DNA of 24,976 nucleotides, taken from NCBI GenBank assembly GCA_029856525.1, contig JAHQXC010000010.1:1-24976 (forward strand), given 5' to 3'. Source of the stretch: Candidatus Odinarchaeia archaeon (lineage in GTDB: Archaea; Asgardarchaeota; Odinarchaeia; Odinarchaeales; Odinarchaeaceae). The notes beneath the pieces are model-generated. The model saw only the letters and a program-made list of their open reading frames with translations. It made no database searches and had not been told where the DNA came from. The position numbers were made by a program, and so were the translations under genes. Every line of letters starts with the position of its first letter. The first letter of the stretch is position 1. This document shows positions 1 to 24,976 of this stretch, piece by piece.

Positions 1-41
1 TCTATGAACTCTGATGCAGAGTTTATTACATCTTTTTCCAT
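1..41 (-). CDS. N-terminus of a divergent gene running off the window (MEKDVINSASEFI...), product unknown
   Basis: ATG at 41-39 preceded by GGAGA, open to the window edge; TTTTATTA TATA-like box at 67-60. Not in the ORF track (under 60 aa). Confidence 0.45.
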   Translation of the reverse strand, partial: MEKDVINSASEFI

Positions 42-59
42 CAGGGTTCTCCGTTGAAA

Positions 60-86
60 TAATAAAAGTGTAAAACGCTTATATAC
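60..86. promoter_or_regulatory. Back-to-back archaeal promoters: minus TTTTATTA (67-60) and plus AAAACGC-TTATATAC (BRE/TATA, about 72-86)
   Basis: TATA-like octamers at canonical distance from the divergent ATGs at 41 and 115. Confidence 0.45.
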
Positions 87-114
87 TAGTTTAAGGGATT
101 GATTACAGATTTAA

Positions 115-1035
115 ATGGTAAAAAAATCTGTGAAACTACGCGCTTGGATAGCTCTTTCACGTCTACCCTTCCACACAGTTGGGGTTTTACCTTTCACACT
201 CGGAGGGGTTCTAGCATGGTCGCTTAAAGGCGTCTTCCGCTGTGATGTCTTCGCTTTAGGTACACTAGGCGTAGTATTCGTGATGCTAGCCACCTATTAT
301 GCTGGAGAATATTGGGATTACATGGAGGATTCGCTTTCAACAGGTTGCAAGGCCAGCCGGTTTTCCGGAGGTTCAAAGGTTTTACAGCGTAGACTCTTAC
401 CCAAGCAGGCGGCGTTAGAGGCGTCTCTTATCAGCTTAATAATGGCGGTCATCGTAGGGTTGATACTGCAATTAGGCTATAAGACAGGGATATTAACGAT
501 CCCGCTAGGTTTAATAGGGTTAATCGGCGGTTTTTTCTATTCCACTCCGCCTATCCGGTGGGTTAGAACTGGATTAGGAGAGCTGTGGATAGCTTTATGC
601 TATGGGTGGTTGCCTGTAACTGTAGGATATTATCTGCAAACAATGGAGATAACGCCGTTGATACATTTAATAGCGCTCCCCGTCTGTTTTACCATCTTCA
701 ATGTAATACTGCTTAATGAATTCCCGGATTATCAAGCTGATTTAGCCTCTGAGAAGAATAATCTTTCAGTGCGGCTGGGATTAGAACGCGCATCCTATCT
801 TTATGCTTCTGCAGGTGTTGGAAGCTGGGTGACGGTGATCGTGTCAATAGCGTTCGGCGCCCCTATACATGTTTTATGGTTTTATCCGCCTGTGTTAGTA
901 GTATCGCTTATCCTTGTCCTATTAGTAATAAGAGGATTATGGCGTGACCGCGCGATATTAGAGAAGCTTTGCGCAGTAAACTTGATTGTGAATCTGGCTA
1001 CTACACTAGTTTACATTCTAGCCTTCATTGTGTGA
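115..1035 (+). CDS. menA: UbiA-superfamily prenyltransferase, MenA/UBIAD1-like (1,4-dihydroxy-2-naphthoate polyprenyltransferase-like)
   Basis: Multiple TM segments; N-terminal W..LSRLP; GEYWDYMED; FFYSTPPIRWVRTGLGE; NEFPDYQADLASEKNNLSVRLG matching the MenA NNxxDxxxDxxxxKxTLxVRLG motif. Confidence 0.75.
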   Translation: MVKKSVKLRAWIALSRLPFHTVGVLPFTLGGVLAWSLKGVFRCDVFALGTLGVVFVMLATYYAGEYWDYMEDSLSTGCKASRFSGGSKVLQRRLLPKQAALEASLISLIMAVIVGLILQLGYKTGILTIPLGLIGLIGGFFYSTPPIRWVRTGLGELWIALCYGWLPVTVGYYLQTMEITPLIHLIALPVCFTIFNVILLNEFPDYQADLASEKNNLSVRLGLERASYLYASAGVGSWVTVIVSIAFGAPIHVLWFYPPVLVVSLILVLLVIRGLWRDRAILEKLCAVNLIVNLATTLVYILAFIV

Positions 1036-1242
1036 CTCCCCCAACTCTAATTAACAGTGTTCCCTCATCTTTTATGAGAGTAGTGTTTGACGGAAACCTG
1101 TTAAGGCGAGTGTTCTTTCCTCAGCAACAACACCACATATCTGTCTAAGCACTCACTCATTAATAATGCCTGGTTTACCGTATCATAATTTCCGGGAAGA
1201 TCATGACGTATATCATGGAAACTTGATCGCTGCGTCAACAAG

Positions 1243-1250
1243 TTTATATT
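1243..1250 (+). promoter_or_regulatory. TATA box (TTTATATT) of the prenyl-PP synthase gene, probably a leaderless transcript
   Basis: Octamer begins 32 nt upstream of TTG 1275; no SD in between. Confidence 0.45.
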
Positions 1251-1274
1251 CGCGGTTAGATTAGGGTACTTGAG

Positions 1275-2126
1275 TTGGGAAAATTGAATGTAAACGTGGA
1301 GGAGAATACGCCAAATAATTTTTTAATGATGGTTGAAGAATACCGGCGTAGAGTGGATGAAGCTCTTTTAACAGAGTTGGATAAGCGTAAAGAATCTGTT
1401 TTCTATGAGCCTTTCAAGAAAGCGATGAAAGAAGGTAAACGTTTACGTCCCATCCTGCTTTTACTATCCTTTGAAAGCGTAGACGGGGAGAAGTTAAACC
1501 CGCTTCCAGCCGCAGCCGCTGTGGAGCTTACACACTTAGAGTCACTTATCCACGATGACATTATCGACAAAGACACTATGAGAAGAGGTGCAGCTGCGTT
1601 TCATGTCTCATACGGCTATGAGCAAGCTCTTTTAGGAGCTGATTATATTTTCGCTGTAATTTTACAGTTGATCACATTCTACAAGGATAGTAGGATCACA
1701 GGCGCTTTAGCTTCAGCGACTTCAAGAATGTGTGAAGGCCAGCTTTCAGAGCTGATGGTTTATAGGAGAAGAGAGAAAATAAGTGTTGAAGAATACGTTA
1801 ACATTGTTTATAATAAAACAGCTTCACTTTTTGAGGCTTCAGCAGCTATCGGTGCGATAGCAGGCGGAGCTGGGAAAGAGGAAATCGAAGCGTTATCCGA
1901 TTATGGTAGAATGATTGGAGTAGCATACCAGATTCAAGACGATTTCACAGATTTACAGGTAGATAAAATAAATAATATTCTAAGCTTACTAGAGGATAGG
2001 GGCAGGGTTCGAGCACTATCCGAATCATATATTGTAAAAGCGAAAGATCTGGTTGAAAAATTTAAGGAAAGTAGGGCTAAGAAACTTCTTTTAGAATTAG
2101 CGGATTACGTGATCTGCAAGCGATAA
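1275..2126 (+). CDS. Trans-isoprenyl (polyprenyl) diphosphate synthase, short form
   Basis: GKRLRP, FARM LIHDDIIDKDTMRRG, GQ, NKTASLF, SARM YQIQDDFTD. Confidence 0.92.
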   Translation: MGKLNVNVEENTPNNFLMMVEEYRRRVDEALLTELDKRKESVFYEPFKKAMKEGKRLRPILLLLSFESVDGEKLNPLPAAAAVELTHLESLIHDDIIDKDTMRRGAAAFHVSYGYEQALLGADYIFAVILQLITFYKDSRITGALASATSRMCEGQLSELMVYRRREKISVEEYVNIVYNKTASLFEASAAIGAIAGGAGKEEIEALSDYGRMIGVAYQIQDDFTDLQVDKINNILSLLEDRGRVRALSESYIVKAKDLVEKFKESRAKKLLLELADYVICKR

Positions 2127-2189
2127 GAGTTAAAAATATTAAGAAAAAGTTGTTAAACTGGTAAGATAAGCCTGTTTTATTTAATACTT

Positions 2190-2453
2190 TTATTCTTTAC
2201 TTGAGAATACTTCTTCTATGTCTAAGCATACTATTGTTTCAGTGCTCATGATTCCAGGTATGTTTCTAAGCTTGACAGCCATGTGGACACCTTGGCTTAG
2301 GTCAGGTGCTTCATGAAGAACTACAACGTCTTTTTTACCGAATGTAAGATAGACTCCTTTAACTCCTTTAATACTAGGGATTTTATGAGCGACCGCAAGG
2401 TAGGCTTCTTTTTCTCTTTTAGGCTCTATATTAGCGAATGTGATGAACTGCAT
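2190..2453 (-). CDS. Stand-alone Lrp/AsnC ligand-binding (RAM) domain protein, no HTH
   Basis: 87 aa; IPSIKGVKGVYLTFGKKDVVV...LRNIPGIMSTETIV pattern; SD GAGGTG upstream. Confidence 0.75.
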   Translation of the reverse strand: MQFITFANIEPKREKEAYLAVAHKIPSIKGVKGVYLTFGKKDVVVLHEAPDLSQGVHMAVKLRNIPGIMSTETIVCLDIEEVFSSKE

Positions 2454-2559
2454 TTTTCAATTTCACCTCTCATCGATTATTTTTAATAGATTTGTAAATT
2501 CACCTTGTATTAAACTTATATTTATCCTGTTAAAAAATTAGATTACACTAGTTTAAGAG

Positions 2560-3969
2560 GTGGACTTGTTGCAATCTGAGAGAGAGGTTTTAGAACAGAT
2601 GAAGCGTCTGATAGAGCCTGGGTCTATAGCTATTGTAGGCGCCTCCGACCAGATATCTAAGGTTGGCGGTACGATCACTCATAATCTTATTACAAGCGAC
2701 TATCACGGTAAAGTCTACCTGGTTAACCCGAAGAAGGATACCATCTACGGTCGAAGAGTTTACAAGAGTGTTCTCGATATTGAAGATGAAGTGGATTTAG
2801 TGGAGATTGTTGTACCCGCCCCCCAGGTTCCCCAAGTTTTAGAGGAGGCTGGTAGGAAGGGTGTTAAAGGTGCTGTGATAATCTCCTCAGGGTTCAGTGA
2901 AGTAGGGAACTTTGAGCTACAGGAGCAGGTTTACAATATCGGTAGAAAATATGGGATGAGGTTAATAGGCCCTAACTGTTTCGGTATAGTTAACACGGGT
3001 ATAGGTTTAGATTTAACCTTCACATTTACTCGTGCAACTAAAGGTAATATTTCTTTTATTTCTCAGAGCGGGGCTATGTGTTGTGGAGCTCTCGATTGGG
3101 CTGCTTTAAATGAAGTAGGGTTCGCGAAGTTTATTAATTTAGGGAATAAAGTGGATGTTGATGAGGCGGATGTACTAGTTTATTTGAAGAATGATGAACA
3201 GACTAAGGTTATAGCGATGTATATTGAAGGCTTTAAGAATGGCCGCCACTTTTACGAGGTGGCTAGAGAGGTTTGCAAGGTTAAGCCTGTTATAGCCTTG
3301 AAAGCGGGTTTCAGTGAAGCAGGGTCCAGGGCGTCCCGCTCTCATACAGGCTCTCTTTCAGGGTCAGATCAGGTTATCAGCGCTGCTTTTAAACAAGCCG
3401 GTATTATAAGAGTTTACGATATAGAGGCTTTACTTGAGTCCGCTGTAGTCTTCGCGGAGCAGCCTCCCCCAGAAGGCTCTAATGTGGCTATAGTTTCAAA
3501 CGCAGGCGGACTCGGGGTTATGACAGCTGACTGGTTGAGTAGCCTAGGTTTCAATATACCTGTTTTATCAAGTGAGGTTCAGTCGAGAATAAAATCGAGT
3601 ATTTTAGATATAGGCTCACCGGTTAACCCTATAGATATGACCGGGGCAGCAGACTATAATTCCTATTATAACGTTATAAGAGCTTTAATGGAGGAGCCTA
3701 GTATACATTTAATCGTGCCTATTTATGTTTCTCAAGGACTGGTAACCTCTGATATCCCTGCTAGAGCTGTAGTGGATGTGCTTAAAGAGTACGAGAAAAC
3801 CACGCTTAGCTTCTGGGTTGGCGGTGCAAGTATCATGGAAGGTCGGATGATTCTTAGAAGAAACCGGGTTCCATGTTTCAGCTCAGCGGAGCGTTTAGCT
3901 AAAGCGGCTAAAGCAATGTACGATTACACCGTTTTTAGAAGAAGACGTGAAGAGGATGATTGTAATTGA
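2560..3969 (+). CDS. acdA: ADP-forming acyl-CoA synthetase (acetate-CoA ligase) alpha subunit
   Basis: PGSIAIVGAS, RLIGPNCFG, FISQSGA, NLGNKVDV, phospho-His SHTGSL, NAGGLGVM, NPIDMTG. True start may be TTG 2569, because the track's GTG lies inside a GAGGTG SD. Confidence 0.88.
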   Translation: MDLLQSEREVLEQMKRLIEPGSIAIVGASDQISKVGGTITHNLITSDYHGKVYLVNPKKDTIYGRRVYKSVLDIEDEVDLVEIVVPAPQVPQVLEEAGRKGVKGAVIISSGFSEVGNFELQEQVYNIGRKYGMRLIGPNCFGIVNTGIGLDLTFTFTRATKGNISFISQSGAMCCGALDWAALNEVGFAKFINLGNKVDVDEADVLVYLKNDEQTKVIAMYIEGFKNGRHFYEVAREVCKVKPVIALKAGFSEAGSRASRSHTGSLSGSDQVISAAFKQAGIIRVYDIEALLESAVVFAEQPPPEGSNVAIVSNAGGLGVMTADWLSSLGFNIPVLSSEVQSRIKSSILDIGSPVNPIDMTGAADYNSYYNVIRALMEEPSIHLIVPIYVSQGLVTSDIPARAVVDVLKEYEKTTLSFWVGGASIMEGRMILRRNRVPCFSSAERLAKAAKAMYDYTVFRRRREEDDCN

Positions 3970-4580
3970 AGATAATCAAAGTGGATTCAGTGAACCCTGA
4001 TTTAAAGGTTTTAAGAGAAGCAGCGGATGCGATTAAGAAAGGGTGTTTAGTCGCCTACCCTACAGATACACTTTACGGATTATGCACTAATCCTTTCAGT
4101 GAAGAAGCTGTTAGAAGACTTTTCTCAGCTAAGAGAAGAAGCCTAGAGAAAGGTTTACCTATCCTAGTTGAGAGTGTTAAAATATTAGATAGAATCGCTT
4201 ACGTTAACCCTTTGGCGGTTAAACTGGTTGAGAGATTTTGGCCTGGAGCTCTGACTCTGATAGTTGATAAGAAAAAAACTATCCCGGATATTGTGACGGG
4301 CGGTGATAGTATTGCTGTGAGAATGCCCGCTTCTAAGATTACCCTTAAACTTGCAGGTTTATGCGGTGGTTTTCTCATTGGAACAAGCGCGAATATTTCT
4401 GGTTCAATAAAAGCCCCTGATCGCGTTGAAGTTGTGGTTGAAGAACTAGGGGAAGCGGTGGATTTAATACTAGACGGAGGTAGAACAGGAGGGCTGCCGT
4501 CTACGATAGTTGACGTGAGGAAGGGGGTTATTAAAATTATTAGAGAAGGGGCTATTCCAGCTTCTAATCTAAGTTTTTAA
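3966..4580 (+). CDS. tsaC: L-threonylcarbamoyladenylate synthase, single-domain YrdC/TsaC type
   Basis: AYPTDTLYGL, KRR...KGLPIL, FWPGALTLI, AVRMP, GTSANISG, PSTIVD; no C-terminal SUA5 domain; 4-nt overlap with acdA stop. Confidence 0.92.
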   Translation: MKIIKVDSVNPDLKVLREAADAIKKGCLVAYPTDTLYGLCTNPFSEEAVRRLFSAKRRSLEKGLPILVESVKILDRIAYVNPLAVKLVERFWPGALTLIVDKKKTIPDIVTGGDSIAVRMPASKITLKLAGLCGGFLIGTSANISGSIKAPDRVEVVVEELGEAVDLILDGGRTGGLPSTIVDVRKGVIKIIREGAIPASNLSF

Positions 4581-5098
4581 AAAGGTTTTTTAACGATAAG
4601 CGAGTCATCTAGTAAGCTTACACCGCAGAATCCGTCTAATACCTCTAATAATATAATTTTATCAGGATGCTCTAAGTCTACTCTCCTATCGATTTTGCAG
4701 GCGATTTTATTTATTAAAATCTGTGTGTTAAATTTTTTACCTCGATTATTCACTTGAATTTTAAATTTCTCACCTATTTTTATCTGGGCTGCGAGCTCTA
4801 AGCTTGCGCGGATTATTTCATCTTCATTTAAATCCGTAGTTTTATGCAGTGGAATTAGCCTTGAGAAATTACCTAGATACCATTTATTCTCGTTAAGCTT
4901 GTTTTTTATAAACGATATAACATGCGATAAACTCTTAGATGTGTAAGCGTAGACGACGCCGGGGTAAGATGAGAGTTCACATTCAGCTTGCGAATCCAGT
5001 AGATCGCTTTTTAAAATGAAATAAAGATTTGAAGCGATTTTATCCTCTATTCCTCTAGGGCATGTGACTAATAGATTTATCTTCTCCAGTTCAGCCAC
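4577..5098 (-). CDS. THUMP domain protein without catalytic domain (Tan1/THUMPD1-like)
   Basis: N-terminal LLVTCPRGIE ferredoxin-like part; THUMP KFKIQVNNRG...RVDLEHPDKIILLEV. Confidence 0.82.
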   Translation of the reverse strand: MAELEKINLLVTCPRGIEDKIASNLYFILKSDLLDSQAECELSSYPGVVYAYTSKSLSHVISFIKNKLNENKWYLGNFSRLIPLHKTTDLNEDEIIRASLELAAQIKIGEKFKIQVNNRGKKFNTQILINKIACKIDRRVDLEHPDKIILLEVLDGFCGVSLLDDSLIVKKPF

Positions 5099-5692
5099 CT
5101 ATTTTTTTATTATAAGAGCGGCTATACGGTTTATTATAAGTTTAAGTATAAGTGTTTTACTTGACTCAAAATTATCCCGGTCTTCTAGTAAACTGTTAAA
5201 TTCAATGTCTGAGATTTGAAACAATCTTTTCAACCTGAGAATTTTACTCTCATCTATATCTAATAGTTCAAGCTGCTCTTTTAAATTATACTCGTTAATT
5301 ATTCTCAGAATTTCATCTCTAATCTCTTTTTCATCTAACCCTAGGCTTAACACTGCTATCCGCTTATCACCTTCTTTAACTCCTACAAGGTTTATAGCGT
5401 CAGATAACTGTTTCTGAGCTGAAACCCACCGTAACAATTCTAGCTCGACTGATTTTATTTTTGTAGATAAGGTGATTAGACTTTTAACGGTGAAATAAGC
5501 CGCTGTGTACAGGTGCATCCAGCCTGCTATATTATCCGCGTTAAAAAATTGAATTAAAGGTTTCCCGCTTATTTCATTTGAGCGCGTTATATGCGCTAGT
5601 AGCTGAGTTGAATCGTTAAGACCTGTGATGTTAAAAGCGGTTATACCCACAGCGTAATCTGTGAAAGGGGATTCAAGCCTTTTTATAATCAA
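5099..5692 (-). CDS. cgi121: KEOPS complex subunit Cgi121
   Basis: IQFFNADNIAGWMHL...ELELLRWVSAQKQLSDAINLVGVKEG family pattern. Confidence 0.8.
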   Translation of the reverse strand: MIIKRLESPFTDYAVGITAFNITGLNDSTQLLAHITRSNEISGKPLIQFFNADNIAGWMHLYTAAYFTVKSLITLSTKIKSVELELLRWVSAQKQLSDAINLVGVKEGDKRIAVLSLGLDEKEIRDEILRIINEYNLKEQLELLDIDESKILRLKRLFQISDIEFNSLLEDRDNFESSKTLILKLIINRIAALIIKK

Positions 5693-6285
5693 CGTACACT
5701 TCTCCCCTGTAAAATTAGGTTAATTGTAGCGTTAAATAAAGTGTTTGAAGGCGCGATCTCTCTAAGTTTTTTTAAAGCCTGGGTTTCATCTAAACCTTCC
5801 TTTTTAAAATTTTCAAACAGTTTTTTAACAGTCTCCCGGTACTCCCATGGATATATTATCCATTTATCAGTCTCCTTTATATAATAGTCGGGTGTGTAAA
5901 TAGACCATGGTTTTTTATGAAGACAGACCACGGTTATTCTACCGGCGTTTTTCTCAGTTAAATGATCGTAAGCGGCTTTAATGCTTTTACCTGTGTCAGC
6001 TACGTCATCGCATAGGAGAATATTTTTACCTTCAGGCGGAGTTGAGATAGGCTGAGTTATCACAGGCTTCTTCATAGTCTCCCCGATGTTAGTGTAAAAT
6101 TCTATTCTAATATTAGCCACATTTTTATTATCTAATAGATCGGATAGCATTCTACCGATAATCCACCCTCCGCGGGCGATTGCAACTATAATGTCATAGT
6201 TGACTTTTGAAGCTGTTATCCGACCGGCGAGTTCGATTAAATCTCTGTGAATCTCCTCCCAGCTAGGCAGATAGTATTCATTCAT
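5689..6285 (-). CDS. Type I phosphoribosyltransferase, archaeal purine (xanthine/guanine/hypoxanthine) PRTase-like
   Basis: VAIARGGWIIG, PRPP-binding ILLCDDVADTGKS, WIIYPWE. Confidence 0.88.
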   Translation of the reverse strand: MNEYYLPSWEEIHRDLIELAGRITASKVNYDIIVAIARGGWIIGRMLSDLLDNKNVANIRIEFYTNIGETMKKPVITQPISTPPEGKNILLCDDVADTGKSIKAAYDHLTEKNAGRITVVCLHKKPWSIYTPDYYIKETDKWIIYPWEYRETVKKLFENFKKEGLDETQALKKLREIAPSNTLFNATINLILQGRSVR

Positions 6286-6312
6286 TTTATAACACCTTTC
6301 ATAAATTTAGTT

Positions 6313-7077
6313 TTAGAAGGGAATACTCAATAATAATAGTGGAGGTAACCCTACTACAAATTTTATAATCACAGATATTATTATAGCTGCTAATAAAGTT
6401 ATCAAAACAGTGTAATCGCGTTTCCTCATTTTAAGTGGTAGCAGATATGTTCTATTAGGGTATGCGCCGAAGCCTCTGCTTTCAAGACTTTCAGCTATCG
6501 AGATAGCCCGCCTAATAGAGCTGACTATTAAAGGTATTATTATAGGTATGAAATTTTTTATTCTCTGTGTGAAACCGCCTTTCTCAAGCTCTAAGCCCCT
6601 TGACATCTGAGCTTCTCTTATAGTTTGAGCTTCATTCGCTATAGTTGGCACGTATCTTATCGCCATGCTCATAGCGAAAGCGAAGCTGAACGGTATTTTC
6701 ATCTGAATGAGGGCTTGAGATAACTCATCCGGGTGAACTGTTAAAAAGAATAGTGAAAAAGCTGTTATAAGCGAGAATATTCTTAAAACCATTGAAATAG
6801 CGAAGGATAATCCGTTGAATATAATGTTCACGAAGAGTATGAACACTATTAAAAGAGTTAATCCTTTAACTGTGCTAGTCCATTCTTTAATCGATTTAGC
6901 TATTAAAAGCAATGGAACTAATGAGAGAAATATTATTAGCAGGACTATCAGCTCGGTGAAGATTATACTTAAAGCTGAAACCCCTAATGCTAATGCTAGT
7001 TTAGTCCGCGGGTCTAAAGAGTGGATGAACGTTTTTTTCCTACGATATTTAAATGCTTCGAAAATATTGAAACTCAT
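6313..7077 (-). CDS. ecfT: ECF transporter transmembrane component T (CbiQ/EcfT)
   Basis: LDPRTKL; hydrophobic helices; AQMSRG and SLESRGFG Arg motifs. Confidence 0.92.
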   Translation of the reverse strand: MSFNIFEAFKYRRKKTFIHSLDPRTKLALALGVSALSIIFTELIVLLIIFLSLVPLLLIAKSIKEWTSTVKGLTLLIVFILFVNIIFNGLSFAISMVLRIFSLITAFSLFFLTVHPDELSQALIQMKIPFSFAFAMSMAIRYVPTIANEAQTIREAQMSRGLELEKGGFTQRIKNFIPIIIPLIVSSIRRAISIAESLESRGFGAYPNRTYLLPLKMRKRDYTVLITLLAAIIISVIIKFVVGLPPLLLLSIPF

Positions 7078-7901
7078 AAACCGCCTCCTATGATATGCTC
7101 TTTTAAAGCAGCGAGTAGTTGATCAACTGTTACAATATTCCTCGGTAAAGGCGTCCATTCCTCGCAGAGTCTCCAAGCGAATTCTGTTATCTGAGCTGGT
7201 GTTAAACTCGAATATTCAAGGATGCTTTTATTTGTGAGCACGTGTTGAACGCTTCCATCGCAGAGCACTCTCCCGCTTACTAAAACTATAATTCTAGGGT
7301 TAAGATCCACTATGAATTCAATGTCATGGGAGACGATTACGATTGTTTTCCCCTCTGAATTGAATCTTCTAATCAACTCTAAGAGATTATTCTTCTGAAT
7401 TATATCCTGCCCGGCTGTGGGCTCATCTAAAATAATTGTTTTAGGATTAGCGCAAAGCACTGAAGCTAAAGCGACTCTCTTCCTCTCCCCTCCGCTTAGA
7501 GAGAAAGGGGATTTCTCACGGTATTTGAGAAGATCGAATTCCTCGAGAGCTTTTACTTTAAGCTCCTCTAAGTTTTCTTGGAAGCCAAGATTTTTCAACG
7601 TGAACTCTATTTCCTTTTCAACTGTCTCAGCGAATAACTGGTGGTCGGCGTTTTGAAAAACAAAACCGACTTTTCTAGATAATTCCGCCACCGTCATTTT
7701 ATCGGTGCTAACACCGTCTACTAGCACTTTACCTTTCGAGGGTTTAAGCAACCCGTTGAAGTGTTTAACTAAAGTGGTTTTACCTGCACCGTTAGGCCCC
7801 ATGATAGCTACAAGCTCACCGTCTGAAATCTTTAAAGACACATCTCTTAAAGCTGTGGTGCCATCAGGGTAAGTGTAAGATAAGTCGATTACCTCTATCA
7901 T
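7074..7901 (-). CDS. ecfA2: ECF transporter ATPase (second A subunit)
   Basis: Walker A GPNGAGKT, FQNADHQLF, LSGGE, LDEPTAG, SHD. Confidence 0.92.
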   Translation of the reverse strand: MIEVIDLSYTYPDGTTALRDVSLKISDGELVAIMGPNGAGKTTLVKHFNGLLKPSKGKVLVDGVSTDKMTVAELSRKVGFVFQNADHQLFAETVEKEIEFTLKNLGFQENLEELKVKALEEFDLLKYREKSPFSLSGGERKRVALASVLCANPKTIILDEPTAGQDIIQKNNLLELIRRFNSEGKTIVIVSHDIEFIVDLNPRIIVLVSGRVLCDGSVQHVLTNKSILEYSSLTPAQITEFAWRLCEEWTPLPRNIVTVDQLLAALKEHIIGGGL

Positions 7902-8740
7902 TCTGATACCTTCTTTAAGGCTTCAACACCCTCTCTAATAGTTACCGGATTGGAGATTAATTTAGGATTAAGCTCCTTTAACTTTTTGAAGAATCTTATT
8001 AAACGTGGGATGTTAACTCCGCTTCTCTCAGCTTCATGTGAGTAAAGTACTTCGGAGGGTTTACCGTCAGCTATAATACGCCCGTTCTCCATGAGTATAA
8101 CACGGTTAACATAGTCCATTAAAAGTTCAAGTCTATGCTCGATGACTATTATTGTTAGATTAAGACTCTTGTTAAGGGTGTCTAATAATTCTATTATCAT
8201 CTTCGCGCTTTTAGGGTCAAGGTTAGCTGTAGGCTCATCTAATAATAAGATTCTAGGTTTCAGTGTGAGAGCTGAGGCGATAGCCACCCGCTGCTGCTCT
8301 CCTCCAGATAGTTCGATAGGAGTTTTATCTAGTAAATGTTTTAATTCAAGTTTTTCAGCGACCTCCATGATTCTCTTATTTATCTCCTCTCTCGGTATCC
8401 CCATATTCTCAGGGCCGAAGGCTAACTCTCTTAAAACGTTAAGTGAAACAAGCTGGTTTTCAGGGTTTTGGAACACTATACCAACGATTGTTGATAGGAA
8501 GGCTACCGTGCACTCGGTTGTTGAATAACCGTTTACAATTATCTCCCCTTCAAGCGCGCCTTGGTGAAAGTGAGGTATCAATCCGTTTATGCAGCGTATC
8601 AGAGTTGTTTTACCGCATCCAGTGGAACCGGTTAAGAGGATGAATTCTCCTTCGTCTATTTTCAAATTTATATCTTTAATCGCATAGCTCTCCGCGTCCC
8701 CGTATTTGAATGACACGTTTTTGAATTCAATTAACGGCAT
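7898..8740 (-). CDS. ecfA1: ECF transporter ATPase (first A subunit)
   Basis: GSTGCGKT, FQNPENQL, LSGGEQQR, LDEPTANLD, EHR; ATG 8740 preferred over the track's GTG 8749. Confidence 0.92.
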   Translation of the reverse strand: MPLIEFKNVSFKYGDAESYAIKDINLKIDEGEFILLTGSTGCGKTTLIRCINGLIPHFHQGALEGEIIVNGYSTTECTVAFLSTIVGIVFQNPENQLVSLNVLRELAFGPENMGIPREEINKRIMEVAEKLELKHLLDKTPIELSGGEQQRVAIASALTLKPRILLLDEPTANLDPKSAKMIIELLDTLNKSLNLTIIVIEHRLELLMDYVNRVILMENGRIIADGKPSEVLYSHEAERSGVNIPRLIRFFKKLKELNPKLISNPVTIREGVEALKKVSE

Positions 8741-8804
8741 ATAAGACACGTCTCAACTAGAGTTGATTACCAATAAACTTATCTCTGTTTAAAAAGCTTA
8801 GTCT

Positions 8805-9809
8805 TCATTCAGCTGATATTTTTTTAAGGCTTAGGTTAAGCTTCTCAGCTAATATTTCTTTTATTTTTTCAAGAGCCTCCTCCCCGTTGACAACGCCGTT
8901 GCAGCCTGCCGCAGAGCTGTGACCTCCCCCCTGGCCTTTAATTATAGGCCCTATAGGCTCCATTAAATCTTTAGCTAAGTTTATACCCGTCTTCTTAACG
9001 AATTCTGTTGAAGCCCTGCCGCTGATTCTTACATTATCCTTGTCTATATTAGCCACAATAGCTAGATCAGCTCCTAACTGGATTATAGCTCTACTAGCGC
9101 TTGCTTCAAATGAGCCTAGCTTAGAGATTGCGATAATCCACTCCCCGGCCTCGTATAAATCCATTCTTTTAACCGCTTTAAGCCTAGCTATTTTCTCAGA
9201 TCTATCTTTCAAAGGGTTTAGTAGAAATAGAACTTTATCATAATCTAAACCTGTTTTAACAAGCTTATACGCTGCTAGAAAAGTATTTGTATTAATTAAA
9301 TTGAAGCAGCGTGAGTCGTATATTATCCCTGCTAGTAGTAGAAACTTTGAAGCATAAGATAGATTTGCGTTGAAACACTCGCTTAATTCGAAAATAATCT
9401 GGGATGTAGCAGGATAATCCGGTTTAATCAGATGAGCGGCGCTGAATTCAGCTATCTCTGAATGGGGTAGATGGTGATCTATTAAAACAACTCTATCTTT
9501 AACTAAATTTAAGCCGGTTTCACCTAGTTGAACCGGGTTGTTAGTGTCTACTAATATAATGTAGTCGTATTCATTTTTAAAATCGCATAGATCCTCTAAT
9601 TTTAGCTTAACTTCTTCGAGGAGAGTTGTTGAAATCTTGCTTACACTGTCGAATATTATGCTCACCTGGCAATTATATTTCTGTTTAAGTATTTCTCTGA
9701 GAGCTATAGCGCTGGCTACAGCGTCAGGGTCTCCGTTTTGATGAAAGCTGATAACTATTCTCTTATTCTGGAATCTGTTGAAAAAATCATGTAAGCTTGA
9801 ATTCAACAA
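8805..9809 (-). CDS. DHH/DHHA1 phosphoesterase (NrnA/RecJ-like)
   Basis: FHQNGDPDA, ILVDTN, LIDHH, GIIYDS, GGGHSSAAG. Confidence 0.9.
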   Translation of the reverse strand: MLNSSLHDFFNRFQNKRIVISFHQNGDPDAVASAIALREILKQKYNCQVSIIFDSVSKISTTLLEEVKLKLEDLCDFKNEYDYIILVDTNNPVQLGETGLNLVKDRVVLIDHHLPHSEIAEFSAAHLIKPDYPATSQIIFELSECFNANLSYASKFLLLAGIIYDSRCFNLINTNTFLAAYKLVKTGLDYDKVLFLLNPLKDRSEKIARLKAVKRMDLYEAGEWIIAISKLGSFEASASRAIIQLGADLAIVANIDKDNVRISGRASTEFVKKTGINLAKDLMEPIGPIIKGQGGGHSSAAGCNGVVNGEEALEKIKEILAEKLNLSLKKISAE

Positions 9810-9810
9810 G

Positions 9811-10080
9811 CTAACCTCGCAGTTCTTTCTCCAATATTTTATGAGCTAAATCAACGCTTTCTTCGATTAGAGACTGATATTTTTCAGATAATGGGCCGGC
9901 GTCTAATTCTATTTCAACATTCACTTCTAGAGTTTCATCCAATTCTACGTCTATTAAAATATCGAGGCTGTTAATTAATTTCTTACTTATTTTAGATTCA
10001 ATATACTCTCGGATGTGTTCTTCAACTCTGTTAATAATCTCTGCGAGCTCGTCTGAAGTAAAATTTTTCATATAAGACAA
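9811..10080 (-). CDS. DUF3194-like small acidic protein
   Basis: Size, LDILIDVELDETLEVNVEIEL pattern and conserved position after pfdB. Confidence 0.7.
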   Translation of the reverse strand: MSYMKNFTSDELAEIINRVEEHIREYIESKISKKLINSLDILIDVELDETLEVNVEIELDAGPLSEKYQSLIEESVDLAHKILEKELRG

Positions 10081-10091
10081 TTAAACACCTT

Positions 10092-10460
10092 TCAATTACC
10101 AGGCGGGCTTTGACCGGCTTTCAACTGAGATTGAATTTTTATACTCAACTCTTGTACTTGTTTTCTTAACTGTTCCTCCTGTTTTAGAAGAGCTTTCACT
10201 CTAAGCTCAAGGGTTTCCTTCGACTCATTTAACTCAGATTCGAACTGTGCTTTACTGCCTCTCATTAGAAGCGGGCCGACTGACTTATAAACTACAGGTT
10301 CACCTTCTAATTTGCTGAGCTCTGCTAAAGCGAATTCTGTTTCTTTAAGTTGAATCTCCATTTGCGTGCGCTGCGCGAGTACTAATTCATATTGTTGCTG
10401 CAGCTGCTGTAGTCTTATAAGATCCTGCTGGATTGACGCCGGTATTTCAGGCGAAGACAT
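10092..10460 (-). CDS. pfdB: Prefoldin beta subunit
   Basis: Coiled coil with LQQLQQQ, VVYKSVGPLL beta hairpin, second coiled coil. Confidence 0.93.
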   Translation of the reverse strand: MSSPEIPASIQQDLIRLQQLQQQYELVLAQRTQMEIQLKETEFALAELSKLEGEPVVYKSVGPLLMRGSKAQFESELNESKETLELRVKALLKQEEQLRKQVQELSIKIQSQLKAGQSPPGN

Positions 10461-10462
10461 AT

Positions 10463-10729
10463 TTATTTAACCTCCTTAATCATTTTAGTTTTCTCTATTA
10501 TATTTATCCATCTAGTATAGGTATTTATCATGGATCTTAAAACTGTTAAATCTTTTGCTTTAAACTCTATTTTTAACTTATTCCCCTCGCTGTGAAATTG
10601 AACTCTACCTCTCCTCGTTTTCTCTTCGTTTACTTCAGGTGTTAGAGCGGATAAAGTAACCTCCACTTCATACGGGGTTTCATATAAGAATTCTAATTCG
10701 CAATATATAGGGTACTCCGTTTCAACCAC
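10463..10729 (-). CDS. pcc1: KEOPS complex subunit Pcc1
   Basis: ALTPEV...RGRV...IEFKAKDLTVLRSMINTYTRWI. Confidence 0.85.
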   Translation of the reverse strand: MVETEYPIYCELEFLYETPYEVEVTLSALTPEVNEEKTRRGRVQFHSEGNKLKIEFKAKDLTVLRSMINTYTRWINIIEKTKMIKEVK

Positions 10730-10730
10730 C

Positions 10731-11267
10731 TTAAATTACATCTTTAATTTTAAGCCTTGGGCCAAGCTCACTCATTGATGGAGCTGAGTAAAATTTAAGT
10801 ATTATCTCATTTACCTCCCATTTAAAATAGAAAACCACTCCGCTAATACTCTTCAATCTTTCAACATTGATTTTTCTAACGCCTAAACTGTCTAGTAATT
10901 CGCTTAACCTCCCGCTTAAATTCAATGGAACACCCCCGTCTATAATATAATAGCGGGGGATGTTTTCAGGGACTCTTAAATTACTGATAGATTTCTTCTC
11001 CTCGAACTCTGAGATTAGTAGAATATTTCTTCCTATAATAGTTGTATCATCCTTTATTCGAATAATATTAATAGATGAGGGCGTGTTCTTCTTAGAGTCC
11101 ACGATCACCAGATTACTTTTACCGAGCTGGATAGCTTGAGCTATTAAAGATGATAGGTTTGCTTTCCCACGGTTAATTCTAACGCAGCTAGGTAAGATAT
11201 AAGATAACTCTCTGATGAGAATTCTAGCCTTCACCGATGGACGACGCGATGTTGTAATTAAACTCAT
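10731..11267 (-). CDS. Brix/Imp4-like ribosome biogenesis protein
   Basis: LITTSRRPS..AR...RINRGK N-terminus; C-terminal GPRLKI; position after rpl37ae. Confidence 0.85.
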   Translation of the reverse strand: MSLITTSRRPSVKARILIRELSYILPSCVRINRGKANLSSLIAQAIQLGKSNLVIVDSKKNTPSSINIIRIKDDTTIIGRNILLISEFEEKKSISNLRVPENIPRYYIIDGGVPLNLSGRLSELLDSLGVRKINVERLKSISGVVFYFKWEVNEIILKFYSAPSMSELGPRLKIKDVI

Positions 11268-11276
11268 AAAAGTATC

Positions 11277-11546
11277 TCAGGCTTCGCTTTCAACTTTGGA
11301 ACTGCTTCTCAAAGAGAGTTTACCAGCCTCTGTTTGCGGAAGCCAGCAGCCGCCTGCGAATTTATAATTACACTTCTTACACTGCCATATCCCTAATCCT
11401 ATTCGCTTAACCTTAGGTGTTGAACATCTAGGACATTTATGCGGACCTCTCATTTTAGCCTCTATTCGACTAACCAGTTTACGGATTCTAACACCGTACC
11501 TGGCTCCAAATCTCCCAGCTGAACCAACCTTTTTAGTATGACCCAT
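11277..11546 (-). CDS. rpl37ae: 50S ribosomal protein L37Ae (eL43)
   Basis: TKKVGSAGRFGARYG; CPRC...CKKC zinc ribbon; FAGG. Confidence 0.97.
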   Translation of the reverse strand: MGHTKKVGSAGRFGARYGVRIRKLVSRIEAKMRGPHKCPRCSTPKVKRIGLGIWQCKKCNYKFAGGCWLPQTEAGKLSLRSSSKVESEA

Positions 11547-12356
11547 TTACATCACCTTAGATAACTCGCTAAATATTTTCTCAGAGGATTTATTAGCTAG
11601 TATGATGGCTTTCTGGATTTCCTGATATCTGAATGATGACTCGCCTCCCTTCTGAATCGCGCATATTTTACCTTCCTCGTTGAAAGCTACAGTTATTCTC
11701 CCATCCATTATCCGTTCCTCGCTGCTATCAGGGTCTACGATGAGGTAATCACCTACTTTAGCAATAGTAACAGCTGCAAGCTTCCCTTTTAAAGGTATAG
11801 GCTTCATAGAGTCTTTGATTAGTTCAACATCTTCACCGGTGACTTTAACATCCGGTAGTCTAAGGTTTTTAAGAGCGGCTAGCGCCGCCATCGAAGAAGC
11901 ATCGAAGAGATTTCCGTCACTGTCTAACACGTATATGTCAACGAATAGAATCCATACTTTCTTACCTGGAATAATACATAATTGCTTCCTATCAATTATA
12001 TCAGAGTGGCGTATACCTCTATCAACTACTCTAGCTAATTCTATAGCGTCAAAGTTAGGCGGACCGGGTTCAAAAGTTGGAAAAGCCATTGGAAGTAACT
12101 CCGCGCCTAGAGTGATAACCCCTTCATCAGGGGTGTCAGGGAATGGCGCGCCTAACTCGACTTTAACACCCACTATAACCTTAGTATCACCTAATTCTAC
12201 TTTAGCTGAGCCGTCTGCTTTACTCACGATACCTGTTTCAATTTTAATAGGCCTGTACTCGTCTAGGCTTCTACCGTCTAATCTCTTACCTTTAGCGATT
12301 TTAGCTATTATCTGGTTTCTCTCTATTTCAGAGACTATTTTATAAACTTCACTCAT
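11547..12356 (-). CDS. rrp42: Exosome core subunit Rrp42
   Basis: RLDGRSLDEYRPI, GSAKVELGDT, ELARVVDRGIR, DSDGNLFDA, AIQKGG; ATG 12356 preferred. Confidence 0.96.
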   Translation of the reverse strand: MSEVYKIVSEIERNQIIAKIAKGKRLDGRSLDEYRPIKIETGIVSKADGSAKVELGDTKVIVGVKVELGAPFPDTPDEGVITLGAELLPMAFPTFEPGPPNFDAIELARVVDRGIRHSDIIDRKQLCIIPGKKVWILFVDIYVLDSDGNLFDASSMAALAALKNLRLPDVKVTGEDVELIKDSMKPIPLKGKLAAVTIAKVGDYLIVDPDSSEERIMDGRITVAFNEEGKICAIQKGGESSFRYQEIQKAIILANKSSEKIFSELSKVM

Positions 12357-13143
12357 TCTCTTCAACCTCTTTGGTTATTTCAACTTTAACCTCCGATTCA
12401 TCCGCAACCTCGTCTCTTATTGAAAGGTATTTGTTTCTTAAAGCATCTCTTTGAAGCTGGTATATTTTACTGATACCTGTCTTACCGAGTTCAAGAGCTT
12501 TATTAAATTCTTCGATAGTAAACTGGCCGTCCATCTGGAGTAGAGTTACATCGCCTCTACGGTATAACATCGCCATAGGCATATCCGCTTCACCGTATTT
12601 GTCTTCTAAATCATTTAAATCGAGTATTATTTGCCCGTCAGCTTTCCCTACAGCGCAAGCCGCCACCAGGTCTCTTAAAGGTATCCCTGCGTCGGCTAAA
12701 GCTAAGCTCGCAGCGTTTATGCTAGCGCATCTAGTCCCGCCGTCAGCTTCAATTATCTCGATGTAAACGTCTATTGATGTACGCGGATAGTATTCTAAGA
12801 AGATCGCTGGCTGAAGCGCTTGAGTGATTATCATTGAAAGCTCTGCTTCTCTTCTACTAGGCGCTGGGCTTTTACGCTCTGAAACCGAGAATGTGGCCAT
12901 TCTATAAAGGCATCTGAGTAAAGCCCTGTCTTGGAGAGCCAGGTGTTTCGGGTGTAATTCACGGGGGCCGTAAACAGCCGCTATTATTTTATTCTTTCCA
13001 TGTTCAACGTATGCTGATCCGTCGGCTTGACTTAAAACGCCTACTTCAAATTTTATAGGCCTCAACTCATCAAGCTTCCGCCCGTCAAGCCTCAGTCCAT
13101 CGCTTCCTATAAGTTTCTCAGGTATTTTTTCCTCGAATAACAT
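12349..13143 (-). CDS. rrp41: Exosome catalytic subunit Rrp41
   Basis: RLDGRK, ADGSAY, YGPRE, YRMATFS, ADGGTR, LDLNDLED, ADMP. Confidence 0.97.
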   Translation of the reverse strand: MLFEEKIPEKLIGSDGLRLDGRKLDELRPIKFEVGVLSQADGSAYVEHGKNKIIAAVYGPRELHPKHLALQDRALLRCLYRMATFSVSERKSPAPSRREAELSMIITQALQPAIFLEYYPRTSIDVYIEIIEADGGTRCASINAASLALADAGIPLRDLVAACAVGKADGQIILDLNDLEDKYGEADMPMAMLYRRGDVTLLQMDGQFTIEEFNKALELGKTGISKIYQLQRDALRNKYLSIRDEVADESEVKVEITKEVEENE

Positions 13144-13831
13144 TCAATTTCTCCTCTTTAAGTTTTTTAATTGTTTCTTTAACTCTATCAGTTAGCCCGG
13201 AGGTGTGTGCTTCACGCTCTATTTTCCGTAAAACTGCGACGAGTATGTCCTCTATAACATCGTTGCTCGTTGAAAACCATATGAGCCCGTTCTGACCGAT
13301 TTTTATTCTATCAGTTAACTCTTCTTTCAACAATTTTATCATAGAGCCTTTTTTACCGATCACCCTAGGTACTCTAGTTGGATGAATTTTTATTATTCTA
13401 CCTCCGACTAACTTTCCTAAACCCTCCTCATCGACTGTGAGGATTGGATCATGAGTTCTATCAAAAGAGATTATTTTAGCGATTATATTCTCGCCTACAT
13501 CGAATTGTATAAATTTCTCGCGTCCACGTCTGCCGGTTTCATTCGCGGTTGAAGGGAAAATAGCCGCGGAATAAAGGGAGTTAATGTCTATTCGCATACC
13601 TGCAGGTGAAGAATTTAAAACTTTACCTATAACGATATCTCCAACTTTAGGGTAGTATGGACCCTGAAGCGGGATAACTGATACCACTTTACCCTTTAAA
13701 ACAGCTAAGCCTAGTATTGATGAGTAAACCTTATTGCCTTCTTTAAAGCTGCCTTCTCCGCTTAAATAATCTCCTTCAGCTAAGAGTTCGCCTGGAGAGA
13801 CTATTTGGTTATTCTCAAAATTGACAGGCAT
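13118..13831 (-). CDS. rrp4: Exosome RNA-binding cap subunit Rrp4
   Basis: IVSPGELL, YYPKVGDIVIG (S1), VPRVIGKKGSMI (KH), GQNGLIW, HTSGLTD. Confidence 0.96.
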   Translation of the reverse strand: MPVNFENNQIVSPGELLAEGDYLSGEGSFKEGNKVYSSILGLAVLKGKVVSVIPLQGPYYPKVGDIVIGKVLNSSPAGMRIDINSLYSAAIFPSTANETGRRGREKFIQFDVGENIIAKIISFDRTHDPILTVDEEGLGKLVGGRIIKIHPTRVPRVIGKKGSMIKLLKEELTDRIKIGQNGLIWFSTSNDVIEDILVAVLRKIEREAHTSGLTDRVKETIKKLKEEKLNVIRGKNT

Positions 13832-13853
13832 TTAAATTATTACACCTCTCATT

Positions 13854-14576
13854 CTACTGCTTCTTTTTCACTATAGCTGAACCCTTAGTAGCCTTATTTA
13901 AAGCTTCGATGAATGTTGTCTGCATACCTCCCGGTACCTCTACTACACCGTTCCATGATCCGTCGGCACCCCAGCTCTCTTTAACTATGTTACCGAACTG
14001 TGAGACTATGTTATATGCTTTACCTGAGAAAGTGGCTGGGATTGTGACTTCAAATGAAGCTGACTCCATTCTTATAGGCATAATTTCCTGTAGTTTTTTA
14101 ACTATGTCTTTAGCCTGTTCTTCAGGATTCTTCCACGGATCGATTTGAATCTTAGCTTCATCTATTCCCCTTTCAATTCTCTGAGGGGGGTGAGGGAGCT
14201 TGGTTTGCGGGTTAATACAGTTTTTAGCAAGTATGGAGATAATTCTCTTCTTCTTATCCTCTATCATCTTCTTCCTCTGCTCAGCTGTCAGTTGAAGAGT
14301 CCCCTCTCTCAATATTCTCTCCGCTATTATGAGAGGGTCTTTCGTTCCGAAAACCCGCTCCATACTTTCAGGGGATGCTTTTTTACCGTGTTTTAAATCT
14401 TCGAATATGATGAATCCTTCCAATATTTCATCGAGACTTATGTTTACTCCTCTACGAAACTCGTATGCTTTATTAGGTTCAACTAGAATTTCGAAGTTTT
14501 CCCCGTCTTTCTCGTATCTAGCTATTACATGGTTGCCTAATTCAACCCATTTATCGCCGCGCATTTCAGGTGACAT
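13854..14576 (-). CDS. sdo1: Ribosome maturation factor SBDS/Sdo1
   Basis: ARYEKDGENFEILV, QLTAEQR, INPQTKLPHPPQRIE; ATG 14576 follows an AGGTG SD (the track's GTG is part of the SD). Confidence 0.96.
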   Translation of the reverse strand: MSPEMRGDKWVELGNHVIARYEKDGENFEILVEPNKAYEFRRGVNISLDEILEGFIIFEDLKHGKKASPESMERVFGTKDPLIIAERILREGTLQLTAEQRKKMIEDKKKRIISILAKNCINPQTKLPHPPQRIERGIDEAKIQIDPWKNPEEQAKDIVKKLQEIMPIRMESASFEVTIPATFSGKAYNIVSQFGNIVKESWGADGSWNGVVEVPGGMQTTFIEALNKATKGSAIVKKKQ

Positions 14577-14590
14577 GAAATTCACCTATT

Positions 14591-15304
14591 TTAAAGAGCT
14601 TCAATATATGATTTCACTTCTTTAGGTTCTAAAATTTTAAACACCCTGTCGTCTGTTTTAACAACCGCTATTTCGAGTTTATTAAAAGAGAATTCTGTTT
14701 CTATAACCTGCTTTAAAGCTTTTAACGCTAGTTTAATAGAGTCATCTAAAGTTAAGCTCTCTTTATACTCTTTTTCAAGTATTTCTTTAACTGTCTGCGC
14801 GCCGGCCCCGATCGCCTGAGCTTTATAACCCCAATAAGCACCGCTCGGATCTGTCATAAACAATTTAGGCCCTTCAGCGTCAACTCCGGCTATTAGAAGG
14901 CTTACACCGAACGGTCTAACACCTGCATGTTGAGTGTAAAGCTGTTTTAAATCACATATCTTCTTAGTAAGACTCTCAATAGATATTATTTCATCATAGG
15001 TTAAACGGTTTATCTGAGCTTCTATACGCGCTTGATTGATTAGAATTCGAGCGTCCGCGGTTAACCCGGCTATCGCAGCCCCCACATGCTGGTCTATTAT
15101 AAATATTTTTTCAACACTCTCCGGATCCTGTAGGTTCATAACTCTTTTTTCAACAGCTAAAACAACACCTTCAGATGTTTTAACACCTATAGCAGTAGTT
15201 CCACGCCGAACGGCTTCTATAGCGTATTCAACTTGGAATAGTCTACCGTCAGGGCTGAAAATAGTAATAGCCCTGTCATAGCCCATACCTGGTTGAGCGA
15301 ACAT
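14591..15304 (-). CDS. psmA: 20S proteasome alpha subunit
   Basis: YDRAITIFSPDGRLFQVEYA, GTTAIG, RPFGVSLL, DPSG. Confidence 0.98.
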   Translation of the reverse strand: MFAQPGMGYDRAITIFSPDGRLFQVEYAIEAVRRGTTAIGVKTSEGVVLAVEKRVMNLQDPESVEKIFIIDQHVGAAIAGLTADARILINQARIEAQINRLTYDEIISIESLTKKICDLKQLYTQHAGVRPFGVSLLIAGVDAEGPKLFMTDPSGAYWGYKAQAIGAGAQTVKEILEKEYKESLTLDDSIKLALKALKQVIETEFSFNKLEIAVVKTDDRVFKILEPKEVKSYIEAL

Positions 15305-15360
15305 TATAACACCCCGATCATATTAGAATCGATTAATACCGTGAAATAGTATACGATATT

Positions 15361-15375
15361 ATTTTAAACTTTTAA
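15361..15375 (-). promoter_or_regulatory. Probable psmA operon promoter (TAAAAG-TTTAAAAT)
   Basis: BRE-like A-tract plus TATA about 60 nt upstream of the ATG; GGGGTG SD next to the start. Confidence 0.4.
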
Positions 15376-15471
15376 TTAACGATTAACTGCATGCTTAATA
15401 AATATTTTTCAAACCGTTTTTTTAACACGATTACCATAACAATAATTGAAATAAATATATATAATTTGCCT

Positions 15472-15556
15472 TCTCAGCTTACTCAGCTGAGAGATGTCTT
15501 CTAAGCTTCGAAGCTTAGTAATGAGATTAAACCATCAGGATCAATGAATAATCTCA
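15472..15556. ncRNA. Three tandem stem-loops, possibly part of an sRNA or a structured 3' region
   Basis: TCTCAGCT/AGCTGAGA (15472-79/15485-92); perfect 18-nt palindrome CTAAGCTTCGAAGCTTAG (15501-18); TGAGATTA/TAATCTCA (15522-29/15549-56). Confidence 0.4.
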
Positions 15557-15579
15557 GCGAATTTTTAACATGTAAGCGA

Positions 15580-15653
15580 AATGTAGAGGTCCAATCGTCG
15601 CAGGCTCATCATCGTATTCAGACTGGGGTTGGCGGATTTCATCCCTCTACATT
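15580..15653 (-). ncRNA. Putative box C/D-like (K-loop-containing) small RNA
   Basis: Perfect 10-bp terminal stem enclosing GGGATGA (C-like), a 17-nt spacer, CTGA (D'), ATGATGA (C'), a 13-nt spacer and degenerate (T)GGA (D-like). Confidence 0.55.
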
Positions 15654-15685
15654 CTATATTTCAATTTTAACCGCTAAAAACTTTT

Positions 15686-16021
15686 CTAAATATCCAAGTA
15701 TTTCCTCTTAGCGTTTTTCATAGTCCCAGATACGCCTATAGTATAAATTGTAAGAGGTTTACCTGCTAGCTCGAATATGGAAGCGAAAGAAGCTCTGATC
15801 AATTGAACTGCATTATGCCTGCACTCTATAAGACCTTTTTTAGAATCCTCTTTATATACGTGAAGCCAGAGGTGGGTTTTACTAGCCCCAACCTCTCCGA
15901 ATAATTTCATAAGTTGGCTGGAGAGTATTTTTAAAACGTCTCTTTCACTTAGATCGCCGTCGTATAATACTTGAAAAGCTATATATCTTTTACGCGGTTT
16001 AACTTTTATTTCACCCACCAC
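15686..16021 (-). CDS. rnp2: RNase P protein Pop5/Rpp14
   Basis: PRKRYIAF, GLIECRH, IYTIGVSGTMKNA. Confidence 0.93.
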   Translation of the reverse strand: MVGEIKVKPRKRYIAFQVLYDGDLSERDVLKILSSQLMKLFGEVGASKTHLWLHVYKEDSKKGLIECRHNAVQLIRASFASIFELAGKPLTIYTIGVSGTMKNAKRKYLDI

Positions 16022-16667
16022 CCTTATAAATAGAGGAGTATTCTTCGAATATTATCCTCGGAAAATCTGAGACCGTCTTCTTAGCATCAGATTCTTCAAT
16101 GTCGAAGACTTGGAGTAATGCGATAACATCTCTTGGAGCTCTAAGCTGGAAGATATTATTAGCCCCGGAGGAGACTATTAAACCGGCACCGTAATTCAAG
16201 ATTTCGTTAAGTTTCTCTGAGAGTATACTAATTTTTTTAACAAACGGATAATCCCTGTTATAGATTAATTCTAGTAATTGAATCTCGAAAAAACAATTAT
16301 TTTCACAGGCGAGTTTCATAGTTGAGCGCTGCAGTTTTTTAATATTCTCCAAATTTAAGCATAGTATTTTAATCACTCCGCTATCCGCGCACCAATTAGC
16401 TACAGAGTTGTTTTGAGTGTAAACTGAAATCAAGACCCGCTTATCCCTAAGCGGTTTAAGCGCTCTTTTAACTTCACCAACAGTGTTGGCGACTATATTT
16501 ATTCTAGGAATTATTTTATTTCTTTGAAAGTTTAAATCAGGTAAATTAACTTTACTCGATAAAGCTAGACCTGTATAGCCGAGTTTAAAACAATGTTGGA
16601 GTATACTATTCAAGTATTCGACTCCATTATTCTGGTAGACTATGTTTAAATCGTAGAATTTAACCAC
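16011..16667 (-). CDS. rnp3: RNase P protein Rpp30
   Basis: KFYDLN, LGYTGL, FFEIQL, IVSSGANNIFQLRAPRD. Confidence 0.9.
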   Translation of the reverse strand: MVKFYDLNIVYQNNGVEYLNSILQHCFKLGYTGLALSSKVNLPDLNFQRNKIIPRINIVANTVGEVKRALKPLRDKRVLISVYTQNNSVANWCADSGVIKILCLNLENIKKLQRSTMKLACENNCFFEIQLLELIYNRDYPFVKKISILSEKLNEILNYGAGLIVSSGANNIFQLRAPRDVIALLQVFDIEESDAKKTVSDFPRIIFEEYSSIYKGGG

Positions 16668-16694
16668 GCGAGTACACCTAAATTATTCGAGTAA

Positions 16695-17153
16695 TTATTC
16701 TAGAGAGAGTATACGGTTATATTCCTTTATAATCTCGGTTTTCGAGGTCGGCTTCTCCTTCCTTAATTTAGCTTTCAATCTGATGATGTCACCGGTATCA
16801 AATTTAAGCGCCACAACGCCTTTATAAGACATGTTCTTGTTTACGCGAAGATAGAAACTACCCGCTTCATCAACGTATAATTCTAAATTTTCAATTAAAT
16901 CACGCTGTTCCTCGGGATGTAGCCGTTTAAAAATAAGATTAAGCGTTCTACGAACTTGAAGATCACCCTCTAAGATAATATTAAACTTGATTATAGGATT
17001 ATGGTAGTGGCCTTCTAGTTTAGCTCTATTTATTTTAATCGATGAATGGAATTCAACAGGTATCAGGTTTTTAACAGCCTGTATCACTTTATCCTCATCT
17101 TCTGTTGCATGACATAAAACTTCGAAGTCTATATCCTCGAATAAAACTGGCAT
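16695..17153 (-). CDS. DUF54/COG1325-type RNA-binding protein (predicted exosome-associated)
   Basis: CHATEDEDKV, EGHYHNPI, FYLRVNK motifs; conserved position after rpl15e. Confidence 0.85.
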   Translation of the reverse strand: MPVLFEDIDFEVLCHATEDEDKVIQAVKNLIPVEFHSSIKINRAKLEGHYHNPIIKFNIILEGDLQVRRTLNLIFKRLHPEEQRDLIENLELYVDEAGSFYLRVNKNMSYKGVVALKFDTGDIIRLKAKLRKEKPTSKTEIIKEYNRILSLE

Positions 17154-17194
17154 CCACTACACCTCTAAGCTTAGACTCTTCGATTAAACTGAGC

Positions 17195-17222
17195 TTGAAA
17201 ATAAATTAAATAAAGTAAAAAA
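17195..17222 (-). terminator. Possible U-rich terminator downstream of rpl15e
   Basis: TTTTTTACTTTATTTAATTTATTTT on the minus strand just after the stop codon. Confidence 0.3.
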
Positions 17223-17231
17223 TATTCTACT

Positions 17232-17786
17232 CTATCTTACTTTTTCAGCTCCAGTACCTTTATTTAAGAGACCTCGGGCGCGTTTGCCAGCGCTTGTTAA
17301 ACCTCTGTAAACTCTGCCTTTATGCGGTGCTCTCGCAATCCAATTTATTTTCTCATCGTTTAAAATAGACGGGTGGCTTCTATCAACTAAAATCACTTCA
17401 AACCACTTATGTTCACCGTCTTGGCCAACCCAGTATGAGTTTAAAACCTCCATGTTAGGGTATTTTCTAGCCGCTCTCTCCTCAGCAATCCATTGAAGAT
17501 TCTTTTTAGGAGTTAATTTTTTAAACCCCATTTTACGCGGCTTCCTACCTGCTTTAGGCCTCTCCCTTCTCAAAGCACCTCTTCTAACTTTAACTCTAAC
17601 TATTATATAGCCCTGCTTAGCCCTGTAACCTAATGCTCTAGCTCTATCTAACCTAGTTGGATTTTCAACACGAACCACTGATGGTTCACGCCGCCATGAT
17701 ATCAATCTCTCCCTCATCAATTCTTTAAACGCGGGGTCACTGGTTTTCTTCCAGAATTCACTTATATATGTATAACTTCCACCCAT
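17232..17786 (-). CDS. rpl15e: 50S ribosomal protein L15e (eL15)
   Basis: [47 protein letters not shown]; ATG 17786 follows GAGGTG by 6 nt. Confidence 0.98.
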
Positions 17787-17799
17787 ATACTCCACCTCT

Positions 17800-17852
17800 T
17801 AACGGTTCCGCCTTAACAGGCTACATCCCAAGGGTTCACTTAACATTTAACA
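17800..17852 (-). promoter_or_regulatory. Candidate structured 5' leader of rpl15e
   Basis: GC-rich island GTGAACCCTTGGGATGTAGCCTGTTAAGGCGGAACC in an AT-rich spacer, directly upstream of the SD; BRE/TATA-like GAAAAA-TTAATTAA further upstream. Confidence 0.4.
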
Positions 17853-17903
17853 TATTAAGCTTCACAGCTAACAATGAATACTTCTTAATTAATTTTTCGT
17901 TTT

Positions 17904-18848
17904 TTAAGCTTTTAGTATTGAAATAATTTTTTCAGCTATTATCATACCAGCCTTCCTCTGAGATTCAATAGTTGAAGCCCCTATATGAGGGGTACACAAG
18001 GTTTTAGGATGCTCTACAAGGTTTTTAGAAACCCCTGTGATAGGCGGTTCGACCTCGTAAACATCTAAGCCGGCTCCAGCTACCTTCCCGTTGTTAAGAT
18101 TATTTAAAAGAGCGTTTTCATCTATAACCCCGCCTCTAGAAGTGTTAATTATAATCACACCCGTCTTCATTAAGTCGAACTCCCTTTCACCTATAAGTTT
18201 TTTTGTTGCAGGCAGAAGGGGTACGTGAACTGTTATAATATCAGCTTTCTTCAGCATATCATGCAGCTGAGTTTTATCAGGCCCGTATATGTTAAAGCCT
18301 TCCGCTTTAGCCTTCACAAGAGAGGCTTCAGCGACGTCGTAAACGTGAACATTCATGCCGAATGCTTTAGCTCTTAACGCTACCTGTCTCCCTATATTCC
18401 CGTATCCGATGATAGCGAGGTTTTTACCGTGTAATTCAAAACCTGAAAGCTGTTTTTTAATCCATTCCCCTGATTTAAGTTTACTAGAAGCTAGACATAA
18501 CTGTCTTGCTATACCAAGCATTAAAGCAAAAACAAGTTCACAGACAGCGATGGAAGGGGCTTCAGGAGCGTTTAAAACAGTGATATTCCTCTCTCTGGCG
18601 GCTTCAACATCTATGTTATCTAGTCCAACACCGGCGCGTGCGATTATCTTCAAATTTTCACCTGCTTCAATCACGGCTCTATCAACTTTACTACGACTTC
18701 TAACTATCAGAACATCGTACACAGAGATGTTTTTGACAAGATCCTGATGCGAATACTCTGCTACATCTACTTGAAACCCTTGAGATCTTAAAAGATTCAC
18801 AGCTTCGCTATCTATTTCATCATTCACTAGTATCTTTAATTTAACCAC
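17904..18848 (-). CDS. serA: D-3-phosphoglycerate dehydrogenase-like D-2-hydroxyacid dehydrogenase, no ACT domain
   Basis: VRSRSKV, IARAGVGLDNID, IIGYGNIG, INTSRGGVIDE, LDVYEVEP, TPHIGAST. Confidence 0.82.
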   Translation of the reverse strand: MVKLKILVNDEIDSEAVNLLRSQGFQVDVAEYSHQDLVKNISVYDVLIVRSRSKVDRAVIEAGENLKIIARAGVGLDNIDVEAARERNITVLNAPEAPSIAVCELVFALMLGIARQLCLASSKLKSGEWIKKQLSGFELHGKNLAIIGYGNIGRQVALRAKAFGMNVHVYDVAEASLVKAKAEGFNIYGPDKTQLHDMLKKADIITVHVPLLPATKKLIGEREFDLMKTGVIIINTSRGGVIDENALLNNLNNGKVAGAGLDVYEVEPPITGVSKNLVEHPKTLCTPHIGASTIESQRKAGMIIAEKIISILKA

Positions 18849-19012
18849 CCTCCTTTCATCTAAAATAATGGTTTAATCGTTATCATGTTAAAAATATGAT
18901 AAAAATTTTCTCATATTTGTGAAGTAAGCTATCATCCACATGTTTTTAAATACTCTTAGTGTCTAACCGTTATTAGTATATTTTTCGAGTGGAAGCGTCT
19001 AGTGGTGGTTTA

Positions 19013-20218
19013 ATGTTAATCGGTATTGTAGGTAAGCCTTCAGCTGGGAAAAGCCAGTTTTTAAATGCAGCTTGTATGACATCTGTTAAAACAGCGGATT
19101 ATCCTTTCACCACTATTGAACCTAATTTAGGCACAGCTTATGTGAGACATAAATGTTTGTGTAAAGAGCTTAACGTGAAAGATAACCCGCGTAACTCTAT
19201 ATGTATTAATGGAGTCCGGCTTATCCCTATAAGTTTACTAGACGTAGCTGGGCTTGTACCAGACGCTTGGAAGGGGCGTGGACTAGGGAATAAATTTTTA
19301 GATGATCTTAGACGCGCGGACGCGCTTATACATGTCGTTGACGCTTCAGGTTCATTAGACGAGGAGGGGAGACCGGTTGAAGCCGGTTCATGGGATCCAG
19401 TTAAAGATATAGAATTCCTGGAAAAAGAGATAACAATGTGGATGCTTCAAATAATTAAAAGAGACTGGTCTAAGCTTTCGCGGACAGCTGTTATGTGTAA
19501 GAAGAGCTTTCTAGATATATTAAGTGAGAGATTAGCCGGTTTAGGTATAACTAAATCGCATATATTAACCGCCTGTAATAAGATTGGAGTGAACATAGAG
19601 AAAGCGGATAAGTGGAGTGAAGAAGATATTTACAAGTTTATAGACCAGTTGAGGATTATTTCTAAACCTATGGTTTTAGCTTTAAACAAAATTGATAAAC
19701 CAACCGCTAAAAAACATGTTGAGAGACTCCTAAAAATATTCCCTAACGCGATCCCTGTGTGCGCGCTAGCTGAATATTTTCTCAGACAACTAGCCGAGAA
19801 AAATATAATAAAATACATTCCAGGGGATAGAGACTTCACTATTCTAAAATCCGAAGTATTATCTGAAAACGATAAAAAAATTTTAGAGCGGATTAAAACG
19901 GATATATTAGAAGTTTACGGGAGCACGGGTGTCCAGCAAGTCTTAGATAAAATAGTGTTTGAAGTATTAGGTTTAATAGCAGTTTACCCTGTAGAGGATG
20001 TTAAAAATTACTGCGATCATAATAATCTAGTCTTACCTGACGTGTATCTTGTACCTAAAGGAACAACAGCCAGGCAGCTAGCTTATATGATACACACTGA
20101 TTTAGGAGACGGTTTCATCTATGCAGTCGACGGTAGAACGAAGCAGCGGTTAGCGGAAAACTATGAGTTAAAAGACGGGGATGTAATTAAAATAGTCAGC
20201 GCTAAATCTCTTAAATAA
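19013..20218 (+). CDS. OBG-family translation-associated GTPase (archaeal YchF/Ygr210-like) with C-terminal TGS domain
   Basis: G1 GKPSAGKS, YPFTTIEPN, DVAGLV, G4 NKID, TGS AYMIHTDLGDGFIYA...LKDGDVIKI; ATG 19013 after GGTGG. Confidence 0.9.
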   Translation: MLIGIVGKPSAGKSQFLNAACMTSVKTADYPFTTIEPNLGTAYVRHKCLCKELNVKDNPRNSICINGVRLIPISLLDVAGLVPDAWKGRGLGNKFLDDLRRADALIHVVDASGSLDEEGRPVEAGSWDPVKDIEFLEKEITMWMLQIIKRDWSKLSRTAVMCKKSFLDILSERLAGLGITKSHILTACNKIGVNIEKADKWSEEDIYKFIDQLRIISKPMVLALNKIDKPTAKKHVERLLKIFPNAIPVCALAEYFLRQLAEKNIIKYIPGDRDFTILKSEVLSENDKKILERIKTDILEVYGSTGVQQVLDKIVFEVLGLIAVYPVEDVKNYCDHNNLVLPDVYLVPKGTTARQLAYMIHTDLGDGFIYAVDGRTKQRLAENYELKDGDVIKIVSAKSLK

Positions 20219-20228
20219 GTTTAGGAGG

Positions 20229-20543
20229 CTACCTGTAAACTTTTTCATAATAACCCCACTCTTTTTTAGGGCCTAAAGACCGTATACCGTTAGCTTTAAT
20301 CTGCTGTCTAAGGTCGTCTGCTATTCTCTTCTCAAGCTCGCCTCTTCTCTCAAGGTAATCGATAATCTCTAAACCCTGTTCATCAGTATCGCATCGACGT
20401 AGAAAACTGAAAACATCAGGGTTAATAAGCTCGTCTCTTACAAGGTCACTCCATCGGATACCGCCGACCTGGTAGACGGCTTGATTAGATTTAATCTCTT
20501 CAAATAGCTTAGGAAACTTTTTTCTAAAATATTCTTCTTCCAA
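20229..20543 (-). CDS. DUF2095 family archaeal protein
   Basis: FRKKFPKL...FLRRCDTDEQGLEIIDYLERRGEL...GIRSLGPKKEWGYY. Confidence 0.8.
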   Translation of the reverse strand: MEEEYFRKKFPKLFEEIKSNQAVYQVGGIRWSDLVRDELINPDVFSFLRRCDTDEQGLEIIDYLERRGELEKRIADDLRQQIKANGIRSLGPKKEWGYYEKVYR

Positions 20544-20724
20544 TAGATAACCCGCCTGTTAATAATTTTAAAACATGAAGTCTACTAATCCTAAAAATAG
20601 TTTTTTAAAAATATAATTCTATCTATTAACGTGAAGTCTGCAGCTTAAAATCGTAGGCTTAATATAAGCGTGATTGCAGGTTAGCCTAATTTTAAAAATA
20701 TATGAAAGCTAGCTGAAGTTAACA

Positions 20725-22233
20725 CTATATTTTTATAAAATCCCATGGAAGGGTTCTATCAGTCATCTCATTTAGGAATAAATCTTCGTTAAATTTAAAT
20801 TTCTCCACGGTTTTCCTCCAAGCAAGCCATGTACCCCCGGATTTAACAGCGGCCTCCAGAATATCGCCTACACTACAGTCGCCTCTAGACAATACGGTTT
20901 GAATAACTGCGAATCTAACATCATAAGACCGCACATTATAACCTGTTTTTCTAAGATTTTTTAAAAGAAGGTTTTCCCGTTTAATTAATTCTTTAAAAGG
21001 CATTTGAGGTTTACGCTGAAAAGGAGTGTGAGGCTTAGGTATAAAAGGGGTTAAGTTAACTGTAATATCTTTTTTCCTAAACCCTTTCGATGAAATTTCA
21101 TCCACTAAATCCTTTATTTTAAGAACCTCTTCAATTGTTTCAGATGGGAGCCCATACATAAAATACAGTTTTATTTTATTCAACCCGCCGAGTTTAATTT
21201 TCTCCACGGAGGTTAACACGTCCCCTATTGTTAAATCTTTATTTAAGTATTCTAAAAGCCGATCGGAGGCGGCTTCAGGGGCTATTGTAACGCTTTGCTC
21301 ACCCGACTCCTTAATTAATTTAATAACCTCAACTGTTACACGATCCGCGCGTAGGGATGGAGTTACAGTGTATATTTTATTCTCTACAATAAATTTTAGA
21401 AGTTCTAATAGATTAGAGTAATCTGAGAAAGCGGATGAAATTATGGATATACGATTCCTAGAAGTTTTATTAACACCATCCAAAATAATTTCTTTAAGTT
21501 TTTGTAAGCTTCTCTCCCTGTAAGGAGGGGTCTGACAGCCGATAAGACAGAAATTACATCTTCTAGTGCAGCCTCTTGAAATCTCAACCATGAAACTTGC
21601 CCCGAAGGCTATAGGATGCCTACCATGTAACCCTGTGACAGCTGGCAGAACCTGGCTGGTTGGGTATGGGAGTACATCTAGGTTAGGAGACCAGGCTCTT
21701 TTAACAGTTTCATCCTTCATTATAGAAGGGATGAACGCGCCTGGAATATTTTTGAAAGCTTCTAAATCTTTAGAGTCGATATAGGATAGTATAGCTTTTT
21801 TTAAAGCTGAGAATACAGGCTCAACTTCACCGATTATAAACACGTCTATGAAAGGTGTTAAAGGGAGAGGGTTCTCGGTAACGCATGGCCCTCCTGCTAT
21901 AATTAAAGGACCGTTTAATCGATTAGCTGCACGTGGTTCAATACCGGTGTCTAACAGTGTTTTAATAAAATTAAAGTAGTCGTTTTCATACTGAAAAGTC
22001 ACACAGATTATTTTAAAATCGGATAGCCTCGCCCCCTCCTCCATAGAAGTATAAGGCGGGCTGCTATAGAATCGCTGACAGTAGAATTCATTCTCAGAAT
22101 TGAAGAGCATATACAATATTTGAATAGCTAAAGATTCAACACCTGACTGGTATTTGTTAGGGTATAGTAAAGCTATATTTACTAGTTTCCTACTATATTT
22201 TTTCCGGATAACATTAACTTCTCTAGTTGACAA
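20725..22233 (-). CDS. Radical SAM protein with B12-binding-like N-terminal domain (TIGR03960/COG1032-like)
   Basis: EISRGCTRRCNFC (CxxxCxxC), GGPCVTENP, TIAPEAASDRL, YFMYGLPSET, PFIPKPHTPFQ. Confidence 0.88.
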   Translation of the reverse strand: MSTREVNVIRKKYSRKLVNIALLYPNKYQSGVESLAIQILYMLFNSENEFYCQRFYSSPPYTSMEEGARLSDFKIICVTFQYENDYFNFIKTLLDTGIEPRAANRLNGPLIIAGGPCVTENPLPLTPFIDVFIIGEVEPVFSALKKAILSYIDSKDLEAFKNIPGAFIPSIMKDETVKRAWSPNLDVLPYPTSQVLPAVTGLHGRHPIAFGASFMVEISRGCTRRCNFCLIGCQTPPYRERSLQKLKEIILDGVNKTSRNRISIISSAFSDYSNLLELLKFIVENKIYTVTPSLRADRVTVEVIKLIKESGEQSVTIAPEAASDRLLEYLNKDLTIGDVLTSVEKIKLGGLNKIKLYFMYGLPSETIEEVLKIKDLVDEISSKGFRKKDITVNLTPFIPKPHTPFQRKPQMPFKELIKRENLLLKNLRKTGYNVRSYDVRFAVIQTVLSRGDCSVGDILEAAVKSGGTWLAWRKTVEKFKFNEDLFLNEMTDRTLPWDFIKI

Positions 22234-22250
22234 GCCGGCTCCCCGGGTAA

Positions 22251-23525
22251 TTATTTACGAGGTTTCTTAAGAAATACGGCTATCGCGGCGATGATTATAA
22301 CTATTATACCTCCTATACCGATATATTCAACTGGGAGACTGGGTGAAGGTGTTAACTGTTCAGCTACACTCCAATCATAATTGAATATTTCAAGATAGAA
22401 TTGCGCTATATCCCGGCTTTCAATGATTACACCAGCCTCTCGGTTTTGAGTTAATGATTCATAAGACCAGTTAATGCTTGAAATTAAAACCTTCTCACCG
22501 TCGACTATCACACCCTTATTATGGCAGAATTCGAATAAACTCTTATTCGAGAATGCTACAGGTATAGAATTATTTAAGAAATAGTTAACTGAAGCATTAT
22601 TACTTGAAGTTGTAGGCTCCTCCACTATTACTCTAACGGATACGCCTCTTCTAGAAGCAGCTACAACCGCTTCGACCAGTGGGTTCACGGTTTCACTGGT
22701 ATCCCAATCTAGTTTAATGTATGCTTGCTGTATTTCCAGTGTTTTAGTAGCAGAGTTTATAAGTTGTAGAATCGCGTCAAGAGAGTTTTCAGGGGAGAAG
22801 ATGGGGGTGATCTTCATATAAGTGTTGAATGTTTCAGCTGGAAAATTAACAGAGTATCTTCCAGAACTGGCACTTGGAGAGAAAGAATTATAAAACTGGC
22901 CGTAAGTTGGTTCAGAGATTATAAGATCACTGTAGAAGATATTTATAAATTCATTAACCACTCTCAGATCGTTTATGACTATACCCCACTCCCTGTTCCC
23001 GTAACTTGTTATTTTCGGTACTCCTGTTTTAGCAAAATTACAGCTTTGAACTAGAACAGTCTTATTATCTATTATAATAAATTTAGCGTGACTGTAATCG
23101 TATTTAGTAGTATTCGCCCAGTATAAGTGTAGGTTAGCTGATGTTTCATTAGCCTTTCTAGAAAGCTGCCATAGCGCGCTTCTAGTATTAGTTGTCTCAG
23201 AGGGGGATGCATGCCGATCGCATGCGATTATATTTATTTTAATAGACGGATTTCTATCCATCGTATCGTTTAAAATTTTAACCAGGTCATAATGGCTTAT
23301 CGCATATATCATTATGTCAATTTCCTGCGCTGCACTGTTCAAGTGTTTAGTTAAAACCTGGTATGATGAGTCTGGGGAACTATAACATGTAACATTGACG
23401 ACGCCGGTGTATTGCCCTAATAGAATAGAAGGGGATTGAGCGGATAGAGGAGTGTTGAAGCTAATAATCTGAGGGGCTACTAGGAATACTGAAATGAGAA
23501 AAAGTACAATCCATTTTCTATTCAA
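22251..23525 (-). CDS. Phospholipase D superfamily protein, secreted and C-terminally membrane-anchored
   Basis: Signal peptide MNRKWIVLFLISVFLVA; two HKD motifs HAKFIIID and HNKGVIVD; SINW; Pro/Ser linker; TM IGIGGIIVIIIAAIAVFL followed by KKPRK. Confidence 0.9.
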   Translation of the reverse strand: MNRKWIVLFLISVFLVAPQIISFNTPLSAQSPSILLGQYTGVVNVTCYSSPDSSYQVLTKHLNSAAQEIDIMIYAISHYDLVKILNDTMDRNPSIKINIIACDRHASPSETTNTRSALWQLSRKANETSANLHLYWANTTKYDYSHAKFIIIDNKTVLVQSCNFAKTGVPKITSYGNREWGIVINDLRVVNEFINIFYSDLIISEPTYGQFYNSFSPSASSGRYSVNFPAETFNTYMKITPIFSPENSLDAILQLINSATKTLEIQQAYIKLDWDTSETVNPLVEAVVAASRRGVSVRVIVEEPTTSSNNASVNYFLNNSIPVAFSNKSLFEFCHNKGVIVDGEKVLISSINWSYESLTQNREAGVIIESRDIAQFYLEIFNYDWSVAEQLTPSPSLPVEYIGIGGIIVIIIAAIAVFLKKPRK

Positions 23526-23598
23526 TTTTTAACCCTCAAATTTTAATATTCACTGTTTTATATTTTTTATTTAAGCATTATTATTTAATCCACTGTGA

Positions 23599-23604
23599 TT
23601 TAAA
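23599..23604 (+). promoter_or_regulatory. TATA box (TTTAAA) of the orphan gene, leaderless
   Basis: 28 nt upstream of ATG 23627; no SD. Confidence 0.4.
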
Positions 23605-23626
23605 CCGGTTACATGGGTGCTATAAT

Positions 23627-24115
23627 ATGCCTATTAGAATGAATTATATTCTACAGCCAGGGGTTCACGTGAAAGATAAAATAAACTGTTTAAAAGAGAA
23701 ACTTAAATTGAATGTTAGAAGTGAAGGAGAGGAGGGTTCTCTTATTCTTAGAAATGAAGAAAGAACTGTGAGAGTGGACTTACAGGTTGTTCAAGGTGAT
23801 GATTACACAATATCCTATAATTTGCAGGTTTCCCTAGAAAAAGAGGAGTATTTAGACGTGGTTTTAGCCTGTCTCGGAGAACCTTCTGAGACAAGAGTTT
23901 CAAAGCCAACTATTCTAGATGTATGCAATATTATAGTTTCTAACCATAACCAGAGTTTAAACGATCTTATAAAACGAGTAAAGGCGAAGTTTAATCTCTC
24001 CGACTTGGAGGTTAAAGATTATTTTAAGAGGATCAGCACTTTACCAAGCACCGGGAGCATACCGGAGAATGTTAAAGAAGCTGTTAAAATAATAAAAAAA
24101 TTAAATGAAATCTAA
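23627..24115 (+). CDS. Hypothetical protein, possibly an alpha/beta N-domain plus a C-terminal HTH-like domain
   Basis: 162-aa ORF filling the space between known genes, own TATA box, typical codon style. Confidence 0.7.
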   Translation: MPIRMNYILQPGVHVKDKINCLKEKLKLNVRSEGEEGSLILRNEERTVRVDLQVVQGDDYTISYNLQVSLEKEEYLDVVLACLGEPSETRVSKPTILDVCNIIVSNHNQSLNDLIKRVKAKFNLSDLEVKDYFKRISTLPSTGSIPENVKEAVKIIKKLNEI

Positions 24116-24184
24116 TGATATTAGCTGAAAAAATAGTAGACGCTTTCACCGAAGCCTGCTTACTTTAACTTATAAACGGTTGGT

Positions 24185-24976
24185 TTAAGGATTCCAATCA
24201 GTTAAAGAGTAATCCAGCTTCACGTTAACTAGCTTGTATGGTGGTATATCCTCCCAGACTGTAATGTTTGGTGCTATAGCGCTTCCCGGCCCTATCTTAA
24301 CACCAGGCATTATATTGACTCCTATCCCTGTTTTAACATTGTCTCCTATAATCGCTCCGAGTTTTCTAAGACCTGAATCAGTTTTAACACCGTCAATATT
24401 CATTTTAACAGGTTTATTATCAAACCTTAGGTTAGCTATCTTAGTTCCAGCTCCAAAATTAACATTAAACCCTATGATGCTATCCCCTACATAGGAGAGG
24501 TGGCCTATGTGGGTGCCATCTAAGATGATACTGTTTTTAATCTCGCACGCATTACCTATGCGGACACGTCTACCTATATATGTGACAGGGCGAATATAGC
24601 AGTTAGGGCCAATATCAGCGTCCTCATCTATCATAACAGGGCCTTCAATATAGGAGCCGGAGCGGATAATAGCTCCTTTACCTACTATAACTTTACCTTT
24701 AATATGCGCGCCCTCCTCTATTACCCCATTATTTAAGGCGGCTGAATTGCTGATAATATAACGGTTAGCCTCTAATAAATCCCAGGGGCGGCCTATATCA
24801 ATCCACCATGAAGATACCTCGTAGGGGATGATTTTTTTAGACTCGGCGATAGCGAGTTTTAAAGTAGAGGTTATCTCATACTCGCCTCTCTTTGATAAGG
24901 GGGTTCTTCTTATAAAATCGAAGACCTCGCTTTCAAAGCACATAACACCGATGCTTATAAGATTAGAGAAAACCTC
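24185..24976 (-). CDS. glmU: Bifunctional sugar-1-phosphate nucleotidylyltransferase/acetyltransferase (archaeal GlmU-like), 5'-truncated by the window
   Basis: Frame open to the window edge (EVFSNLISIGVMCFE); LSKRGEYEIT, WIDIGRPWDLL, hexapeptide repeats, HLSYVGDSIIG, RKLGAIIGD. Confidence 0.88.
   Translation of the reverse strand, partial: EVFSNLISIGVMCFESEVFDFIRRTPLSKRGEYEITSTLKLAIAESKKIIPYEVSSWWIDIGRPWDLLEANRYIISNSAALNNGVIEEGAHIKGKVIVGKGAIIRSGSYIEGPVMIDEDADIGPNCYIRPVTYIGRRVRIGNACEIKNSIILDGTHIGHLSYVGDSIIGFNVNFGAGTKIANLRFDNKPVKMNIDGVKTDSGLRKLGAIIGDNVKTGIGVNIMPGVKIGPGSAIAPNITVWEDIPPYKLVNVKLDYSLTDWNP

Follow-up and report, generated by a model that had tools for sequence, protein, structure and literature searches.

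A probable box C/D sRNA gene behind pop5 in the exosome/RNase P superoperon of an Odinarchaeon, with guides for helix 89 and, ancestrally, for the P loop of 23S rRNA

The window analysed here is a stretch of 24,976 nucleotides, contig JAHQXC010000010.1 of assembly GCA_029856525.1 of a Candidatus Odinarchaeia archaeon. The source genome measures 1.32 Mb, has a GC content of 38% and is 93% complete; the class Odinarchaeia is represented by seven species genomes in two genera. The subject of this work is a short element on the minus strand, flanked by genes of the same orientation. According to Pfam, the upstream genes encode L15e, a PF01877 protein, Rpp30 and Pop5, and the downstream genes PsmA, SBDS, Rrp4 and the RNase PH subunit Rrp41. 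The exosome/RNase P superoperon in which the initial annotation had placed the element is thus recognizable on both sides. The stop codon of pop5 (UAG) lies at 15686-15688 (-), and 381 nt separate this gene from psmA.

The minus strand between 15653 and 15580 reads exactly as previously quoted, and the coordinates of every part were verified. In 5' to 3' order, it consists of one arm of a 10-bp inverted repeat, GGGAUGA, a 17-nt stretch, CUGA, AUACG, AUGAUGA, a 13-nt stretch, GGA and the 3' arm. The inverted repeat is perfect (AAUGUAGAGG / CCUCUACAUU) and UGGA directly precedes its 3' arm. A C-guide-D'-C'-guide-D layout defines the archaeal 2'-O-methylation guides, which are bound by L7Ae, Nop5 and fibrillarin. 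The features of the locus are as follows.

15674..15687, minus strand: predicted sRNA promoter, BRE-like plus TATA-like, about 26-29 nt upstream of the conserved stem
15681-15687, minus strand: BRE-like AGAAAAG, overlapping the pop5 stop codon (read directly)
15674-15680, minus strand: TATA-like UUUUUAG (read directly)
15583..15650, minus strand: probable box C/D sRNA gene, 68-nt conserved core; helix extendable to 15580-15653 in this genome; covariance model R1 match at 15582-15651 (93.7 bits, E 7e-21)
15644..15650, minus strand: 5' arm of the terminal (C) stem, GUAGAGG, pairing with 15583-15589
15641-15643, minus strand: K-turn bulge G-A-U, from the family alignment
15636-15642, minus strand: variant C box AUGAAAU (consensus RUGAUGA), in the same alignment columns as the canonical AUGAUGA of homologs
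15622..15635, minus strand: D' spacer and guide CCGCCAACCCCAGU, 14 nt, homologous to the P-loop guide of the family, ..CCGUCCCAGU
15618..15621, minus strand: D' box CUGA (read directly), its GA invariant in the family
15613-15617, minus strand: K-loop spacer AUACG (read directly), the most variable stretch within the genus
15606-15612, minus strand: C' box AUGAUGA (read directly)
15594..15605, minus strand: D spacer and guide GCCUGCGACGAU, 12 nt, forming a 12-bp duplex with positions 2564-2575 of the own 23S rRNA
15590..15593, minus strand: variant D box UGGA (consensus CUGA); GA invariant, the first two positions varying and covarying with C-box positions 5 and 6
15583..15589, minus strand: 3' arm of the terminal stem, CCUCUAC, pairing with 15644..15650

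The perfect 10-bp closing stem that had been described is present in this genome, while the genus keeps only seven of the ten pairs (GUAGAGG/CCUCUAC). The outer three pairs occur in this genome alone and may precede the transcription start. Within the genus, three congeneric genomes share the 70-nt core with 94-97% identity, and the promoter-like stretch is conserved likewise; beyond the 3' arm the alignment collapses at once and is not regained until near the psmA promoter, the flanks not being conserved. When the 396-nt pop5-psmA region was used as a query against 40 relatives, congeners matched throughout, whereas the other family of the class matched only over the candidate, with 77-78% identity. 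The conservation of the element is far beyond chance.

The BRE/TATA element is kept in the genus and occurs in the sister family too, there amid unrelated flanks (AAGUUUUUUAG). Furthermore, a purine run and a T/A-rich box are found at a like distance in most of the 30 homologs. Judged by the geometry of archaeal promoters, this element would be an independent promoter that starts transcription near G15650. A T-run terminator was not found 3' of the helix.

Two other stretches of the intergenic region deserve a description of their own. Directly 3' of the sRNA, at 15466-15560, there are three closely packed hairpins or palindromes that are unique in the genome and cannot be aligned even among congeners; judging from this pattern, they probably do not constitute a conserved RNA, and they may mark the end of sRNA or pop5 transcripts. 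Two permissive Rfam matches in this area, the C/D-like TtnuCD1 at 15481-15539 (E 6.7) and IS605-orfB-II at 15379-15523 (E 0.88), were rejected, the stretch being unique in the genome and unconserved in the genus. The upstream region of psmA, at 15305-15440, shows strong conservation over some 175 nt among the members of the genus. Two blocks within it, AAAUUAUAUAUAU and GAAAAAUAUUUAUUAAG, are TATA-like, and GAUCGGGGUGUUA, which is conserved, stands right before the AUG. This sequence conservation suggests that the proteasome/exosome half of the superoperon is either preceded by a long structured leader or served by tandem promoters.

To describe the structure, the covariance model R1 was built from the seven Odinarchaeial copies (alignment A1). 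Pairs were counted in a 30-sequence alignment (A2) that was fitted to the model, a procedure that favours the structure. In this alignment, all seven pairs of the terminal stem have changed on both sides across the 30 homologs, and 88% of the cells are paired. The covariation score of the stem amounts to 0.39, as against 0.12 for shuffled alignments (0 of 500 reach 0.39) and 0.05-0.11 for slid controls. Because A2 was fitted to the model, the stem of each sequence was also measured by itself, anchored only on the invariant GA dinucleotides. In this alignment-free check, which offsets the model-fitting bias only partly, the mean stem has 5.2 contiguous base pairs, compared to 1.2 for arms paired across different lineages.

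The G.A and A.G pairs are invariant in 30 out of 30 sequences, at both kinks. On the outer side, the stem is followed by the GAU bulge and then by G.A, A.G, A.G and A-U pairs. The 3b-3n position is variable (A.G here, U.U in canonical members), and the 4b-4n pair, made up of C-box position 6 and D-box position 1, covaries (AU 9, GC 7, UA 5, CG 3 and GU 3), with the usual G-C being A-U in this copy. The stem, the 3-nt bulge and the tandem G.A pairs that make up the K-turn of a C/D sRNA are therefore all found, in combination with variant boxes. The family alignment requires a shift of three bases relative to the initial annotation, in which a C box GGGAUGA was paired flush with UGGA: such a pairing leaves no 3-nt bulge and hence no K-turn, and the alignment gives C as AUGAAAU and D as UGGA. 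The D'/C' K-loop, as had been proposed, can be read directly, with a canonical CUGA, a 5-nt loop and AUGAUGA, and its GA pairs are invariant in the family. The high variability of the AUACG spacer within the genus is as expected of a loop.

The long stem and the degenerate outer boxes, earlier considered as atypical, are real features, the C and D boxes keeping only their UGA/GA core. Their deviation is modest: the family as a whole has stems of 4-9 bp and D boxes of the type NNGA. Variation of K-turn sequences at positions 3 and 4, and models that miss unusual boxes, have been described for Pyrobaculum (PMC6009581).

Given the ACA in the 3' arm and the position of a long hairpin right behind a stop codon, it could be imagined that the element is an H/ACA-like pseudouridylation guide or just the terminator hairpin of the pop5 transcript. 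Both ideas are extremely improbable. The ACA takes part in the pairing of the terminal helix, and homologs have CAC or different bases in its place (CCUCCAC in the sister family); an internal pseudouridylation pocket between two helices is lacking. In addition, the minimum-free-energy fold is just marginally better than that of shuffled sequences (z = -2.0), which one would predict of a C/D RNA but not of an H/ACA hairpin. The H/ACA alternative that had been left standing earlier is accordingly dropped: with neither a single-stranded 3' ACA nor a pocket, the element does not belong to the H/ACA sRNAs. A terminator, for its part, would be expected to have a T-run after the helix, which is absent, and would not conserve two spacers complementary to rRNA.

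The 16S and 23S rRNA genes of the organism are located on contig C11, and E. coli numbering was fixed by alignment to rrlH. The previously proposed antisense search of the spacers in the own rRNA was performed and yielded a match of the D spacer to helix 89. The D guide GCCUGCGACGAU forms a 12-bp duplex (10 Watson-Crick pairs and two G.U pairs) with positions 2564-2575 of the own 23S rRNA, the 5' strand of helix 89, at -24.2 kcal/mol versus -16.2 kcal/mol for the next rRNA site. Leaving aside its own antisense strand, this is the best non-self match of the guide in the 1.32-Mb genome. The nucleotide at N+5 is U2568 (E. coli U2460), in an A-U Watson-Crick pair.

Among the 14 genomes that hold both the sRNA and an LSU sequence, the 5' strand of helix 89 is the best LSU site of the D guide in 12, and compensatory guide/target changes are observed across these genomes at both target sites. 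For the D guide, UUGUCAC occurs with guide GUGACAA, and GUCGUGGGU with guide ACGAC. The strict N+5 position is U2460 in about two thirds of the homologs, including this one; in the rest, one extra base places it at G2459. The D guide most likely directs a predicted Um at the own U2568 (E. coli U2460), judging from its complementarity. We know of no report, in any organism, of 2'-O-methylation at the equivalent of U2460. In some of the Asgard genomes compared (G073, G043 and G110, with loci L055, L056 and L063), the 23S matches span 4.1-4.8 kb instead of about 3.0 kb, which implies large LSU insertions or introns.

The D' guide is more difficult to assign. Its duplex with the own P loop consists of 7 bp and 3 bp, separated by a 1x2 internal loop (-18.3 to -18.5 kcal/mol), and places N+5 at the own G2356, which corresponds to E. 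coli G2251. At -18.3 kcal/mol, this duplex does not stand apart from those with three other 23S sites (-17.8 to -17.9 kcal/mol). The ancestry of the guide is clearer. In 13 of the 14 genomes with both sRNA and LSU, the P loop is the best LSU site of the D' guide, and covariation is seen here as well (GGGGUGGC with guide GCCACCUC). The comparison of D' targets covers relatives outside the sister family (G004-G006), the LSU of which is not assembled.

For a C/D sRNA, the reference is a total length of about 50-70 nt with two spacers of around 12 nt; the D spacer has 12 nt and the core 68 nt, and the D' spacer has 14 nt. The latter length is found in both Odinarchaeial genera, and the D' spacers of the other 23 homologs are mostly 12-13 nt long, with four of 10-11 nt and two of 14 nt. 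In the middle of the old P-loop guide there is an extra A in the sister family, where the guide reads GACCCCAGU (G004-G006), and an AA-type mismatch in the own genus. By sequence, the D' guide is a descendant of a P-loop G2251 guide. Its pairing with the P loop is weak because the spacer has grown to 14 nt; the Odinarchaeial guide probably still pairs there, weakly, and its target is uncertain. The suggestion that the element might be an orphan guide does not hold in view of the D guide, with 12 bp to helix 89, the best non-self match and covariation with the rRNA, and of the descent of the D' guide from a P-loop guide.

An alternative for the same C/D sRNA is that its D' guide has been retargeted in Odinarchaeia, away from the P loop and towards methylation of the own 23S G1110 (about E. 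coli 995), through a perfect 9-bp duplex with positions 1106-1114 (ACUGGGGUU). The nine contiguous Watson-Crick pairs of this duplex start from the base next to D', and pairing continues into the D' box itself. Specific to the genus is a change from G to A in the guide, which converts a G.U to an A-U pair at 1106-1114 and costs the pair with C2254 of the P loop. The stability of the duplex, -16.8 to -17.8 kcal/mol, is near the -18.3 kcal/mol of the P-loop pairing. Nevertheless, the P loop is still the top-ranked rRNA site of the own D' guide, the relatives (13 of 14) point to it by homology, and one lineage (G075) combines the same rRNA sequence with a perfect P-loop guide. Matches of 9-11 bp to the D' guide also occur at least 14 times elsewhere in the genome, so that the match at 1106-1114 is not distinctive. 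Retargeting is on balance unlikely. The 10-11-bp genomic matches of the D' guide are not near tRNAs, a weak check since aragorn called only 10 tRNAs. In summary, a complementarity of at least 9 bp with a Watson-Crick pair at N+5 is present in the D guide, and the D' guide is ambiguous in this respect, its options being 7+3 bp with the P loop and 9 bp with 1106-1114.

A different function could be imagined for an RNA with these kinks. Archaeal RNase P proteins work together with L7Ae. The element lies in sense orientation right behind pop5, in an operon encoding such RNase P proteins; both of its outer boxes are degenerate and its D' spacer is over-long. Binding of L7Ae to K-turns in mRNAs has been reported (PMC5539422). 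It might then be a K-turn RNA that no longer guides methylation, acting as an L7Ae-binding regulatory or processing element (in the pop5 3' UTR or the psmA leader) or purely as a chaperone of rRNA folding. We consider this very unlikely. The D guide keeps its 12-nt spacer, its Watson-Crick pair at N+5 and its 12 bp with helix 89, and it covaries with the rRNA across lineages, all of which would be difficult to account for if the RNA were not a guide. Moreover, the element has its own conserved promoter-like element, its flanks are unconserved, and the copy of the sister family, about 6 kb away from pop5, has the same structure.

The protein partners of a guide RNA are encoded in the genome. 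Genes for fibrillarin (PF01269, 318.7 bits) and Nop5 (PF01798, 221.6 bits) are adjacent on contig C94, and two genes of the L7Ae family, with PF01248 matches, are found on contigs C27 and C35. These genes, like the covariation between guides and targets, are expected for a C/D guide. We consider 15583-15650 (-), with a probability of roughly 85%, as the independently transcribed gene of an archaeal box C/D sRNA with guides for helix 89 of 23S rRNA (D) and, ancestrally, for the P loop (D'). The sequence, its conservation and covariation, the complementarity to rRNA and the protein genes are observed, and from these we infer transcription, RNP assembly and methylation. The initial reading as an unannotated C/D-box, K-loop guide RNA agrees with the homologs found by the covariance model, the covarying stem and the match to rRNA.

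The sRNA would then be transcribed from its own promoter, which overlaps the pop5 stop codon. The RNA would fold with a 7-bp terminal stem and a K-turn formed by AUGAAAU and UGGA, and CUGA and AUGAUGA would make up its internal K-loop. By analogy with characterized archaeal sRNPs, L7Ae would bind both kinks and two Nop5-fibrillarin dimers would assemble. Each guide would pair with 23S rRNA and thereby select for 2'-O-methylation the nucleotide that faces its fifth base upstream of D or D'. The D guide, paired with the 5' strand of helix 89, would thus lead to Um at the own U2568, and the D' guide, through its weak pairing with the P loop, would act on the own G2356 (G2251). Since both sites belong to the peptidyl-transferase region, the RNA may also aid folding there during ribosome assembly.

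The sRNA is not restricted to this organism. With model R1, exactly one copy per genome is found in seven out of seven Odinarchaeia genomes (E 1e-19 to 1e-21), and copies are present in 29 further genomes of the 151 sampled from the phylum (E<=0.1). Many of the phylum homologs have textbook boxes (AUGAUGA...CUGA...AUGAUGA...CUGA) and 12-nt spacers. A pattern scan of genome contigs, which gave mostly random matches in GC-rich bacteria and of which only the archaeal rows were used, adds public records of the sRNA in MAGs of Odinarchaeota, Baldrarchaeota, Bathyarchaeota and Thermoproteales. Conservation in relatives, on which the earlier interpretation had been made to depend, is evident: the core, the UGA/GA of the boxes and the stem are kept, and the linkage to pop5 exists in the genus as well as in other families.

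The closest known RNA is Sac-sR110, a box C/D sRNA of Sulfolobus acidocaldarius detected by RNA-seq (Dennis et al. 2015, BMC Genomics 16:632; PMC4644070, Additional file 1). As judged by eye, it has the same two guides in the same order, with the P loop addressed by D' and helix 89 by D. Its D' guide CGCCGCUCCAGU compares with ..CCGCUCCAGU or ..CCGUCCCAGU in Asgard homologs, and its D guide CAACGCGACGAG with CUCGCGACGAG or GCCUGCGACGAU. The Odinarchaeial copy differs from Sac-sR110, which has a canonical C box (AUGAUGA) and D box (CUGA), 12-nt spacers and, in the sequence listed, no long terminal stem. The targets of Sac-sR110 are given there as 'NP NP', that is, not predicted (PMC4644070). 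The same source predicts guide-directed methylation of G2251 in three archaea. Its Additional file 1 also contains Tte sR107, Neq sR04 and Iho sR410, which have a GUCCCAG-type P-loop guide combined with an unrelated second guide; in Tte sR107, the P-loop guide is served by D and not by D'.

Orthologs from Asgard archaea and Bathyarchaeota (for example L036, L043, L039 and L069) share the architecture, both guides and mostly a promoter-like element. They have AUGAUGA/CUGA or near-canonical boxes, D' spacers of 12-13 nt and a continuous P-loop duplex of 10-11 bp; in contrast, the Odinarchaeial copies have AUGAAAU/UGGA or AUGAUAG/UAGA boxes and a D' spacer of 14 nt. The sRNA thus is an unannotated but ordinary member of a family common to Asgard and TACK archaea.

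Standard models miss the Odinarchaeial copies because of the drift of their C and D boxes. At gathering thresholds, Rfam yields no match in the window; at permissive E-values, SNORD31 (E 1.5) and sR18 (E 6.2) are at chance level and were rejected. The generic Pyrococcus box C/D model RF00095 (snoPyro_CD) has the same order and spacing of boxes. This copy scores 12.2 bits with it and three canonical homologs score 31-38 bits, all of them under the gathering threshold of 45 bits, so that routine annotation misses the sRNA. Over the whole own genome, the best match of RF00095 has an E-value of 1.56, and a Sulfolobus control is likewise devoid of matches over the cut-off.

A strict canonical C/D regular expression gives only one match in the genome. 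A looser scan that combined K-turns with rRNA matches, neither exhaustive nor validated, resulted in six candidates, including this sRNA and one with a long stem on contig C11. The latter candidate (39268-39316, +) combines a terminal stem of 12 bp with the variant boxes GAUGAUAU...UUGA and matches 16S and 23S rRNA over 10-11 bp; it is adjoined, on the other strand, by a canonical C/D sRNA at 39349-39405. Long terminal stems and degenerate outer boxes may be a habit of this genome.

The linkage with pop5 extends well beyond the genus. The sRNA is found 50-170 nt 3' of pop5, in the same orientation, in the own genus and, elsewhere in the phylum, at ten loci that represent at least seven other families. 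In one Asgard lineage (L035, G028) and in a Bathyarchaeota MAG (L069, 5629-6036), it is convergent with pop5; at these two loci, the neighbourhood is retained and the orientation of the sRNA relative to pop5 is flipped. In Baldrarchaeum, the sRNA adjoins psmA, and in the sister family of Odinarchaeia, it is located about 6 kb away from pop5 with its structure unchanged. In the literature searched, no paper was found that deals with C/D sRNAs of Asgard archaea or mentions an sRNA within the exosome superoperon, an absence that is no proof in itself.

A more far-reaching interpretation would combine two propositions: that the archaeal exosome/RNase P/proteasome superoperon has included this sRNA gene since ancient times, as an RNA member so far overlooked whose linkage to pop5 reaches from Bathyarchaeia to many Asgard lineages, and that the Odinarchaeial D' guide was re-aimed, by the 2-nt expansion of its spacer, from the universally methylated G2251 of the P loop to a new site in 23S rRNA. 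Taken together, they are distinctly improbable. If they were true, G2251 would be left to another enzyme, and the retargeting of a guide would have been caught in the act in a close relative of eukaryotes.

With respect to the biology of these organisms, the sRNA enlarges the gene set of Odinarchaeia by a box C/D guide RNA that had not been annotated, and the understanding of C/D sRNAs in general is unchanged. The family to which it belongs spans many Asgard lineages and TACK archaea (Bathyarchaeota, Thermoproteales and, with Sac-sR110, Sulfolobus). For Sac-sR110, predicted targets can now be supplied, namely the P loop (G2251) and helix 89, which both belong to the peptidyl-transferase region; they are deduced from the likeness of the guides rather than from a fit to the Sulfolobus LSU. 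The linkage of the sRNA with pop5 in the exosome superoperon, which is kept across classes, is a modest extra that is possibly of specialist interest. Finally, the Odinarchaeial copies show to what extent C/D boxes can drift, with only UGA...GA being kept, while covariation preserves the K-turn.
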